The translations under genes were made by a program, and so were the position numbers. Below are positions 1 to 64,000 of a stretch of DNA of 64,000 nucleotides, piece after piece. Below the pieces are notes generated by a model. That model ran no database searches, was not told the DNA's origin, and worked only from the letters and a program-made list of their open reading frames with translations. Origin of the DNA: Candidatus Latescibacterota bacterium (lineage in GTDB: Bacteria; Latescibacterota; UBA2968); the NCBI GenBank assembly GCA_965116885.1, contig OZ220741.1, positions 3,776,001-3,840,000 of the forward strand. The letters are read 5' to 3'. Position 1 is the stretch's first letter. Every line of letters begins with the position of its first letter.

Positions 1-1
1 A

Positions 2-469
2 CGGCTCGCAGGGGCCGAGCAGTTGTTTCCGATGAAAGTCACGCAGGATTTTTCATACCGATCCAATACTGTCGCGGGTGAGGGATGGGTGCTGGTGGGC
101 GATGCGTTTGGTTTTATCGATCCCGTTTATTCTTCGGGTGTGTTCCTCGCGCTCAAATCGGGCGAGATGGCCGCCGATGCAATCCACGAGGCCATTAAAA
201 AGCGCGATTTCTCGGGTGAACAACTCGGCAAATGGGGGCCAGAATTTCTTCCGGGCATGGAGGCGATTCGCAAATTGGTCTATGCTTTTTATACCAAAGA
301 TTTCAGTTTTGCCAGGTTTTTAAAATCGCATCCAGAATGTATAGATGGCGTTATCAATATATTAAAAGGCAATGTCTATCGCGAGGATGTCACCCCTATT
401 TTTGAGCCTATGGGGCAAATGTGCGATCTGCCCGAGACTGTGGAACACTACGCTGAGGTATCTGCTTAA
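2..469 (+). CDS. NAD(P)/FAD-dependent oxidoreductase, flavin-dependent halogenase-like (5'-partial)
   Basis: Frame is open from the window edge. C-terminal motif GEGWVLVGDAFGFIDPVYSSGVFLA is typical of the flavin halogenase/GGR-like family. Confidence 0.75.
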   Translation, partial: RLAGAEQLFPMKVTQDFSYRSNTVAGEGWVLVGDAFGFIDPVYSSGVFLALKSGEMAADAIHEAIKKRDFSGEQLGKWGPEFLPGMEAIRKLVYAFYTKDFSFARFLKSHPECIDGVINILKGNVYREDVTPIFEPMGQMCDLPETVEHYAEVSA

Positions 470-484
470 ACGGGATTGCTGTAT

Positions 485-1786
485 ATGCGAATTGCTTATA
501 TTGCCGCTGGTGCGGCGGGCATGTATTGTGGCAGTTGTATTCACGACAATGCGCTGGCCTCTGCGCTTCAGCGCAAGGGGATAGATTTCGCGCTTATTCC
601 GACGTACACGCCTCTGCGTACCGATGAACCGGGCGCGAGTATCGATCGGGTTTTTTATGGCGGCATCAATGTTTATCTCCAGCAGAAAATGGGTATTTTT
701 CGGCACACGCCCTCTTTTGTCGATAGATTATTGAATAGCCGAATACTGCTCAATAGTCTCGCCCGTTTTAGCGGATCAACGCGCGCTGAAGACCTCGGCA
801 CGCTCACAGTTTCGGTTTTAGAAGGGGAAGAAGGCGCGCAAAAAAAAGAACTCGCAAAGCTGGTGCGCTGGTTGAAAGAGGACTTTCGACCAGACCTCGT
901 GCAATTGACCAATTCGATGTTTTTGGGCATGGCGAGAGAAATGAAACGGGAACTCGGTATTCCCGTTTTGTGTTCTCTGCAAGGCGAAGATATTTTTCTC
1001 GAAGGATTGATAGAACCCTACAAATCGGACGCGCGGCAGTGCTTACGAGATAGAGCAAAAGATGTCGATGGATTTGTAGCCACTTGTGATTATTATGCCG
1101 ATTTTATGGCAGATTATCTCGATGTGCCGCGCAATCGGATTCACGTTGCGCCTTTGGGTATCAAATTAGACGGACATGGAGAAAGCGGTGTAAAGCCGGA
1201 CCCATTGCCTTTTGCGATAGGTTATCTCGCCCGAATATGTCCCGAGAAAGGGTTGCATGCGCTGGTAGATGCGTTTCATCAACTGGCTGAGCAAGTCGGT
1301 AAGGAGAATGTAAAACTCAGCGTTGCCGGTTATCTCGGACAAAGAGACGCGCCGTATTTTCAGCACGTATGCGAACAAATCGCATCCCGGGGACTTTCCG
1401 ATGTTTTTGATTATCGCGGGGAAGTCAATCGGGAAGAAAAAATTGCATTTCTGAATAGCATCCATATCTTATCTGTGCCCACGCCTTATAAAGAACCCAA
1501 GGGGCTATCGCTGCTCGAAGCTATGGCCAATGGCGTTCCCGTTGTTCAGCCCCGGCACGGTATTTTTCCGGAATGGATCGAAAAAACGGGTGGGGGAATT
1601 CTGGTAGAGCCAGATTCTTCAGAGGCATTGGCGGCAGGGTTGCTGCGGATGATGAATGACGCAGAGGGGCGAGAGGCGATGGGGCAAAAAGGGAAAGAAG
1701 CAGTGCATCAAAATTTTAGCGACGACGATATGGCGGAAGCAACACTGTCGGTATATCGCCGGTATGTGACGGATTCAAAAACTTAA
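485..1786 (+). CDS. Glycosyltransferase family 4 (GT-B)
   Basis: IGYLARICPEKG and EPKGLSLLEAMANGVPVV (EX7E) motifs; N-terminal GMYCGSC. ATG at 485 chosen as start. Confidence 0.88.
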   Translation: MRIAYIAAGAAGMYCGSCIHDNALASALQRKGIDFALIPTYTPLRTDEPGASIDRVFYGGINVYLQQKMGIFRHTPSFVDRLLNSRILLNSLARFSGSTRAEDLGTLTVSVLEGEEGAQKKELAKLVRWLKEDFRPDLVQLTNSMFLGMAREMKRELGIPVLCSLQGEDIFLEGLIEPYKSDARQCLRDRAKDVDGFVATCDYYADFMADYLDVPRNRIHVAPLGIKLDGHGESGVKPDPLPFAIGYLARICPEKGLHALVDAFHQLAEQVGKENVKLSVAGYLGQRDAPYFQHVCEQIASRGLSDVFDYRGEVNREEKIAFLNSIHILSVPTPYKEPKGLSLLEAMANGVPVVQPRHGIFPEWIEKTGGGILVEPDSSEALAAGLLRMMNDAEGREAMGQKGKEAVHQNFSDDDMAEATLSVYRRYVTDSKT

Positions 1787-1799
1787 TACAGGAGGGCAA

Positions 1800-2291
1800 A
1801 TGCCGACTTCATCTACTGGACTTACGTGGTTGATTTTTGCGTTGTTGACTGTGGGATCGTGGGGTTTGTACGGGATTTTTCTGCACACCGGGCAGATCGC
1901 GATGGGCGATCCCGAAAATGGGCGCTATAAGGCATTTCTGTTTGTGGGTATTGCCTATCTTGTGACGGCTGTTATTGGATCTCTCATCGTGCTGGCGATC
2001 AACGGATCGGACTGGACATTTCCGACAAAGGGACTGACATGGTCACTGTTGGCTGGTACTGTGGGGGCTATTGGCGCGTTTGGTGTGCTCCTCGCCTTTG
2101 GCGCAAAGGGGACGCCACCCGTGGTTATGTCCATTGTTTTTGCCGGCGCGCCTATGGTCAATGCTATCGTCTCTCTCATTATGCATCCGCCAGCCGGTGG
2201 ATGGGGTGGTTTGAACTGGCAATTTGTGCTGGGTATTATATTGGCCGCACTGGGGGGGTGCCTGGTGACCTTATTTAAACCATCGTCTTGA
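1800..2291 (+). CDS. Small multi-pass membrane protein (DMT/EamA-like half)
   Basis: About 5 hydrophobic segments; AGGAGG SD upstream of the ATG. Confidence 0.65.
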   Translation: MPTSSTGLTWLIFALLTVGSWGLYGIFLHTGQIAMGDPENGRYKAFLFVGIAYLVTAVIGSLIVLAINGSDWTFPTKGLTWSLLAGTVGAIGAFGVLLAFGAKGTPPVVMSIVFAGAPMVNAIVSLIMHPPAGGWGGLNWQFVLGIILAALGGCLVTLFKPSS

Positions 2292-2300
2292 TTGAGCACT

Positions 2301-2738
2301 ATGCACAGTGAATTTCACACCACTCGCAGGGTAGAATTTTCCGATACGGACATGGCCGGGATTGTACACTTTTCCCGGTTTTTTGTCTTTATGGAAGCTG
2401 TCGAGCACGCTTTCTTGCGCTCGTTGGGGACGAGTGTTTCAACAGAATGGGATGGAAATAAAATCGGATGGCCGAGGTTGGAAGCAACATGTACATATCT
2501 CAGTCCAGCCGTATTTGAAGATGTGCTGGATATTCATCTGAAAGTGATACGCAAAGGCACAAAATCCCTGACCTATCGGTTTGATTTTTCCCGCGGGGAG
2601 ACGGCTATTGCCCGCGGAGAGTTGAGTACGGTATGTTGTATATGCAATCCCGGTGAAAAAATCAGGTCCATTCCGATACCAGATTTTATTGCAGATCAGA
2701 TCGCGGATGAAGCAGATGGCGCAGATAGACGCGGATGA
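2301..2738 (+). CDS. Acyl-CoA thioesterase (4HBT/YbgC hot-dog fold)
   Basis: RRVEFSDTDMAGIVHFSRFFVFME motif. Confidence 0.88.
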   Translation: MHSEFHTTRRVEFSDTDMAGIVHFSRFFVFMEAVEHAFLRSLGTSVSTEWDGNKIGWPRLEATCTYLSPAVFEDVLDIHLKVIRKGTKSLTYRFDFSRGETAIARGELSTVCCICNPGEKIRSIPIPDFIADQIADEADGADRRG

Positions 2739-2740
2739 AG
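2699..2740 (+). repeat. Dispersed GGAT/AGAT-core short-period repeat, copy 1
   Basis: GATCGCGGATGAAGCAGATGGCGCAGAT is 24/28 identical to 9732-9759. Confidence 0.6.
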
Positions 2741-2749
2741 ATCGAGAAT

Positions 2750-2775
2750 GTAGGGGCGAGGGCCCTGGCCCGCCC
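2750..2775 (+). repeat. REP-like GTAG palindrome
   Basis: GTAG-GGGCG-AG-GGCC-CT-GGCC-CGCCC intergenic hairpin with a GTAG foot. Confidence 0.45.
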
Positions 2776-2795
2776 GAATATTTAAGAGGTCACAA

Positions 2796-3449
2796 ATGGC
2801 ATTAAAAGTTGAAAATCTTACCAAACACTTTGGCGATGTAAATGTTCTGCGGGATATATCTTTTGAAATGGCGGCGGGGCAATCGCTGAGTGTTATGGGG
2901 CCTTCGGGGTCGGGGAAGAGTACCCTGTTGCATGTGCTGGGAACGCTGGACCAACCATCTGAGGGCAGTCTCGAGATTGAGGGGCAGGATCCCTTCGCAT
3001 TATCTGAAATCGAACTCGCGCGGTTTAGAAATCAGGGAATTGGATTTGTGTTTCAAGAGCACCATCTTTTGCCGCAATACTCGGTTCTGGAGAATGTTTT
3101 GATTCCAACGCTGGCATTTAGAAATGGCGATGCGCGAGACCGCGCCCGAGAGATTATTGATCGCGTGGGTTTGTCACATCGCATTGATCACAGGCCCGCT
3201 GAATTATCTGGCGGCGAGCGACAGCGCACAGCTGTTGCGCGTGCGCTCATCAATTCCCCGGCATTGCTTTTGTGCGATGAACCAACGGGTAGCTTGGATG
3301 GGGCGCGGGCAGAGGAAATAGCCGATTTGCTATTTGAATTGCACAAGCGGGAAAATAATATCCTGATCTGCGCGACGCACAGTACGGCGCTTGCCCATCG
3401 CTTTGAGCGGCGTTTTGATCTGCGGGGGGGAACGTGCGTCGAAGTCTGA
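2796..3449 (+). CDS. ABC transporter ATP-binding protein (LolD/MacB-like)
   Basis: Walker A GPSGSGKST, signature LSGGERQR, Walker B LLLCDEPTG. Confidence 0.93.
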   Translation: MALKVENLTKHFGDVNVLRDISFEMAAGQSLSVMGPSGSGKSTLLHVLGTLDQPSEGSLEIEGQDPFALSEIELARFRNQGIGFVFQEHHLLPQYSVLENVLIPTLAFRNGDARDRAREIIDRVGLSHRIDHRPAELSGGERQRTAVARALINSPALLLCDEPTGSLDGARAEEIADLLFELHKRENNILICATHSTALAHRFERRFDLRGGTCVEV

Positions 3450-6400
3450 TCTACTTCTGGCGGATTAATCTGGCTGTTGCGCTCGGCGTGGCTGTGGCGA
3501 CAGCTGTGCTGACGGGTGCTTTGATTGTGGGCGATTCCGTGCGCGGTAGCTTGCGGGATTTGTCACTGAGTCGTCTGGGCAAAATTGACCACGCCCTGGT
3601 ATCCGAGCGATTTTTCCGCGAGAGTCTGGAACGCGACCTCGAGCGTGAACTCGGCGCTCAGGGTGTTGTATCGGCTATTAGCCTGAGCGGAACGGCTGTT
3701 CATGCGGGATCGAATACGCGGGCTTCTCGCGTTCAAATTCAGGGTATTGATAATCGCTTTGCAAATCTTTTTGATCAAATATTGCCCGAGTTGACGATCG
3801 GGGGAATATTTCCATCGGTTGTCGTCAACGAATCCCTCCAAAAAGAACTCAATGCACAGATTGGCGATGCTATTCTGCTGTCTTTTGAACAATCAGATGA
3901 TATTCACCGCGAATCGCTATTTGGACGTGCTGATGGTGCAGTTCAGACAATTCGACTGACGCTCGCAGGCGTGCTTCCCGATAGGGGAATGGGGCGCTTT
4001 GGCCTTTTCGCTCGCCAGAACGTTCCGCTCAATGCATATCTGTCGCTGCCGGTTTTGCAAAAAGCGTTGGGTCAAAGAGGCCGCGTGAATACATTGCTGG
4101 TGTCGGGTGGTCCAGATACAGGTGTTCAGGAAGCTCTTTCCCGCGTTGCAATACCGGATGATCTCGGCATTGTCATCCGCCCTGAAGCAGATTATTTCGC
4201 TATTGAGAGCACGCAGTTTATTCTCAAATCCCATATTGCAGAGACTATTCAAAAAGTATCTACTGAATTAAACGCGCCCCACATGTCCATTCTCACCTAT
4301 CTGGCGAATATCACACAGGTCGGAGAGAGAGAACTGCCCTATTCCACAATTTCTGCGCTGGATGTTGGGAATCTGGGGACCTTTCAGGTTGTAGATGGAT
4401 CACTACAACTCGGGGAAGATGGTATTTTGCTGAATACATGGGCGGCTGGGGATTTGAACGCACGGGTTGGCGATGAAGTGAAAGTGGCCTATTACGAAGT
4501 CGCGCCTGGAGAAAAACTCCTGACCCGTTGGGCAACATTCCAACTCAAGGGGATTGTGGCAATGGCGGGATTGGGCGCAGATGAAAAGTTGTCTCCCGAT
4601 TATCCGGGCCTGGGGGATGCAAATAATATGGCAGACTGGGAAGCGCCTTTTCCCATAGATTTGAGTCGTGTTCGCCCGAAAGATGAAGATTATTGGGATA
4701 CCTATCGCGACGCACCCAAAGCCTTTGTGTCTGCTGCGAGTGGGCAGCGATTGTGGCAAAGTCGATTTGGCGTATTAACCGCTGTACGCATTGGAGCTAT
4801 TGCGGGAGAGGATATCGCAACAACAGCGAAGCGATTTGAGGATCGCTTGCTGAAAAACATTGCGCCCGAATCGGTTGGTCTGACATTTCAGCCCGTCAAA
4901 CAGCAGGGTCTGACCGCTTCTGCGGGGGCGACGGACTTTAGCGGGCTGTTTATTGCATTCAGTCAATTCCTGATTATTTCTGCAGCTCTTCTGGTTGGTT
5001 TGTTATTTCGTCTGAGTGTGGAGCAGCGAGGCAGGGAAGTCGGGATGCGGATGGTGTCGGGATATACGGGAAAAAAAATCCGCCGACTCTTTAGCCGTGA
5101 GGGCCTTGTGCTGGCCGGTGTGGGCGGTATTACAGGGCTGATAGGCGGTATTTTCTATGCCTATCTGATTATGGTGGGGTTGCGTACTTATTGGGTGGGG
5201 GCGGTTGGAACGTCTGATCTCTCGCTTCACATCCACACATCAAGTCTGTTGTTGGGATATGCCATTTCACTGATTGTGATCCTGCTGGCAATCTGGCTCA
5301 CGCTCCGCCGTTTGGGCAATATTTCTGTTCGCGCATTGTTATCGGGTATTACGGAAGTCGTGCGCACAAGGCCGCGTACAAAATGGTATGCCCTGGGCAG
5401 CCTCGTCCTCGCCGCGCTCAGTCTGGGGGGGGCTGCGACGGTGGATCCATCAACGGGTACAGGTTTGTTTTTTGTTAGTGGCGCGCTGTGGATGGTTTCG
5501 GGATTGTGCTTTCTCTCGCTCTGGTTCAGGCGCGGGCATCGCTCTGTGAGAGAAGGTATTATTGGGATGGGGGTGCAAAATAGCAAGCGGCAGCCCGCGC
5601 GAAGTTTGTTGTGCGCCTCACTCATCGGTTGTGCGTGTTTTGTCATTGTTGCAGTAGGCGCAAATAGGCGAACTGATTTGACTCAAAATATCGCGCAGGA
5701 CAAAGCCTCTGGCACGGGTGGCTTTGCCCTCATCGCCGAAGTTGATGTGCCGATTTATCGGGATTTCAATTCAAAAGACGGGCAATTTGAACTCGGGTTC
5801 TCGCAAGCAGATGCAGAACTTTTGAATCAGGCACGGTTTATTCCGATGCGCGTTTTGCCGGGTGAAGATGCGAGTTGTCTCAATCTTTACAAGCCCGAAA
5901 GCCCGCGTGTTTTGGGCGTTCCCGTAGCTCTGCGTCAGCGAGGTGGATTTTCATTTCAGCAAACGAGTACCGAAGCGGAAAATCCCTGGACTCTATTATC
6001 CGAGGATTTGGGCGCGGATGTGATTCCGGCAATTGGGGATTACAATTCGGCTATGTGGATTTTGCACAAGCAATTGGGCGATGATATTGAGGTTCAGAAT
6101 GAAATAGGGGAAACTGTCAGGCTGAGATTGGTGGGCTTGTTAAAGACGAGTATTTTTCAAAGTGAATTGCTGATTTCCGAAGACAATTTTTTGCGGCACT
6201 TTCCCGATCAGAGTGGGTATGGTGCTTTTCTCGTTGAAACGCAACAACCCATTCAGCTTACTGCGCTTTTGGAAAGCCGATTAAAAGATATTGGGTTAGA
6301 CGCCGTATCCACAGCGCAAAAACTCGCGCATTTTCAGGAGGTCGAAAATACGTATCTCTCCACCTTTCAGACACTGGGGGGATTGGGCCTGCTGTTGGGG

Positions 6401-6733
6401 ACGCTCGGATTGGGAATCGTCCTGTTGAGAAATGTTATTGAAAGACGCGGTGAATTGGCGGTTCTTCGCGCCTTTGGATTTCGCCGCGCTGTGCTGTCGC
6501 GCATGTTGCTCGCGGAGAATGGTTTTTTAATGCTTGTGGGCCTGGCTATCGGCAGCGTCTCCGCGCTTATTGCCGTAGCGCCCCATGTCATGAGCTATGG
6601 TGCGTTAATTCCCTGGGGATCGCTTGCTCTCACGCTTGTCATTATATACGGTGCGGGTCTCATAGCAAGTGCGATAGCCGTTTTCTATGCCCTGCGAGCA
6701 CCTTTATTGCCTGCGTTGAAACAGGAGGCGTGA
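3434..6733 (+). CDS. ABC transporter permease, duplicated FtsX/MacB-type
   Basis: 1099 aa with two FtsX-like TM modules (EQRGREVG, ERRGELAVLRAFGF) and large periplasmic loops. GTG start overlaps the ATPase gene. Confidence 0.88.
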   Translation: MRRSLIYFWRINLAVALGVAVATAVLTGALIVGDSVRGSLRDLSLSRLGKIDHALVSERFFRESLERDLERELGAQGVVSAISLSGTAVHAGSNTRASRVQIQGIDNRFANLFDQILPELTIGGIFPSVVVNESLQKELNAQIGDAILLSFEQSDDIHRESLFGRADGAVQTIRLTLAGVLPDRGMGRFGLFARQNVPLNAYLSLPVLQKALGQRGRVNTLLVSGGPDTGVQEALSRVAIPDDLGIVIRPEADYFAIESTQFILKSHIAETIQKVSTELNAPHMSILTYLANITQVGERELPYSTISALDVGNLGTFQVVDGSLQLGEDGILLNTWAAGDLNARVGDEVKVAYYEVAPGEKLLTRWATFQLKGIVAMAGLGADEKLSPDYPGLGDANNMADWEAPFPIDLSRVRPKDEDYWDTYRDAPKAFVSAASGQRLWQSRFGVLTAVRIGAIAGEDIATTAKRFEDRLLKNIAPESVGLTFQPVKQQGLTASAGATDFSGLFIAFSQFLIISAALLVGLLFRLSVEQRGREVGMRMVSGYTGKKIRRLFSREGLVLAGVGGITGLIGGIFYAYLIMVGLRTYWVGAVGTSDLSLHIHTSSLLLGYAISLIVILLAIWLTLRRLGNISVRALLSGITEVVRTRPRTKWYALGSLVLAALSLGGAATVDPSTGTGLFFVSGALWMVSGLCFLSLWFRRGHRSVREGIIGMGVQNSKRQPARSLLCASLIGCACFVIVAVGANRRTDLTQNIAQDKASGTGGFALIAEVDVPIYRDFNSKDGQFELGFSQADAELLNQARFIPMRVLPGEDASCLNLYKPESPRVLGVPVALRQRGGFSFQQTSTEAENPWTLLSEDLGADVIPAIGDYNSAMWILHKQLGDDIEVQNEIGETVRLRLVGLLKTSIFQSELLISEDNFLRHFPDQSGYGAFLVETQQPIQLTALLESRLKDIGLDAVSTAQKLAHFQEVENTYLSTFQTLGGLGLLLGTLGLGIVLLRNVIERRGELAVLRAFGFRRAVLSRMLLAENGFLMLVGLAIGSVSALIAVAPHVMSYGALIPWGSLALTLVIIYGAGLIASAIAVFYALRAPLLPALKQEA

Positions 6734-6739
6734 AGCGCG

Positions 6740-8275
6740 TTAATTTATCTTTTTGAGTGTGAGTTCATAGCACGCCGCTTCCCGATCATTTCGCACGAGA
6801 AGATAAGGTGCGGCAAGTGTGGGAGCGTTCCAGGTGTGGCTGTTTAGAGCAGGGAAGCGCGCGCGTTCATTGTGTTCATCTGGCGAGGCATCGACGAGGA
6901 CGACATCGCCCGATTCGGTTTGGATGAGCAAGAGATCATCTACCAGAATGAGTTGCCCGTGGCCATAGCGCCCTCGCTTCCATTTTCGCTGTCCGTCTGC
7001 CAGATCCAAACACACGAGGACACCATCGTCCAGTCCGTAAATATATCCGTCTTTATAGACCATATTGGCAAATTTGGCTTTGAGACGAGGGCTTTTCCAT
7101 ATCCGTTCGGTAGTAAATTCATCCCGCCTATTTTTTCCAATTTGGATCAATTCACTGCCAATGCCGTAACCTGTTGATACAAAGATGCTGTCTCCGGGCA
7201 GTGGAATAGGTTGGGCAACGTGTTGCGTCATCCCACCAGTCCAGGGATATTCCCATAGCAACTTGCCGGAAATTGGATCGTGACCCGCAACTTGTCCCCT
7301 GTTAAAAATGAGTATTTGATCCATTCCCGCTATGGAGACCAGGCTGGGTGAGCTATGCCCTGCTCTTGCACGGCCACCTCCCCAAACAATAGCACCGGTT
7401 TCTTTGTCATAAGCCATTAGAGATTGCTCGTTTCGTCCGCCTGGACTCACGATTACTTTGTCGTCTAAAATGAGAGGCGAACCGCTCATGCCCCATTCTT
7501 TAACACGCGCATCGGTTTCTTTCACAGTATCGCGCGACCAGATTTCTCGACCGGTTTCCAAATCGAGACAGGTGAGGATGCCGGTTGCGCCAAAAGAATA
7601 AACGCGATTGCCCGATATGGTTGGCGTGGCTCGCGGACCAATTCCGGCAATCGCGGTTTCATATCGTGCGCGCGCGCTGTGACGCCATTTCTCTTTTCCG
7701 GTTAAGAGATCGTAACAAGCTATGGTTTCGTCTTCGCCTTTTTGCTCTTGAGTCACGGCAGAGCGTCCAACAACGGCAAAGGCGGAATAGGCTTGACCAA
7801 CGGGTACGCGCCAGAGTAATTTGGGGGGATGCTGGCTCCAATCAGATTCCAGTTTTATTCCATTGAGGATGGCGTTGCGATGTGGACCCAAAAATTGAGG
7901 ATAATCTATATCGGGACTGCCCGAAGATTGTCTCGCCACGGATATCGATGTAACAGAAGACCAGCGCCACTCTATCTTGGGAGCCAAATCGCCCGTAAAA
8001 CCGCGAATTTGAAATAATGAAACTGTCAGGATGATCAGGAGTATAAGAATACTTAGACCCCGCAGGCGGATTTTTCGACTCGCTCGGGAAAAAGCAAAGA
8101 ACCAGAGACAGAGCAAAATGGAGCCGACTGAGCAGACGAGTATCGTCGGCATAACCTGCATCTGGCGGTTGGGCCTTTCGGGAATCCAGATCGCCGATAA
8201 TACAATGACCACCAGTACACCGATAGCAATAGCGGGCCACCAGCGAATGGATTTGGGATAAAGAGGAGCAGGCAT
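6740..8275 (-). CDS. Membrane-anchored PQQ-binding-like (BamB-type) beta-propeller protein
   Basis: Three N-terminal TM segments, YPQFLGPHRN motif, repeated 'CLDLETGREIWS'-type blades. Confidence 0.85.
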   Translation of the reverse strand: MPAPLYPKSIRWWPAIAIGVLVVIVLSAIWIPERPNRQMQVMPTILVCSVGSILLCLWFFAFSRASRKIRLRGLSILILLIILTVSLFQIRGFTGDLAPKIEWRWSSVTSISVARQSSGSPDIDYPQFLGPHRNAILNGIKLESDWSQHPPKLLWRVPVGQAYSAFAVVGRSAVTQEQKGEDETIACYDLLTGKEKWRHSARARYETAIAGIGPRATPTISGNRVYSFGATGILTCLDLETGREIWSRDTVKETDARVKEWGMSGSPLILDDKVIVSPGGRNEQSLMAYDKETGAIVWGGGRARAGHSSPSLVSIAGMDQILIFNRGQVAGHDPISGKLLWEYPWTGGMTQHVAQPIPLPGDSIFVSTGYGIGSELIQIGKNRRDEFTTERIWKSPRLKAKFANMVYKDGYIYGLDDGVLVCLDLADGQRKWKRGRYGHGQLILVDDLLLIQTESGDVVLVDASPDEHNERARFPALNSHTWNAPTLAAPYLLVRNDREAACYELTLKKIN

Positions 8276-8348
8276 AAAAATTCCTTTTTTTATTGTGAAA
8301 TGTCAGTCCGCCAAACCTCTATCTCCAACGTAAAAAAAAAAGAAAGGT

Positions 8349-8377
8349 TTGACAACCCCTCATTAAACAGATATTTT
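8349..8377 (+). promoter_or_regulatory. Sigma70-type promoter
   Basis: TTGACA-N17-TATTTT upstream of 8423. Confidence 0.55.
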
Positions 8378-8422
8378 GCATTTCTGAATTGCAAAATGTC
8401 ATCTTACAGAAAGGAGTTTGTG

Positions 8423-9733
8423 ATGAAGAAATGGCTTTGGGTTTTAATGGGTTTTTGTCTCATTCCGATTCTGGTTCAGGCAAAACACCATGCGGCGAAG
8501 GAAACACAGAATTGGCCCCACCTGCGAGGACCGAATGCAAATGGACTCGTGGATAAGGGCAATCCCCCTGTGGAATGGAGCGAAGATACCAATATCCGTT
8601 GGAAAGTAAAAATTCCAGGTACGGGTCACGCCACGCCTATTATATGGGGTGATAAAATTTTTGTTCAGACTGCGGTTAAGACCGACAAAACCGTAGAAGT
8701 TGCCCAGACAGCCAGAAAGCCTTTACCCACTCATATCTATCATTTTAAGCTACTTGCACTGGATCGCAAAAGTGGCGATGTGGTGTGGGAAAAGACCGTG
8801 CGCGAGGCGCTACCCCACGAAGGCACCCATAAAACGGCTAATTATGCTTCCACATCGGGTGTTACGGATGGCGAACATCTGTACGCATTTTTCGGTTCAT
8901 GGGGCTTGTATTGCTTTGATTTCGACGGCAATTTGAAATGGGATAAGGACTTTGGCGATATGAGAGTTGCGGGTTCTTTTGGAGAAGGTTCATCGCCGAC
9001 GATTCACGGCAATACGCTGATTATTAACTGGGACCACCAGGGCGCTTCGTTTATTGTCGCGCTGGACAAACGCACGGGTGAGGAAATCTGGCGCAAGGCG
9101 CGACGGGAAAGAACGACGTGGACCACACCGATCGTTGTCGAACACAAGGGTACGCAACAGATTATTGTGGGCGCGAGCGGAAAGACCCGAAGTTACGATC
9201 TAAAAACTGGTGATGTGTTATGGGAATGCGCGGGACTGGGTACAAATGTCATTCCCACCGCCGTCTATGCCGATGGCATCGTCTATGTCACAAGCGGTCA
9301 TAGACAGCCGGCCATGCAGGCGATTTCACTCGATAAAGCCAAAGGCGAAATTACAGGTACAGATGCCGTGCTGTGGACAGTTAATGATAATACCCCTTAT
9401 GTTTCTTCGCCTCTTCTTTCTGGCAACAATATCTACAGCACGAAAAATACCAGAAATATTTTAGCCTGTTACAATGCCAAAACAGGCGAAACAGTTTTTG
9501 GTCCTGCGCGACTCCAGGGTATAAATCGCATATATGCCCCACTGGTTGGTACAAGTGATCGCGTGTATATCGCCGGGCTGGCTGGCACGACTTATGTGAT
9601 CAAGAATGGCAGCGAATTTGAAGTGCTCGCAAAAAATAAACTCGACGAAGGTACCGGTGCATCTCCCATTATCGCGGGCGATGAGTTGTATTTGCGCGGC
9701 ACCGAACACCTGTATTGTATTGCGGCAAATTGA
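8423..9733 (+). CDS. Secreted PQQ-binding-like beta-propeller protein
   Basis: Signal peptide MKKWLWVL..., NWPHLRGPNANG motif, 'ALDKRTGEEIW' blades; AAGGAG SD. Confidence 0.87.
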   Translation: MKKWLWVLMGFCLIPILVQAKHHAAKETQNWPHLRGPNANGLVDKGNPPVEWSEDTNIRWKVKIPGTGHATPIIWGDKIFVQTAVKTDKTVEVAQTARKPLPTHIYHFKLLALDRKSGDVVWEKTVREALPHEGTHKTANYASTSGVTDGEHLYAFFGSWGLYCFDFDGNLKWDKDFGDMRVAGSFGEGSSPTIHGNTLIINWDHQGASFIVALDKRTGEEIWRKARRERTTWTTPIVVEHKGTQQIIVGASGKTRSYDLKTGDVLWECAGLGTNVIPTAVYADGIVYVTSGHRQPAMQAISLDKAKGEITGTDAVLWTVNDNTPYVSSPLLSGNNIYSTKNTRNILACYNAKTGETVFGPARLQGINRIYAPLVGTSDRVYIAGLAGTTYVIKNGSEFEVLAKNKLDEGTGASPIIAGDELYLRGTEHLYCIAAN

Positions 9734-9769
9734 TCGCGGATGAAAAGGATGGCGCGGATTTCGCGGATT
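9732..9769 (+). repeat. Dispersed GGAT-core 9-nt-period repeat, copy 2
   Basis: cgcggatga-aaaggatgg-cgcggattt-cgcggatta, immediately after the stop codon. Confidence 0.6.
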
Positions 9770-9819
9770 AAATCTGCCATAGCTGGAGCGTCCGATTTGT
9801 AAACTTTGAAAGGATTGGT

Positions 9820-10779
9820 ATGCAGCGCAACGCATTTCAAGTCGTAATCATCTTCGCGGTAGCCCTGTTCATCGGATGCGGCGCGCCTCAGGATCGAGAG
9901 GATAAATTTCTCAGCGTGGGCACTGCGCCGCCCGGTGGTGCGTTTTTTGTCGTGGGTGGCGCGATTGCCCAGGTTGTCAACGATCACATGCCCTGGGAGG
10001 TTTCTGCCGAGGCCACCAAAGGTACCCAAGAGAATATTCGCCGCCTTTCGAGTGGAGAATTGGATTTTGCGCTGGCCAATGCCGCGATTTCCTATTTTGC
10101 CGTGCGCGGGGAAGGCGCGTGGGGAGAGAAACAAAATATCAATGCGGTTATGACATTGGCACCGAATGTCGCGCTTTTTATCGCGCCACAAAGCGCGGGT
10201 GTCAATGGCTTGGGCGATCTCAAGGGCAAGCGCGTCGTCGTTGGGCCAGCGGGCGCGGGGTTTGAGTATTTCTTAAGACCCATCCTGAACGCGCACGGCG
10301 TTACGTATGACGATTTTACACCGCTTCACAATACGCAGGCGGGAACGGTTGATATGCTCGCCGACGGATCGGCTGCTGCGGCTTTTTTAGGGGGCGCAGT
10401 GCCCACGGCCTCGATCACTCAGGCCAGCGCGTCTCAGAATATTTATTTTATTCCATACGATGAATCGGCCAAACAAAGTCTTTTTGAGAGTTATCCCTTC
10501 TTTTTTGCCGCAACGATTCCCGCCAATACGTACCGGGGGCAAGCAGAAGATTTTGCCGGGATGAATGTCGGTTCTATGCATCTCATCACGCGGGCGAGTT
10601 TGAGCGAGGATACGGTTTACAATTTTACCAAAACGCTCTATGAACGCCGCGCGGAAGTCGTAAAAAAACACCCGGCAGGCAGGGCGATAAATCCCAAAAA
10701 TATCGTTCGGGACACGGGTACGCCTTTTCATCCGGGTGCGATAAAATACTTCAAAGAAATTGGTATCTGGCAGGATTAA
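9820..10779 (+). CDS. TAXI-family TRAP transporter solute-binding lipoprotein
   Basis: Lipobox-like FIGC, GTAPPGG and TKGTQENIR motifs, C-terminal PFHPGAIKYFKE. Confidence 0.92.
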   Translation: MQRNAFQVVIIFAVALFIGCGAPQDREDKFLSVGTAPPGGAFFVVGGAIAQVVNDHMPWEVSAEATKGTQENIRRLSSGELDFALANAAISYFAVRGEGAWGEKQNINAVMTLAPNVALFIAPQSAGVNGLGDLKGKRVVVGPAGAGFEYFLRPILNAHGVTYDDFTPLHNTQAGTVDMLADGSAAAAFLGGAVPTASITQASASQNIYFIPYDESAKQSLFESYPFFFAATIPANTYRGQAEDFAGMNVGSMHLITRASLSEDTVYNFTKTLYERRAEVVKKHPAGRAINPKNIVRDTGTPFHPGAIKYFKEIGIWQD

Positions 10780-10805
10780 ATGGTTTTGAAAATTAGTCGG
10801 GCTCT

Positions 10806-12692
10806 ATGACGCGCCTTTATTCCCACCTGTTTCGCATTCTCTCCGCGCTACTCGGTCTTTTTATTCTGGTCGAAGTCAATCATCCACAACTCTCACCACA
10901 AGCCCAGCTATCGGTTTTTGCCTTGCTGGGCTTGAGTCTTGTTTTTCTCAAATATCCGATTCACTCCAACAAATCCCTCCAGATCCTCGATCTCTTTTTT
11001 GTACTGGCTGTCGTTTTCTGTTTTGGTTATGTCCTGACCCAGACTGAATCCCTCTTTCAGTCCTACTGGCTCAATGGTCAATCTCTGGGCAATCGCGCGG
11101 GACTCGAACACGCGCTCGATCACGTTGTTGGGCTCATCGGGCTTATCCTGGTTCTGGAAGCTACCCGCCGCGCCATTGGTCTCACCCTGCCCTTGCTCGC
11201 ACTCGCCTTTCTGGTTTATGCCGCTTATGGATATATCCTGCCCGATTGGCTCTTTCCCCACCGCGGATATAACTGGGAGCGCATTGTCTCTCAGACCTAT
11301 CTCCACTCCCAGGGCGTTTTTGGCATCGCGCTGAAGGTGATGTTCACCTACGTTTTTCTTTTTGTACTTTTTGGCACTGTGCTCGAAGAGACCGGTGCCA
11401 CGGGATATATTCTGAATACGGCTCGGCGCATTTTTCGCAATAGTACCGGTGGTCCAGCCAAAGTGGCTGTTATTTCTTCGGGTATGATGGGGTCTCTTTC
11501 GGGCAGTGCTGTGGCCAATACAGCGACCACTGGCACGTTCACTATTCCGCTGATGCGCTCAACGGGTTTTCGTCCAACTGTGGCTGGCGGCATTGAAGCC
11601 GCAGCGAGTTCGGGCGGTGCGCTCGTTCCGCCGATTATGGGGGCGGGGGCATATATGATGCTTGAGATCGTCGAACCGGCTGTCACGTATTTGGAGATCA
11701 TCAAAGCCGCTCTTATTCCGGCGATCCTCTATTACGCGGCTCTTTTGCTGATTGTCCATTTTCACGCCAAACGCATTGGTGCGTCTGCAGGCGATGGAGA
11801 TGTTCAGGAACGGCCTCCCAGACCCCGTGGCCTGGTATTTCTCGTCGCTTTCATCACACTTATTGTATTTCTCATTTTGGGATATACGCCTTTTCGCGCC
11901 GTGAGTATCGCCCTGCTCTTTGTTCTCATTGTCGGTGCGTTTAGCTCCACAACGCGCGTTGGGCCTCGCGCTATGATCCGCGCATTGGAAAAGGCCGCAC
12001 ACGGCGGTGTTTCGCTGATTGCGGCGGCTTCATGTGTGGGTATTATTATCGGCGTTGTGACGCTCACGGGTATTGGCACAAAACTTCCGAGCACTTTGTT
12101 GCCACTGGCGCAAAATAATATCATTCTGGCTTTGATTCTCCTTATGATCTCCACTATCATCCTGGGCATGGGGTTGCCTTCGGCTGTGTGTTATCTGCTC
12201 ATGGCGACGCTGGTGGGACCTGTTCTGAGCGATCTCGGCATTGTGCCACTGAGCGCGCATCTGTTTATTTTTTATTTTGGTATGATGTCTATGGTTACGC
12301 CTCCGGTCGCCTTGGCTGCGTACACGGCTGCCGCGATTGCAAAGGCGAGTATTATGCAAACAGGTGTCACGGCTTTCCGCTTTGCCCTTGTGGGTTTCGC
12401 TTTGCCTTATGCCTTTGTTCTGCATCCAGAAATTTTGCTTTTATCTTCTGATGTTTTCGCTATAGTCGCCAATATCCTCGTTGTCCTGCTCGGCATTTTA
12501 CCCCTATCGGCCGCGGCGGCCGGGCATGCTTTTGCCCCTTTGCCCACTTATCAGCGCGTTCTTTTACTCGCCGCAGCCCTTCTCTTATTCCTCACGCCAT
12601 CGGGGGATGCCCGCCTTTATTTGCAGGGTATCGCACTGCTCATCGCCGGTGTCATCGCAGTCTCAAATTATCGGTCTGCTCATCAGGACTGA
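10806..12692 (+). CDS. TRAP transporter fused 4TM/12TM permease
   Basis: LEATRR, GGPAKVAVISS, SGSAVAN, PPIMGAGA and TPPVALAAY motifs. Confidence 0.93.
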   Translation: MTRLYSHLFRILSALLGLFILVEVNHPQLSPQAQLSVFALLGLSLVFLKYPIHSNKSLQILDLFFVLAVVFCFGYVLTQTESLFQSYWLNGQSLGNRAGLEHALDHVVGLIGLILVLEATRRAIGLTLPLLALAFLVYAAYGYILPDWLFPHRGYNWERIVSQTYLHSQGVFGIALKVMFTYVFLFVLFGTVLEETGATGYILNTARRIFRNSTGGPAKVAVISSGMMGSLSGSAVANTATTGTFTIPLMRSTGFRPTVAGGIEAAASSGGALVPPIMGAGAYMMLEIVEPAVTYLEIIKAALIPAILYYAALLLIVHFHAKRIGASAGDGDVQERPPRPRGLVFLVAFITLIVFLILGYTPFRAVSIALLFVLIVGAFSSTTRVGPRAMIRALEKAAHGGVSLIAAASCVGIIIGVVTLTGIGTKLPSTLLPLAQNNIILALILLMISTIILGMGLPSAVCYLLMATLVGPVLSDLGIVPLSAHLFIFYFGMMSMVTPPVALAAYTAAAIAKASIMQTGVTAFRFALVGFALPYAFVLHPEILLLSSDVFAIVANILVVLLGILPLSAAAAGHAFAPLPTYQRVLLLAAALLLFLTPSGDARLYLQGIALLIAGVIAVSNYRSAHQD

Positions 12693-14950
12693 ATGGTCAA
12701 ATCTTCTGATCCGGATGATAGAGAGAGAACGGTGCATTCATCGGGAGACAGATTGATTTGCGCCGTTGTATTTCCCGCAGAAAGTGCGATTTGATTTTCT
12801 GATGCAGTTATTGAAAAGTCGGGAGCACGCTCTCCGGGACCTCGGACAGAGAAAATCGCGGCAATCCGACAGCGTTTTACGCGATCTGTTTCTGCTGTAA
12901 AATGCCATCGCTTTTCCGGCAATTCTTTATCGAGGGTTGGATAGCCTTTATCTGGCGGTACGGGCCATTCATTTGTCTGGCTGAGGCGAAGATCTGTTGA
13001 TCCAAAAAGCTGACCTTTTAATGATGCGCCCTTGCGGTTGGAGGTGACAGTCGTCGCATCGAGATCAAACTTTTCGAATGCGTGTAGCAACCACTGGAAT
13101 GTCGATGCTTCGGGGGCTTCCAATTCATCGATGAGAATTGTGATCGACGGACGGATCATCACGAGATGTCGCCTGTATCGGTTCAACCGGTCTCCGTAAG
13201 CGTTTTCCGCTTCGCCACAGACATATCCAAACGGATCTGTGGTCTTAAAATCGATAATTTCGCCGCCGCGGTTGCCATCCCGGTTGATCGCTCCTTCGCC
13301 ATTGACGAGAACGCAGTTATGTGAAATCGAGTGCTGTGCGTATTCGTTGTGAAATGGCGTGCCGTGATGCGGAAAGCGAAGACCTCCGGCGCAGATTAAA
13401 GCGCGTCCGCCTTTCATTATCGCAAAATCATTCTGGCTCGCATGACCGTGGCTTACGCCGCCAAAGGGCGATGAGCGGAAGAGTACCATAAAATCACTAT
13501 CCGGATGTTCGATATCGCTGTGCAATGCGCCCCAGCCAACGCCCCGAAAGACGCGGTCTTGCGGAATCGAATCCTCTTCTGGCGAGATGGGCTTATCTTC
13601 GAGGAGAATGCCGGGGAAGGGATCGATCTCTGCGGGCTGACCTTCAGGGTCGCGCACCTGATTCGCCCAGGCACGCAGCCGATGATTTTGCAATCTGAGG
13701 CCGTGAAATTGAAGAAAGGTCCTGGCCTGCGAGGCGCGGACGGGTTGATCTTCGGTGTCGCCAAATGGCATAAGCTCGCCAACTGGAGAAACGACGTAAT
13801 AAAAAAACCACGGCATGTTCTGATAATAGGATTTGAGCCATATATCGTGTCCGGTCGCCAGTTTCCAGGCGTGAAAGGGCATTGCGTCCCGCGAGTTATA
13901 AGACAGGCCATAGGGGACACCCTGTGCCCAGCCACCTTCATGTCCTGCCCAATGGGGAAAATTCGTGGCAATAAGTTTAAGTGCGTATTCCGCCCATGAA
14001 GGCGCGCGTTCATCTTCTGCACATGCAATGGCGTGTTCGAGCAAAAAGCCCGGCAGGCGACCATTGTGGCTCTCTTCGGGCGTGAATGTGTAATCGTGTT
14101 TCTCCAGCCTGCGAATCATCTGGTCCGCTCGCGCACCGAGCATGCGCGCGACGAGTTCCCGTTCGTCTTCGGTGAAAATATCGTAGATCCAGTCATAGAC
14201 TTCTGCGCCCGCCCTGAGCAATCCGAGGCCGACTTCGTCACCATAAGGCGCGAGAATAGAGGATATGCCCTCCACATCCCACTGCGCGGCGTCAACAATA
14301 AATCGCCGTGCGGCTTCGCCATATCGCTTTTCTCCAGTGAGCAAATAAAAGAGGGCGAGTGTTCGCATGCCACCATCGTGATATTTACGCATGGTTCCGA
14401 AACACTCGACATAAGCCAGCCTGCGTTCGGCAGGATCTTCAATTTGATCGTATGTTGGCTCTGGCGGTAGTTCGAGTGTGAGTGCGTGGTCAGCGTCTTT
14501 TTTCAATGCTCCGAATGCTTCGGATCGGGTGGATGTTAGCGAGCGTCGCACATCTTTTAGGTCAGATGCCAGAAAGAAGAGCCGCGGGCGTTCTTTTGGG
14601 ACATTTGCCAGCAGTGTAGCGGCGTCTGGGTGAGGTTGTTTGGCAGCGCAATCAGAAATTTCAAAAGATTGGCATTTTGAGCGCGTTTGAACCGCGCCAT
14701 TTACAATGGCCTGTACATGCCAATCGTAAACTCCAGGCGCAAAAACGCGATCTGGATGGTGTATGGGATCGGAGAGCAGGGGAGATTCGTAGTAGGGTTT
14801 TCCTTCGCGTGTGACAATTACGCGATATTGACAGGTGCCCCGGTCAGCGGCCCGCCACCAGCTAAAGCCGGGGGGTGAGAGTGTGAGTGTTTCACCGTCA
14901 AGTGGATGGATATAATTGGATCGTGGCGGACGAATGGATGGAAAGTTCAT
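12683..14950 (-). CDS. DUF4962/heparinase II/III-like protein (oligoalginate-lyase-like)
   Basis: FRSSPFGGVSHGHASQNDF and SHNCVLVNGEG motifs; ERPRL in the N-domain. Confidence 0.8.
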   Translation of the reverse strand: MNFPSIRPPRSNYIHPLDGETLTLSPPGFSWWRAADRGTCQYRVIVTREGKPYYESPLLSDPIHHPDRVFAPGVYDWHVQAIVNGAVQTRSKCQSFEISDCAAKQPHPDAATLLANVPKERPRLFFLASDLKDVRRSLTSTRSEAFGALKKDADHALTLELPPEPTYDQIEDPAERRLAYVECFGTMRKYHDGGMRTLALFYLLTGEKRYGEAARRFIVDAAQWDVEGISSILAPYGDEVGLGLLRAGAEVYDWIYDIFTEDERELVARMLGARADQMIRRLEKHDYTFTPEESHNGRLPGFLLEHAIACAEDERAPSWAEYALKLIATNFPHWAGHEGGWAQGVPYGLSYNSRDAMPFHAWKLATGHDIWLKSYYQNMPWFFYYVVSPVGELMPFGDTEDQPVRASQARTFLQFHGLRLQNHRLRAWANQVRDPEGQPAEIDPFPGILLEDKPISPEEDSIPQDRVFRGVGWGALHSDIEHPDSDFMVLFRSSPFGGVSHGHASQNDFAIMKGGRALICAGGLRFPHHGTPFHNEYAQHSISHNCVLVNGEGAINRDGNRGGEIIDFKTTDPFGYVCGEAENAYGDRLNRYRRHLVMIRPSITILIDELEAPEASTFQWLLHAFEKFDLDATTVTSNRKGASLKGQLFGSTDLRLSQTNEWPVPPDKGYPTLDKELPEKRWHFTAETDRVKRCRIAAIFSVRGPGERAPDFSITASENQIALSAGNTTAQINLSPDECTVLSLSSGSEDLTIQS

Positions 14951-14968
14951 ATTTGAGTCCTTTCTATT

Positions 14969-16129
14969 TTAAGACCACAATTCCGTGCTGTCAGGCAGGT
15001 GTTTTAATATTTCTTCTTCGTCTAATTCGATGCCCAGTCCGGGACCTTCTGGCACGGTGATGTATCCATTTTGTATCGGATTTTTGATATTTAACATGGT
15101 TGACCAGAGTGGGATATTGGCCGAGTGATATTCCAGAGCCAGGAAATTGGGTATGGTGGAACAGATGTGTACGGCGGCTATGCCGGCTACTGTGCTCGCC
15201 ATATAATGCGGTGCGATTGACATGTGATACATTTCTGCCAGTTCTGCGATGCGCCGCGTTTCTATGGCGCCACCACTGCGCGGTATGTCGGGTTCGAGCA
15301 AGTCGCACGCGCCCTTTTCCATGAGTTCTCGAAATAGCTTCGCGCCGTAAAAGATTTCGCCAGTGCAAATCGGCGTTTCTGTTTGCATACAAATTTTTGC
15401 CAGGGCATCTACGTTACCCCATTCCCATCGGATCGGGTCTTCCAACCACAATAAGTCGAGATGCTCTACGTCTTTGCATATCCGCAAACCATCAATGGCG
15501 TTAAACGATCCGTGCAGATCTATCGACAAATCTATATACGGCCCAATCGCGTCACGCAATGCTTCAATGGTCGTTACGATATGTTCGTGTTGTCGCCGTC
15601 CGACAGATCGGTCATACATATCCATTTTCCAGGGGTTGGGAACATCCAGATCGAATTTTAGGGCTGTAAATCCTTGGGCAACGCGCTCTTTTGCCCGCGC
15701 TACATAGCTCGATGTTTCATATACGGGGTCTAATTCACCCGATGCCCGGACTTCATCCCAGCGTCGATTATAGTCTTCTGGCGTCCAGTACGCGCCCGAA
15801 TGGCAATCGCAATACATCCGCACTTTGTCGCGTAGCTTTCCTCCCAGGAGGTCGCACATCGGTACGCCCAGTGCTTTGCCTTTAATATCCCAGAGTGCGA
15901 TTTCTACGCCCGCGCCCATACCCTGCATGCGCCACAGGTGATCGTGATGCAATTGGTTCACGTTGGTCGGGTCTTTTCCGATGAGCGTATTTTTCAGTTG
16001 ATCAACCGATTGTCCTCCGCGCCATTCACCCAACCCTTCGATACCTTCATCGGTGATAATTTTCAATAACGACCAGTGCCGGCAGGCAGCCCCCAAAGAG
16101 GGTGTTTTTTTTATATCTACGATTTTCAT
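14969..16129 (-). CDS. Mandelate racemase/muconate lactonizing enzyme family (probable acid-sugar dehydratase)
   Basis: EIALWDIKGKALG, KFD, DLH, WLEDP, TGE and PEGPGLGIELD motifs. Confidence 0.9.
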   Translation of the reverse strand: MKIVDIKKTPSLGAACRHWSLLKIITDEGIEGLGEWRGGQSVDQLKNTLIGKDPTNVNQLHHDHLWRMQGMGAGVEIALWDIKGKALGVPMCDLLGGKLRDKVRMYCDCHSGAYWTPEDYNRRWDEVRASGELDPVYETSSYVARAKERVAQGFTALKFDLDVPNPWKMDMYDRSVGRRQHEHIVTTIEALRDAIGPYIDLSIDLHGSFNAIDGLRICKDVEHLDLLWLEDPIRWEWGNVDALAKICMQTETPICTGEIFYGAKLFRELMEKGACDLLEPDIPRSGGAIETRRIAELAEMYHMSIAPHYMASTVAGIAAVHICSTIPNFLALEYHSANIPLWSTMLNIKNPIQNGYITVPEGPGLGIELDEEEILKHLPDSTELWS

Positions 16130-16142
16130 GTTACCTCCTAAC

Positions 16143-17537
16143 TCAGTATCCCCAGATCCGCTTTTTCGGTCGCTCCATTTCGATCAGCCTTTTGATCAAT
16201 AGATGCCGATGTTCTATCAGCGCATTGTTGGAGTTTTGCGATACATCGCGGTATTCGCCCCATTCGGCGTTGAGGTCGTAGAGAAATTCTCGCCCATCGT
16301 CATGTGCGATATAGCGATAGCTGTCAGAACGAATCATTTTCCAGCCCGTGGCTTCCATCAATGCCACGGCTTTGTCCGGGGTTTCCCCGCCGCAGAAAAC
16401 GGGATATAGCGATTGGCCCTGTAAATGGGATGGGGTGGGTACCCCGCAGGCTTCGAGCAAGGTGGGGAGTACATCGACGCCTTCGACGATGTTTGATACG
16501 CGATGTCCGCCTTTTTTCCCAGGGATGTGTATCAGAAGGGGGACGCGACTCACGCAATCGTGCCCCGGATAGCCTTTGCCATAGCGCAAGTGTTCGCCCA
16601 GCCATTCGCCGTGATCGGATGTGAAGATTACGATTGTTTCATCTGCAATGTCCAATTCATCCAGTGCGTCTAACATGCGGCCCACATGGTGATCGACTTC
16701 GCTGACCATGCCGTAATATCCCTGTCGCGCGAGGCGAAGCTCGCGGTCGCCGTAGTGATTTTCATTGCGTTTTTCATCGGCTTCTGGCGGGAAGGATGGC
16801 AAGGTCATTTGATCGGGGTCGTACAGGTCCAGAAAACGCTGCGGTGCAACCCAGGGTGAATGCGGGGAGTAAATTCCCGCGATGCACAAAAATGGGCTGC
16901 CTTCACGCGCGCGTTCTGCCATGTATTGAATTGATCGGTTCGCCACCCACGCGGTGTGTGTGTATTCATCTTTTCCGCGAAAGGGGATGGGGTGTTTGGG
17001 GAATCGCTCATCGGGATGATGCACACCGTCTTTTACGCCCATCATCTGGTGCCAGCGCTCTGATAATGGCGGCAATCCGAGGCTCAAATGGTCGAGTTGG
17101 TCCGGCGCCTCCATGCGTACCCAGGCGCGATATGCATCCTCGTAACACCCGGGTTCGTCGCTGATTTCCAGATGGTCAAATCCATAATCGGGATGTACTT
17201 CGCGGTGGTCCCGATTGGCGTGTGGCAAAAAGTGCAATTTGCCGATGTTTGCGGAGTGATATCCCGAATTGTGCAGCAATTTGGGCAATGTCACAAAGTC
17301 TTCGGGCACGGGTACACCCATATGCGTAATGCCGAGTGTGGAGGGATATTGTCCGGTCAAAAAACTCACCCGACTGGGCATGCACACGGGGTTCTGGACA
17401 AAGTAGTGGTCGAAGTTTATGCCCTCGTTTGCCAGACGATCCAGATTTGGCGTCTGGATATCGGTGTTCCCATTCACCCCCAGGGCATCCCACCGCTGTT
17501 GATCGGTGTAAATCAATAAGATATTCGGTCTCTTCAT
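16143..17537 (-). CDS. Sulfatase (formylglycine-dependent)
   Basis: RPNILLIYTDQQR, CMPSR, GKLH and TSDHGE motifs. Confidence 0.92.
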   Translation of the reverse strand: MKRPNILLIYTDQQRWDALGVNGNTDIQTPNLDRLANEGINFDHYFVQNPVCMPSRVSFLTGQYPSTLGITHMGVPVPEDFVTLPKLLHNSGYHSANIGKLHFLPHANRDHREVHPDYGFDHLEISDEPGCYEDAYRAWVRMEAPDQLDHLSLGLPPLSERWHQMMGVKDGVHHPDERFPKHPIPFRGKDEYTHTAWVANRSIQYMAERAREGSPFLCIAGIYSPHSPWVAPQRFLDLYDPDQMTLPSFPPEADEKRNENHYGDRELRLARQGYYGMVSEVDHHVGRMLDALDELDIADETIVIFTSDHGEWLGEHLRYGKGYPGHDCVSRVPLLIHIPGKKGGHRVSNIVEGVDVLPTLLEACGVPTPSHLQGQSLYPVFCGGETPDKAVALMEATGWKMIRSDSYRYIAHDDGREFLYDLNAEWGEYRDVSQNSNNALIEHRHLLIKRLIEMERPKKRIWGY

Positions 17538-17680
17538 GTTGTTCCTTTCTTTTGTGTGATAAGGTCGTCCATAATACCCAAATTTGCCGCTAAAATCCAC
17601 TGCCTTTTCCCTTGACACATCGCCCTTTTAATGCGACTTTGACGGACCTTTGGTGCCATATATAAACTGTGGGATTGAGT

Positions 17681-19090
17681 ATGAAAAAAATGATGCACGT
17701 TCTTATTGTGGTAACTTGTTTAACGGGATCTGTTTGGACGTCAGATACGGTTGACCTGGTGGTGTTGCATATCAATGATACACACGGAAAATTGTCTTCC
17801 TACGATTTGGGAGGGCACAATATTGGAGGGATAGGCCGTTTGTCAACGCTGGTAAAGCAGATTCGCGCAGAAAGTCCCGGGCGCGTTCTGCTTTTGCACG
17901 CGGGTGATATTTTTTCGCGTGGAGAGCCTGTGGTGATTTATACGGGGGGGTATGTGAATCTGTTGGCATTTGAAAAAATGGGCTTTGATGCCATTACACC
18001 GGGCAATGGTGAGTTTTATTTTGGGATTGAGAATCTAAAGCGACAGACTTCGCGCGTATCGACCCCTTTTGTTCACGCGAATGTGACGTATAAGCATCAC
18101 GATGGACCGATTTTTCCACCGTATTTGATCAAAGAAGTTCAAGGCGTGAAAGTAGGGATTTTGGGCCTTGGTCTCATTCGCCCCTGGCATCAGTCGTCTC
18201 AGATGCTGAGGTTGCATGACGCAGTAGAGACGGCGAAGCAATACATGCCAGAATTGCGCCCAAAGGTCGATTTTTTGATCGCATTGACACATATTGGCGT
18301 CAAGAACGACAGTTTGTTGGCTGCGGCTGTACCCGAATTGGATTTGATTGTGGGAGGGGATACTCACACGCGGTTAAATACGCCTTCGCGTATCGCACGG
18401 GCAAATGGGAATGGGAGTGTGTCTATAGTGCAAGCGCGGCATTATTACCAGTTTTTAGGGCGTGTGGATGTGCAATTGCAAAAGGCGGCGCATGGCTATC
18501 GGGTGATGGAGTTGAATGGAAAATTGTTGCCTCTTAAGGAGGCTATTGCGCGCGATGCAGAGATTGAAGCACTCATCGATGAATACACTAAGCCCTTAAA
18601 TGAGGTGATTTGTCGAACGGAACGCGACTTGTCCAATGCGCGAGATAGCAGGTCGGCATTGGGTGATCTGGTGGGGCAAGCGGTGTTAGATCAAACGCGG
18701 GCCGATGTTGCGATTCTGGAACGCAATGGGGATACGCACGGTGTTGCCGCGGGCGATGTTTTTTTGAACGATATTTATCGGCTGCGACAATACAGACCGC
18801 CCGTAATGCTCACACGCCTTTCGCGGGATCAGATCCAGGCGGTTCTCGGGGCGCGGATGTATCTGACAGCGGGCTGTTCATTTGATCGCGAGGATCAAAC
18901 TATCGCAAATCTGAAGATAGGGGCAAAGCCCGATTCTGCGGGTACCTATCTCGTTGCGATAGAGAGACAGGTCGCATTTCGCCATTTTTTCCGCGATGCC
19001 GCATCCGATTCTGTTGCATTTGATTTTACAGGTCAGCGTGTGGATACGGCATTGGAGCGGTATTTGCGCGATGTGAAAGTAATTCGCTAA
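17681..19090 (+). CDS. Secreted 5'-nucleotidase/metallophosphoesterase-like protein
   Basis: Signal peptide; HINDTHG, AGD, GNGE (variant of GNHE), LTHIG and GGDTH motifs; C-terminal 5'-NT-like domain. Confidence 0.82.
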   Translation: MKKMMHVLIVVTCLTGSVWTSDTVDLVVLHINDTHGKLSSYDLGGHNIGGIGRLSTLVKQIRAESPGRVLLLHAGDIFSRGEPVVIYTGGYVNLLAFEKMGFDAITPGNGEFYFGIENLKRQTSRVSTPFVHANVTYKHHDGPIFPPYLIKEVQGVKVGILGLGLIRPWHQSSQMLRLHDAVETAKQYMPELRPKVDFLIALTHIGVKNDSLLAAAVPELDLIVGGDTHTRLNTPSRIARANGNGSVSIVQARHYYQFLGRVDVQLQKAAHGYRVMELNGKLLPLKEAIARDAEIEALIDEYTKPLNEVICRTERDLSNARDSRSALGDLVGQAVLDQTRADVAILERNGDTHGVAAGDVFLNDIYRLRQYRPPVMLTRLSRDQIQAVLGARMYLTAGCSFDREDQTIANLKIGAKPDSAGTYLVAIERQVAFRHFFRDAASDSVAFDFTGQRVDTALERYLRDVKVIR

Positions 19091-19132
19091 GGCTTTTGGC
19101 CCCCTTCTATTCACTGATTTCAGGAGATTGTA

Positions 19133-20422
19133 ATGCATTATAAAACACCGATTACCGATGTTCAGATTGAAGCCAATTTCGAGCACGCCGCCGAACAGTA
19201 CGCCGCTTTTGGCGTGGATGTTGAACGGGCTGTGGATAGAGCACTCGAAGTGCCGATCTCGCTCCATTGCTGGCAGGGTGACGATGTGGCGGGTTTTGAA
19301 GTCAAAGATGAGGCTGTTGAAGGCGGCGGCATTATGGCTACGGGCAATTATCCCGGTCGCGCGCGCAATGGGGATGAGCTTCGCCGAGACCTGAAAAAAG
19401 TGGTTGATCTGTTGCCTGGTCCACACAGAGCGAATATCCACGCCTCTTATGGTGATACGGGTGGCAAAGTCGTCGATCGCGATGCCCTGAAGCCGGAGCA
19501 CTTTGCGAGTTGGGTGGATTGGGCAAAGGCATACGATATCGGTATTGATTTTAATCCCACTTATTTTGCACATCCTAAGGCGAATGATGGCTTTACCCTG
19601 AGCCATCCCGATACAGGTATTCGCGATTTTTGGATCCAACACGGTATTGCGAGCCGCCGCATTTCTGAAGCCATTGGGAAAGCGCTGGGGGATGAAGTTG
19701 TCAACAATCACTGGATTCCCGATGGTGCCAAAGACCATCCCGCTGATCGGTGGACGCCTCGCGAGCGTCTGGTGGAGGCATTGGATACTGTTTTTGACGA
19801 TGGCCTGGGCATAGGTCCCGAATGCGTTGATGCGGTTGAAGGCAAGCTCTTTGGCCTGGGTATGGAGGATTATACGGTTGGGTCCAATGATTTTTATGCC
19901 AATTATGCGTTGACCCGGGGTGTACTTCTCTGTCTCGATATGGGGCATTTTCATCCGACTGAGTCGATTGCCGACAAGCTTTCAGCGCATTTTGCTTTCC
20001 ACGACAAGTTGCTCATCCATACGAGCCGTCCCATTCGCTGGGACTCGGATCACGTCGTTCTATTTAGCGATGACGTGCGCCATGTTTTTCTGGAACTCGC
20101 CCGCCACAATGCGATTGACCGCATGTATCTCGCGCTCGATTTCTTCGATGCGAGCATCAATCGCATTGCAGCTTATGTTATTGGTACGCGCGCCACGCGC
20201 AAAGCCCTTCTCTATGGCCTCGTTGATCCTACCGACCGCCTGCGCCAACTCGAAGCCGAAGGTAAGCTCGCGCAAAAACTCGCGCTGATGGAAGATATGA
20301 AGACGATGCCATTTTCCGCCGTGTGGGATATGTGCTGCCTCAAAGCCAATGTGCCTATCGGTGCTTCCTGGCTCGATGAGATAGAGGCTTATGAGCGCGA
20401 TGTGTTGTCGCAACGCGACTAG
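19133..20422 (+). CDS. rhaA: L-rhamnose isomerase
   Basis: SLHCWQGDDVAGFE, ATGNYPGRARN, DFNPT, GHFHPTE, RWDSDHVV and LDFFDASINR motifs. Confidence 0.96.
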   Translation: MHYKTPITDVQIEANFEHAAEQYAAFGVDVERAVDRALEVPISLHCWQGDDVAGFEVKDEAVEGGGIMATGNYPGRARNGDELRRDLKKVVDLLPGPHRANIHASYGDTGGKVVDRDALKPEHFASWVDWAKAYDIGIDFNPTYFAHPKANDGFTLSHPDTGIRDFWIQHGIASRRISEAIGKALGDEVVNNHWIPDGAKDHPADRWTPRERLVEALDTVFDDGLGIGPECVDAVEGKLFGLGMEDYTVGSNDFYANYALTRGVLLCLDMGHFHPTESIADKLSAHFAFHDKLLIHTSRPIRWDSDHVVLFSDDVRHVFLELARHNAIDRMYLALDFFDASINRIAAYVIGTRATRKALLYGLVDPTDRLRQLEAEGKLAQKLALMEDMKTMPFSAVWDMCCLKANVPIGASWLDEIEAYERDVLSQRD

Positions 20423-20435
20423 GGAACCGGATGTA

Positions 20436-20469
20436 AAAACGCCCGTCAGAGTGCTCTGGCGGGCGTTTT
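20436..20469. terminator. Bidirectional intrinsic terminator
   Basis: AAAACGCCCGTCAGAG-TG-CTCTGGCGGGCGTTTT between convergent genes. Confidence 0.8.
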
Positions 20470-20493
20470 GTTATGTGTAGATGAATCAGTCTC

Positions 20494-21312
20494 TCAAATC
20501 GTCAATGTTACGAAATCTTTTTTTACTATCTCTTTTTCATGCGTATAGGATTGTGTCTCGAGAAGCTCTCGCGTTTCGGGTGAAAGCCGCGCCAGTACTG
20601 AATCGGGGTATTCGCGGATTTGTCGGTGATATTGCGGGCGGTATCTGAGAATAAAGAAACGGCGATCCCGATCCTTGGGTTGCCAGGCCATTGCCCCATG
20701 TGTCATCAATTCTGTGGTTACGACAATATCGCCAGCACGGGCTGTGATATTTGCCACGCCGAGGGGCACATCTTTTTCAATCCACCCGTCGTTGAACACA
20801 TCAGGAGGTCGCTTAAAATCGCTTTTGTGCGATCCCGGCACGAGCAGCAATCCGCCATCTCCGGGCAAGACATCTGTGAGATAGATAAACACCACCAGGT
20901 CGTCGCAATAAATTTTCCCATCGTCACAGCTATATCGACAACTATAGGGACCAAAACTCTCGCGCGAACAATGCAAGCGATGGACGGGGTCTTTAGCCGT
21001 ATTGATCCGCACTTCACCGCTGTTTAGCCTCGGTCGTCGCCCAGATACTTCCAGTACAATGGGCCAGAATGAACGGTGAAAGACCAACGCTTCCAGTACT
21101 TTGTCAAAAGCAAAAGCGTATTTGAATTGTGTGCGATTTTTGTCAAATAATGAGGTTGAACGCCCAAATCCTTCGGGTAGTTCATCCTCTGAGGCATTTA
21201 CATACCGATTTATAGCCTGTTGTGCGGCTTTTAGTTCTGTTCGTTTAAGTGCTTGTTCCAGGTGCAGATATCCCATCATATCAAATAAATAGCGCTGTGC
21301 ATCTGTCATCAT
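20494..21312 (-). CDS. Phytanoyl-CoA dioxygenase (PhyH) family protein, non-canonical metal triad
   Basis: YLFDMMGYL, YLTDV..GDGGLLLVPGSHK, AGD, THG..W and R motifs; HCS in place of HxD. Confidence 0.85.
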   Translation of the reverse strand: MMTDAQRYLFDMMGYLHLEQALKRTELKAAQQAINRYVNASEDELPEGFGRSTSLFDKNRTQFKYAFAFDKVLEALVFHRSFWPIVLEVSGRRPRLNSGEVRINTAKDPVHRLHCSRESFGPYSCRYSCDDGKIYCDDLVVFIYLTDVLPGDGGLLLVPGSHKSDFKRPPDVFNDGWIEKDVPLGVANITARAGDIVVTTELMTHGAMAWQPKDRDRRFFILRYRPQYHRQIREYPDSVLARLSPETRELLETQSYTHEKEIVKKDFVTLTI

Positions 21313-21331
21313 GATGATCTCCTGTCTTTTG

Positions 21332-22159
21332 TCATCCATAAGCGCCGTGGTCTAAGAATCCGACGAGGCGTCTGAGTCTATCGTTTGCCTTGCGATAGAT
21401 ATGCTCGGGCATGGTGTAGTTCATAAAGGGATAGTATTTGTGGCCAATGAGCCGCCTGCCATAGGTAATTTGCGTGATGTAGCGGCTGCGATTGCTCTGA
21501 TTTGGTCCACCCCTGTGCCAGACTTGATTGTTGAACATGATGACGCTACCGGCTTTGCCGAGGTTGTAATGCACTTTGTCCTGCCATTTTTCCCATGCAA
21601 CCTGGCTTTCACCAATGAGATGTGAGCCTGGAATGACTTCTGTACCACCGTGTTCGATTTTCGTGACATCGGTGAGATAATAATTGCAGGTGAATACGAG
21701 TACGGGAAGGTGGATGTTTGTCGGTGGCTTGCCATCGGTGACAACATAATGCGGGGCGTCGTCCTGATGCCAGGTGGTGAGGCCGCCGCCGGGGGGTGTG
21801 ATAAAGGAGTTGTTGTGTATAACGTGACAATTTTCGGCAACGAGGGCTTCGGCAAAGCTGACGATGGGTTCGAGGTCAAACAGGTTGAGGTTGGCCTGGC
21901 TGTGCTCGAACATGCGATGGCACAGGCGGTGGCTGGATTTGCTGCTTTGTGGGTTGAGCTTGCCATTGGGGTCTTTGTCCCGGCTGGTAAAATGCGAGAG
22001 AGACCAGTCGAGATCCGCTTTGAGTTGTGCGATGTGTTCTTCTTTTAAGACATCTTCGAGAAATAGAAATCCGTCTCTGTTAAATTGTTCTACCCATTCG
22101 GAGATTTGATCTGCATCGAGTGGATAGTTGGATTCAAAGCGCTGATTTTGTGGTTTCAT
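21332..22159 (-). CDS. Phytanoyl-CoA dioxygenase (PhyH) family protein
   Basis: FNRDGFL, WHQD, YYLTD, GGTEVIPGSH and WHRGGPN motifs; GGAGG SD. Confidence 0.9.
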   Translation of the reverse strand: MKPQNQRFESNYPLDADQISEWVEQFNRDGFLFLEDVLKEEHIAQLKADLDWSLSHFTSRDKDPNGKLNPQSSKSSHRLCHRMFEHSQANLNLFDLEPIVSFAEALVAENCHVIHNNSFITPPGGGLTTWHQDDAPHYVVTDGKPPTNIHLPVLVFTCNYYLTDVTKIEHGGTEVIPGSHLIGESQVAWEKWQDKVHYNLGKAGSVIMFNNQVWHRGGPNQSNRSRYITQITYGRRLIGHKYYPFMNYTMPEHIYRKANDRLRRLVGFLDHGAYG

Positions 22160-22254
22160 AATGGCCTCCAAAGGAAGTGAGAAGCAAGGAGTGAGAAGGC
22201 CACCCCATACCGCCAAAAAGGCTGGTGCTTCATCACACTTCACAATCCCTCTTT

Positions 22255-22284
22255 TTCATCTGCGTTCATCTGCGTTCATCTGCG
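22255..22284 (-). repeat. Tandem repeat CGCAGATGAA x3 (GGAT/AGAT family)
   Basis: TTCATCTGCG x3 on the + strand; contains the stop codon of the phosphoesterase gene. Confidence 0.75.
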
Positions 22285-24316
22285 GATACTTTTCGCCTAT
22301 TACTACCAAAATTGGCAAGCCATCCCGTATTTCTATTTGGGCGTCGCGAGACACTGTTTCGGTTTCTCCGGTGCATAGATGATAGATGCGAACAGGGCTG
22401 ATGTCGAGTGAAAATTCAAGGGTGTCGAGATCGAAAATATCTTGGGCAGGTAGTACGAGAGCGAGTTGGCGATTGGTGTTGTTGAGATACAGGACACGGT
22501 TGTTTTCGCATATTTGTTCGGCGGGATCTGTAAAGGTGGTGTCGTGAACGGGACTGTTGAGGAGTGTGTTCAGACAACGCAGGGTGTGAAAGGGAGGACG
22601 GGGGTTGCAGAGGGTGTCGAGCAATCCATGTGTGACATCCATTGTGCGGTCAAAGTCGGTGAGTGGATCGACAAAGAGACGTGCGCCTGGCAGGCGGACA
22701 ATGGCAAATGTGGCTTCGGCAATTCGGCGGGCATTGGTGCTGTCGTTCTGCGCGTCTAATTCGAGGGATATGTCGATGTAGCCGATATTCGAGTATTTGC
22801 GTTCGCTCAGGGATTGGATATAAGTCCAGGGCGATTGGTTGGGCGGTACGCGGCTGAGTACGCGCTGCAGGTGCATATCGGCATTTTGAAGGGTCGCATT
22901 CAGGTTTTCGAGTTCGTCGAGTTGATAACCCATTCGGGTTCGCAGGTGTTGTTTGCCGTGTACGCGTTCGTTGGGGATGATGGGACAAATCGAGAGTTCT
23001 GCGAGTTCTGCACATCGATTGAGTGTTTCGCAAACTTCATCGGATGATAGCGAAGGATCAGATATCTGAATTTCCCAGTTCTGTATGAGATCGAGGTTGG
23101 CTTTGATGTGTTCGGGCAATGAGGCGATGCGCGGTTCGAGGAATGTGGCAATGGGCGTTATCCCTTCGGCACAGAGCATTTCGAGGCGTGTGCGCTGAAA
23201 GGGGTCGCGCAGGTCGCGCCAGGGAAAGCGCACAAATTTGGTGCCGAGTTCTATGCAGGCAAAAAGATGCTGGTCATTGCGCACTTTTTGACGTATGACA
23301 GAGGGATAGGCGATTGGGAGTTCCGCAATGGGCGTGATGGGGTGGCGAAGGGTGAGCCCAACGGGGGAAGACAGAGTGGCGGATGTGCAGGTGACGAGGC
23401 GGTCGCGGGCAGGGCGTTTTGTTTCGCCTTTTGTGCGGATGAAGTGGATGTCGGTGTGTTCGGCGCGTATGCGGAGGAGATAAAATCCCAGCTTGCCCGT
23501 GTCGTCTCGCCCCTGTTCGGGTGGCGGCGCACTGGCATAGAGATGACCGAATCCCGGGCGCGTAAAGGATGTGGAAGGGGTGATGAAATAGCGCGTTTTT
23601 CCAATTTTGTCATAAAAGGGATAGTGTACGTGTGCAGCGAAGAGGCGTTCGATTCCGTATTTTTCAATCAGTGCGAGGAGGCGGTCTCGATCTGGCGGGC
23701 TGATATTGTCGTAGTGTCCCAATCCCGGTTCATTTTTATCCCCAAGATACAAGGGCAGGTGAAAGAAGAGAAAGAGCCGCTGATTTTTATGTTTTTCAAG
23801 GTCGGATTCAAACCATTCCCACTGGTCGTCTGCTTCGGGGATTTTTGAGTTGAGGATCTGGGAATTGAGCACGATAAAATGACAATCGTCGCGGTCAAAA
23901 CTGTACCAGGAAGGTCCAAAGAGTTCGTGGAAGAATGCGAGCGATTCCGCGGTTGCCGCATGGGTGGGCATGGTGGGGTCAGCTTTGTCGCCGATATCGT
24001 GATTGCCAGCGACATAGTGGGGAGAAATATTACAGGCGCGTATCTGATCGCGCGCTTCGAACATCGCGCGTTTGAAGTCCGGTGTTCCGGGATATTCCTG
24101 GACGAGGTCGCCCATGTGGATGACAAAGTCCGCCCCTATATCTGATACCTGTTGCAGGGCAATGCCAGCACGCTGGGTTTGCACGCGGCGCGATTCAAAT
24201 TCGAGGGGGCGGTCGCCAACGTCAATCATGTAATGCGTGTCGGCGATGACCACGTATTCAAATTGAGCGGGGGGGAGGTGGGTTTTGTCGAAGATTATTC
24301 TTTTTCTGCTTTCCAT
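22256..24316 (-). CDS. Calcineurin-like metallophosphoesterase with large unknown C-terminal domain
   Basis: ADTH, MGD, GNHD, HLP and AHVH motifs in the first ~290 aa; overlaps the end of ftrC by 22 bp. Confidence 0.82.
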   Translation of the reverse strand: MESRKRIIFDKTHLPPAQFEYVVIADTHYMIDVGDRPLEFESRRVQTQRAGIALQQVSDIGADFVIHMGDLVQEYPGTPDFKRAMFEARDQIRACNISPHYVAGNHDIGDKADPTMPTHAATAESLAFFHELFGPSWYSFDRDDCHFIVLNSQILNSKIPEADDQWEWFESDLEKHKNQRLFLFFHLPLYLGDKNEPGLGHYDNISPPDRDRLLALIEKYGIERLFAAHVHYPFYDKIGKTRYFITPSTSFTRPGFGHLYASAPPPEQGRDDTGKLGFYLLRIRAEHTDIHFIRTKGETKRPARDRLVTCTSATLSSPVGLTLRHPITPIAELPIAYPSVIRQKVRNDQHLFACIELGTKFVRFPWRDLRDPFQRTRLEMLCAEGITPIATFLEPRIASLPEHIKANLDLIQNWEIQISDPSLSSDEVCETLNRCAELAELSICPIIPNERVHGKQHLRTRMGYQLDELENLNATLQNADMHLQRVLSRVPPNQSPWTYIQSLSERKYSNIGYIDISLELDAQNDSTNARRIAEATFAIVRLPGARLFVDPLTDFDRTMDVTHGLLDTLCNPRPPFHTLRCLNTLLNSPVHDTTFTDPAEQICENNRVLYLNNTNRQLALVLPAQDIFDLDTLEFSLDISPVRIYHLCTGETETVSRDAQIEIRDGLPILVVIGEKYPQMNADERR

Positions 24317-24720
24317 TCGGCGATTTTTTCATCGGCTTTGCGACGCAGTTCGCGGCCCTTGTCCGGGGTGGGGTCTTCGATGAGGCCATAGACCTGGCGG
24401 CCTTCGTGATCTTCGGGTAAGTATTCTGTAATGGGCATGCCTTCAGGGGTGACAAAGAGCAGGCAGTGACAGTATTTGAAAATTTTCATTTCGTCACAGG
24501 CACAGACCCATTCGCGGCTGCGTTCGAGTTCGGCCTTTTTGTCGGGATAAAAGTTGCAGGGGCAAAGCGGACGGCCCAGTTCGTCGATGTTTTCTGCAAG
24601 ACCGCAGATGACTGTGTCGGCGACTTCCCGGGTCGGATGCGGCGATGTCCCGGTTTTTTCCCAGTATTTTTCCGTGTATATCTGCATTCTTTTGAGGCTT
24701 TTTTCTGTGGGTTCTGACAT
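24295..24720 (-). CDS. ftrC: Ferredoxin:thioredoxin reductase catalytic (beta) subunit
   Basis: CPC...CAC...CHC cysteine triplets (LCPCNF, VCACDEM, YCHCLLF). Confidence 0.88.
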   Translation of the reverse strand: MSEPTEKSLKRMQIYTEKYWEKTGTSPHPTREVADTVICGLAENIDELGRPLCPCNFYPDKKAELERSREWVCACDEMKIFKYCHCLLFVTPEGMPITEYLPEDHEGRQVYGLIEDPTPDKGRELRRKADEKIAEWKAEKE

Positions 24721-24830
24721 GGCGATACCGATCCTTTCTTTCTAGCACATCTTAACATAAGAAGTGTTAGACAATGCATGCTTGTTCAAGCATGGAGTGA
24801 TCTCTCAACGCACGCAGAAAGATTCCACGT
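24710..24830 (-). ncRNA. Putative TnpB omegaRNA (scaffold overlapping tnpB 3' end, plus flank-derived guide)
   Basis: Hairpins CATGCTTG-AA-CAAGCATG and CTAACACTTCTTA-TGT-TAAGATGTGCTAG, then AAAGAAAGGATCGG. Boundaries are inferred. Confidence 0.55.
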
Positions 24831-26263
24831 GCTCCGTTTATATCTCGATCCATTTGTTGACCATCTTTACTCACCACCGTCTTGCGTCCTCCAAGATTTG
24901 CTATCACTTCACCTGTCCAACTCACTGTCTTGGACGTGTAGGCTTCATTGACAATCAGCACACGCTTGTTGTTCTGCCACGCTTTCCACTGGAGAAAAAT
25001 CTTAAAACGGTGGTGCGCCCAGGTCAGCATACTTCGCACAGACTTTGAACGTATCCTACGCTTCGATCTTTGTATCATATCTGATACATTGAAGGACGGC
25101 AATAAGATCAGATCAAAGTTATCGACAAGCCATCTGGCACACTGATGATGCAACTCATCAACAAGATTGCGAATGCGGCTTCGCATACGTCTTTGTGCAT
25201 GGCGCATACGCTTTTTGCGATAGGATAACTTTTCTCGTTTTGTCCTGCTGATCAAGTTGTCAAGGTGGTGACACATACGAACAATATGACCAAAGTCATT
25301 CTCACCAACCTTGCCACAATTGGTCGGGCTAAAGAAGGTCTGAAAACTCCGTATCCCTGGATCGAGTGCCACCACACGTCCTTGGGTCTCGGTTGCATTG
25401 CGATGGACTTTTTGGGGGACACACAGATAGTAGGCATCTCGTATTTTGACAAGACGACTATCAAAACATTCTTCTGGCAAAGACTCTGACAGTTTTAACA
25501 CGCCAAGTATGGTATGATAAACTCCTTTCTCGCTTATGGTTGACTTGGTGATATAGCAACTCTGTATCGGATGTTTCCTGCTTCTGAAACGCAACTTGGC
25601 GTAGCTCTCGCTATTCTTGCGTTCCTTGTTATATCTGATCACGGCTTTGCAAGACAAGCAGGCCTCCTTGACAGCATTGCGTTTGATCTGGTATGGCACA
25701 GACAAAAACCGCTCTGGAATAACACATGCCTTAATGATGTGCCACATTTTGATGTAATTCGGATAAGGAGCCGCTTCTCCTGTCAGCACTTCTACTGTCT
25801 GGTTGTAGAACCACCGTGCAGCATCCAGCCATACACGGATGATTTGACGCTGATTATTCACTGGATAAACTCTAATCTTCTTTGATTGCCTGTCTGTACC
25901 TTCGTAGTCCGTGCAGGCGACGAGAGAACGTATAGAGGATGGGCAAAATATCTTGTGTGAGTTCCGCTTTGGGGCTTGCACTTGGGTCATTGAGAACCAG
26001 AACCTCGTTCCCGTTTTGCTGTGCCATCCATTCGATGAGTTCAAAGCCAAATCTTGCAAGGCGGTCTTTGTTGGCAACCACAATCTGGAGCTTTTCTCCG
26101 CGATGTAGTCGTTCCAGTAACTTGAGGAGTCCTTTTCGCTTGTAGTTGAGTCTGCCGCTAGTGTCTCTGACAATTTCCGATCCTTTGAATTGCTCTTGCA
26201 TTGACGAAATTTGTTTTTTAAGGTCGTCTTTTTGGTTTTTGATACTAACTCGGCAGTAGCCAA
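24767..26263 (-). CDS. tnpB: RNA-guided endonuclease TnpB, IS607/pro-Fanzor type
   Basis: KKIRVYP...WLDAARWFYN; RuvC-I ALDPG; RuvC-II LLPSF with downstream NEAYTSKT; RuvC-III DRDINGARGI. Start is uncertain (TTG 26263 or ATG 25990). Confidence 0.9.
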   Translation of the reverse strand: MATAELVSKTKKTTLKNKFRQCKSNSKDRKLSETLAADSTTSEKDSSSYWNDYIAEKSSRLWLPTKTALQDLALNSSNGWHSKTGTRFWFSMTQVQAPKRNSHKIFCPSSIRSLVACTDYEGTDRQSKKIRVYPVNNQRQIIRVWLDAARWFYNQTVEVLTGEAAPYPNYIKMWHIIKACVIPERFLSVPYQIKRNAVKEACLSCKAVIRYNKERKNSESYAKLRFRSRKHPIQSCYITKSTISEKGVYHTILGVLKLSESLPEECFDSRLVKIRDAYYLCVPQKVHRNATETQGRVVALDPGIRSFQTFFSPTNCGKVGENDFGHIVRMCHHLDNLISRTKREKLSYRKKRMRHAQRRMRSRIRNLVDELHHQCARWLVDNFDLILLPSFNVSDMIQRSKRRIRSKSVRSMLTWAHHRFKIFLQWKAWQNNKRVLIVNEAYTSKTVSWTGEVIANLGGRKTVVSKDGQQMDRDINGARGIFLRALRDHSMLEQACIV

Positions 26264-26352
26264 ACAACGGTCGCGTCACTTGCTCGGCGCAAGAAGTCAT
26301 CGACAGCCTAACGGCTATACCCACCCTCCGTACGAAAAGTCTTTATGCATCC
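25872..26352 (-). pseudogene. tnpA: IS607 transposase TnpA (serine recombinase), disrupted
   Basis: YCRVS..QKDDL, LNYKRKGL, KDRLARFGFELI and FSRRLHGLR motifs. The upstream remnant GCIKTFRTEGGYSR*AVDDFL..TVV is in another frame (TAG at 26310-26308; extra T at 26262-26264). No intact HTH start. Confidence 0.82.
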
Positions 26353-26437
26353 CAACGTTGCCACTTTTTGTTACTTTGCATCACCTTCAGATTTTTCAAA
26401 TGTGTTGTGGACTTACAACATGGTTGAAAAATGGGCA

Positions 26438-27742
26438 TCATTCCCACTGCTTTCCCCATAACTTCTGTGCAATCTCCGCGACATTCAATTGATCGATGTC
26501 GTCTCCAATAACTTTTCGCAAATTCTCATACCGAGTACTCTGCATACCACCGCGCGACGACTTGACATATTGAGTCTCATTGAGTGCTCCACAGAAGTAG
26601 AGTTGCCCAGGTGCATTGTCCCAGCCGAGTAACGCCTTTGTGTCTTTGAGACTTTCGATGATTTTGTTGTCGTACTCATCGGTATCTCGCCCTTCCATCA
26701 ACGTCTTTTTTAGATTTACCCCGTCATATTTAATATCAAAAATACTATCAATCTCCAAAATTGCCCGTACGGCCTTGTCTTTGTATAACCCCAAAAACCG
26801 ATGCCTCTTGCTATAACGACGATCTGATGGACAAAAGTAAACGCCGTATTTTTTGTTTATCTCAAGGCTGTTACCACAAGGTACCATTCTCATAAGATAT
26901 TTCGATGGATCGAAGGATTGCGCTTGGACAGCGAATTGCCTGTTGAGATAATCCATAGATTTTCGAAGTTCTGCTCTCGCATCGCCCGGGGGGATGCTGC
27001 ATTCAAAACCGCAGTAGTAATCGTAACCGATGTCGGACAGTGATTTGAGGGGGGGACCAAAATCCGTGTGACCATAGCCCGGCAAAATGCGATTGCTGTC
27101 GGCCAGATGTACATTGGCGATGTGTTTATCCCCTGCGCGGATGGCGTCGGCGAGGTCGGCTTCCTCGATGCTCATGTGGAAGAGATCAGCCATGGTGGCG
27201 ATAGATGGGCTGCCCACTGCTTCGCAGATTTCAACGCCCTGAGCAACTGTGCAGGGCCACCACTGTTCGTAGCGGTTCAGGGGTTCGATGATCAGAAGAC
27301 TGTCGCACGCTTCGGCATGCGGTGCGATGTCTCGTTTGAGAATTTCGATGAGGAGATCTTTTTCAAGTGCAGATGTGCTGTACAGGGGAGAAAGATCGGG
27401 AATGCGTTGCCCACCGCCCATTTTGATGCCGATGAGCGGTGGGAATATCACGCCTACACCGCCGACTTCAGCACACAGGGTGAGGGCGTCGTTAATGGAT
27501 TTTACGGCTGTGCGGCGTTCTTCGGGACGTGCGTCGAGCAGGCGATTGCCGCCCCGGGCAGAGCAAATATTGGGCACGATACCCGTCGCGTCTGACGCTG
27601 CTTTGATCTCATCTGCAAAATCTGCGGTGCTGCTATTGGTGATTTCTATGCCGGAAAATCCGAGTTCTTTGAGGGTCTGGAATTTCTCCATCAGGGTGTT
27701 GCCAGGGGCCATGGGTTCGCGAAGAGAATATTTGATGGTCAT
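26438..27742 (-). CDS. Sugar phosphate isomerase/epimerase (xylose-isomerase-like TIM barrel) fused to a foreign C-terminal domain
   Basis: IEPLNRYE, ADLFHM, HLADSNR..PGYGH and FEC motifs, followed in frame by ~160 unrelated, AT-richer codons. Confidence 0.82.
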   Translation of the reverse strand: MTIKYSLREPMAPGNTLMEKFQTLKELGFSGIEITNSSTADFADEIKAASDATGIVPNICSARGGNRLLDARPEERRTAVKSINDALTLCAEVGGVGVIFPPLIGIKMGGGQRIPDLSPLYSTSALEKDLLIEILKRDIAPHAEACDSLLIIEPLNRYEQWWPCTVAQGVEICEAVGSPSIATMADLFHMSIEEADLADAIRAGDKHIANVHLADSNRILPGYGHTDFGPPLKSLSDIGYDYYCGFECSIPPGDARAELRKSMDYLNRQFAVQAQSFDPSKYLMRMVPCGNSLEINKKYGVYFCPSDRRYSKRHRFLGLYKDKAVRAILEIDSIFDIKYDGVNLKKTLMEGRDTDEYDNKIIESLKDTKALLGWDNAPGQLYFCGALNETQYVKSSRGGMQSTRYENLRKVIGDDIDQLNVAEIAQKLWGKQWE

Positions 27743-27788
27743 AATCAGTTCCGATATGGATTGGGAATTTATGAAAACGCCTACAGAC

Positions 27789-27816
27789 AATATACCGCCT
27801 TATGGATAAAAGGCAA
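27789..27816 (-). promoter_or_regulatory. Sigma70-type promoter
   Basis: TTGCCT-N16-TATATT upstream of 27742. Confidence 0.4.
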
Positions 27817-27827
27817 GGTCAGGACGA

Positions 27828-29210
27828 CTATGCTCTCGCGGCTTCCCAACCTTTTTTCAGCACTTTCTCGAGTTCGCTCACTGTTTCGGCATAGCGGACA
27901 TCTTCTGCGGCATTGATGTTTTCCGCCGCATCTTCCCGATGGTCGTAAAGTTCGCGTGCCTTTACCTCTCCTGTATCTCTCGATTGCCATTCTGTGTAGC
28001 GGAAGTCGTCTGTCTTGATGGTGTAGCCCATCACGCCCGAGCGTGGATACTGGCTGAAGGCCGCCTGTTTCCATGTTCTATCTGGATCTTCCATCAAGGG
28101 GACAAAGCTCTGGCCTTCGAGATGATCGGGCAACGGCAGATCGCACAGGTCGCATAGCGATGGGTACATATCGACGAATTCCGTAAGACCGGATGCCTTT
28201 GCGCCCTGCTTGCCGCGTTCTGGCGAGCGGATGATCATTGGGGCGTGTGTATCGATGTCGAAGTTTGTGTGCTTGCACCAGCTGCCGTGTTCGCCGAGTT
28301 TCCAGCCGTGATCTCCCCACAGGATTACAACTGTGTTGTCTTTGAGGCCGAGCCGTTCGATTTCGTCGAGCACGCGACCGACCTGCGCGTCCATATACGA
28401 GACACACGCGCAGTAGCCGTGGACCAGTGTGCGCGATAGGTCCTCGGGTATCGGTCCCTCCTTGGGCATCCCAAAGTAGCCGCGCAGTTCTCCGAATTCA
28501 GTCAGGGAATACTCGGTGACGTTCTCCGGTGCGCTGGTATTCAGGGCGAGTGGCAATGCTTCCCGATCATAACGGTCCCAGTGATGCTTGGGGGCATTGA
28601 AGGGCAGATGGGGTTTGTGAAAGCCCACGGCGAGGAAGAAAGGTTGATCGTGCAATTCGTTGAGGGTTTTGATGGCGTGATCGGCGTCCTTGCCATCGTG
28701 ATAGGCGTCATCGGGCACATCCGCGGCCTCGAAAGCCGGTCCCATACCCCGTCGCGTGGATCCTGTAGCAGCAATTTGTGCATCTGTTCGTTCGATTACT
28801 TCCATCGCTTCATCCGTCAGGTAGCCCCGTCCCTTCCAATCACCTGTTGAGACATGCGGTTCGGTCGTCCATCCTCGCAGATCATCGCTTCGATGGTGAT
28901 AGATTTTTCCGATGGATCGCGTCTCATAGCCGTGCTGCTTGAAGTGCTGTGGTAGCGAGAGTACATCGGGCATGACGGACCGCAAGGGGGTTTGTAGATC
29001 GTATATCGTTGTCGTATCCGGGCGACAGCCGCTCAGAACACTCGCCCGAGAAGGCGCGCATACGGCTTGCTGGCAGTAGGCTCGCTCGAATAGGACGCCC
29101 TCTGCGGCCAATTGGTCGATGTTCGGCGACTGTACGAAATCCTGACCATAACAACCGAGTTGAGGGCGCAGATCATCTACGGCGATGAAGAGTACGTTCA
29201 TTTTTTTCAC
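27828..29210 (-). CDS. Sulfatase (iduronate-2-sulfatase-like)
   Basis: NVLFIAVDDLRP, CAPSR, GFHKPHLPF, WGDHGW and WCKH motifs; GGAGG SD before GTG 29210. Confidence 0.92.
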   Translation of the reverse strand: MKKMNVLFIAVDDLRPQLGCYGQDFVQSPNIDQLAAEGVLFERAYCQQAVCAPSRASVLSGCRPDTTTIYDLQTPLRSVMPDVLSLPQHFKQHGYETRSIGKIYHHRSDDLRGWTTEPHVSTGDWKGRGYLTDEAMEVIERTDAQIAATGSTRRGMGPAFEAADVPDDAYHDGKDADHAIKTLNELHDQPFFLAVGFHKPHLPFNAPKHHWDRYDREALPLALNTSAPENVTEYSLTEFGELRGYFGMPKEGPIPEDLSRTLVHGYCACVSYMDAQVGRVLDEIERLGLKDNTVVILWGDHGWKLGEHGSWCKHTNFDIDTHAPMIIRSPERGKQGAKASGLTEFVDMYPSLCDLCDLPLPDHLEGQSFVPLMEDPDRTWKQAAFSQYPRSGVMGYTIKTDDFRYTEWQSRDTGEVKARELYDHREDAAENINAAEDVRYAETVSELEKVLKKGWEAARA

Positions 29211-29310
29211 ATTTCCTCCCAGAGGCATTGGATTTTTCGTTTTTATTTCGGAGACGCAGAGCAATATAAGGGCTGGAGTGTGAAAATCAAGCCACACAAC
29301 AGATCAAATG

Positions 29311-29340
29311 TTGACAAGACGAGTCTTGTGATGTCATATT
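29311..29340 (+). promoter_or_regulatory. Sigma70-type promoter with overlapping palindromic operator
   Basis: TTGACA-N18-CATATT; palindrome ACAAGAC-GA-GTCTTGT at 29314-29329. Confidence 0.55.
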
Positions 29341-29375
29341 ACGGGCAGGTGGTTAGGCCAAACAAGGAGGGTATT

Positions 29376-30278
29376 ATGGCGCAGGATACTGTACGAGAGG
29401 TCGCGACGAGCACGGTTCCCCATAGAGTCCTGGGCAAGACCGGGGAGCGGGTGCCCATTCTGGGATATGGATCTGCCCCCGGTGGGATGGGGCTTTCAGA
29501 TGAGGACGCCATTGCGCTTTGCCATAAGGTGATTGATCTGGGGGTGACGTATATCGATACGGCGCCCGGATATGGTCGGGCGCATGTTCAACTGGGGCAG
29601 GTGATGGCGGAGCGGCGAGATGAGGTGTTTTTGGTGACCAAGACAGCGGCGGATGAAGCGGAACAAGCTCTGAAGATATTGGAGAATGGGCTGAAAGATT
29701 TGCAGACGGATCACGTGGATCTGGTTTACGTGCATTCGATGGGCCGTAGAGATGTAGATCGGGTGCTGGCTCCCGATGGTACGCTGGCAGGGTTGCGGGA
29801 AGCCCGGCGGCGGGGTTGGACGCGATTTATTGGGGTGACAGCGCACAATGCACCCTGGAGGACCGCCCGCGTATTGCGGGAGGCGGATATAGATGTGGTG
29901 ATGCTCGCCATAAATCTCGCGGATCGCTATACTTATAATTTTGAGAATGAGGTGTTGCCTCTGGCGTATGAGCAGAATGTGGGTGTGGCGGCGATGAAGG
30001 TTTACGGCGGGGCGCAGGGAATGACGTATCAAACACCCAGGACTTCGGCTTTGGCTGCGCATGGGCCACACGATCACGAGTTGGCGCTGCGTTACGCGCT
30101 GGGATTGCCCGGCGTTTGCACAGCCGTGATCGGCATGTTTTCGGAGGCAGAGCTTGTGCAGAATCTGGAATGGGCGCGGCGATTTACGCCGCTGAATGCA
30201 GCGGATGGTATTGCTCTTGAGGCTCTTGGTCGAGAGATTGCGGCGGAATGGGGACCGCATTACGGTGCAGTGGAGTAG
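29376..30278 (+). CDS. Aldo/keto reductase
   Basis: RVLGKTG, IDTAPGYG, FLVTK, LQTDHVDLVYVH and AMK motifs; AAGGAGG SD. Confidence 0.9.
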   Translation: MAQDTVREVATSTVPHRVLGKTGERVPILGYGSAPGGMGLSDEDAIALCHKVIDLGVTYIDTAPGYGRAHVQLGQVMAERRDEVFLVTKTAADEAEQALKILENGLKDLQTDHVDLVYVHSMGRRDVDRVLAPDGTLAGLREARRRGWTRFIGVTAHNAPWRTARVLREADIDVVMLAINLADRYTYNFENEVLPLAYEQNVGVAAMKVYGGAQGMTYQTPRTSALAAHGPHDHELALRYALGLPGVCTAVIGMFSEAELVQNLEWARRFTPLNAADGIALEALGREIAAEWGPHYGAVE

Positions 30279-30286
30279 TGTGAAAA

Positions 30287-32269
30287 ATGGCTGAAATCAA
30301 AAGGAAACTCTTCCCATCATCGGAGTTGGCCGAGGATAGCTTGCGCTGGACCGTCGTGGTGCTTTTCTCGGTCACATTGGTTTTTGCCTGTGTTGCCGCA
30401 ACGTTTTTAGAGTTCAAATCTCGTTCTGCACATATGGCGATGGCGAATCTGCCTCTGGCGGTGTTGTTGCCCTTTGTGGCATGGCTTCTGGTGAATGCTT
30501 TTTTGAAGCGGTTCGCGCCCCGCTTGTCCATGACTTCTGCAGAGTTGAGGCTGGCGTTGAGTATGCTCTGGGTAGGCGGATCGTTTGCAGGGTATAACTG
30601 GATTACACAGTGGGTTGGTGCGATGGCGGCGCCGAGATATTATGCGTCGCCCGAGAACCGGTGGCAGGAGTTGATTTTTGACTATTTGCCCTGGTGGATG
30701 TTTCCTTCGAATTTTCCCGGGGTAACGGAGGGATTTTTTCTGGGCCTGGAGGAAGGTGCGACAGTGCCGTGGGGGGCGTGGATAGCCCCTGTGTTTTGGG
30801 CAATGTCCGCCGGGTTGGCGATGACGGCTATTGGGCTGGGTTTGACGGCGGTGTTCCAGAAGCAGTGGGTTCGGCACGAACGGCTGACGTATCCCCTGGC
30901 GCAGGTTCCGCTCAATTTGACGGAAGGGTTCGACGGCAAGCGCGGCTGGCCTCCGTTTATGCGGAACTGGCTGTTCTGGGTGGGGTTTGTCGTGGCTGCT
31001 CTCCCATTGTTGTGGAATCTGATCGAATACTGGACGCCGGGTTTTCCCAGACTGGCGATTTTTGACCCTTATTACGGTCCAAGGGGTCCCAGGGGCGCTG
31101 CATTGTCGCGTTATTTGCAGCCGTTCTCTTATCGGCTTTTGCCTCCTGTGCTGGGGTTCACATTTTTGTGCGATTTGAATATCTTGTTCAGTATCTGGTC
31201 TTTGTGGCTGGCGGGGCAGGCGGGACTTTACGGAATGTCCAGGGTTGGATTTTCCGTAGGGTTGGCCGGGCAAGAGGCTAAGCCCACTGCAATTTTGGGC
31301 TTGTTTACCCATGGCGTGAGCATGGGGCTGGCGATCTGGGCGATTTGGGTTGCTCGCGGTCATCTGAGAAAGGTTTTTCGGCAGGTGTTACGCCCGCCCA
31401 TAAGCGGGGAAGCGGAAACTGCGATTTTGTCTCCCCGATTAGCCGTTTTTGGGATTTTGGGTGGTGGTATTTATATGGTTTTCTGGCTGTACAGCGCGGG
31501 TTATAGCGCGGGGATTGGGCTGGCCTGGCTGTTGCTTTTCTGGGCGAGTATTCTGGTGGTGATGAAGTTTTTGGCGGCGAGTGGGTTTGCGTATTTGTTT
31601 CCGAGTTTCGGTACGTCGATTCTGGATATAACAGTGGGTGCCAGTCGGATGCAAGACGCCACGCAGGTGGGGCTTCGGCTGGTGAACTGGCGTTTACTGG
31701 CTGGTTGGCGTTTGCCGGCAGCATTGCCCCATGTGGAACGCCTGGTGAGGCCGGCGAAGCGGGTTGGATGGGTGGTAATTGGGAGCTTGATGCTGGGGAT
31801 GCTATCGGCAATTCTCTACACGGTTTCCATCTGCTATGAATCGGGGGGGAGTACTTTCCGCACCTGGTCTCTGGTAGGTGCTCCGGTAGGGATGTACGAG
31901 GGGATTGCCAAGGCGGTTGCAGAAACGAATCCGACTGTGACCGATCCGGGAAAAATTGGTGTGTGGGTTCTGGGCGGTGTGGTTGCGGGCGTTATTCAGG
32001 TGATGCAGAGCCGATTTGCCTGGTGGCCGTTTCATCCGTTGGGTGTGATGCTGATGTCGAGCGGTTATGTTCGGCTGTATGTACTGGATATTTTTCTGGT
32101 GTGGTTGGGCAAATTGTTGGTTCTCAGTTTTGGGGGCATATCACTTTATCGAAGGGTTAAACCGTGTTGTTATGGGTTGATTGTGGGGTATGTATTTGCC
32201 GTGGGGTGTTCTTTTGTAATTGATTTGATCTGGTTTTCAGAAGGTGGGCATTATATCCACGGGTATTAG
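30287..32269 (+). CDS. DUF6785/DUF6784-like polytopic membrane protein (putative transporter)
   Basis: APRYYASPENRW, QWVRHERLTYPL, WWPFHPLG and GLIVG motifs; many TM segments. Confidence 0.78.
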   Translation: MAEIKRKLFPSSELAEDSLRWTVVVLFSVTLVFACVAATFLEFKSRSAHMAMANLPLAVLLPFVAWLLVNAFLKRFAPRLSMTSAELRLALSMLWVGGSFAGYNWITQWVGAMAAPRYYASPENRWQELIFDYLPWWMFPSNFPGVTEGFFLGLEEGATVPWGAWIAPVFWAMSAGLAMTAIGLGLTAVFQKQWVRHERLTYPLAQVPLNLTEGFDGKRGWPPFMRNWLFWVGFVVAALPLLWNLIEYWTPGFPRLAIFDPYYGPRGPRGAALSRYLQPFSYRLLPPVLGFTFLCDLNILFSIWSLWLAGQAGLYGMSRVGFSVGLAGQEAKPTAILGLFTHGVSMGLAIWAIWVARGHLRKVFRQVLRPPISGEAETAILSPRLAVFGILGGGIYMVFWLYSAGYSAGIGLAWLLLFWASILVVMKFLAASGFAYLFPSFGTSILDITVGASRMQDATQVGLRLVNWRLLAGWRLPAALPHVERLVRPAKRVGWVVIGSLMLGMLSAILYTVSICYESGGSTFRTWSLVGAPVGMYEGIAKAVAETNPTVTDPGKIGVWVLGGVVAGVIQVMQSRFAWWPFHPLGVMLMSSGYVRLYVLDIFLVWLGKLLVLSFGGISLYRRVKPCCYGLIVGYVFAVGCSFVIDLIWFSEGGHYIHGY

Positions 32270-32279
32270 CGGTATGGGG

Positions 32280-34310
32280 TTATTTTTTCGATAGGTGCGG
32301 CAGGTAGCCTTGTTGCTGGAGTGTTTGATTCAGAGATTCGGGATTTGCTTCATTGTTGAGGGTTGCAGTGGTTGGAGAAATGCGGTCGCCCAATGCCTGG
32401 GCGATGCGGGGTTGGGCGTAGAGTTCGTCGAGCAATTCACATGTGGTGGTTTTGATACGTCCGCTGGCGGGAATGATTTCGATTTCGCCGTATCTGTCGT
32501 CACATTCGACAATCAAAGCATTGACTATCTCGGGTAGGCCGCTCGCGCTGTGCTGTGTCAAAAATGCGCGTATCTCATCCCCCGACAAACCGCGTGCGAA
32601 TGCGCGGCGAAGCGAGTCGCGCGAGAGGTGGAAACACGCCATCACATCCTGTGTTTTGAGGTCGCCGATGACGCATAGTTTGAGATAGTGCGCGCTGGGA
32701 AGGTCCGGCGGGGATAGAACTTCAAAATTGGGCTGTACAACAAATTTTGCATCTGAATTTTGCAGGGGTATTTGTTCGCTCAGTGCGTCATCCTGCGTGT
32801 CGTGCAATAGGGCATAACCCGCCGGGGTGATTTGAAAGACCGCCTGTTTGCTGTGCTGTAATGGTGCGGAGAAATCGGGAAAGTTGCCCACGCGAACAAC
32901 GCCCATCCAGGTGAGCGCGCCGGTGATGGTGCGACGCAGCAATTCATCGGCGGTGGTCCCGGTATGGGCTGGATCTTTGGCAAAATGCCGAAAAGGCTCT
33001 GAAAGGCGCGTCAGGAATTGATAATACGACGGATATGTCATCCATGTATCGGTGGGGCAATGCCGAAGGCTCCGCACGATTTCACTGCGAATATTCTTGA
33101 GTACTTGCATTCGGGCACTGGTGGCTTTGGTGCGGTCGGAAGACCACTCATTCCACCGTTCGCTGTGAAACCAGAATTCAAAACACGCCTTGCGTATGTC
33201 GATGATTTGTCCTACCCGGGTGCCGGCATCCAGGGCGGTATGCCAGACTGTGCCCTGAGGGGTTACAAGTTCCATTGTTTCGGCAAAGAGCGTGAGAAAT
33301 TCAATATATCCCGGATCGTTCTGAATATGGCAGTATTTGTTCGCGTCGCGCAAATCGGTTTTGGACATGCCACCGTGTTTGAGTCTGCGGGGCAAGCGTT
33401 GTGCAATAATGCCGAGCAATGTGGTCAGGTCCCGAATGAGAAAAGCGGTGTTTTCACGTATCGCAGCGGGAGTGGTGGTGGATGTTTCGAGGAGGGCGTC
33501 GAGACTACTTTCGAGTTGTCCTCCCTGAGATTGGGCGATTTGGGATAGGGCGGTACACAGGTCTGAAGCGAGATATATCGCAGCATTGGGGGCGTGAAGG
33601 TCGCGGTTAGGAGCGTAAAAGATCGGCATTTTCCAGAGCATGTCTTCCAATTCACGGACTGCGGATTCTCCCAATTTGTCGGCGATTTCGCGGCGTGTGA
33701 GTGCGTTGGCAGGGAGGAACAGGTCGAGAATGGCGCGGCGATCTTCGCTGAGTGTGTTGAGGTAGGCGTGCAGTGTTTTTGTATCGAGCAGGGCATCTCT
33801 TATGGCGTTGGATACGATGGGTTTGCGCGTGTCTGAAAGGCGCAGGTCAATCTGATCTGCAAAAGCTCGAAGCAAACCCACAGATACGGGTTTCAAGATG
33901 ACGAGCAGTCGGCCCTGATCTGCGTCGGGAATGGGGATGGATTTGAGCAGCGATTCGGGAATGCCAATGAGAACGTCTGAATCACCCAATGTATGTGCGT
34001 CTCGGAATACGAGACCGGTCAGGTCACTGAGTTGTGCATGGAGACGGGGAAGAAATCCGTTGGCAAATTTTTCAACGGCTTCGGTTTCTAAAAGCTCGCC
34101 CCCTTCAGCGGCAAGGGTCTGTACCATCGCGCGTTGTTCCAGCGATAGGGAACTGAGACGTTTGGCTACATGCTTTGGGTCGGGGAGTATGCGGCAGAGC
34201 GCGTCGGCGAGGATGGTTTTGTTGCTGCCAGTGGGATCAACACCCACGTCGCGGGCGAGTTGACAGAGTGTGTCGAATGGATATTGTGTGAGCGCGGTGC
34301 GTAGTTTCAT
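32280..34310 (-). CDS. Helicase-associated domain protein (Helicase_C_3; XPB-partner type)
   Basis: C-terminal VVQPNFEVL...LSRDSLRRAFARGLSGDEIRAFL..HS..GLP..V motif, homologous to the XPB N-terminal domain. Confidence 0.75.
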   Translation of the reverse strand: MKLRTALTQYPFDTLCQLARDVGVDPTGSNKTILADALCRILPDPKHVAKRLSSLSLEQRAMVQTLAAEGGELLETEAVEKFANGFLPRLHAQLSDLTGLVFRDAHTLGDSDVLIGIPESLLKSIPIPDADQGRLLVILKPVSVGLLRAFADQIDLRLSDTRKPIVSNAIRDALLDTKTLHAYLNTLSEDRRAILDLFLPANALTRREIADKLGESAVRELEDMLWKMPIFYAPNRDLHAPNAAIYLASDLCTALSQIAQSQGGQLESSLDALLETSTTTPAAIRENTAFLIRDLTTLLGIIAQRLPRRLKHGGMSKTDLRDANKYCHIQNDPGYIEFLTLFAETMELVTPQGTVWHTALDAGTRVGQIIDIRKACFEFWFHSERWNEWSSDRTKATSARMQVLKNIRSEIVRSLRHCPTDTWMTYPSYYQFLTRLSEPFRHFAKDPAHTGTTADELLRRTITGALTWMGVVRVGNFPDFSAPLQHSKQAVFQITPAGYALLHDTQDDALSEQIPLQNSDAKFVVQPNFEVLSPPDLPSAHYLKLCVIGDLKTQDVMACFHLSRDSLRRAFARGLSGDEIRAFLTQHSASGLPEIVNALIVECDDRYGEIEIIPASGRIKTTTCELLDELYAQPRIAQALGDRISPTTATLNNEANPESLNQTLQQQGYLPHLSKK

Positions 34311-34323
34311 AATGGACACAGTA

Positions 34324-34354
34324 AAAATAAGACACTTACAAAACTGTAAGTGCC
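34324..34354 (-). terminator. Intrinsic terminator after tRNA
   Basis: Minus strand GCACTTACA-GTTT-TGTAAGTGT followed by CTTATTTTT. Confidence 0.65.
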
Positions 34355-34364
34355 TAAAAAAAAG

Positions 34365-34437
34365 TGGAGCCGAGCGGGATCGAACCGCCGACCTTTTGAC
34401 TGCCAGTCAAACGCTCTCCCAGTTGAGCTACGGCCCC
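34365..34437 (-). tRNA. tRNA-Ala (GGC)
   Basis: GGGGCCGTAGCTCAACTGGGAGAGCGTTTGACT-GGC-AGTCAAAAGGTCGGCGGTTCGATCCCGCTCGGCTCCA folds as a cloverleaf with the G3:U70 Ala identity pair. CCA is not encoded. Confidence 0.96.
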
Positions 34438-34454
34438 ACATCTATACGCAGTCA

Positions 34455-34483
34455 AGGGTAACAAAATAGGATGGGTCTGTCAA
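34455..34483 (-). promoter_or_regulatory. Sigma70-type promoter of tRNA-Ala
   Basis: TTGACA-N17-TACCCT. Confidence 0.65.
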
Positions 34484-34491
34484 GCAAAAAT

Positions 34492-34561
34492 CCGATTGCG
34501 GATTACGGGATTGCGCGGACTAAACCCGATGCGTCAGTGAACGGATTAACTGCGTGGATTT
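34492..34561 (+). repeat. Degenerate GGAT-core short-period repeat
   Basis: tgcggatta-cgggattg-cgcggacta...acggatta...gtggatt, next to the ligA stop. Confidence 0.45.
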
Positions 34562-34576
34562 GCCTCACTCCAGGGA

Positions 34577-36619
<2,043 letters not shown>

Positions 36620-36674
36620 TTAATAAGGGGGATCGGATCCGAAGCGATGGATTATCCAATTCAATGCTGCGTTT

Positions 36675-36703
36675 AGTATAGCCAATTTTGTCCGCACATT
36701 CAA
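36675..36703 (-). promoter_or_regulatory. Sigma70-type promoter of ligA
   Basis: TTGAAT-N17-TATACT. Confidence 0.65.
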
Positions 36704-36758
36704 GGTTGGCGCGGTGTTTACTCGCCAATAATCTTCGCCAGCAACCTCACGTTAGTTT

Positions 36759-37586
36759 TTAAGAAAAAAGAAAAGCTGTGAGACCCAGTAGCATCCCTGC
36801 TTTGAGGAGTTTATTCAGGTATCCGAGTGTGTCTTTTTGCCAGAGGCGGATGAGGACGAAGATGAGCAAAAGGTTGAGTAGGACAATCAGGCAGAGATAA
36901 ATTGAGCTGTAAATGCCGAGGAGCGCGGGCAATGGGGTTGCGATGATGAGGATTGCAAAGATGCCAGTGATCAGGATGCGCGCGGTGTTTTCGCCCCAGG
37001 AGATGGGTACGGTGCCGCCGGATAATTGGCGGTCGCCCGCGCTGTCTTCGAGGTCTTTGAGGAGTTCGCGCCCCAGGTGAAACAGAAAGGCAAAGCCCGC
37101 GATGAGATAGGGGGCAGATATGTTCTCAACGGCTGCGCCGCCATAGAGAAATGCCAGACCGCCGAGCGCACTTACTGTGAGATTGCCGATGAGAGGTACG
37201 CGTTTGAGATAGGTATTGTAAAGGATCAGGCTTGCGATGGCGGTGAGGGCAATGGCGATGGCAGGCATTGGTAGGGGTAGAGCGAGGAGAATGCCCGCGA
37301 GGAGGAAAATACCCATTTCTATACGGGCGGTGCCGGGGGATAAACGCCCCGAAGGGAGTGGGCGGTGCGGTTTGTTGATGCGGTCTTCGGTGATGCCGCA
37401 CAGGTCATTGAGCGCGTTGCCTCCTGCGGTTATGAGGGCAGCGGATAGCGCGGCAAAAAGCAGGGGGTCGGTGATGTTGTGAATTCCCAGCCAGCCGCCG
37501 AGGAGTACCGAGGCAAAGGTTATGAGACAATTGATCGGGCGAGGCAGTTCAATCGCAGCGTAAAATCTGGTCTTGCGGAAGGCCAT
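36759..37586 (-). CDS. UbiA-family prenyltransferase, DGGGP-synthase-like
   Basis: RPIN, GNALND..ED.INKPHRPLPSG, LKRVPLIGN and RELLKDLED..GD motifs. Confidence 0.85.
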   Translation of the reverse strand: MAFRKTRFYAAIELPRPINCLITFASVLLGGWLGIHNITDPLLFAALSAALITAGGNALNDLCGITEDRINKPHRPLPSGRLSPGTARIEMGIFLLAGILLALPLPMPAIAIALTAIASLILYNTYLKRVPLIGNLTVSALGGLAFLYGGAAVENISAPYLIAGFAFLFHLGRELLKDLEDSAGDRQLSGGTVPISWGENTARILITGIFAILIIATPLPALLGIYSSIYLCLIVLLNLLLIFVLIRLWQKDTLGYLNKLLKAGMLLGLTAFLFS

Positions 37587-37591
37587 GTTTT

Positions 37592-39280
37592 TCAGGCCTC
37601 TTCAAAGACATCGTCTGCGTCTCGAATGGTGTAGCGGTAGCCCTGTTCGGTGAGGAAGGTCTGGCGGTTTCGGGCAAATTCTTGTTCGCGGGTATCGCGC
37701 GTAACCAGGGTGTAAAAATGAGCCAGGCTACCATCGGATTTGGGGCGCAAAATGCGTCCGAGGCGTTGGGCTTCTTCCTGGCGCGAGCCATAAGTGCCAG
37801 AAATCTGAATGGCGACGCTGGCATCGGGTAGATCGACGGCAAAATTGGCGACTTTGGATACGACGAGGATCTTGATTTTGCCCTTTCGAAATGCTTCGTA
37901 GAGGTGGTCGCGGTCTTCGGTAGGGGTTTTGCCCATGATCAACGGGGCGTCGAGTTCTCGTGCAATATGTTCGACCTGGCGGATGTATTGCCCAATGACG
38001 AGGATTTGGTCGCCTTCGTGTTTTTTTAGCAGATGTTTGACCATGTGGGTTTTGTCGGCATTTTCCGATGCGATACGGAATTTGGCGCGTCTATCTGCTA
38101 TGGCATAGTTGAGTCGCTTGCCCTGTGGCAATGGCAGGCGAATTTCACAGCATTCTGCGGTTGCTATCCAGCCGCTGGATTCAAGCTCTCGCCAGGGTAC
38201 GTCGTAGCGCTTGGGACCGATGAGGGAAAAGACGTCGGTTTCGAGGCCGTCTTCGCGCACGAGGGTGGCTGTGAGGCCCAGACGACGCCGGGATTGTAAT
38301 TCGGCGGTAAAGCGAAATACGGGGGCGGGAAGCAGGTGAACTTCATCGTAAATAATGAGGCCCCAATTACCCTGATTAAAAATGCCGAAGTGGGGAAAGT
38401 CTTCCTCCCGGCTCTTGCGATAGGTCAGGATATTGTAGGTGGCAATGGTAATGGGCCGGATTTCTTTGCGCTCGCCAGAATATTCGCCTATCTGGTCGTC
38501 GGTGAGGCTCGTTTTGTCGATGAGTTCTGCTTTCCACTGGCGAGACGCCGTGATATTGGTGGTCAGGATCAGGGTTTCGCACTGGAGGGTATTCATGGCA
38601 GCCATGCCCACAATGGTTTTCCCCGCGCCGCAGGGCAAGACTACTGTGCCGCTCCCGCCATCGGGACCTCCGCCCGCGTGGAATATATCGACAGCCTCGC
38701 GCTGATAATCGCGCAATGCAAAGGGATTTCCCGATAGTGCAGTCTGGCGATGTCGGAATTTAAGTGTTCTGCCTTTGAGATATCCCGCGCGATCTTTGAC
38801 CGGGAATCCGATGCGTGTGAGAGCCTGTTTGAGGTGCCCCCGATAGAGGGGCAAAACGCTGATGCGATGGGCGTCGAGTCGCTTTTCAATATAGGGCTGG
38901 ACGGTTTTGTGGCGACAGATTTCAAGGATAATCAGGGGATCTTCGGAAGACAGGATGAGCGCGTCGCCTTCTTTGTCGAGATAGACTTTGCCATAGCGGC
39001 TCATGGCCTCTCGGATTTCAACGCCCACATTTTGGGGAATGTCGTATTTGCCGTAGGCTTCGAGGGTGGCGATGATTTCTTCGGTGGTGACACCAGCTGC
39101 GGCTGCATTCCAGAGCGAGAGGGGATTGACGCGGTATGTGTGCATGTGCTCGGGGCTTTTTTCCAACTCGGCAAAGCGTACGAGCCGATCTCGCGCCGCT
39201 TCGTATCTGGGAGAGTTGACTTCGACGAGAACTGTGAGGTCGCTCTGGATGATGAGGGGATTTTCGGGGTTGTAGTTCAT
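37592..39280 (-). CDS. xpb: XPB/Rad25-like DNA repair helicase (SF2)
   Basis: LEKSPEHMHTY N-domain; LRDYQ, VLPCGAGKT, DEVH, GLTATLVRED and EEAQRLGRILRPK motifs. Confidence 0.94.
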   Translation of the reverse strand: MNYNPENPLIIQSDLTVLVEVNSPRYEAARDRLVRFAELEKSPEHMHTYRVNPLSLWNAAAAGVTTEEIIATLEAYGKYDIPQNVGVEIREAMSRYGKVYLDKEGDALILSSEDPLIILEICRHKTVQPYIEKRLDAHRISVLPLYRGHLKQALTRIGFPVKDRAGYLKGRTLKFRHRQTALSGNPFALRDYQREAVDIFHAGGGPDGGSGTVVLPCGAGKTIVGMAAMNTLQCETLILTTNITASRQWKAELIDKTSLTDDQIGEYSGERKEIRPITIATYNILTYRKSREEDFPHFGIFNQGNWGLIIYDEVHLLPAPVFRFTAELQSRRRLGLTATLVREDGLETDVFSLIGPKRYDVPWRELESSGWIATAECCEIRLPLPQGKRLNYAIADRRAKFRIASENADKTHMVKHLLKKHEGDQILVIGQYIRQVEHIARELDAPLIMGKTPTEDRDHLYEAFRKGKIKILVVSKVANFAVDLPDASVAIQISGTYGSRQEEAQRLGRILRPKSDGSLAHFYTLVTRDTREQEFARNRQTFLTEQGYRYTIRDADDVFEEA

Positions 39281-39285
39281 ATTTT

Positions 39286-40974
39286 TTATCCGTGTTCTAC
39301 CGTCACGTAATACGCACCGGCGAGGCGATTGCCATTCGCGTCTATCCACCAGGTTTGCAAAGTTACAGGACCGCTCGACAAATCCACAGTAAATGTTACG
39401 GATAGGTCATCTGAACGCACGTCCACTTCATGTTCAGAGCCGCCGACCTGCATCCACGCCTGATCTACGGGGAGTGCTTTTCCAGCCATCAATGTGCCGT
39501 CAACGCCTTCCATCACAGGAGCCGGTGCTGTAATTGCGAGATTCGATTCTCGGGGCCAGCGCCGCAAGGTGATGTCGTATTTTCCGGATTGTGCAACCGC
39601 GAGTTGCCAGATACCGCTATCCATCACACATCCGCGCACACCTCCTGGATTATCGCAATAAACACCCATCCAATCGCAACTGGACAATCGCGTGGAACTT
39701 TCCTCTTCTGTGCCAATGGAAATGGGGTAGTAAATATTGAGATTATCCCCAACTTCATCCCACCACGCATCGTAATGCGCCCGCATCTTTTGCAAGACAT
39801 CGGGGTGTTGGTCGGCGATGTTGTATTCTTGTGCGGGATCACCGTCGAGGTGATACAGTTCGGCATAATCCACGAGGCGCCATTGATTCCACAAAACTGC
39901 GGCATTGCCTTTGCGAGTGGTTCGGTTCCCCGTTGGGACATTGTGGCCGTATTGTACGACGAGCATCCGATCTTCCAATTCTTCCCGTTCGCGCAAGAGG
40001 CCGGTTAGAGAAAGGCCATCATAGGCAGTTCCGTCTGGTTCGTCGAGGTCGCAGAGGGAGATCAGGGTTGGCAACAAATCTGTACCGTGCGCGGGATCGG
40101 GGATATCGCGGGGGTCTCCCAATTGTCCTTTGGGCCAGCGAATAAAAAACGGAACGCGATGACCGCCTTCATAGAGCGTGGTCTTTTTTCCCCGCATACC
40201 GGCGTTGTACACCGTCTCACCGTTTGCCGTCCCATTATCGGTCATAAAAATCAAAATGGTATTGTCGCGCAGTCCGGTTTTGTGGAGAAAGGCGTCGAGT
40301 TTACCCATGTTTTCGTCGATATTGGCAATCATTCCGTAAAAGCTGGCGACATTGTATGCAACATGCTCCAGATAGGGCTGGCGGTATGCGTCGGGAACCC
40401 ACAGCGGGGTATGGGGTGCATTGGTGGCGATATACGCAAAAAACGGCGCGTCGTCCTGTTCTTCAATCCAGTTGATGGCTTCGTCAAACCACACATCTGT
40501 GCAATACCCTTCAAAAGCCTCAATTGTCCCATTGTGCCGATAGTGGTCGTCAAAATAATCATTCCCAAAATAATCCGCAGCGGATGTAATACCCCAGGCG
40601 GGGTGGTGAATTGTTTCATGAAATCCCCTGTCCTGTGGGCGGTAGGGATAATTGTCGCCGAGGTGCCATTTGCCAAAATGCCCCGTGCGGTAGCCATTCA
40701 TGCCGAAAATATCCGCCATGGTCGGCAGTTCGGGATTTATTAACGACCGTCCCATGCACACAAATGTGGCACCATTGCGGAGCGCGTCCTGGCCTGTCAG
40801 CAATTCGCCGCGCGTTGGCGTACACATGGGCGCGACATGGAAATCTGTGAACCGAATACTCTCGTCGTGTAACGCGTCTAAATTCGGCGTTTTTATGATC
40901 GGATTGCCATGGCAGGAGAGATCGCCATAGCCCTGGTCATCGGTGAGAACAAAAATCACATTGGGTTTGTCCAT
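39286..40974 (-). CDS. Arylsulfatase
   Basis: PNVIFVLTDDQGYGD, CTPTR, GKWHLG, TDNG and MRGKK..YEGGHRVP motifs. Confidence 0.93.
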   Translation of the reverse strand: MDKPNVIFVLTDDQGYGDLSCHGNPIIKTPNLDALHDESIRFTDFHVAPMCTPTRGELLTGQDALRNGATFVCMGRSLINPELPTMADIFGMNGYRTGHFGKWHLGDNYPYRPQDRGFHETIHHPAWGITSAADYFGNDYFDDHYRHNGTIEAFEGYCTDVWFDEAINWIEEQDDAPFFAYIATNAPHTPLWVPDAYRQPYLEHVAYNVASFYGMIANIDENMGKLDAFLHKTGLRDNTILIFMTDNGTANGETVYNAGMRGKKTTLYEGGHRVPFFIRWPKGQLGDPRDIPDPAHGTDLLPTLISLCDLDEPDGTAYDGLSLTGLLREREELEDRMLVVQYGHNVPTGNRTTRKGNAAVLWNQWRLVDYAELYHLDGDPAQEYNIADQHPDVLQKMRAHYDAWWDEVGDNLNIYYPISIGTEEESSTRLSSCDWMGVYCDNPGGVRGCVMDSGIWQLAVAQSGKYDITLRRWPRESNLAITAPAPVMEGVDGTLMAGKALPVDQAWMQVGGSEHEVDVRSDDLSVTFTVDLSSGPVTLQTWWIDANGNRLAGAYYVTVEHG

Positions 40975-40990
40975 ATCCTCTCCGGAAGTA

Positions 40991-42004
40991 TCATTTGTCT
41001 TGAAAAAACGCGCGGTTAATGGTGAAAGATTTGGCGACGAGATCTACCCGTCTCAAAATGGGCCCCTTTTTTTTATTGGGCGCGTAAAGCCCTATGTCGA
41101 TAAAAAATAGTCGGTTGAGATCGACATCGACAAAAGCATAGCTCTTAAAGGGCCCGCCTTTCCACTCGGCTTCGTTTTCCCAAAGGCCCTGAAGTACTAC
41201 GGCGAGTTTACCCGCAAATTCGACCTGACTAACGGTAACTTCGCCGAGGACGATGCGGTCGCCACCAAACCACTGTCCCATGATGTCATCGCGTTTTTGA
41301 ATAACCCAGTCTTCGGTGAGTTGATCGGGGTGTACATTGTCTTCCCAATAGACGGAGAGCCAGCGGTTGGGATTATCTCTGGCGAGTACGACAAAGTTGG
41401 GATAGGTTTCGAGGATGCGATAGCCAAAGGGCACGCGCACATTCCAACCATAGGTTTCGGCGAGTTCCTGGGTGACATCTTTGCGTTCGCCAAAGCTGTA
41501 AACATTTTCTCGCACACTGTGATCAACGGCATTTTCCAGGGTGCTATACAAGCGATCGGATTCCATAAAGAGGTTTTCAACGGTGGTTTCTATATCTTTT
41601 CCGGACACGATATAAAGGGTCTGATCTCTGGCCCACACGTTTTTTTTCCAGGTTACACCTGCGCGACCGTCCAAAATGGTTTGTTGTACTTCGGGGCTGA
41701 GTATCTCTTTGACGAATTGCGCAGTGGGATGATTGGCATTGAGGGGCGCGATAACCATGAGGCTTTTGCGCTGGTCGTGTTTGTGCGCGCTGAGATAATT
41801 GACATCGCCCCATTCAATTTCATAAACGCGTTCGGCCTGGGGCGTATAGATAACGGTTTCAAAAATTTCGCGGAGGGGATCTTCCAGCGTTTGCCAATCG
41901 GTGGAGTCGGCGAGTACAATGATTTTGCGGGCGGGTCCGAGGGATTCGGGCAAGTGGTCACCACATCCGATGCACAAGAGTAAGAAAAATAGAGGAAGGC
42001 GCAT
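40991..42004 (-). CDS. DUF4837-like lipoprotein
   Basis: Lipobox CIGC; TPQ.E..Y, VWARDQ, GLWE...GGPF.SY and YAP..KK motifs. Confidence 0.72.
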   Translation of the reverse strand: MRLPLFFLLLCIGCGDHLPESLGPARKIIVLADSTDWQTLEDPLREIFETVIYTPQAERVYEIEWGDVNYLSAHKHDQRKSLMVIAPLNANHPTAQFVKEILSPEVQQTILDGRAGVTWKKNVWARDQTLYIVSGKDIETTVENLFMESDRLYSTLENAVDHSVRENVYSFGERKDVTQELAETYGWNVRVPFGYRILETYPNFVVLARDNPNRWLSVYWEDNVHPDQLTEDWVIQKRDDIMGQWFGGDRIVLGEVTVSQVEFAGKLAVVLQGLWENEAEWKGGPFKSYAFVDVDLNRLFFIDIGLYAPNKKKGPILRRVDLVAKSFTINRAFFQDK

Positions 42005-42081
42005 AAAACGGTACCCAGTAGAAAGGGGAATAAGAAAAGATAAAGATAATAGGATTTGGTGACAGAAACAATGTTCAAATT

Positions 42082-43197
42082 TTACGAAATATAGTGCCGG
42101 GGAAGACGCGCGCCGAGCAGGGAAACAACTTCGTGTGAGATATAATTTCCCCATTGGGCGAGGTCGTTCACGGTGATTTTTTGGTCGCCCTGTTGCCCGA
42201 GCAGTACGATTTCCTCACCGACGGCAACAGGCGGTATATCGGTGACATCGATCATGATGACGTCCATGCAGATCGCGCCGACAACCGGGCAGGATTTACC
42301 GCCGATGAGGACGTGGGATTTATTGGACATCTGGCGGTTGTACCCATCGGCATATCCCAGGGGCGCAAGGGCGATGCGCGAGGGGCGCGTGAGTGTGTAT
42401 GTGCCTCCGTAACTGAGGGTTTGGCCGGTAGAAAAATTTCGCACTTGTGCGATCCGAGCTTTGATAGATAGCGCGGGAGAAAGCGAGAGCGGGCCTGCAC
42501 CTTGCGTGGAGGGTATGCCATAGGTGAGCAATCCCACGCGCACGAGGTCAAAATGCGATTCGGGCATGTGAACGGTCATGACGCTGTTGGCGGCGTGACG
42601 CCAGGGAACAGAAATGTCTGTGAGTTTGGACAGGCATGCGGCAAATGTTTTTATTTGATGGCGGGCCTTGTCCATGTCTTCTGTGCGTTCCCAGGCCACA
42701 TGTGTTGCGATGCCTTCGAGGAATAAGTGGGGATTCTGGGCGATTTTTTTGGCAAAGGCGGGGACTTCATCGGATAATAGGCCAAGGCGCCCCATGCCGG
42801 TATCGACTTTGAGATGTATGCGGGCGCGTGTATTGTGGCGTTTGGCTGCGGCTTCCAGCGGTGGTATCGCGGCGGGGTGGCCGATGGTTTGAGACAGGTT
42901 GTGGGCAACGATGCTGTCGGCCTGTTCGGGCATTGTGGGGATGAGTACGACAACTGGCGCTGTGATGCCCGCATTGCGAAGGGCAATGCCTTCTTGTAGC
43001 AGTGCAACGCCGAGAGCAGCCGCGCCGCCTTTTATGGCTGCTTTAGCAGCGGGTATGAGGCCATGGCCATAGGCATTGGCTTTGACAATGGCCATGACCT
43101 GCGTTGTTGGCGAAACAAAATGACGGACGGCAGAAATATTGTTCGCAATGGCTGATAGATCGATTTCGAGCCATGCGGGTCGGTCGGGTTGGGGCAT
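42082..43197 (-). CDS. alr: Alanine racemase
   Basis: VKANAYGHG, HLKVDTGMGRLG, HAANS, VRVG, GYADG and CMD motifs. Confidence 0.95.
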   Translation of the reverse strand: MPQPDRPAWLEIDLSAIANNISAVRHFVSPTTQVMAIVKANAYGHGLIPAAKAAIKGGAAALGVALLQEGIALRNAGITAPVVVLIPTMPEQADSIVAHNLSQTIGHPAAIPPLEAAAKRHNTRARIHLKVDTGMGRLGLLSDEVPAFAKKIAQNPHLFLEGIATHVAWERTEDMDKARHQIKTFAACLSKLTDISVPWRHAANSVMTVHMPESHFDLVRVGLLTYGIPSTQGAGPLSLSPALSIKARIAQVRNFSTGQTLSYGGTYTLTRPSRIALAPLGYADGYNRQMSNKSHVLIGGKSCPVVGAICMDVIMIDVTDIPPVAVGEEIVLLGQQGDQKITVNDLAQWGNYISHEVVSLLGARLPRHYIS

Positions 43198-46100
43198 TTA
43201 GTAGAGTACCTCAAAGCGCGATCCCAGATCGGGATATTTTGTGACTTCGATGCGTACGGGAAATGCCTGTTTGAGCGATTCGACGTGAGTGATGATTAAA
43301 ATTTTTTCAAAATCCCCGCTGATGGCTTGAATAGCTTCTACGAGGTGGTCGAGTCCTTCGGCGTCCTGGGTGCCAAAGCCCTCGTCGATGACCAGGGTCC
43401 GCAGGCGCGTGCCCGTGCGGCGGGCGAGGAGTTTGGACAGGGCAATGCGGATAGAAAAGTCAATGCGAAAAGCTTCTCCACCCGAATAGAGTTCGTAGCT
43501 GCGTTCGCCGAGTTCGTCGCTAATTTTGATGTCGAGGGTTTCGCGCGTTCCTCCGGTTTTGAGGTCGCGAAGAGATTCCAGGGCGATTTGGGTGCGATTA
43601 TCTGTCAGGCGCGCGAGAATGCGATTGGCTTCTTCTTCGATTTCTGGAATGGCCTGTTCGATTATGAGCGCCTGAATACCGTCTTTGCCAAATGCGGTGG
43701 TCAGTTCGCGATAGATGCGGATCTCGCTCTCGCAGGATTTGATTTTCTCCTCGACAGTGTTTTGTTCTGCGCTGAGTGCATCGCAATGTTCAATTTGGGA
43801 TTGCAGAGCGGCATTTTGTTGGAGCAGGCCGTCGCGTTGGGCGCGCATCTGTGCAATATTTTTTTCCAGCGCATTGGCTTCTTCGAGGGTTGATTCAGCG
43901 CTGTTGATGGCTGCCGCGATTTCTGACAGGCGTTTTTGCGTTTGTTCGTTGTGCTCTGTGAGTTCTATCAGGCGATTTTCTGCAGTTTTGAGTTGCGTTT
44001 GCGCATTTTCGAGGTCGCGTTCGGCCACTTGAAGGCGTTCGTATTGCGCTGGCGCATCTCGCAGGGCGGCGAGTTGCTCGGAGATGCGCTGGTGGTGTTC
44101 GGCATTGTAATTCAGGGTGTGGATGCGACCGCGCACCTGCTCGCGTTCTGCTTGTTCGTTGAGCGCGTATTTGGCTTCGTCCAGCCATTGTTGTGCGAGG
44201 TCGCGTTTTTTGCGAAATGAGGGCAATTCCGCGAGGATTTTTTCTTTCCGTTCTTCGGCGAGTTGGAGTTGGGCATTTTGTGCCTCAACAGAGTCGAGTT
44301 CTTTGAGTTTCTCGCGCAGGGTGCGGTGTTCGGCCGGGTTATAGGTCAGGTTTTCAAGCGCATTGCGGGCCTGGGATAGGGCGCGCGCGTCCGGGCTGTT
44401 CTGGGTTTGTTCTCGCAATTGGGTTTTCAGGGCGCTGATTTCAGCCGACAATGTCTCGCGGGTTTGTACGGAATTTTCGGCTTCTTTTATTGCGGCTTCG
44501 GCTTCGGCGAGGTGTTGGGCGATGCCTTCGTGCTGTGCGAGTTGGTTTTTAATCTCTTGATAGCGATGTCTGTGTTGTTCGCGTTCTGCTTCGGCTTTTT
44601 GAATATCCGATTCCAACTGTGTGATCTGCGTCTGTTGTTCTCGCGACTGATTTGAGAGTTTTGCTGTTACTTCTTCGCGATGAGTCTGATCGAGTTCGCT
44701 ACCACACAGAGGACACGAAGCATCCCGAACACTTTGCAAAATTTGCTGCTGTTGGGCGATGTCTTTGTGGTTTTGGCGCAGGGTGTCGAGGCGGTCTCTG
44801 TTGTTTTCGATCTGAATTTTGAGGGCACTGCCTTTGTTGCGAATCTCATCGCGTTCGGTTTCGAGAGAGTGGATTTCCTCTGCTTGTGCACGGAGAGATT
44901 GCCGCGTTTTTCTGCGTCCTTCAATCTCGGCCACCAGCACATCGGTCTGATGCAGTTGATGTGTGCGGGTGTTAATATCTACTTTTAGATTTTCAACGAC
45001 GCTGTCTATTTGTCGCTCCAGATCTCGAATATTGCGCTCAACGCGCTCTCGATTTTCGCGTATGTCTTCCCATTCGCGGTCCTGTTGCCTGGCTTTGTGC
45101 AATGCTTCGATCTTTGTTTGAATGGTTTGACGGTCAGAGAGAAGCGTTTCTGTCTCCCGCAATGCGCGTTCGGCGTCTCCAATGCGTATTTGCCATTCGC
45201 CGAGGCGGCGTTCCACTTCGTGGCGACGATCGGCGATTTTTTGATCGAGTTCTCCTGCGCGTTTTTCAAGTGGTCTCAGGGCGTGTAATTTTGTCTGCAG
45301 GTCTGTGTCTTCTTTTTGGCGTGTCCTATATTTTTCAGCGGCATTTGTGATTTCGTCGCGTCTGTCGAGAATTTCGCGATAGGTCGCCACATCTTGCCTT
45401 GCTTTTTCACAGGCGGTTTGCTGTTCCACCAGACCCGATTCGGTGCGCGATACGTCCTTTTTAAGGGTCTCGCGTTCGGCTTCATGGCGTTCGCGTTGGG
45501 TGCGTATTTTTCGCAGTGCTTCGCGGCGATTTTCCGCGTTTTCCAATTCGCTATTGCAGGCCTGGAGTTGTGCGTTGACGCTATCGCGTTGCGCTACAAA
45601 TTCATCGCGTTTTTCTATGGTTTGCGCAATGTCATCTCTTTTTGCGCGAGCAGTTGCAAGTTCTATATCTCCTTTGCGCGCGTGCTCTCGCGCAAGGGTA
45701 GACAGGTCGTCGTAATGCGATAGGCCAAGAATGTCTGAGAGAAGGGCTTTTCGCTGGCTCGCTTTGCAGCGCGTGAATTCATCTGCGCGTCCCTGAAGCA
45801 AAAAGGCCGAGTTGATAAAGGTGTCATAAGTCATTCTCAACAGGGTGTCAATACTGGCCTGTGTCTGGCGTATGGCACTTTCTTCCGAGAGGGTTTTGTA
45901 TGCGTTCGTTTCCGGAGCGTAAATCTGAAATTCCAGGCGGGTGGTCGCGCTTTTGCCTGTTTTGCGAAAGCTGCGGCTGATGCGATAGCGGTCATTTTCG
46001 AGGAAAAATTCAAAATCGACCCGCATTTCAGTGGTGCCAATTCGCAACAGACCGTCGTTGGGACGACGGTCACTGCCGGATTTGCGGGCTTCTCCCCACA

Positions 46101-46248
46101 GTGCCCAGGTGATGGCGTCGAGCAGGGCAGATTTGCCGTGTCCATTGCGGCCAGATATGCAGGCGACGTGAAAGCTCGAAAAGTCGAGGGGGGGCACGTT
46201 TTCGCCGTAGCTGAGAAAATTCTGCAGGGAAAGGCTTATGGGAATCAT
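43198..46248 (-). CDS. sbcC: SbcC/Rad50-like SMC ATPase
   Basis: Walker A GRNGHGKS, coiled coils with a CPLC zinc hook, YSGGE, IDEGFG and ITH motifs. Confidence 0.93.
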   Translation of the reverse strand: MIPISLSLQNFLSYGENVPPLDFSSFHVACISGRNGHGKSALLDAITWALWGEARKSGSDRRPNDGLLRIGTTEMRVDFEFFLENDRYRISRSFRKTGKSATTRLEFQIYAPETNAYKTLSEESAIRQTQASIDTLLRMTYDTFINSAFLLQGRADEFTRCKASQRKALLSDILGLSHYDDLSTLAREHARKGDIELATARAKRDDIAQTIEKRDEFVAQRDSVNAQLQACNSELENAENRREALRKIRTQRERHEAERETLKKDVSRTESGLVEQQTACEKARQDVATYREILDRRDEITNAAEKYRTRQKEDTDLQTKLHALRPLEKRAGELDQKIADRRHEVERRLGEWQIRIGDAERALRETETLLSDRQTIQTKIEALHKARQQDREWEDIRENRERVERNIRDLERQIDSVVENLKVDINTRTHQLHQTDVLVAEIEGRRKTRQSLRAQAEEIHSLETERDEIRNKGSALKIQIENNRDRLDTLRQNHKDIAQQQQILQSVRDASCPLCGSELDQTHREEVTAKLSNQSREQQTQITQLESDIQKAEAEREQHRHRYQEIKNQLAQHEGIAQHLAEAEAAIKEAENSVQTRETLSAEISALKTQLREQTQNSPDARALSQARNALENLTYNPAEHRTLREKLKELDSVEAQNAQLQLAEERKEKILAELPSFRKKRDLAQQWLDEAKYALNEQAEREQVRGRIHTLNYNAEHHQRISEQLAALRDAPAQYERLQVAERDLENAQTQLKTAENRLIELTEHNEQTQKRLSEIAAAINSAESTLEEANALEKNIAQMRAQRDGLLQQNAALQSQIEHCDALSAEQNTVEEKIKSCESEIRIYRELTTAFGKDGIQALIIEQAIPEIEEEANRILARLTDNRTQIALESLRDLKTGGTRETLDIKISDELGERSYELYSGGEAFRIDFSIRIALSKLLARRTGTRLRTLVIDEGFGTQDAEGLDHLVEAIQAISGDFEKILIITHVESLKQAFPVRIEVTKYPDLGSRFEVLY

Positions 46249-47486
46249 TCGCCACCTCTGAGTTCGGCTTCGAGTTGCGCGCCGTAATTCTGAAGGTCTT
46301 TTTCGATATCTTTGAGGTCGGGGTGATTTTGTAAGTATGCGTGGAGCGCGTCTTTTATGCCCATATCTTCTGAAATGCTGGCTCTGCGCTGCTGTTTTTG
46401 GACTCTGGGACTGGGCGCAATGCTGGCGATCATGAATGCGTCTTTGAGCGCGTTTTTGATGGCTTTGAGGTCAACGGTGTCTGTGCGATCGCCGGGCAAA
46501 TCGTAGATGACGCGCACAATGGCATGGGTCAGGGTGTGTTTGTCGATGGCTTCGAGTATGGCTGTTGTGGGATCCTGATCTGGGTCGATGTCAACCGATA
46601 CCGTGCAAAAGGGACGGGCTGGCGTGCTTACAAATTTGTAAGATGTCGTCCTCCCAGTCTCCCTATTCTCTATGGTGACCATGACGGCGCCTTTGGTTTC
46701 TCGCTCTTCGCCAAAATCAATGCGCTCAATGCTGCCGGAATATACGACCGGAGGCTGGGCATTGGGGTTGAGGTCCTGAAATTTGTGAATGTGGCCCAGA
46801 GCGACGTAGTCAAAGGCGGGATTGGCGAGTGTGCTGGTGAGAAAAACGGGGTCGCGCCCAATAATTGCGGTTTGTTCAGAGCCGGACAAGGTGGCGTCGG
46901 CAGCGGCGAGATGTCCCACGAGAACGGCGGGAATAGCGGGATCAACTCGTGAGGCCAGACGATCAATCAGGAGGGCTCCCAGGTCTTGAAGTTTTTCGAC
47001 GACTTCTTCTTGCGATAAGTTGTGATAGGGCCCCTGGGTCAACAGGCGACTGCGGTGCAGCCAGGGCAAGCAGGCAACTTGAATGGGACCAGATTTTGTG
47101 TCAATGGGGATGAGGCGGTCTTCAGTGGCAATGTGGACGCCTTTTGTGCCCAGTGTGCCAAAGATGTCAACAGATGAGGCTTTGCCATAAGATACGGGGC
47201 TGTCGTGGTTACCCGTGATCATGACAATGGGAATGTCGCGGGCACTGAGCATGTGAATGAGGGATGCAAATTCGCGCTGGTGCGTGGGGGTGGGGTCGCA
47301 TGAGCGATAGGCATCGCCGGCGAAGATGACGAGGTCGGCCTCTTCTTTTATCGCTTCTTCAAACGCAAATCGCAGACTTTTGATAAAGTCTTGCAAGCGC
47401 GTGTGAAGGCCAGTAGCCGAATCGAGGCGACCGTAGTTTTCAACGCCAATATGGGTGTCGGCAACGTGTAGAAATTTGATGGACAT
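46245..47486 (-). CDS. sbcD: SbcD/Mre11-like nuclease
   Basis: ADTHIG, AGD, GNHD, YVALGHIH and YSGS..RIDFGE motifs; ATGA overlap with sbcC. Confidence 0.94.
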   Translation of the reverse strand: MSIKFLHVADTHIGVENYGRLDSATGLHTRLQDFIKSLRFAFEEAIKEEADLVIFAGDAYRSCDPTPTHQREFASLIHMLSARDIPIVMITGNHDSPVSYGKASSVDIFGTLGTKGVHIATEDRLIPIDTKSGPIQVACLPWLHRSRLLTQGPYHNLSQEEVVEKLQDLGALLIDRLASRVDPAIPAVLVGHLAAADATLSGSEQTAIIGRDPVFLTSTLANPAFDYVALGHIHKFQDLNPNAQPPVVYSGSIERIDFGEERETKGAVMVTIENRETGRTTSYKFVSTPARPFCTVSVDIDPDQDPTTAILEAIDKHTLTHAIVRVIYDLPGDRTDTVDLKAIKNALKDAFMIASIAPSPRVQKQQRRASISEDMGIKDALHAYLQNHPDLKDIEKDLQNYGAQLEAELRGGE

Positions 47487-47569
47487 AGTGTTATTATGGG
47501 GGGGAGAGGATAGGGAAATTTAAAGAAGAAATAAGATGATGCAAAGTGCAAAGTTTGCACAGCACAGGC

Positions 47570-49387
47570 TTATGGGCTTACTTCTGGCGTGAGCTTTACT
47601 TTGATCTGAAGAGTTGTGACATCTGCGAAGTGAATCGCCAGTTTTCTGCGTCCCGTGTTATCGGCTTGTTTGGGATTGGGGGAGGTGGGCAAAGGGGTTG
47701 CGTCGAGGACTGTAAATATCGCGTCAGATGGCGATAAAATTTCCGCTTTGAGATGTTTGCCCCTGCGCGTTAGAAGGGCGGTTTGACCGTCGAGTTTGAT
47801 ACTGGCTCTCGTGTGCATAAACCACCAGAGTTCAGACGGAGATTTGGCCTCAATGTCGTCGGTGATTACGACATGATTTTGGTCTATTATCTCAAAGGTG
47901 CGCTGCGCGTGGGTCACATCATCGGCATAAACATCGGTGAGATCGAGAGTAGCTGTTGCGCGATTGGCCTCGGATTTGAAGGTGGTGATGGGGCATTCGG
48001 CTTTGGGGTTCTGATCCGGACCATTGACGGGGTTGAAGACGAGGGTGTTGTGGCCCTCGGCGCGGATGCGATAGAATTCCCACCGTTGGCGTTTGTTGCG
48101 GTGTCTTTGGTAGGTTTCGCGTTCCGTGCCCGAGTCGATAGCCCAGCGCTCGCCGAGTGCTTCGAGGATGAATGTCCCTTGATCGAGGTGTCGGTGCATG
48201 CCCAGATTGTAATTACCGCCGGCCTGAATACCCAGCACGAGGGCATTGGGGTCGGTCCAGGAAGAACGCAGGGTGGCGACATCGGCTTTGCGAAAGTGTT
48301 TGTCGAGGGGCAGGGAACTGGGATCAAAGTCTTTTGCGCTGTCGTCGAACCACAGCAAGTCGAGCACTGTTCCCCTGGGGTGTTGTCTGAGCGTATCGTA
48401 GCGAAACCAACTGTAGTGTTTTATGCCGTAGTGATTGCCCATCCAGAAATGCATGGGAGAACTCATACGCCGCAACCCGCAATCGGCAAAGTCAAAACTG
48501 TAGCGATCTGCCCCCGAAATATAAATCTGATAATCCCCGCTTTCTTTAAATCCGGGGGTAGCTGAGAGGTCAAAATCCGTGCCGAGTGCGCTAAACAGAC
48601 TGGACAAGAAGAGGACGTTGTAACGCGCACCATAATCCCAATAGGTCACGCCTTCAATACCCGCGCCATCGGGTGCGTAAAAATTCATCGATAGGGGAAT
48701 ACCTTTGATGCCCGCGTGGAGAATTTCATTGGCGAGTTCTGGTTCTTCATCAGCTATGGCGAGTGCGCCCATGCCAAGCCCACCGTTGCAGACCTGGTTC
48801 CAGTTGTTGTGACTGCGCGCCCACCAGGCGTTTTCACGATAGCCTTTTAAGCCGGGTTTGAGACCTTTTTCTACGATGGCGTTGCGAAGGATATGACGCT
48901 GGTCTTCTGTCCAATGGTCGTATAACCAGTCGTATCCAACGGCAAAGGCATAGGTCATTTCTGCGGTGTCGAGAAAGTGATCGGGATTCCAGTCTTTGAA
49001 TTGCGCTGCGGCTTCGAGTTCGGCCCAGGCGCGATATAGATAGGATTTTCCGCCTTCTATGAGATAGAGAAAGGCGAGTTGGCGCACGCGCTCTTTGACG
49101 CGACGGCTGGTGGAGAGCAACCGCCTTCCGTCAGGGATGCTGTATTCCGATGGTTTTTGCGTGAGTATTTCCCGAGTGTCTCGCTTGACCCGGCGGTAGA
49201 TTTTTGCGGCGACCGTATCACGAGCGATTTGCTCTTTGATACGCGCGATGGTATTTGCATCTATCATCAGACGCGGGTGGTCAGGTTTCAGAGTCGCTAT
49301 AACCCGATCCCTATCCGGGGGCGTGAATCCTTCTGTGTGTGTTTGGATATTCAGCATGAGGATAATTATTGCAGCGATTGATTTCAT
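47570..49387 (-). CDS. Heparinase II/III-like secreted protein
   Basis: HPRL, WNP.HFLDTAE, NNWNQVC, EG..YW.YG, H.HLD.G.F and GHNTL motifs. Confidence 0.82.
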   Translation of the reverse strand: MKSIAAIIILMLNIQTHTEGFTPPDRDRVIATLKPDHPRLMIDANTIARIKEQIARDTVAAKIYRRVKRDTREILTQKPSEYSIPDGRRLLSTSRRVKERVRQLAFLYLIEGGKSYLYRAWAELEAAAQFKDWNPDHFLDTAEMTYAFAVGYDWLYDHWTEDQRHILRNAIVEKGLKPGLKGYRENAWWARSHNNWNQVCNGGLGMGALAIADEEPELANEILHAGIKGIPLSMNFYAPDGAGIEGVTYWDYGARYNVLFLSSLFSALGTDFDLSATPGFKESGDYQIYISGADRYSFDFADCGLRRMSSPMHFWMGNHYGIKHYSWFRYDTLRQHPRGTVLDLLWFDDSAKDFDPSSLPLDKHFRKADVATLRSSWTDPNALVLGIQAGGNYNLGMHRHLDQGTFILEALGERWAIDSGTERETYQRHRNKRQRWEFYRIRAEGHNTLVFNPVNGPDQNPKAECPITTFKSEANRATATLDLTDVYADDVTHAQRTFEIIDQNHVVITDDIEAKSPSELWWFMHTRASIKLDGQTALLTRRGKHLKAEILSPSDAIFTVLDATPLPTSPNPKQADNTGRRKLAIHFADVTTLQIKVKLTPEVSP

Positions 49388-49405
49388 AATGTGTTTTTTA
49401 ACGAT

Positions 49406-49440
49406 AACGAGTTCGCCCAGCCTTACCGAGCGAACTCGTT
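49406..49440. terminator. Stem-loop downstream of the LRR gene (terminator or stabiliser)
   Basis: AACGAGTTCGC-N13-GCGAACTCGTT with perfect 11-bp arms; weak U tract. Confidence 0.5.
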
Positions 49441-49469
49441 TGGTTATGACCTGAGATTTTTACAGGCAT

Positions 49470-50228
49470 TTAGCTGTCGGTATTTACCTTAACGCCTTTT
49501 TTTGTTAAGGCGGGAACATGCGTCTTCATCGACGCCTCGTTCAGAGCATTGCGCCTGATATTCAGTGTTGCCAGATTGGCCAGGCCGGCGGCCGGTGCGA
49601 TATCGGCGACTTTGTTGTTGGCGATGTTCAGGGTTTTCAACTCAGCCATTCCCGATACTGCCGAAATATCCGAGACTTTGTTGCCGGAAAGATTCAGTGT
49701 TCTCAGTTTGGCCAAGCCCGACAATGCCGAAATATCAGAAACGTTGCGATTCGCAGTGAGATGCAACGTTCTCAGGTTGGTTAATTTAGCAAGTGCTGAG
49801 ATGTCAGACACATTATTGCGGGTCAGATTCAGCGTTCTCAGTTTTTTTAAACCAGCAAGTGCTGCAATATCTGAGACAGCGTTGCTGTTGACGACCTTAT
49901 TTTCCACGCGCGTAGCACCGAGGTTCAGTACTGTCAAATTTTTTGCATGCTCGAGTCCGCTCAAATCACTGATGTTTGCATTTTGCGCGAAAAGGCGTCG
50001 CAATTTTGCCATGTCAGCGGTGGTGATCACCGCATCGCTCGCCATGTTCAGGGAATCCGCAATGACCGCACGCAGATTGGCATCGGCGATCATGACTGGT
50101 TTTGGCTCCATTTTTTTAGCGGCGCTTTCGCTTTTTTGCTCGCTCTTCAGGTGATGGCCTGCATCACTCGCGCTATAGCTGCATGCAATGAAGAGTGCGA
50201 GGATCAGGGGGAGATGTCGATACTTCAT
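49470..50228 (-). CDS. Internalin-like leucine-rich-repeat lipoprotein
   Basis: Lipobox FIAC; DANLRAVI cap; ~22-aa LRTLNLxxNxVSDISAL repeats; GGAGG SD. Confidence 0.88.
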   Translation of the reverse strand: MKYRHLPLILALFIACSYSASDAGHHLKSEQKSESAAKKMEPKPVMIADANLRAVIADSLNMASDAVITTADMAKLRRLFAQNANISDLSGLEHAKNLTVLNLGATRVENKVVNSNAVSDIAALAGLKKLRTLNLTRNNVSDISALAKLTNLRTLHLTANRNVSDISALSGLAKLRTLNLSGNKVSDISAVSGMAELKTLNIANNKVADIAPAAGLANLATLNIRRNALNEASMKTHVPALTKKGVKVNTDS

Positions 50229-50408
50229 GGTTTTACCTCCAGATGGGGGTGAATGAGGCACGCTAAATGTCGGTATTGAGCACAGCTTAACTTACGAGGA
50301 AATCCCTCCTTTCTATCATAAGGTGTGTTCTTGTGTGCTCTAATCAGAAGTATGATAATATAAAAACGGTTGATTGGTCAATAAAAAATAATAGGTAAGA
50401 GAAGGGAG

Positions 50409-52157
50409 CTAACGCTTGAGGTCGAGTTGTGCCGACCACGAGGAGGTGCGGTGGTGGCTGTAGCGCGTTGACAGGCGGAAATGCGCGGTTGCCCAGGTGA
50501 GGCGCAGGCCGCGATTGGTGCCGTCTCCCGAGAGGGTGAGCAGGCGTATGCCGCCCCAGACATCGGGTTCAACGTCGTAGATACGCGCGTTGTAGGATGA
50601 GATTTTGTGGTGGGTGGCCCATAGCGCGAGGGAGAAGCCCGTTGATTTGCCGAGTTGAAAGCGGAGTCCGGCAGCATTTCCCGATGTACCGGCGTGGGCG
50701 CGCTGGAGCCAGGCGGTCATGGTGTGGGAGGGGCGTTTATAGGTGAGTACGAGGCGAAGGCTCTGGCGGGGCACGCGATTTGTCGCACTTCTGGCATCGG
50801 CAGTTAGACGTGCAGAAAATCCCCTGCTAAAGCGGTGGGTAAAATTGAGTCGCAGGCGATCTCCTCGTTCTGGCAGTGCGCTTTTCTCTGGCGCGAGATG
50901 ACCGTGACGGTCGAGGGAGATATCAAGGCGTTTGCGTTTTGATATGCGCCAGGTCAGGCCAAAGAATGCGCCCCATTCGTTGTTGGGGGGGGAGCTATAG
51001 GCGGCATAAGGTGCGCCGTGCAAGCTGTAGAAATTGGCGCCATAGCGTCTGCCAATGAGGTGAAGACGCAGGATGGGCGTGCCAGCGACGAGGCCGGTTA
51101 TGAAAGCTTTCGGGGCGATTTCGCCAAACAGGGTGATATGATCGGCGCGGTAGAAGGCGTTGAGGCTGAATAACAGGCCTGCCCGAGCTGTGCGCGGTAC
51201 TGCGGATTCTCCGACTGTGTCAGATGCGACTGGATTAAAGGCTGTGTTGAGGACTGTCAATCCAATGTGTTTTTGTGAGGACCCAATGGCTATGTTCGCG
51301 CCTGTGAGGTGTTCAATAAGCGCGTTTTTGCGCGCTTGTGAGGTTTCAGTGTGGTGAAGGCCGCTGGTGTAGATGCGCGTGTCAGAGCCAAAGGTCGCAT
51401 CCCATGTCATTTGGCCATACATCAGGCTCCAGAGCAGGTGGGTGTGTGAGCCGCTCAGGTAAATGCCGCGCAGGGCACCGTGTTCTGTGCTGGTGCGGTT
51501 GCCTGACCGCGTGGCAGTGCGGGCGCGTGCATAGCTCAGGCCGGTCGCGCTGCGGGTGCGGCGCGAAAAGAGCAATCCCTGTCCCCATTCTGGACGCATA
51601 TCTCCTATGATGATGTTGATGCGAGAGAGCGGCAGGGCAATATAGCCGGTGACATGATCGGTAAGGGTCGGTTCTTCCGGGTCGCGTTCGGTAAGAAAAA
51701 AGGCAGAGAGGCGTGCGGGCGAAGCGATTTCGAGTCGCTGGTAGAGACGCATGTCGCCAAAGCTATTGGCGCGTCTGGAAGGACGCGTGACGCGGGATGT
51801 GTATTGTAAACGCCATGGGCGCGGGGGTGCGATGGAGAGATAGGGCGCGATGAGGTCGATGTGTTCTTCCGATAAGCCCTGCACATGGGCGAGTTCTGCA
51901 AGGGTGCGATAGGGGCGCCGGGCGATGATTTGTCGGGCGAGTTCTGGGGTGATACCGGGCAGAATGAGCAGGTCTTTCTCACTTGCGCGATTGAGTTCGA
52001 GGCTTATGCCTTCGAGGTCGCGCAATAAGTCGTTATAAGCTTCGGCTTCTTCTTCTGTGTAGATGGCGGACGGTTGCGCAAATAGGAGCGCGGGAAGGCA
52101 CAGGGTGAACGCAATGTGCCATGCGAGCGTGCGGAAGTGAAAGATGTGTTCTGGCAT
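50409..52157 (-). CDS. Helix-hairpin-helix (ComEA-like) domain protein with probable outer-membrane beta-rich domain
   Basis: ELNRASEKDLLILPGI..ELARQII.RRPY....L..V.G motif; ERDPEE and GD....GQGL motifs; signal peptide. Confidence 0.75.
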   Translation of the reverse strand: MPEHIFHFRTLAWHIAFTLCLPALLFAQPSAIYTEEEAEAYNDLLRDLEGISLELNRASEKDLLILPGITPELARQIIARRPYRTLAELAHVQGLSEEHIDLIAPYLSIAPPRPWRLQYTSRVTRPSRRANSFGDMRLYQRLEIASPARLSAFFLTERDPEEPTLTDHVTGYIALPLSRINIIIGDMRPEWGQGLLFSRRTRSATGLSYARARTATRSGNRTSTEHGALRGIYLSGSHTHLLWSLMYGQMTWDATFGSDTRIYTSGLHHTETSQARKNALIEHLTGANIAIGSSQKHIGLTVLNTAFNPVASDTVGESAVPRTARAGLLFSLNAFYRADHITLFGEIAPKAFITGLVAGTPILRLHLIGRRYGANFYSLHGAPYAAYSSPPNNEWGAFFGLTWRISKRKRLDISLDRHGHLAPEKSALPERGDRLRLNFTHRFSRGFSARLTADARSATNRVPRQSLRLVLTYKRPSHTMTAWLQRAHAGTSGNAAGLRFQLGKSTGFSLALWATHHKISSYNARIYDVEPDVWGGIRLLTLSGDGTNRGLRLTWATAHFRLSTRYSHHRTSSWSAQLDLKR

Positions 52158-52248
52158 TGGGCGCGTTTGCGATGTAAAGGTCTGTATTTACAGGGAGTTG
52201 ATTTATTACTGCAATAGACCTTAAGCAAACGGTATGCCAACACACTTT

Positions 52249-54084
52249 TTATTTTTGATACAGTTCTATTCTGCGATTCCGGATGGTGAGCATATACATC
52301 CATGCATTTTCCCGATGGCCTTTATCAAAGGATATCTGGCCGGTTGCACCGGGTATGTCCGCGAGGGTTTCAAGGCGGTCTCGCAGGCGGTCTCTGGTGG
52401 TGCCGCCTGCGTTTATACCGTGCAGGATGGATAGCATGGCGTCGTGTCCGAGGGCGGCAACGATATTCTGTTCTTTGCCATAGCGCGAGCGGTACGCGTT
52501 GACGAAATTTTGAACGGATTCGAGGTGGCTCTGGTCGTAGTATTTTGCGACAAAAATAGCACCATCGACGTAATTTCCGCCATCGCGAGCCACTTCATCG
52601 TGGTTCCAGCCATCGCTGCCGAGTACCTGGGAAGAGACGAGGGCGGAATGAAATTGGGGAGCGATGAGTAAGATGTCTTCAGCACCACCAGCAATGAGGA
52701 TGCCGTCCAGGGCTTCGACGACTTCGAGTTGCACGGTGTCCGGGTCAACTACAACGGGTGGGGGAGGGGCAACGCGTATGTTGCCGAGGATTAAGGAATC
52801 AATTTCTGAGGCGAGATCGTCGGGCGCTTGAAGTGCCAGTCCCGCGATGCGTATGCGTTCAAATTGGCGGCGATAATCCGTAGTACCCGGTTCATACCAT
52901 TCTTGAATGAGTACTTCGGCACCGAGGTCTTCGGCTCTGGTGGCAAATGCGCGGGCGATACTCCGGCCATAATCATCTCGAGACGCGAGCGAGGCCAGCG
53001 TTCGCAAGCTTTGATTATTCACGGCGTGTTCTGCAATGTGCCTGCCCTGTGCCCCTGGTGTTGCGTTGACTTGAAAAACGTAGGGACTGAGGGATGCAAT
53101 GCCGTCGTCTGAGGCTGTTGGAGCTATTAGAGGCACTTTTTGGGCGCTGAGCATGGTTGCGATAGGCGTGGTTACCGCGCTTGTGAGCGCGCCGATGATA
53201 GCGAGTACTTCGCGTTCTTCAACAAGGCGCTGTGCCGCGCGTGCTGCGCGAATGGGATCGCCTTCGGAGTCTTCAAATATCAGTTCGATCTGGTCGTGAG
53301 ATGTGAGTGGATTGCGGTCTCTCGCAAGTGTGATGCCGTTGCGGAGGTCTTCGCCGCTTGGGGTGCCCAATGGAGCGATGACGCCAATTTTATAGCGCGC
53401 TTTTTGGGGTTTGGGAGTGGGTTGGGGCGATGTGCGTTCGGGTATGGGGATTTGGCGCGCGAGCGCTGTGAATTGCCCATTTGGATGGTGATCGAGAAAG
53501 AAGGACAAGTATTTGTTGCCCGTTTCGAGGTTGCCGAGTTTGATGTGCCAGCGCACTTTGCCAAATGCAATGGCTTCGTCGATGATGGCGCGATTAAAGT
53601 CGGTTTTTAGATTGTCGATCTCGCTGTCGGTCAGTTTTTCGCCGTCAGATAATTGACTCAGGCGGTCGGCTGCGCGCGCTTTGGTGCGTATGTCAGCGCG
53701 GCTGGTGAGCACGCGCGCATATTGTGTGGCGGCGTTGTAAATCTGGCGCTGGTGAAAATAGCAGTCGCCGATGATCAGGTCGGTTTCGGAGATATATCGG
53801 CTGCGGGGATAGTGGTGTTGAAGCGCGATGGCTTCGTTCAGAGCCAGATCGTACGCTTTCAATTTGTAGTGCGATTTTGCCAGCATGAATCGCGCGGCAG
53901 AGGTGCGCTGATTGGGGGGGTGTTGTTCGACGAGTTCGATAAACCCATCCCGGGCGTCTGAAAAATTGTCTTGATTATAATGGGCAAGTGCGCGTTGGAA
54001 GAGGGTTTCCGCTTTCTGACTGAATATCTCACCCGATATCTGGGTAGAGAAGAGGAGAAGTAGGAGTATGGATAATGTTTTCAT
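52249..54084 (-). CDS. TPR plus type I periplasmic-binding-fold protein (LpoA/LppC-like)
   Basis: Signal peptide; TPR/BamD-like N-terminus; KIGVIAPL, IIGALTS, ALGHDA and PGATGQISFD motifs. Confidence 0.75.
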   Translation of the reverse strand: MKTLSILLLLLFSTQISGEIFSQKAETLFQRALAHYNQDNFSDARDGFIELVEQHPPNQRTSAARFMLAKSHYKLKAYDLALNEAIALQHHYPRSRYISETDLIIGDCYFHQRQIYNAATQYARVLTSRADIRTKARAADRLSQLSDGEKLTDSEIDNLKTDFNRAIIDEAIAFGKVRWHIKLGNLETGNKYLSFFLDHHPNGQFTALARQIPIPERTSPQPTPKPQKARYKIGVIAPLGTPSGEDLRNGITLARDRNPLTSHDQIELIFEDSEGDPIRAARAAQRLVEEREVLAIIGALTSAVTTPIATMLSAQKVPLIAPTASDDGIASLSPYVFQVNATPGAQGRHIAEHAVNNQSLRTLASLASRDDYGRSIARAFATRAEDLGAEVLIQEWYEPGTTDYRRQFERIRIAGLALQAPDDLASEIDSLILGNIRVAPPPPVVVDPDTVQLEVVEALDGILIAGGAEDILLIAPQFHSALVSSQVLGSDGWNHDEVARDGGNYVDGAIFVAKYYDQSHLESVQNFVNAYRSRYGKEQNIVAALGHDAMLSILHGINAGGTTRDRLRDRLETLADIPGATGQISFDKGHRENAWMYMLTIRNRRIELYQK

Positions 54085-54563
54085 TGAACAAAGTTGATAA
54101 AATCTTCTGGGTGCAGTTTTTGGAGTCTCTGTTGTAGGAGTTCGGGGGGATGGTTTTTCGACAGTTCAGCGCTTTTTTGCATCACTTTTTCGTCAATGTA
54201 GATTGGCACGTCAAACTTGAGTGCTATCAAGATCGCATCGCTGGGGCGTGCGTCGAGTTCCAAAGGGGTAGCGGGGGAGGTGAGATGCAATTGCGCGCGA
54301 TAGACGTGGTCTATGATGTCTGTGATAAGTGCGTGTTGGACACTGGCTTGCAGGTTTTTAATAACCGTTTTGATCAGGTCGTGTGCAAAAGGACGCGGTG
54401 GTTTGAAATTTTCGCCTGCAATCTGAAGGGCGAGCGAAAACATTTCGCCCATTTGTATCCATATTGGCACGCGGTGCTCGCCGTCTTTCTCCTTTAGCAT
54501 AACAACCGGCTCTTCGAATTGGCGGTCGATAAATATGCCTTCGATTTGGGCTTCATGGACCAT
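54081..54563 (-). CDS. Bifunctional nuclease family (DUF151)
   Basis: PVVMLKE...VPIWI, RP..HDL and ELDARPSDAI motifs. Confidence 0.88.
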   Translation of the reverse strand: MVHEAQIEGIFIDRQFEEPVVMLKEKDGEHRVPIWIQMGEMFSLALQIAGENFKPPRPFAHDLIKTVIKNLQASVQHALITDIIDHVYRAQLHLTSPATPLELDARPSDAILIALKFDVPIYIDEKVMQKSAELSKNHPPELLQQRLQKLHPEDFINFVQ

Positions 54564-54589
54564 GGGCGCGACCTCTGTTCGTTTTTCAA

Positions 54590-54618
54590 AATATAAAGGA
54601 GGGCAATGGTAGGGTCAA
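54590..54618 (-). promoter_or_regulatory. Sigma70-type promoter
   Basis: TTGACC-N17-TATATT upstream of the DUF151 gene. Confidence 0.6.
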
Positions 54619-54634
54619 GGATCAGTTCTAAAAT

Positions 54635-55279
54635 TTAGTCCAAAACGAGCGAGACGGCGAGCCAGCCGCCTACGGGGATGATGTTGGAGATGAGTTTGGG
54701 GTGGTCGGCAACGCGGCGGTTGTAGTCCTGTATGCCGCGGCGACCATCGCCTTCGGGTAGTGCGCGGTGTGCATGTCCGTGTCCATTGGCATTGTCGGCA
54801 ATGATGAGGCCGCCCGGGCGCGTGTTTTCAAGGGCGAAGTCGAGGTATTTGGGATAGCTTTCTTTGTCTGCGTCGATGAAGATGAGGTCAAAAGGTCCGT
54901 CTTGCACTGCATCTCTCATGAGTTTTGTGCCGTCGCCCAGGCGCACGTCTGTTCGGTCGGATAGTCCGGCTTTTTCATAATTGCGCCGCGTGACATCGGC
55001 GTGTTTGGGGTCAATTTCCAGGGTGATGAATTGTCCATCTTCGGGCAGCGCGCGGGCGAGCCAGAGTCCCGAATAACCAGCGAGTGCACCAAATTCGAGG
55101 ATTTTTTTTGCGCCGATTGTTTTGGCGAGCAAATACAGGGTTTGCCCGGCTTCGGGGCTGACGGAGATTCGCGGAATACCCTGTTCGGCAGCATCGGGCA
55201 TGATGTTTTTGAGCAAGTCGTCTTCACGGGCAAATACTTCCCGTTTGTATGTGTCGAGATCGGGATAGGTTTGTTGCAT
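54635..55279 (-). CDS. O-methyltransferase (CCoAOMT-like)
   Basis: ILEFGALAGYS, FDLIFIDADK..Y and RPGGLIIADN motifs. Confidence 0.92.
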   Translation of the reverse strand: MQQTYPDLDTYKREVFAREDDLLKNIMPDAAEQGIPRISVSPEAGQTLYLLAKTIGAKKILEFGALAGYSGLWLARALPEDGQFITLEIDPKHADVTRRNYEKAGLSDRTDVRLGDGTKLMRDAVQDGPFDLIFIDADKESYPKYLDFALENTRPGGLIIADNANGHGHAHRALPEGDGRRGIQDYNRRVADHPKLISNIIPVGGWLAVSLVLD

Positions 55280-55304
55280 TGGGTTATCCTTTCATTGCAC
55301 GCTT

Positions 55305-56348
55305 CTATAATGTGACTCTTCTGCCTTCTTTTGCCGATTGATACGCGCCGAGGATCATTTCAACGGAGACGCGACCCTCTTCTGGGGAGACGCGCTCATC
55401 GCTCAGGCCGCGAATGTAGTTGATGAATGGGCGGGGTATAGCAGCGATGCGCTCGCCCTGCCCTTTGGGGATGTCCATTTTGAATTCGGTCCAGCGATCG
55501 TCACCGCGGCGGATGTATTTGAGTGGGATGGCGTCTTCTGATCGCGGCGCAGAAGTGGAGGGCGCGTCGCCGTAGTCCTGGATGATGGTTCCTTCGTCGC
55601 CATAGATTTCAGTGGTGTTGACGCCTGCGGCGGTGGTGGAGCCGTTGAATAATATGCCCATCATGCCGGTTTCAAAGCGGAAGATGGAGACGCCGTTGTC
55701 GTCGGGCGCAGCATCTATCACGATGTTGTCGATTTCGGCCATTACCGAGATAGGGCGACCAAAGATCCAGTAGAACCAATCGGCGGCATGGATGGCGTCG
55801 TCAAAATACATTCCGATATTGGCAACGGGGTCGAGGTGCCATTTGGACGCGCCAGTGACAAAGTGGGGATTGAGCAAAACGGGGATGCAATGTCTTCGGC
55901 GCACAACCGCGATATTACCAACTATGCCTTTGTCAACGAGTTCTTTGATTTTGCGGTTGACGGGGTCCTGCCGCATTTGAAAGGCCATGCTGAACTTGAC
56001 GCCCGATTTATTTACAGCTTCGATGATGCGGTCGCAATCTTCGAGGGTGGTGGCCATGGGTTTTTGCAGCAGGATGTTTTTGCCCGCCTGAGCGGCCATC
56101 AGCGCGTATTCTGCGTGGCGATTGGTTTCTATGCCGATCATGACGGTGTCGATGTTTGGATCGCCAAGTACGGCGTCTGCCGAAGTGCGATATTCCATGC
56201 CGAATTTGTTGGCGTTTTCGCGCCCGCGATCTTTGTTGTCGTCCCATGTGGCGATGAGTTCGACATCGTCGAAATGCTGCATTTGACCGCAATATGTGTT
56301 GATGTGTCCGTGTGCGTGGCTGATGACGCCAATATGAACTTTATTCAT
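55305..56348 (-). CDS. Gfo/Idh/MocA oxidoreductase
   Basis: AGKNILLQKPMA and D.AIHAAD motifs. Confidence 0.88.
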   Translation of the reverse strand: MNKVHIGVISHAHGHINTYCGQMQHFDDVELIATWDDNKDRGRENANKFGMEYRTSADAVLGDPNIDTVMIGIETNRHAEYALMAAQAGKNILLQKPMATTLEDCDRIIEAVNKSGVKFSMAFQMRQDPVNRKIKELVDKGIVGNIAVVRRRHCIPVLLNPHFVTGASKWHLDPVANIGMYFDDAIHAADWFYWIFGRPISVMAEIDNIVIDAAPDDNGVSIFRFETGMMGILFNGSTTAAGVNTTEIYGDEGTIIQDYGDAPSTSAPRSEDAIPLKYIRRGDDRWTEFKMDIPKGQGERIAAIPRPFINYIRGLSDERVSPEEGRVSVEMILGAYQSAKEGRRVTL

Positions 56349-56356
56349 AAATATCC

Positions 56357-57349
56357 CTATTTTATGTAAACAACGGTTTCGGTATCGAGCGATTCAATGG
56401 CTGCGGCGATGACTTTTTGCGCGGCAAGGCCTTCTTCGCCCGAGCCGTCGATGTCTTCGGGGGCAACCCCGTCGCTGACCTGCCGGAGAAATGTGCCGAT
56501 GCGGTCGCGGAAGGTGTCGATAAAGTCTCCAAATCCCCCAAAGGCCGGGTCTGTGTACACGGTTTTTTCGAGGTTGCCCGCAGGGTAGAGGGTGAGTTCG
56601 TGCCACATGTCTTCGAGGACGAAGCGACCGCCTGTTCCTGCGACTTCACAGCGTTCCATGGGGTGCCCGCGCTCGATGTCGTAACTGCCCGTGAGCGAGC
56701 CAACTACGCCATTTTTAAAACGCATGTTGAATTGCGCGGTGGACCATATTTGGCGCCCGGGTGCTTTGGTGGCGAAACAGTGGACCGCTTCTATATCGCC
56801 GCAGAAATAGCGCATGACGTCGATGGTGTGTGGGTGGAGTGCTTTGAGGTGATAATACGGCGAGCTTTCCGCCGGGTTCATGATCCACATTGCCATATTG
56901 ATAAAGAGGAGATGGCCGAGGCGACCTTCATCGACCCATTTTTTTGCAAGCCGAGCGGCAGGGGTAAAGCGGTGGTTGAGGTCAATGCCGTAGCAGACGC
57001 TCATTTCTTTTGCTTTGGCGACCATTTCTTCGCCGTGAGAAATATTATTTGAGATGGGTTTTTCGCCCAGGACGTGGCAGCCTGCTTCAAGGGCTTGCAT
57101 CGTGGGCGCGTAGTGATCGCTGCTGTATTCATATCCGCCCGTGGCTACGCTTACCACATCGGGATTGAGTTCTTCAAGCATTTTCGGAACGTTGTAAAAA
57201 GGGGTGACGCCCAGGCGTTGTGCGGCGGCATTGGCGCGGGTTTCGTCAATGTCGCATACACCTACAAGATCGGATAGTGGGTTTTCTACATAAATATCAG
57301 CGTGCCGGTTGCCAATTGGCCCCAGCCCGATGACACATACACGTAGCAT
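56357..57349 (-). CDS. Gfo/Idh/MocA oxidoreductase
   Basis: VIGLGPIG, HVLGEKP, NHRF and HTID motifs. Confidence 0.9.
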   Translation of the reverse strand: MLRVCVIGLGPIGNRHADIYVENPLSDLVGVCDIDETRANAAAQRLGVTPFYNVPKMLEELNPDVVSVATGGYEYSSDHYAPTMQALEAGCHVLGEKPISNNISHGEEMVAKAKEMSVCYGIDLNHRFTPAARLAKKWVDEGRLGHLLFINMAMWIMNPAESSPYYHLKALHPHTIDVMRYFCGDIEAVHCFATKAPGRQIWSTAQFNMRFKNGVVGSLTGSYDIERGHPMERCEVAGTGGRFVLEDMWHELTLYPAGNLEKTVYTDPAFGGFGDFIDTFRDRIGTFLRQVSDGVAPEDIDGSGEEGLAAQKVIAAAIESLDTETVVYIK

Positions 57350-57372
57350 AAGAGACTCCATATTTGGGATGT

Positions 57373-58422
57373 TCATTCATCCAATGTTTGGCGGCGACGG
57401 CGGCGGGCGAGTTCGCGCAGATTGTCAACGCGGTCAGATTCATCGACGATTTCAGAGCCGAGAATTGCTTCGAGTACATCTTCAAGCGTCAGAACGCCTG
57501 CGAGGCCCCCGTATTCATCGATGACGGTAAAGAGGTGTTGACGACGGTCGAGGAACATTTGTAAGATGCGGTCGAGGCTGTGCGATTCGGCGACAAAATG
57601 CGCGGGGTGCATGAGGTCCGATAATTTGCTGTGGCTGCGGTCATCTGTGAGTGCCGCCAGGATGTCGCGCCGCGAAACAATACCGACAATGTCTTCAGTA
57701 TCTTTCTCGTAAACGGGAATGCGGCTGTGAGACCATATTCCGCGCTGGTTGCGGGCTTCTTCAACGGTGAGGTCGTCTTTGAGTGAAAAGACGACGGTTC
57801 GGGGGGTCATGACCTCATGTGCGGTTTTGGATTTGAGGGAGAGAATATTTTGTATCACGCGCGCTTCTGTGGGGTCTAATGCGCCGCTACGCCTTCCCAG
57901 GCGCGCGAGTGATATGAGTTCTTCATCGGAAATATCCTGTTCTTTTTGTTCTTTGGCGACCAGGCGCGTGGCCAGGCGCGACAATACAATAAATGGTGTG
58001 AATATCCAGACCAGTAACTGGAGGGGACGGGCGATCATGCTCGACAGTGGACGCGCATAAACTACGCCCACTGTTTTGGGCAGGAGTTCGGATAAGAATA
58101 AGATGGCGAAGGTCATTGCGATGGAAAAGACAATGCCCGCAAAGGATTCGCCGGATGTTTTTTCTCCCATAACTGCGGTGGCAAAAAGAAATCCCGCCAG
58201 GCTGACGCCGCCGGTATTTGATATGGTGTTCAGAGATAAGATGGCGGAAATTGGGCGGTCAACGGTTTGGCGCAAGCGTCGCAAGATGAGACCAGAGGTT
58301 TTGTTTTCTCGCGCGAGGGTTTCGATATGGCTGATGGGTACAGAATAGAGTACGGCTTCGAAGAGCGAACACATGGCAGAGGTGAGAATAACAGCAGCGA
58401 CAACAATAGTAAGCTCGATCAT
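57373..58422 (-). CDS. CNNM/DUF21 plus CBS hemolysin-family membrane protein
   Basis: CSLFEA, AILSLNT, SELLPK, VMTPR, HSRIPVY and VIDEYGG...TLED motifs. Confidence 0.9.
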   Translation of the reverse strand: MIELTIVVAAVILTSAMCSLFEAVLYSVPISHIETLARENKTSGLILRRLRQTVDRPISAILSLNTISNTGGVSLAGFLFATAVMGEKTSGESFAGIVFSIAMTFAILFLSELLPKTVGVVYARPLSSMIARPLQLLVWIFTPFIVLSRLATRLVAKEQKEQDISDEELISLARLGRRSGALDPTEARVIQNILSLKSKTAHEVMTPRTVVFSLKDDLTVEEARNQRGIWSHSRIPVYEKDTEDIVGIVSRRDILAALTDDRSHSKLSDLMHPAHFVAESHSLDRILQMFLDRRQHLFTVIDEYGGLAGVLTLEDVLEAILGSEIVDESDRVDNLRELARRRRRQTLDE

Positions 58423-58562
58423 GGGATTTTGTCTCCTGTTTGGCAAGACGGGGGAGTGTTGCTTTTTATTTAAGCATAAATTTTTTTTCGTCAAGATGTT
58501 TGCGAGGCGGGGTACAACTTTGGTAGGCGTGTGATTTTTGGCTTGCAATAAGGTATTTTTCC

Positions 58563-58591
58563 TTGCCAAGTGTGTTTGAATCCGCTAAATT
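58563..58591 (+). promoter_or_regulatory. Sigma70-type promoter
   Basis: TTGCCA-N17-TAAATT upstream of 58645. Confidence 0.5.
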
Positions 58592-58644
58592 ACGGCGTCC
58601 TGAGTTTTGAAATTTGACGGAGTTGATCATTTCTACAAAATGCT

Positions 58645-59025
58645 ATGAAGCGCGAAAGAATACATTATAACACGGTGCGCGAGATTTGTTTTTCGCCAGA
58701 AGATATCGCTCGCCTTTCCGATAATTTACAGGAAAACGGCGCGCCATGTCATATCAGCCATTTAGTGCCCGGTGAGGCAGACCCCGTGCGTTTGGCACAG
58801 GTTAAGGACGTTATCGAGACGGTGCTGACGGGGCGGAAGTACGAGGTTTTGTTGCTGCGCTCACAGGGCAAGACGTTTACAGAGATCGCGCTGCTTTTAG
58901 AAATTTCAAAAAGTGCGGTGCAAAGTCACTACCGTATCGCTATAAAACGGGTGCAACGCGCTCTGGGTATAGAACTCGGTCAAAAGGTCAAACCTCCATC
59001 ACCGTCGATGTATTCCATGGTCTAA
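58645..59025 (+). CDS. Stand-alone sigma70 region-4/LuxR-like HTH protein
   Basis: LTGRKYEVLLLRSQGKTFTEIALLLEISKSAVQSHYRIAIKRV. Confidence 0.72.
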   Translation: MKRERIHYNTVREICFSPEDIARLSDNLQENGAPCHISHLVPGEADPVRLAQVKDVIETVLTGRKYEVLLLRSQGKTFTEIALLLEISKSAVQSHYRIAIKRVQRALGIELGQKVKPPSPSMYSMV

Positions 59026-59055
59026 CGTTTCTCTTTTCTTTGCTGTTGTGTCAAT

Positions 59056-59089
59056 CAGGTTCCGCTTTGTGCGCGACCTGTTTTTTTTT
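59056..59089 (+). terminator. Intrinsic terminator
   Basis: CAGGT..CGC-TTTGT-GCG..ACCTG followed by T9. Confidence 0.65.
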
Positions 59090-59201
59090 GCTCCAAACCC
59101 CCAGTCCCTCGCCTTTTTCTTGTCTTTGTCTCATTCATGTGTATCTTTGGTGGTCATTGAAGTTGTAAATCGCACTTTTTCATTTTTCAAAGGAGTTTTC
59201 C

Positions 59202-59579
59202 ATGGCTGTATTTCTTCATACGCGCGTTCGCGTGAGCGATTTGGACAAGTCGATCCAGTATTATTGCGATCACTTTGGTTTTGTGGTGAAGAGTCGTTCT
59301 GAAAAGTCGCCAGCGGGCAATCAGATTTGTCATCTGGAATTGCCGGGCAACGAGCATACGCTGGAATTGACGTATTCCGATGATTACGAGTTGAATGTGC
59401 CCGAAGATTTGATGCACTTCGCGATCGGCGTGCCCGATTTGATTGCCTTTTGCGATGAGTTGGAAAAAAACGGACTCGAGATCTGGCCCGGCGATTGGCG
59501 AGAGACATTTCCCACAGGGCGCAAAATGGCATTTGTCGATGATCCCGATGGGTATGAAATTGAGTTGTTGGAACGATAA
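59202..59579 (+). CDS. VOC family protein (lactoylglutathione-lyase-like)
   Basis: FLHTRVRVSDLDKSI.YY, LELT, HFAI.V and FVDDPDGYEIEL motifs. Confidence 0.9.
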   Translation: MAVFLHTRVRVSDLDKSIQYYCDHFGFVVKSRSEKSPAGNQICHLELPGNEHTLELTYSDDYELNVPEDLMHFAIGVPDLIAFCDELEKNGLEIWPGDWRETFPTGRKMAFVDDPDGYEIELLER

Positions 59580-59585
59580 AAATTA

Positions 59586-59617
59586 AGGGACCGCCTGGCT
59601 GAAATAAGGTGGTCCCT
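59586..59617. terminator. Stem-loop terminator between convergent genes
   Basis: AGGGACCGCCT-N10-AGGTGGTCCCT. Confidence 0.6.
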
Positions 59618-59689
59618 CAAGTTATTTTATTGGTAATTGCAGGGTTTTATTTTTTAAGGGGATATAGGATGCGGTGGGATAGATATCAA

Positions 59690-59989
59690 TCAGTCGGATG
59701 GTGTAGTGATTACAACGCGCTCAACCTGAATCTCATCGGCCTTCTGCATGGCCTGTGCCAGGTCGTAGGCCGCCTGCATTCGGTACCATGTGATCGCGCC
59801 TCCGCCGAAGGCTTTGTCCAGGCGAATCGCCATCTCAGGCGAGATGCCTGCCCGGCCGTCCACGATATCCGATAGTTCCTTGTGATCAACGCCGAGTTTT
59901 TGCGCGGCTACAGTCACACTCAGCCCAAGTGGCTCCAGGCAATCGTAACGTACTGACAGCCCCGGATGGGGTGGATTCTTCATCGGCAT
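59690..59989 (-). CDS. higA: HigA antitoxin (HTH)
   Basis: MKNPPHPG...LSVT.AA..LGV....LS....[13 protein letters not shown]....W..MQ..YDL. Confidence 0.93.
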
Positions 59990-59998
59990 TTTTTCTCC

Positions 59999-60277
59999 TT
60001 AGTGGTAATCAACCAGGTCCACGTTACAAGCATTCTCTCCTTCAAACCGAAACACGATGCGCCAGTTACCCGACACGCTAACTGACCAGTATCCCATGCG
60101 ATTACCTTTTAGCGGATGAAGTCGGAAACCCGGCAGGTTCATGTCCCCAGGCATTGTCGCCTCATCAAGGCGGGCTAAAATACGCTCTATTTTGTCAGCG
60201 TATTCAGGTTGAATATATCGCCGATTCCCTTCCTCATAGAGGGATTTGAGACCTTTGTGGCGGAAACTGAGGATCAT
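59999..60277 (-). CDS. higB: HigB toxin (RelE/ParE superfamily, plasmid-killer type)
   Basis: MILSFRHKGL...LHPLKG....WSVSVSGNWRIVFRF......VDYH; TTGATT-N16-TATATT lies 6 nt before the ATG (leaderless-like). Confidence 0.94.
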   Translation of the reverse strand: MILSFRHKGLKSLYEEGNRRYIQPEYADKIERILARLDEATMPGDMNLPGFRLHPLKGNRMGYWSVSVSGNWRIVFRFEGENACNVDLVDYH

Positions 60278-60336
60278 AAACCCAATATAACCTATCTTCT
60301 TCCAGAATCAAAATATCATATAGATAAAGATTGTAT

Positions 60337-61833
60337 ATGGACCGCAATCAAATCAAAAACATAAAGCAATCTGCGAATGAGTTCTTCCAGGCTGCACAGG
60401 AATATGTTCAAGATCAAGAAGGAGCATTAGCAGGAATCTTAACAATGACGATCAAGGGTCCACCTTTGGGCATGGACAACAATGTACAAGAAAAAGAAGA
60501 GAGACTCGTCAGGCAATGTATTCGTGCATTAGGAGTTGAATTTGGCAGTGAAGAGGAGATAGAGGAACTTATTTGGGGTCATTTTTGGCGAAGCTTCTCG
60601 GATACGAGAACTGAAATCGGTGAGCAATTGTTAAGGGCTGAACTTGGTAGTGATGAGGAAAGAGTGAAACTTTGGGATCATTTTGAGCGAAGTTTCTTAG
60701 ATACGAACAGAATCTTGAATATATCTGAGATCACTGAGCGATTTTTAGACGATATTTCTCGGTATGAACAGCGCAGCTATGGATATCTCGCTCCAAACTT
60801 TGTAATTAAATTCAGTGATCAGGCACAGAAAATTGTCATTGGTCCTGTAGAGGCAATTCAAACGGAGTATTTTTTAGAAAATCAAGCGAAAATCCCAAAA
60901 AATATAACAATATGGAGAGGGAAAATCGTTATACCTATACTTTCAGAAATTCGAGTTGGGTCGAAATACAATTGGTCAATTTCAAATGGCAATATTTTTC
61001 TCGAGTTTCCTCAAGCCTGCTGGTATATTCCGATGGGGTCTATTAAAGCAGCACGACGAAATGCCGAGGAAAAAGCTATCTGGTTGATCAACATTGCAAT
61101 AAGCCTTCTACGGCTCTGCTATCCAAAACCGGAACGCGAAAAATATCCCGAGATTGGTGACATTGAAGAGATGCCTCTTATCGAGCCGAAAAAATTTTGG
61201 TTTGGCGATAGAACAGAAGAGAAAGGGATTGTGCTCGACAGAATTGACAGAGAAGATGAAACAACTAACCAACCATCAATGGGGTTAAGTCTCCCTGTCA
61301 ATTCGTCAATTCGTAGAATACCTTGTACATATCTTGTTGATGAGACGGTGGTGGCACTAACCGAAGAACAGAAATTCAAGGACCGGGCACATGTGATTTT
61401 TAATCCTTCTAAGAATAGTTTAGCAGAGCGTTTCGGTCAGGGACTTGGTTGGCTTACTCGTGGACGCCAGACGGCAGATCGTGCAGAGCGATTTCTTTTC
61501 TTTTTTACAGCAATTGAAGCCTTGTTGTCCAGCGATGATAAGAGTGCACCGGTTGTTCAAACAATATCTCGGCATGCGGCAACGATTCTCCACACCGACC
61601 CGCAGGATCGTAAGGATTTTGCGGGCCAACTTGGCTCACTCTATGGCGTTCGTTCGGCACTGGTGCATGCAGGAAAACGCGACGTTTCGCAGAAGCAAAC
61701 AATGGAAGCGCAAAGGATAGCAGAAGAACTCTACAAAACCGTAATGGAAAATTATCCATTGGATAGTAAGTTTAATAAATTTCAAGAATCTCTTTCAAAA
61801 GCCAGCTACGGATCACTGTGGCCTTTCAAATAG
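60337..61833 (+). CDS. ApeA-like HEPN domain protein
   Basis: C-terminal FTAIEALL...LYGVRSALVHAG (RX4H); AT-rich codon usage. Confidence 0.78.
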   Translation: MDRNQIKNIKQSANEFFQAAQEYVQDQEGALAGILTMTIKGPPLGMDNNVQEKEERLVRQCIRALGVEFGSEEEIEELIWGHFWRSFSDTRTEIGEQLLRAELGSDEERVKLWDHFERSFLDTNRILNISEITERFLDDISRYEQRSYGYLAPNFVIKFSDQAQKIVIGPVEAIQTEYFLENQAKIPKNITIWRGKIVIPILSEIRVGSKYNWSISNGNIFLEFPQACWYIPMGSIKAARRNAEEKAIWLINIAISLLRLCYPKPEREKYPEIGDIEEMPLIEPKKFWFGDRTEEKGIVLDRIDREDETTNQPSMGLSLPVNSSIRRIPCTYLVDETVVALTEEQKFKDRAHVIFNPSKNSLAERFGQGLGWLTRGRQTADRAERFLFFFTAIEALLSSDDKSAPVVQTISRHAATILHTDPQDRKDFAGQLGSLYGVRSALVHAGKRDVSQKQTMEAQRIAEELYKTVMENYPLDSKFNKFQESLSKASYGSLWPFK

Positions 61834-61840
61834 GAAATCC

Positions 61841-61870
61841 TTGGATAGATTGGATAGATTGGATAGATTA
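61841..61870 (+). repeat. Tandem repeat TTGGATAGA x3
   Basis: ttggataga ttggataga ttggataga tta, right after the HEPN stop. Confidence 0.8.
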
Positions 61871-61889
61871 GTTAATCCGGGAGAGTGGT

Positions 61890-62159
61890 ATGGTAACGGT
61901 TACTTTTGAACTACCAGAAGATGTGCTTTCGTCGGTGCGGAAAGACCCCGATCATTTTGCCCGAGAATTGCGTCTGGCTGCCGCTGTGAAATGGTACGAG
62001 ATGGGGGAGGTTTCTCAAAGCCGGGCGGCTGAGATTGCGGGACTATCCCGCAGTGAGTTCATTGAGGCACTGGGCCGGTTTGAGATTTCAGTATTCCAAT
62101 ACAACGTGACCGAAATAGCGGAGGAACAGATCAAATTAGAAGACGGGAGTTTGTCATGA
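61890..62159 (+). CDS. UPF0175 family putative antitoxin
   Basis: ELRLAAAVKWYE.GEVSQ.RAAEIAGLSR.EF...L. Confidence 0.87.
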   Translation: MVTVTFELPEDVLSSVRKDPDHFARELRLAAAVKWYEMGEVSQSRAAEIAGLSRSEFIEALGRFEISVFQYNVTEIAEEQIKLEDGSLS

Positions 62160-62377
62160 CCAGACAGTTGACAGCAATTATAGAACGCGAGGGTGATGGC
62201 TACGTCGCCTTCTGTCCTGAGTTAGATATCGCGAGTCAGGGAACAACTGTGGCTGAATCTCGGAAAAATTTGAAGGAGGCATTGGAATTGTTTTTTGAGA
62301 CGGCTTCAGACACCGAAATTCAGCATCGGTTACACGAGGAAGTATATGTAACACAGGTGGAGGTCGCAGTTGCCTAA
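62156..62377 (+). CDS. hicB: HicB-like antitoxin (short form)
   Basis: LTAIIEREGDGYVA.CPELDIASQG.TV.E...NL.EALELF. Confidence 0.9.
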   Translation: MTRQLTAIIEREGDGYVAFCPELDIASQGTTVAESRKNLKEALELFFETASDTEIQHRLHEEVYVTQVEVAVA

Positions 62378-62588
62378 ACTCCGGGTGTTATCGGGCAGGG
62401 AAGTTTGCGGAATACTTGCGAATCACGGATTTACGGAGGTCCGGCACAGGGGCAGCCATGTAATTATGCAAAAGGTCGAGTCCAGTAGCACCATTACTGT
62501 CCCAGTTCCTGACCATAGGGAACTACGGGTAGGAACGCTGATGTCAATCATCAGGCAATCGAGTTTACCCAGAGAGCTGTTCGAGTAA
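62370..62588 (+). CDS. hicA: HicA toxin
   Basis: LSGREV..IL...GF..VR.RGSH..M......TVPVP.H.EL..GTL.SIIRQ; TTG start after GGAGG. Confidence 0.9.
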   Translation: MPKLRVLSGREVCGILANHGFTEVRHRGSHVIMQKVESSSTITVPVPDHRELRVGTLMSIIRQSSLPRELFE

Positions 62589-62611
62589 ATTAAATTCAAG
62601 AGGTATGAGTT

Positions 62612-62839
62612 GTGCAGCATCGTCATTTAAACCATCAAAATTTTACGCTCGCCGCTATAGACGATGTGATCCGTCGTGGTCGCTGGGATGATTGGGCCGA
62701 GTTGCGCCGTGCGGCTCTTGAAGACTCCACTCTGCTCGACAAGATTGAGCGCGTTTGCGCCCATTGCGTTGCTGACCCGTATGCCCAGCGTCATCATTTT
62801 TGGATGAACTATGTCAAAAAACACCGCGATACTTCCTGA
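62612..62839 (+). CDS. Small hypothetical protein, putative antitoxin-like partner of a nucleotidyltransferase
   Basis: HRHL...TLAAIDDVI.RGRW.DW.ELR...DPYAQRHHFW; GAGG SD before the GTG. Family recalled, not verified. Confidence 0.6.
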   Translation: MQHRHLNHQNFTLAAIDDVIRRGRWDDWAELRRAALEDSTLLDKIERVCAHCVADPYAQRHHFWMNYVKKHRDTS

Positions 62840-62887
62840 GGGCTTATTCGATTACATTTGCGATCAGAATGACCCGGTCCAGGACTG

Positions 62888-63343
62888 ATGTTACCCAATT
62901 TAACTGTGCGCCCAGCGCAGATTTCTGATAGAAATGCACTTAATGAATTGGTGAAAAATATTGGGCCACAATGTATTGTGGAGTTTTCGAGTGGCCGTGC
63001 TTACATAGATATGGAGCAGACGCTTGTGGCTGTGCAGGGCGATTGTGTGATTGGGTTTGTGGCGTGGTTGCAGGATGAGATGCAGGCTGTGATTGTGGGG
63101 CTTGGGGTGCGTGACACGCATCGGCGCTTTGGCGTAGCAACGCAGTTGGTCAATGCGCTGATAGAGCATTTGCGTGAGGCGGGGGTGCGGTTGTTGGAGG
63201 TGATTGTGTCGCGCGATAGGGCTGGTGCAATGACCTTTTTTAAATCGATAGGATTCAGGCGGTTGGGGGGCAGTGCTGCGGACCGAGTTACATTTGAGTA
63301 TCGCTTGTGGGGGCGCAGAAATCGGGCAGATGGATTTGCGTAA
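62888..63343 (+). CDS. GNAT family N-acetyltransferase
   Basis: VRPA, VIGFV, LGV...HRRFGVATQL and A..FFKSIGF motifs. Confidence 0.85.
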   Translation: MLPNLTVRPAQISDRNALNELVKNIGPQCIVEFSSGRAYIDMEQTLVAVQGDCVIGFVAWLQDEMQAVIVGLGVRDTHRRFGVATQLVNALIEHLREAGVRLLEVIVSRDRAGAMTFFKSIGFRRLGGSAADRVTFEYRLWGRRNRADGFA

Positions 63344-63450
63344 TCAGTTGTATCTATACAGGAGGCGAGAGATGCGCGGTTGCAGGTTGCATCTTTTGCC
63401 TCCTGTTATTAGTTTGGTGGTGTTAGACAGTCGATTGAGAAAGGTGGATT

Positions 63451-64000
63451 ATGGCCGAAGTACAAGCCTCAAATACAACAGATGCGGCAACGCGCGAGGG
63501 CATCACGCTCCGGGCTGTTCTTTTTGGGTTGGTGGTGGTGCTGTGGATTGCGTTTTGGAATACGCATGCCGAGTATATCGCCCACACATCGCGTATGAAT
63601 ATCAGCCATTTTCCGATGGTATTGTTGTGTACATACATACTGGTGGTGTTGCTGAATCAGCTAATGCGCTGGATAAAGCCGCGATATGCACTGTGTCAAA
63701 CCGAGTTGCTGGTGGTATTGGCGATGGGGCTTTTGGGCGCGGCCATTCCCGCCTATGGTTTGACGAGTTTTTTCCTGGGCATGATTTCTGTGCCGCATTA
63801 TCTGGCGACGCCCGAAAATCAATGGTCGGAATTTGTCCATCCGCATTTGCCCGATTGGCTGGTGCCGAGCAATGAAGGTTACGCCATGCAGTGGCTTTAC
63901 GAGGGCTTGCCCGCGGGGCAGTCCATTCCCTGGGATGTGTGGGTTGTGCCGCTGTTCTGGTGGTTGAGCGTTGTTGCGGCCATTGTTCTGGCGTCTATCG
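63451..64000 (+). CDS. DUF6785-like membrane protein (3'-partial)
   Basis: Not in the supplied ORF track because it runs off the window. MAEVQ...GITLRAVLFG...VPHYLATPENQW...LYEGLP.GQSIPW..W..PL.WW; paralog of 30287-32269. Confidence 0.82.
   Translation, partial: MAEVQASNTTDAATREGITLRAVLFGLVVVLWIAFWNTHAEYIAHTSRMNISHFPMVLLCTYILVVLLNQLMRWIKPRYALCQTELLVVLAMGLLGAAIPAYGLTSFFLGMISVPHYLATPENQWSEFVHPHLPDWLVPSNEGYAMQWLYEGLPAGQSIPWDVWVVPLFWWLSVVAAIVLASI

Follow-up and report, generated by a model that had tools for sequence, protein, structure and literature searches.

An IS607-family element at the Shine-Dalgarno site of an ftrC-like gene in Latescibacterota, with a predicted TnpB guide-RNA scaffold at its right end

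On the minus strand of the window, as the whole 64,000-nt stretch of DNA analysed here is called, an ftrC-like gene of the ferredoxin-thioredoxin reductase catalytic chain family begins just beyond the right end of an insertion sequence. Table 1 presents an overview of the features. Orthologues of ftrC are found in 19 of 20 congeners at 90-100% identity, and the Metallophos-domain gene that overlaps its stop is presumed to be the next member of the operon. The insertion sequence belongs to the IS607 family and combines a serine-recombinase tnpA with a tnpB of the clade defined by a DPG motif and an alternative glutamate. This identity, originally predicted from the sequence, is borne out by Pfam Resolvase and TnpB domains and by a second copy in the same genome (copy B, 90% identical), the intact TnpA of which (191 aa) has both a MerR helix-turn-helix (HTH; E 8e-10) and a resolvase domain (E 7e-18).

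Table 1. Features at the right end of the IS607-family element and in its surroundings, in window coordinates.
Feature	Position	Strand	Basis
Metallophosphoesterase-domain gene, 686 aa, overlaps ftrC stop	22256..24316	minus	Pfam Metallophos E 3.9e-11
ftrC-like gene, 141 aa	24295..24720	minus	Pfam FeThRed_B E 6.4e-19
Predicted omegaRNA/reRNA guide TATCGCCATGTCAGAACCCA	24708..24727	minus	First non-element DNA past right end
GG crossover dinucleotide: closes the element and was the final GG of the former GGAGG Shine-Dalgarno	24728..24729	minus	Empty alleles, copy B, RNA-library contigs
Predicted omegaRNA/reRNA scaffold, overlapping tnpB 3' end	24728..24840	minus	Folds, covariation
Scaffold helix S1	24832-24810	minus	
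Scaffold helix S2	GAG 24806-24804, CTC 24797-24795	minus	
Scaffold closing helix	GAUC 24802-24799, GAUC 24733-24730	minus	
A-rich single-stranded linker of scaffold	AAAGGA at 24737-24732	minus	
Hairpin S3, CATGCTTG-AA-CAAGCATG, 8/8 pairs, within tnpB coding sequence	24777..24794	minus	
Hairpin S4, CTAACACTTCTTA-TGT-TAAGATGTGCTAG, 11/13 pairs, across tnpB stop	24742..24770	minus	
tnpB core, 371 codons from KKIRVYP plus stop	24767..25882	minus	Pfam Cas12f1-like_TNB, OrfB_IS605, HTH_OrfB_IS605
tnpA (serine recombinase) pseudogene remnant	25872..26362	minus	Homology to copy B from 26362; Pfam Resolvase E 1.7e-16
Foreign segment outside the IS	26363..26941	minus	72% DNA match to G001 beside its ftrC; L026 ORFs; native junction of relatives

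The tnpB core is intact up to its TAA stop (24769-24767), and the frame stays open further upstream to 26263, over tnpA. Its DPG, NEAYTSKT (the glutamate plus six residues) and DRD motifs are invariant in all five aligned TnpB copies, and its dN/dS against copy B is 0.16. The clade signature, as it is given in PMC10711439, runs DPG ... E-x6-CxxC ... CxxC ... D; since both CxxC pairs of the zinc finger are missing here (VSWT ... VVSKDG), the full published signature is unmatched and nuclease activity is not assured. A TnpA-TnpB frameshift fusion was considered for the long overlap and rejected: the tnpB frame is +1 to that of tnpA, and inspection by eye found no conserved slippery site. The tnpA remnant is without its first ~90 bp and the element without its left end; the remnant carries a TAG stop in what is left of the HTH together with a 1-nt insertion that shifts the frame before the catalytic-serine motif. 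Copy B retains both ends, which mobility requires. The window copy is immobile and unable to excise, and the arrangement of tnpB, scaffold and ftrC would therefore be fixed at the locus. The lost left end and the dead tnpA had escaped the original prediction.

Foreign DNA also extends beyond the element. G001 has a 324-aa homologue of the gene in question between ftrC and its TIM-barrel gene, and the segment next to the tnpA remnant corresponds to the 3' half of that gene. In the window this half is joined in frame to the TIM-barrel gene, and the 42 nt of native intergenic DNA seen at the junction in relatives are absent. Contigs from the RNA runs jump from 24724 to 26940 with 42 letters in between. 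Across about 24730-26900 the GC content is low and the GC skew is reversed.

The right end can be placed to the base. On the minus strand AAAGAAAGGATCGG terminates at 24728 and is followed by TATCGCC (24727-24721) and the ftrC ATG (24720-24718), and every part of the sequence layout reported earlier for this end is present in the window. The element boundary had been predicted at GG/TATCGCC (here and below, a slash marks the junction), to be fixed by aligning other copies, and the copies all agree with it. Copy B departs from the window directly after GATCGG, three solo right-end remnants (in G002, G011 and G006) break at the same base, and the G004, G014, G010 and G019 lineages diverge at the same boundary. 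In three of four metatranscriptomic RNA runs, moreover, the match of library contigs stops at 24728 and other flanks follow. As in IS607 crossover, a GG stands at the end (GATCGG) and the flanks join without target duplication when filled and empty sites are compared at three loci; the G010 lineage has AG instead of GG (TATCAG). A second occurrence of the terminal 10-mer AAAGGATCGG, inside the tnpA remnant, was set aside as chance because the 10-mer is found 25 times in the genome; copy B reads AAAGGAGCGG at that place.

Alleles without the element reveal what the site was before insertion. The element is absent from the ftrC locus in 19 of 19 congeners, and in 18 of these the allele reads CTGGAGG/TAyAsGCC-ATG, with GGAGG lying 5-8 nt ahead of the start. 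Integration thus took place through crossover at the final GG of the ftrC Shine-Dalgarno (SD), the native sequence being CTGGAGG/TATCGCC-ATG, and since the element is co-oriented with ftrC, its terminal bases ...AAAGGATCGG now stand 7 nt ahead of the ATG. The original prediction had proposed just this site, with the 7-nt spacer kept, and had named AGAAAGGATCGG as a sequence that the empty allele should not already contain; it is in none of the 19 IS-free ftrC alleles. Loci of copy B that are without the element read ATGGAGG/CGATAA-ATG (11/11), and the rplM-rpsI junction of G000, empty there and occupied by a copy in G010, reads TAGAGGAG/GTGATTAT-TTG. At all three empty sites the insertion point follows directly on GGAGG or AGGAG.

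The same habit is seen throughout the lineage, which inserts with an SD-like purine left flank (GGAGG, GAGG, AGGG or AGGAG) and a gene start on the right. At 13 of 15 distinct in-genus sites, a count beside which stand three further copies (two in G010, one in G004), the start codon of an ORF of at least 60 aa lies 0-11 nt past the end; two sites are without a nearby start. By comparison, a start within 0-11 nt is found at 20% of random GG sites and at 23% of intergenic RRGG sites, giving a binomial P of about 4e-7 that overstates independence because the genomes are kin. Of the eleven downstream ORFs tested, nine have a Pfam match that exceeds the family cut-off, in most cases starting close to the beginning of the profile; a match to PD40 falls slightly under its cut-off, and ftrC and a PhyH gene are two further matches beyond the eleven. 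The left flanks terminate in GAGG, AAGG or AGGG in six of seven GG-type copies (14.7% expected) and in GGAG in all four G010 copies. Both the flanks and the empty sites (GGAGG/AGGAG) accordingly present a conserved motif 5' of the left end that is at the same time the target motif of the transposase, as is characteristic of a TAM. One of these copies sits between rplM and the only rpsI, an essential ribosomal-protein gene, of the G010 genome.

Such a pattern could also arise through survivorship instead of targeting. In that case the recombinase would need only GG or a loose purine-rich motif, the copies at ribosome-binding sites would persist as the least harmful, and the SD-like end would be a by-product of the guide-RNA scaffold. 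This explanation is unlikely, although the evidence divides over it. Integration of IS607 is described in 10.1101/2023.11.20.567912 as strictly needing GG alone, with a weak upstream preference, and the left flanks here are indeed non-uniform (GGAGG, TGAGG, GAAGG, AAGGG); yet the crossover is invariably at the 3' edge of the purine run and never at the first GG of GGAGG, the element is oriented like the downstream gene at every site, and the 23% of intergenic RRGG sites that have a start nearby fall far short of the 13 in 15 observed. Sites of cyanobacterial and other distant relatives are often away from starts, and in other phyla, by an informal count by eye, only roughly one site in three has a start codon nearby. 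While the GAUC/GUAUC end is constrained by a covarying helix, AAGG is found in the ends of the three start-sited lineages, and AAAGU in those of G019 and of cyanobacteria.

That helix is part of a larger structure. A conserved RNA fold with covariation occupies the final ~110 nt of the element and stops at the GG. Compared with dinucleotide shuffles, the fold has z below -2 in 27 of 29 family members (mean z -3.35; -2.76 for the window copy), a signal that is limited to these ~110 nt and to the family comparison, as the single-sequence fold of a longer 253-nt stretch is not above shuffles (z -0.87). RNAalifold on a MAFFT alignment of the 29 ends returned just three pairs because the variable hairpins were misaligned, and per-sequence folds were therefore combined with hand-named helices in well-aligned columns. 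In the 18 pairs of the named helices, a formal count that excludes S3 and S4, 92% of cells are paired as against 80.5% in shuffles (0 of 500 as high) and 38-54% in slid controls. The closing helix is 96.6% paired, with both-side changes in three of its five pairs and the variants GAUAC/GUAUC, GAUC/GAUC, GACAG/CUGUC and GAUAG/CUAUC; the pair 110-158 occurs as six pair types. Both hairpins noted earlier from the sequence are there and belong to the scaffold as S3 and S4. At the position of S3 most relatives have a hairpin of differing sequence, judged by eye from per-sequence folds of part of the 29, and such folds predict a hairpin at the position of S4 in relatives as well.

By its folds and covariation, then, the structure overlaps the tnpB 3' end, stops at the right end and is followed directly by variable flank, and we infer that it is the TnpB guide-RNA scaffold with the flank TATCGCCATGTCAGAAC as guide. 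The original prediction had assigned the flank this role; it does lie in the position of a TnpB guide, directly past the covarying scaffold, and the role itself is suggested by the TnpB family. The predicted guide spans the 7-nt spacer between SD and ATG and ftrC codons 1-4. It has one exact match in the genome, its own locus, and its first 16 nt have three further sites with up to two mismatches, none of them preceded by a purine-GG motif. For ISXfa1, also of IS607 type, PMC10711439 describes a guide that begins after a fixed flanking nucleotide. In the empty site the SD-like motif adjoining the guide sequence would serve as TAM, so that TnpB would cut IS-free alleles and the element would home.

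The hairpins might instead be DNA signals, namely subterminal repeats bound by TnpA, with a Cys-less TnpB that makes no functional guide RNA. In copy B, TCTAAC is present in two instances at the left end and again in each S4 arm at the right end, the G010 ends have GTCAACA in common, repeat units at IS607 ends are noted in PMC13565253, and the zinc-finger cysteines of TnpB are missing. However, S1, S2 and the closing helix involve coding sequence well away from the end, their covariation consists of changes that are synonymous or compensated, and the sequence of S3 is fully different between lineages while its pairing is kept. As an alternative to a guide RNA the proposal is highly improbable. 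DNA and RNA roles can coexist, though, and since the S4-arm repeat is common to the left and right ends, TnpA may bind this DNA as well.

Having lost its native SD to the insertion, ftrC may be served by one in the element end. A plausible candidate is AAAGGA, as predicted originally, within which AAGGA, at a distance of 11 nt from the ATG, would take over as SD. Two bases of AAGGA are part of the scaffold's closing helix, a placement that could hinder ribosome binding instead of aiding it. Circumstantially, one copy stands ahead of the sole rpsI of G010 and the solo remnants retain exactly this end. The gene would then be translated from read-through transcripts with the scaffold as leader, and the insertion, it is proposed, would be nearly silent for the host. 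A scan for terminators between tnpB and ftrC found none, and a promoter scan returned one weak promoter-like site on the minus strand, inside tnpB (25102-25074, 9/12); these results weigh on neither side. Contigs of the RNA libraries, which may derive from DNA, hold the empty allele and other copies, none of them spanning the junction of element and ftrC.

A leader of this kind underlies the idea of host regulation put forward in the original prediction, in which TnpB, by binding or processing read-through transcripts or by binding DNA, would set the expression of ftrC and the phosphoesterase gene, and the copy would be kept for that purpose. The empty allele has an intergenic distance of 42 nt and so no room for a promoter of ftrC itself, which means that its mRNA must cross the element; the two AAGGA bases in the closing helix would also lend themselves to control. 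Guide RNA processing by TnpB from its own mRNA is described in PMC10278001, and TnpB-derived repressors (TldR) exist according to 10.1101/2023.11.30.569447, but the catalytic motifs here are all retained. Likewise, tnpB is intact with low dN/dS while tnpA has three lesions, but that ratio chiefly reflects the period in which the two copies could still move. Every insertion of the family passively produces the same architecture, and with the insertion confined to this genome (0/19 relatives) there is no sign of long retention. Regulation by the copy is very unlikely. A broader reading, quite unlikely as a whole, holds that recombinase target, TAM and host SD are one and the same motif, that AAGGA is an evolved SD mimic, that the insertions are ready-made TnpB-dependent switches of host genes and that the N-terminal extension of tnpB participates. 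If it were true, each insertion would turn a host gene start into the TnpB guide and also into the tail of a leader bound by TnpB, the long tnpB frame over tnpA would be a lineage-specific N-terminal extension, and the switches would act on host translation or transcription, the immobile ftrC copy included.

Taken together, the observations are very probably best explained by an IS607 right end at the ftrC SD, habitual insertion at ribosome-binding sites, a covarying guide scaffold, a substitute SD and a fixed arrangement at the locus. IS607/TnpB elements have been studied as selfish homing systems, homing being a known function of IS607 TnpB, and as compact genome editors; to our knowledge their G-rich TAMs (GGG, TGGG, AGGAG, GAGGG) have been treated as arbitrary motifs. 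In this lineage the motif is the host ribosome-binding site, and insertions are co-oriented 4-11 nt ahead of starts, even that of a sole rpsI. This suggests a low-cost strategy in which the element relies on the host operon for its transcription, supplies an SD in return and remains nearly silent. The natural guides of these TnpBs are predicted to be host start-codon regions, which could be raw material for RNA-guided regulators. In practical terms, the pattern provides a rule for locating element ends and guides in this clade, and it predicts a TAM of the GGAGG type for a Cys-less, Fanzor-related TnpB. A literature search for systematic insertion into ribosome-binding sites found no paper on it.

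Among known systems, the nearest is the ISXfa1 type, for which PMC10711439 reports a GG crossover, a GGG TAM and an reRNA of ~150 nt. Shared with it, as described there, are a serine-recombinase TnpA with N-terminal HTH (here in copy B), GG crossover at both ends without inverted repeats or target duplication, the DPG motif and the glutamate six residues before the zinc-finger position that mark the Fanzor-related clade, an reRNA that runs over the tnpB 3' end and past the right end (here predicted), and a G-rich TAM. Unlike the ISXfa1 type in that description, the elements considered here have as target and left flank a longer, SD-like purine run, which adjoins a gene start in 13 of 15 cases, a TnpB of putative activity in which the four zinc-finger cysteines are replaced, and a tnpB frame open for 130-190 codons over tnpA.

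SD-like TAMs are already published for other IS607 TnpBs, 5'-AGGAG in 18 of 22 strains and 5'-GAGGG in four of 22, by experiment (PMC11061315). The TAMs of these RAGATH-18-guided TnpBs, such as that of ISFba1, are the same motifs as the left flanks of the present copies (AGGAG in G010; GGAGG, GAGG or AGGG elsewhere). A cmscan of window positions 24500-26500 against 4227 Rfam families, RAGATH-18 included, gave no match at E up to 1; the scaffold RNA therefore differs from that of the ISFba1 type. As "Shine", "ribosom" and "start codon" each occur 0 times in the main text of PMC11061315, the link to ribosome-binding sites is not drawn in that text.

CboIStron, as presented in 10.1101/2023.11.20.567912, has the same identity of TnpA target and TnpB TAM (TGGG), a TnpB that restores excised copies and a device that lowers the cost to the host. 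There the cost is lowered by a self-splicing intron, which takes the element out of mRNA, whereas insertion at an SD with a substitute SD is proposed here, a low-cost strategy that parallels the intron solution of IStrons; no intron was found by Rfam match in window positions 24500-26500. TldR, as presented in 10.1101/2023.11.30.569447, is likewise of the TnpB family and uses a guide complementary to the 5' region of an adjacent host gene. TldRs, which target promoters, no longer have the nuclease (the RuvC residues) or the transposon context; the TnpB of the window retains the D, E and D motifs, a tnpA remnant adjoins its gene, and the match between guide and gene is a passive outcome of the place of insertion.

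On the minus strand, the right end of the element lies at 24728, because every other source of the end departs from the window there. Copy B, the second and intact copy in the source genome, is 90% identical to the window copy across 1,635 bp; the two are alike through GATCGG and unrelated from the following base. In G002, G011 and G006, solo remnants of the right end (115-160 bp) have the same break point as copy B, and more distant copies in G004, G014, G010 and G019 break at the same base. RNA-library contigs from two studies also match the element to 24728 before running into other flanks, one of which is that of copy B. Since other copies diverge after this base, the end given in the original prediction holds, and its hairpins, element tail, spacer and ftrC start match the window to the base (see table). 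The long ORF upstream of ftrC carries TnpB domains (Pfam Cas12f1-like TNB, OrfB_IS605 and HTH_OrfB_IS605) and the ORF preceding it a Resolvase domain. An overlapping metallophosphoesterase gene and then a PhyH-family gene lie 3' of ftrC.

Coordinates of the ftrC junction, of related loci (L-numbers) and of side features
Feature	Position	Strand	Basis or identity
tnpB stop TAA, closing the long ORF	24769-24767	minus	sequence
Hairpin CATGCTTG-AA-CAAGCATG (S3)	24794-24777	minus	sequence
Hairpin CTAACACTTCTTA-TGT-TAAGATGTGCTAG (S4)	24770-24742	minus	sequence
Element tail AAAGAAAGGATCGG	last base 24728, then TATCGCC and ATG at 24720	minus	sequence
ftrC	ATG 24720, 141 aa	minus	ferredoxin-thioredoxin-reductase catalytic-chain homologue
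Open tnpB frame over tnpA	window 25883-26263; L002 (copy B) 1521-1979; loci L054-L089	minus (window)	
TIM-barrel gene, xylose-isomerase-like	26438-27790	minus	450-aa fusion
Solo remnants	L028 1501-1659 (G002); L029 1501-1654 (G011); L030 1501-1615 (G006)		
G010 copy between rplM and rpsI	L040 1190-2980		
Empty site for this G010 copy	G000:C1:3663230-3663320		source genome
Subterminal TCTAAC motifs	L002 1377-1451 and 3061-3135		copy B

In two RNA runs (X2 and X3) contigs continue from the element end into a flank, CAACCTTGGCC..., that differs from both ftrC and the copy-B gene and is without a start codon in its first 30 nt; it represents another insertion site, in an uncultured relative. The solo remnants comprise only the last part of the element, with 89% identity to the end in the window, and 5-6 nt separate each from the ATG of an intact gene, which is UxuA-like in G002 and G011 and GFO/IDH/MocA in G006. 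This fits the idea that the end is retained because the gene has come to depend on it.

Empty sites reveal where the element entered. Reading 120 nt upstream of the ftrC start in 19 congeners found the element at none of the 19 loci. In 18 of them GGAGG stands 5-8 nt upstream of the start, typically as ...AAAACTGGAGG TAYASGCC ATG, the exception (L019) having AAAGGAATGACCT in its place. The empty form also appears in RNA-library contigs from three of four runs, in which 24724 connects to 26940 through 42 nt of other sequence. From these alleles it follows that insertion took place at the final GG of the native Shine-Dalgarno (SD) sequence and that the 7-nt spacer to the ATG was kept, bearing out the original prediction on this point. 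At the copy-B locus, 11 of 11 congeners read ATGGAGG/CGATAA-ATG with nothing between; the left end of the intact element is thereby defined (TTGTACAAAG...), and the target is of the same kind as at ftrC. The source genome in turn holds the empty site for a G010 copy, rplM stop-AGGAG/GTGATTAT-TTG(rpsI). The filled site reads ...TAGAGGAG-[element]-GTGATATT-TTG, placing the element exactly 3' of the AGGAG in the ribosome-binding site of rpsI. Since the single S9-family match in G010, a genome rated 97% complete, lies directly behind the element end, an essential gene must be able to be transcribed and translated in this arrangement.

The same habit is seen across the genus. Among 15 distinct in-genus insertion sites (G002 and G011 counted as one orthologous site, three further matched places left out), the start codon of an ORF 60 aa or longer falls 0-11 nt past the element end in 13, always in the element's orientation; both exceptions belong to G014. 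By comparison, a start falls in this range at 20% of 20,000 random GG sites and, on a crude gene map, at 23% of 12,433 intergenic RRGG sites (binomial P ~4e-7, a value to be read with caution because the genomes are kin). Nine of the 11 downstream ORFs scanned score above the cut-off of a Pfam family, with matches that mostly begin close to the start of the profile; the families are UxuA, GFO/IDH/MocA, STAS, glycine-cleavage P, ankyrin, DUF433, sulfatase and ribosomal S9. A PD40 match falls just under the cut-off and two ORFs are without a Pfam match. Two more Pfam-matched genes, outside the 11, are ftrC and copy B's PhyH gene. Six of 7 GG-type copies have a left flank ending in GAGG, AAGG or AGGG, versus 14.7% of random GG sites, and 4 of 4 G010 copies have one ending in GGAG. 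TnpB relatives at ~50% identity come from records titled Okeania, Moorena, Dehalococcoidia, Latescibacteria and others, and their ends share ...AAAAGTATCGG; outside the window's group, only about a third of the relatives adjoin a start codon, as judged by eye.

The tnpA gene of the window copy has decayed. Homology to copy B starts within tnpA at 26362, so that the left end and ~90 bp of tnpA are gone; in the HTH remnant a TAT of copy B is replaced by TAG, and ahead of the catalytic-serine motif an additional G causes a frameshift. This copy is unable to move or excise, with tnpB and the right end intact. The 580 bp further left (26363-26941) are outside the element. They correspond to the 3' half of a gene encoding 324 aa, located in G001 between the TIM-barrel gene and ftrC, and in the window they are fused in frame to the TIM-barrel gene. 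The relatives' TIM-barrel protein, of ~270 aa, ends ...MDYLNSHL; that of the window runs past ...MDYLN into the C-terminal half of the unrelated 324-aa gene. The latter gives only a weak, sub-threshold Pfam hit (PDDEXK_4, E 0.069) and shares its slot in G001 with an opposite-strand 159-aa ORF. This slot varies among congeners: in G019 (L017) the TIM-barrel gene end is joined straight to the SD (ctcaacaATCTGGAGG), and in G001 (L018), G016 (L020) and G018 (L021) other upstream sequence precedes CTGGAGGAATCC-ATG.

At its right end the element carries a conserved RNA fold, the predicted TnpB guide-RNA scaffold. In 27 of 29 family members the last 91-140 nt are more stably folded than their dinucleotide shuffles (mean z -3.35; window copy -2.76). 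The common order is S1, a 10-pair hairpin in the codons for ...NGARGIFLRAL..., S2 with 3 pairs, S3, S4 and a long-range closing helix in which GAUAC-type bases in tnpB pair with GUAUC-type bases just before the terminal GG. Over 18 pairs in well-aligned helices of the 29 ends, 92% of cells pair. The figure is 80.5% in shuffles, none of 500 being as high, and sliding the partner gives 38-54%, a control that favours the structure because the latter was derived partly from the same sequences. Both sides change in 8 of the 18 pairs and in 3 of 5 closing-helix pairs (GAUAC/GUAUC, GAUC/GAUC, GACAG/CUGUC, GAUAG/CUAUC). The two hairpins noticed originally are S3 and S4; by eye, S3 changes its sequence completely between lineages and keeps its pairing. 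The S4 arms hold a TCTAAC-type repeat of which copy B has two at its left end, so S4 may additionally serve as DNA bound by the recombinase. Short subterminal motifs are shared by left and right ends (TCTAAC in copy B, GTCAACA in G010, L027), and the arms of the last hairpin consist of them. Rfam gave no family match to the window scaffold.

In PMC10711439, the ~150-nt reRNA of ISXfa1 extends beyond the element end and its fixed flanking nucleotide is scaffold. By analogy, the predicted guide starts at 24727, in the flank right after the element end as proposed earlier, and its 20-mer TATCGCCATGTCAGAACCCA is unique in the genome. As in the family (PMC10711439, 10.1101/2023.11.20.567912 and PMC11061315), TnpB with this RNA would cut element-free alleles that have an SD-like TAM beside the guide sequence. 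From the anatomy, ftrC would now be translated from transcripts crossing the element, because in the empty allele the TIM-barrel gene and ftrC are just 42 nt apart, and AAGGA in the element end would replace the SD. AAGGA stands 8-11 nt upstream of the start in seven GGATCGG-type junctions; however, two of its bases sit in the closing helix, which counts against a simple SD role. Regulation of ftrC by TnpB, as originally proposed, is possible, with low probability.

The TnpB core comprises 371 aa from KKIRVYP, with 90% identity to copy B and 52-53% to other lineages, and tnpB of the window copy versus copy B has a dN/dS of 0.16. Its frame is open far upstream of the core, +1 to tnpA and over most of it, and may encode an N-terminal extension of TnpB; in all 16 elements tested, which come from several phyla, the 132-194 codons of overlap are free of stops. 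By comparison, 2-16 stops occur in the other alternative frame and synonymous-codon shuffles of tnpA average 1.9-6.2, P(0 stops) being 0.000-0.08 per element; seven further loci lacking a recognisable tnpA ORF were left out. The word 'overlap' does not occur in PMC3627910 or PMC10711439.

Compared with known systems, the DPG / alternative-glutamate signature (a regular expression) in PMC10711439 fits the window group by DPG, NEAYTSKT and DRD, invariant in five aligned TnpBs. The signature also has two zinc-finger CxxC pairs, whereas all five TnpBs have VSWT and V(V/T)xxDG in their place (alignment columns ~320-345); the zinc finger is lost, yet the segment is strongly conserved. G-rich IS607 targets or TAMs are given as GGG (PMC10711439), TGGG (10.1101/2023.11.20.567912) and AGGAG or GAGGG (PMC11061315; also the review PMC13565253). 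The main text of PMC11061315 contains neither 'Shine', 'ribosom' nor 'start codon', and the papers listed on IS607 and Shine-Dalgarno concern TldR/flagellin; no description of insertion into ribosome-binding sites by IS607/TnpB elements was found among the freely readable papers listed. The element type and the SD-like TAM are already known, and what appears to be undescribed is consistent insertion at ribosome-binding sites by an element whose end brings a proposed substitute SD.

Follow-up and report, generated by a model that had tools for sequence, protein, structure and literature searches.

Genes of the element and its active site

The stretch of DNA analysed here, referred to as the window, comprises 64,000 nucleotides of a Candidatus Latescibacterota chromosome (GCA_965116885.1, contig OZ220741.1, positions 3,776,001 to 3,840,000). 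At 24728..26362 on the minus strand it contains a 5'-truncated IS607-family element, which corresponds by homology to positions 1130-2764 of a second locus in the same genome, L002. The two copies are 90.4% identical over 1638 columns (blastn), and both blastn and alignment confine their homology to 24728-26362 of the window. L002 encodes a full TnpA with its HTH, and the element there is intact, extending, by our reading of its ends, over about L002:1005-2764, roughly 1760 bp. The gene upstream of the window element lies on the same strand as the element.

The tnpB reading frame (24767..26263, minus strand) consists of 498 codons and a stop, begins with TTG, and encodes a protein of the DPG/alternative-Glu (pro-Fanzor, TnpB2) lineage without zinc-finger cysteines. 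The RuvC-I Asp is D301, in ALDPG (aa 299-303; 25361..25363, minus strand). The canonical RuvC-II Glu position is occupied by P389, in LLPSF (aa 387-391; 25097..25099, minus strand), and the alternative RuvC-II Glu, E440, follows 51 codons later in NEAYTSKT (aa 439-446; 24944..24946, minus strand). The RuvC-III Asp is D474, in DRDING (aa 472-477; 24842..24844, minus strand). These motifs had been named in the original prediction, and all are real and exactly placed. The four residues align one for one with D324, G416, E467 and D501 of the Fanzor2 nuclease ApmFz2 (mimivirus L79, PDB 9b0l), confirming the proposed rearranged D/P/E/D active site. The ApmFz2 triad is given as D324/E467/D501 in PMC11832414, and PMC10530073 describes D324A and E467A as catalytic-dead Fanzor2 mutants. 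By sequence homology, the predicted catalytic triad of the window TnpB is D301/E440/D474, with its pocket geometry taken from the same homology.

At the zinc-finger positions the protein reads TVSWTG...VVSKDG, both CxxC motifs being missing: E440 is at the homologous position, and the residues that come after it are AYTSKT and VSWT, with no CxxC. Of the 120 top-ranking database relatives, 118 contain xxDPG, while regular expressions picked up FD.I..P.F, the Pro motif, in 109 and E.YTSKT in 108 (missing the remainder), and CxxC occurs at the first zinc-finger position in none of the 108 matched E.YTSKT motifs.

The tnpA remnant is a 150-aa ORF (25872..26324, minus strand) containing only the serine-recombinase catalytic domain (Pfam Resolvase, 1.7e-16). 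It matches the NCBIfam transpos_IS607 profile (NF033518) at positions 50-186 of 187 only, and its first residues derive from what in L002 is the TnpB frame. L002 contains a 210-aa tnpA ORF (L002:1005-1637; 191 aa from the first ATG) with a MerR-type HTH. The remnant and this full-length gene bear out the predicted IS607 association. Remains of the tnpA HTH-linker, recognized from the alignment of the two copies and from the sequence, are found at 26260..26362 (minus strand), and homology to L002 stops at 26362.

Compared with L002, the window element lacks the left end together with roughly 23 codons from the start of tnpA, and the remainder of tnpA contains a TAT>TAG stop at 26310-26308 and one extra G at 26260/26261, a 1-bp insertion that shifts the frame. 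The HTH region, found complete in L002, is therefore truncated and interrupted, and the extra G puts the ATG with which the TnpB frame opens in L002 out of frame in the window. Of the two ends expected of an IS607 element, the window retains the right one (24728), while the left end and left flank are missing. Because it is 5'-truncated, the window copy is immobile and cannot transpose. We consider it very probable that this account holds as a whole, namely that the locus is a 5'-truncated IS607-family insertion sequence in a Candidatus Latescibacterota chromosome, with a tnpB of the DPG/alternative-Glu lineage. The window locus as such is an ordinary decaying copy, and the earlier description of its TnpB as 'intact, probably active' applies to the stop-to-stop frame alone.

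State of the window tnpB

The chance that full-length TnpB is still made from the window copy is roughly even. Falling slightly short of an even chance is the possibility that the gene is a recently disabled relic, whose frame has simply not yet acquired a stop. Besides the broken tnpA and the out-of-frame ATG, this reading draws on the loss of the left end, probably together with the promoter, the presence of only TTG codons before M92, and the absence of the element's left flank from the whole genome. Moreover, of 110 highly conserved columns three are altered in the window copy (P239T, A242T and, within the SWF motif, S88F), compared with no deviations at those columns in the L002-type sequence (cluster representative P0001), and these private changes hint at relaxed constraint. 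Weighing against a relic are the 498 codons without a stop, the intact triad, and the intact state of both hairpins of the predicted RNA described below. The dN/dS of 0.168 relative to L002 (367 non-overlapping codons) points the same way, though most of the divergence may predate the truncation, and read-through transcription from the upstream gene is possible.

A probable N-terminal extension encoded within tnpA

Residues 45-127 of the TnpB frame (YWNDY...WLPT...FWFS...; 25883..26131, minus strand) form part of an N-terminal extension that is read in the +1 frame inside the region coding for the tnpA catalytic domain, with TnpA ..IVVA.. doubling as TnpB ..LWLP.., and TnpA ..VLVL.. as TnpB ..FWFS... 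The overlap between the two genes is roughly 390 nt, compared with annotated tnpA/tnpB overlaps of 4-38 nt in all nine control loci for which both genes are annotated. In 16 tnpA genes of the clade (2312 catalytic-domain codons), the +1 frame contains 5 stops and the +2 frame 153. The HTH parts of the same 16 genes contain 45 (+1) and 55 (+2) stops in 889 codons, and eight canonical IS607 tnpA genes contain 92 (+1) and 124 (+2) stops in 1177 codons. Codon identity at identical residues is also higher in the overlap (0.506 vs 0.344), and in most loci the tblastn match extends over the entire query (residues 1-498) with 40-55% identity. The WIP...SWF motif (W[IL]P...SW[FY]) is retained in giant-virus Fanzor2-like proteins, where no tnpA overlaps it, that gene being divergent or absent.

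We propose that the extension is the counterpart of the Fanzor2 N-terminal domain (NTD), comprising RuvC-R and thumb. A full-length profile alignment reaches back to L79 residue 75, and in VIA-align comparisons of the AlphaFold2 (AF2) model, 9b0l alone aligns with the model before about residue 121. Comparison by hhalign with three giant-virus NTDs aligned only 27 columns of the extension, at P=6.7e-4 and a probability of 27%. A profile of the NTD only (25 sequences) did not list 9b0l among PDB chains at E<=10; its only matches, 4F2hc chains at E of about 2, were rejected as a chance 'SWFST' similarity. Homology to the Fanzor2 NTD is suggested by the structural alignment of a predicted model, the sequence-only evidence being weak.

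A rival view of the extension holds that the long frame is an artefact, with the true TnpB of about 400 aa starting only close to the tnpA terminus (M92 or a later codon) and the upstream conservation merely mirroring that of TnpA. NCBI annotation is indeed mostly short, the records of the relatives including forms of 382-420 aa beside forms of 500-532 aa within the same clusters, and the supplementary text of Yoon et al. (PMC10711439) describes pro-Fanzors as shorter than Fanzor2s. The failure of the NTD-only profile to recover any Fanzor2 chain and the patchy confidence of the AF2 model within the extension (pLDDT <50 in residues 1-46, 67-88 and 115-121) can be read in the same way. Against this stand the scarcity of +1 stops, which is confined to the catalytic-domain part of tnpA and to this clade, the raised codon identity, the full-length tblastn matches, the N-terminal alignment unique to 9b0l, and the retention of W[IL]P...SW[FY] in giant viruses. 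An artefact consequently appears unlikely. The clade TnpB is about 500 aa in length, not about 400, and the description 'compact' in the original prediction does not fit the conserved frame. An L002-type locus would yield about 513 aa from the ATG within tnpA and about 407 aa from the equivalent of M92. It is fairly likely that throughout the pro-Fanzor lineage the first 125-150 or so TnpB residues are written in the +1 frame over the codons of the tnpA catalytic domain.

Of the 120 relatives compared, 4 have Resolvase and TnpB Pfam domains fused in one protein. A programmed +1 shift out of tnpA into the TnpB frame was considered and appears less likely, since the switch point differs among these four, which scattered indels fit better than a single programmed site.

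Element ends, target site and predicted reRNA

The right end of the window element terminates in AAAGGATCGG (24728..24737, minus strand), with the ATCGG common to the family. The sequence [AT]TCGG is present within 120 nt after the stop in 31 of the 35 loci examined, one of which (L164) is probably a chance match. Flanks diverge directly past the ATCGG motif, in agreement with loose contig ends at 24728. The right end is located 14-60 nt after the tnpB stop in the clade (39 nt in the window), and the left flank of family loci reads GG or GAGG.

Beyond the right end, the flank TATCGCC ATG TCAGAACCCA (24708..24727, minus strand) would, in the TnpB homing model and going by the IS607 reRNA architecture described in PMC10711439, form the guide part of the reRNA. 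It leads into a ferredoxin-thioredoxin reductase beta-like host gene (24295..24720, minus strand; Pfam FeThRed_B, 6.4e-19), the element being inserted 7 nt upstream of its ATG. Element-free contigs from other samples carry the same gene, preceded by ...CTGGAGG directly followed by TATACGCCATG, the empty site reading GGAGG and then TATA. The left flank of this empty site was found neither in the window nor in the whole genome.

A predicted omega/reRNA scaffold covers the 3' end of tnpB (24728..24940, minus strand), its extent being inferred, rather than mapped, from conserved hairpins and by analogy with IS607 and Fanzor2 reRNAs (PMC10711439, PMC11832414). Within the codons for NGARGIFLRA lies a 10-bp hairpin, GCACGUGGAA-UCU-UUCUGCGUGC (24810..24832, minus strand), which is present in the MFE fold. 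Across 26 sequences, 90.5% of its cells are paired vs 78% in shuffles, and 44 cells are changed on both sides vs 17, a level reached in 0 of 500 shuffles; the stem was named by eye before counting, so that the count leans towards structure. In a smaller hairpin, GAG-AGAUCA-CUC (24795..24806, minus strand), the third pair is altered on both sides in 13 sequences according to RNAalifold. When the 26 3' ends were simply aligned with MAFFT, RNAalifold recovered 3 pairs only, the stability of the 3' fold is unremarkable (z = -1.09), and an Rfam scan of 24300-26600 gave no matches at E<=1. Three RNA libraries contain contigs that match relatives of the element with 90-99% identity; these contigs may represent DNA carry-over, lack ends and strand, and were not counted as expression.

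These features suggest how intact members of the family may work, their nuclease activity, guide, TAM and homing role being inferred. By family resemblance, the serine recombinase TnpA would insert the double-stranded element at GG, which here lies within a Shine-Dalgarno-like GGAGG just upstream of start codons. A guide RNA that starts in the 3' part of tnpB, crosses the right end (...ATCGG) and extends into the flank would direct TnpB, presumably via a GG-type TAM and the flank sequence, to cut element-free copies of the site, and this cutting would favour retention of the element. The clade TnpB would draw its first 125-150 or so residues from the +1 frame inside the tnpA catalytic-domain region, and these residues may constitute the N-terminal domain so far seen in the Fanzor2 structure only.

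A different role was considered for the window copy, namely domestication as a TldR-like RNA-guided regulator of the adjacent ferredoxin-thioredoxin reductase gene. The copy is immobile yet its frame is open, and from its position 7 nt upstream of the host start codon a guide would cover the start region. However, D301, E440 and D474 are all kept, whereas TldRs are described as nuclease-dead, a site upstream of a start codon is the usual insertion preference of the family, and the same element type is present at other sites in related samples, making such a role very improbable.

Family assignment

The window TnpB matches Pfam Cas12f1-like_TNB above the cut-off (4.5e-13) and also HTH_OrfB_IS605, while its match to OrfB_IS605 falls below the cut-off. 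Against the NCBIfam guided_TnpB model (NF040570) it reaches 93.9 bits, slightly short of the curated threshold of 100. Since the model is matched over its full length (2-386 of 389), the low score indicates divergence, not partial similarity. In a single-sequence PDB search, 9b0l was found at E=1.7e-21 and every canonical TnpB/Cas12f chain at E>=0.014. A profile of 30 relatives gave 6.4e-37 for 9b0l, 5.6e-10 for an AI-designed TnpB and 4e-5 for ISDra2 TnpB (8h1j). The AF2 model (pLDDT 73.4) has 9b0l as its best Foldseek match (1.5e-20), and VIA-align places 416 residues on 9b0l with a Z of 25.2 (model 46..491 vs 9b0l 53..518), compared with Z of 24.6 and 23.4 for ISDra2 TnpB (8H1J and 8EXA, respectively) over model residues 122-492. 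With Z of 23-25 to all three structures, the predicted model has the fold of the TnpB superfamily, with a split RuvC and a WED-REC-RuvC arrangement.

In a tree built by a 'quick' method, the DPG/alternative-Glu proteins, the window TnpB among them, together with the Fanzor2-like proteins were separated from four canonical TnpBs with 100% SH-aLRT support, with the warning that the long Fanzor2-like and outgroup branches meet. The window TnpB belongs to the DPG/alternative-Glu lineage (pro-Fanzor of Yoon et al., TnpB2 of Jiang et al.), as the original prediction had it, and is not a canonical IS605/IS1341 TnpB. The suggestion of a 'Fanzor-ancestral clade' fared less well: the tree places the window protein in a derived clade without the zinc finger, with the giant-virus Fanzor2-like proteins, and bacterial and phage forms that keep the finger, lying outside it. 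This large zinc-finger-less subclade splits off from the Fanzor2-like proteins and is not their nearest relative. That the window protein might be an IS605/IS1341-type TnpB with chance Fanzor-like motifs is already refuted, for although the genome has 8 canonical TnpB genes (open frames of 377-379 aa), these are only 22-27% identical to it, its partner transposase is a serine recombinase and not a Y1 enzyme, the tree sets it apart, and the Fanzor2 chain precedes every canonical chain by >25 orders of magnitude in E-value.

Host, distribution and significance

The host RpoB is 94-98% identical to those of MAG chromosomes named Candidatus Latescibacterota, in line with the predicted non-cyanobacterial host. 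Runs labelled sponge metagenome contain identical fragments (zero differences), which fits the further suggestion of a possibly animal-associated host. An alignment-based scan of species-representative genomes confirmed at least 558 loci of zinc-finger-less relatives; such a scan was needed because a single-protein scan of genome contigs gave one partial locus only. Phyla represented in the zinc-finger-less subclade include Cyanobacteriota, Chloroflexota, Latescibacterota and Poribacteria. Culturable cyanobacteria that carry such loci include Anabaenopsis, Nostoc and Moorena.

In the published picture, Fanzor-like bacterial TnpBs are exclusively cyanobacterial, but this rests on a pattern search demanding an intact zinc finger. 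The zinc-finger-less relatives, numerous and spread over at least four phyla, provide a wider pool of possible donors to eukaryotes and viruses. If the above reading is correct, a large, mobile subclade with members in sponge-labelled samples can do without the zinc finger, and the bacterial transposon contains a long coding overlap, of about 390 nt, whose two frames each encode folded protein. It would also follow that the N-terminal domain is older than the move to eukaryotic viruses, and that database pro-Fanzors of '385-420 aa' are annotated too short. Constructs based on the short annotations would then lack the part that in Fanzor2 contacts RuvC, the RNA pseudoknot and the target DNA (in 9B0L, residues 65-130 pack on RuvC and the pseudoknot), which would be relevant to the mining of these enzymes as compact genome editors.

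Comparison with known systems

The closest described bacterial proteins are the pro-Fanzors (Yoon et al. 2023, PMC10711439) or TnpB2s (Jiang et al. 2023, PMC10530073), which likewise combine DPG with a Pro in place of the canonical Glu and with a Glu located six residues ahead of the zinc-finger site, and which likewise have an IS607 serine-recombinase partner, a GG-type target site and Fanzor2 as the closest solved relative. DPG, the serine-recombinase TnpA and, subject to the long-branch warning, the grouping with Fanzor2 rather than with TnpBs of the canonical-Glu type are all found for the window protein. By contrast, its host is not cyanobacterial, and the published pro-Fanzor RegEx (DPGx(120,160)ExxxxxxCxxC...; PMC10711439) cannot match it, owing to the missing CxxC...CxxC. 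The frame of about 500 aa with an N-terminal domain also differs from the short pro-Fanzors described in that supplement. A search of the PMC10711439 supplement text, in which long cells are truncated, recovered neither four accessions of zinc-finger-less cyanobacterial members nor the string TSKTVSW, which is weak evidence of their absence.

The Fanzor2 ApmFz2 (Acanthamoeba polyphaga mimivirus, PDB 9B0L, PMC11832414) is the best match to the window TnpB in both sequence and fold, although identity in fold alignments is only 20-21%. The two share the triad positions, the 51-residue Glu shift in the alignment, and an N-terminal extension of similar length with the W[IL]P...SW[FY] motif. Fanzor2, however, keeps the zinc finger, has an N-terminal NLS and is viral or eukaryotic, whereas the window gene lies on a bacterial chromosome. 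In the one giant-virus contig with a tnpA found here, the Fanzor2-like gene is not overlapped by it. ApmFNuc is reported in PMC10530073 to have about 200 nt of conserved 3' non-coding sequence, compared with a right end 14-60 nt after the stop in the window clade.

The canonical IS607 TnpBs (ISXfa1, H. pylori IS607, ISCfe1, ISChh1) likewise encode tnpA and tnpB on the same strand, use a serine recombinase whose HTH is of the MerR type and target GG, and their reRNA runs from the tnpB 3' end across the right end, as proposed for the window clade. They differ in their stop-rich +1 frame and in overlaps of 4-38 nt in the control loci, as opposed to roughly 390 nt. TldRs, nuclease-dead regulators derived from TnpB, have lost RuvC residues that the window TnpB retains. 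The canonical IS200/IS605 ISDra2 TnpB (PDB 8H1J, 8EXA) shares the WED-REC-RuvC fold, but has the canonical RuvC-II Glu, a D-hydrophobic-G motif, a zinc finger and a Y1 partner, and has no N-terminal domain. Zinc-finger loss is shared by the window subclade with the TnpB branches lacking a zinc finger that are described in Altae-Tran et al. 2023 (PMC10691335).

Active site and relation to Fanzor2

The minus-strand TnpB frame at 24767-26263 (498 aa, TTG start) is present as originally described, and script-based location of its motifs returned the coordinates of the original prediction: RuvC-I ALDPG at aa 299-303 (D301, 25363-25361), LLPSF at the RuvC-II position (P389, 25099-25097), the alternative Glu in NEAYTSKT (E440, 24946-24944, 51 codons past P389), and RuvC-III DRDING at aa 472-477 (D474, 24844-24842), all on the minus strand. 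The protein matches Pfam Cas12f1-like_TNB (4.5e-13) and HTH_OrfB_IS605, falls under the cut-off for OrfB_IS605, and matches NCBIfam guided_TnpB end to end at 93.9 bits (cut-off 100). It lacks the zinc-finger cysteines (TSKT-VSWT-GEV...VV-SKDG-QQMDRD), a point that the earlier description had missed.

In a single-sequence PDB search, the top match was 9b0l, 'TnpB-like protein L79' (mimivirus Fanzor2, E=1.7e-21), with canonical TnpB and Cas12f chains all at E>=0.014. A 30-relative profile matched 9b0l at 6.4e-37, with the next match at 5.6e-10 and ISDra2 TnpB at 4e-5. Counted along the printed alignments, D301/P389/E440/D474 align on L79 D324/G416/E467/D501. The Fanzor2 structure paper gives the triad as D324/E467/D501 and notes a 50-residue shift (PMC11832414), and D324A and E467A serve as dead mutants in Jiang et al. 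(PMC10530073). Foldseek with an AF2 model of the window TnpB (30-sequence alignment, pLDDT 73.4, pTM 0.67) ranked 9b0l first (1.5e-20) and ISDra2 TnpB second. The same genome contains eight canonical TnpB genes (open frames of 377-379 aa, CxxC zinc fingers where read), to which the window TnpB is only 22-27% identical, and thus two unrelated TnpB lineages coexist in this genome.

Decay of the window copy

The genome, a single 5.56-Mb contig containing the window, carries a second copy of the element (L002) with 90% protein identity to the window copy, and DNA homology between the two is confined to window 24728-26362. The window tnpA remnant (25872-26324, minus strand; IS607 serine-recombinase catalytic domain by Pfam/NCBIfam) overlaps the TnpB frame. 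Its match to the 187-position NCBIfam model is restricted to positions 50-186, and the MerR-type HTH is therefore missing; the L002 TnpA ORF spans 210 aa (191 aa from the first ATG), HTH included. Relative to L002, the window copy is short of ~125 bp (the left end and ~23 tnpA codons), carries TAT>TAG in tnpA at 26310-26308, and contains an additional G at 26260/26261 that puts tnpA out of frame. The extra G also moves the TnpB-frame ATG of L002 (MLSMTSC...) into the tnpA frame, leaving no ATG or GTG before M92 in the window TnpB frame.

Comparison of the two copies gave a dN/dS of 0.168 (dS 0.316) over 367 non-overlapping codons and 0.29 for the TnpB frame within the tnpA/tnpB overlap, which shows past purifying selection on the window TnpB, not necessarily present function. 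Of 110 highly conserved columns, the protein departs from 10. The L002-type sequence (cluster representative P0001) has seven of these departures too, and the remaining three, S88F (in the SWF motif), P239T and A242T, are private. Given these private changes, the missing left end and start and the disrupted tnpA, the odds that full-length TnpB is currently made from the window copy are about even.

Element ends, target site and flanks

The sequence [AT]TCGG lies within 120 nt past the tnpB stop in 31 of 35 loci examined (one of them, L164, being a likely chance match), and copies of the same element at different sites part directly after it. The window right end, AAAGGATCGG, terminates at 24728, 7 nt ahead of the ATG of a ferredoxin-thioredoxin-reductase-beta-like gene. 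Complete copies have left flanks terminating in GG, frequently GAGG or GGAGG, and many right flanks of family loci have an ATG within 5-25 nt, so that the family tends to insert into Shine-Dalgarno-like sequence. Across L002, further loci (L013-L036, L126-L205) and window 24721-24737, the preferred place is between GGAGG/GAGG and a start codon 5-25 nt on. The right end itself terminates in AAAGGATCGG in several lineages and could replace the displaced ribosome-binding site.

In contigs of runs with a sponge metagenome or metatranscriptome label, the flanking gene stands free of the element, reading ...CTGGAGG directly followed by TATACGCCATG on the gene strand. In other contigs the right end is joined to the L002 flank or to that of a third site. 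The empty-site left flank was absent from a search of the whole genome, which indicates that the left side of the window element was deleted. The upstream xylose-isomerase-like TIM-barrel gene (26438-27790, minus strand) encodes 450 aa, and its matches in 17 congeners run no further than about residue 286; the protein is ~276-290 aa in congeners and has 165 further residues fused to it in the window. These residues (especially 26438-26940) are of lower GC and gave no Pfam match. A separate ORF lying downstream matches them in one congener (61% identity), as does a distant ORF in a second congener. The extension looks like a deletion-generated gene fusion adjoining the truncated element, and fits a local deletion.

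The flanking reductase-like protein (24295-24720, minus strand) weakly matches NCBIfam FtrB_double_U (7e-10, far under cut-off), a double-selenoprotein family; here Cys seems to occupy those positions, with no in-frame TGA noticed. Within window 24300-26260, contigs of three libraries on record as sponge metatranscriptomes (X15, X16, X18) cover the flanking gene with 1-5 differences in 407-425 nt, and also element relatives at 90-95% identity, which fits in situ transcription and is no proof of it.

Predicted guide RNA

No Rfam match was found around the element, and the fold of the 210 nt ahead of the right end is not unusually stable (z = -1.09). Two hairpins are kept over 26 sequences, a 10-bp stem at 24832-24810 (the NGARGIFLRA codons) and a 3-bp stem at 24806-24795. 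Cells of the 10-bp stem are paired in 90.5% of cases, versus 78% in shuffles and 42-63% with partners slid. Cells changed on both sides number 44 versus 17, a level reached in 0 of 500 shuffles, in a count that favours the stem since it was picked by eye from the same 26 sequences.

Extent and phylogeny of the zinc-finger-less clade

With a cut-off of E<=1e-5, a homologue search gave 3359 proteins, and the best 120 among them are 47-91% identical to the window TnpB, with xxDPG in 118, the Pro motif matched in 109 and E.YTSKT in 108, and CxxC at the first zinc-finger position in 0 of these 108. In species-representative genomes, an alignment-based scan confirmed at least 558 loci of at least 607 candidate stretches; the 80 kept belong to many cyanobacteria and to MAGs of Dehalococcoidia, Caldilineaceae, Latescibacterota and Poribacteria, commonly as multiple copies in one genome. 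Some genomes carry sets of near-identical copies (L126-L129, L136/L143/L144/L149/L153 and L173-L180): one Dehalococcoidia MAG has at least four, a Caldilineaceae MAG five and Anabaenopsis elenkinii also five, which points to recent transposition bursts of the family. The host RpoB shares 94-98% identity with nine records under the names Candidatus Latescibacterota or 'uncultured Latescibacteria', of which eight are complete MAG chromosomes and the ninth a large contig; its identity to four further records is 89-91%. Five genomes of the 168 in the phylum set, this one among them, gave a match at E<=1e-50, all in the window's genus.

A tree of 49 chosen rows (the window protein, 44 ingroup loci of ~125 TnpB-relative loci, and four canonical TnpBs of this genome as outgroup) was built by a 'quick' method with SH-aLRT support only. 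The canonical TnpBs split off (100%), followed directly by two giant-virus Fanzor2-like proteins, then by zinc-finger-retaining phage or bacterial forms (two groups in an unresolved fork), and then by one 37-row clade (97%) of 34 zinc-finger-less and three divergent rows, two of the latter without DPG. The window protein and L002 lie within a 7-row Latescibacterota group (97%), which adjoins Caldilineaceae, then Dehalococcoidia with one viral-contig row; the cyanobacterial rows group apart in a clade of their own (99%). Because the Fanzor2-like and outgroup long branches meet, the Fanzor2 placement is not secure; whichever placement holds, the window protein is outside the group nearest Fanzor2. 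Since Fanzor2 keeps the zinc finger, the zinc-finger-less clade is a side branch, not an ancestor.

The family assignment made originally is right in substance, and the wording 'intact, active, Fanzor-ancestral' is too strong for the window locus. The value of the finding is at the level of the clade: a zinc-finger-less pro-Fanzor branch reaching beyond cyanobacteria, and a probable N-terminal domain, overprinted on tnpA, in common with Fanzor2. The RegEx used by Yoon et al. to find pro-Fanzors, DPGx(120,160)ExxxxxxCxxCx(12,18)CxxCx(4,8)D, demands CxxC...CxxC and cannot match the proteins of this branch.

A probable N-terminal extension overlapping tnpA

The TnpB frame upstream of KKIRVYP is open for 131 codons in the window, 153 in L002, and 71-184 in 25 of 27 IMG/VR loci matching the anchor pattern (of the other two, L012 is cut at the contig edge and in L025 the pattern matched the wrong place). 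Among 46 loci examined, 21 tnpA genes were found and 16 used for stop counts, dropping L025 (151 aa), L018-L020 (near-copies of L017) and L045 (odd N-terminus). Their catalytic domains (2312 codons) contain 5 stops in the +1 (TnpB) frame and 153 in +2, and their HTH parts (889 codons) 45 and 55. Catalytic domains of eight canonical IS607 tnpA genes (1177 codons; plasmids of eight genera, GC 0.26-0.61) contain 92 and 124; 11 control loci had been fetched, with L210 (no annotation), L218 (no motif match) and L220 (solo Nostoc tnpA) left out. Codon identity at identical residues in the clade tnpA is 0.506 in the overlap versus 0.344 in the HTH part, and protein-level conservation 0.52 versus 0.42.

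The full-length profile alignment starts at L79 residue 75, placing SWFS on SWYE, and VIA-align superposes model 46..491 on 9b0l chain 53..518 (416 residues, Z 25.2, rmsd 4.4), with all other TnpB/Cas12 matches beginning at model residue 110-125. Three giant-virus Fanzor2-like ORFs (L046, L048, L052) contain ..W-I-P..(12-14 aa)..S-W-F.. ahead of the WED; their tnpA is divergent in L046, and absent in L048 and L052. Counting against homology to the Fanzor2 N-terminal domain (RuvC-R and thumb) are an extension-only profile search of the PDB, in which 9b0l was not found at E<=10, the hhalign comparison with three viral N-terminal domains (P=6.7e-4, 27% probability, 27 columns), and patchy AF2 confidence across the extension. 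An N-terminal domain in common with Fanzor2, overprinted on tnpA in the clade, is probable.

Four of the best 120 of the 3359 relatives (P0004, P0054, P0042, P0071) are single ORFs with Resolvase and TnpB Pfam domains, P0004 and P0054 additionally with MerR-type HTH domains. They pass from the tnpA into the TnpB frame at differing switch points, and may stem from assembly errors or indels, or may hint at fusion products of frameshifting.

NCBI relatives occur as 382-420 aa and 500-532 aa forms within the same 90% clusters (those of P0101, P0119, P0087, P0114 and P0103), and Halothece sp. PCC 7418 has both a 532-aa and a 395-aa record; pro-Fanzors are described as shorter than Fanzor2s in the supplementary text of Yoon et al. 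A literature search (pro-Fanzor N-terminus, IS607 overlap, Fanzor2/TnpA from 2024) found no paper describing the tnpA/TnpB-frame overlap. IS607 ORFs are stated to 'partially overlap' in some cases (PMC9956272), and the clade differs in this respect from the canonical IS607 controls, where the annotated tnpA/tnpB overlap is 4-38 nt in the nine loci with both genes.
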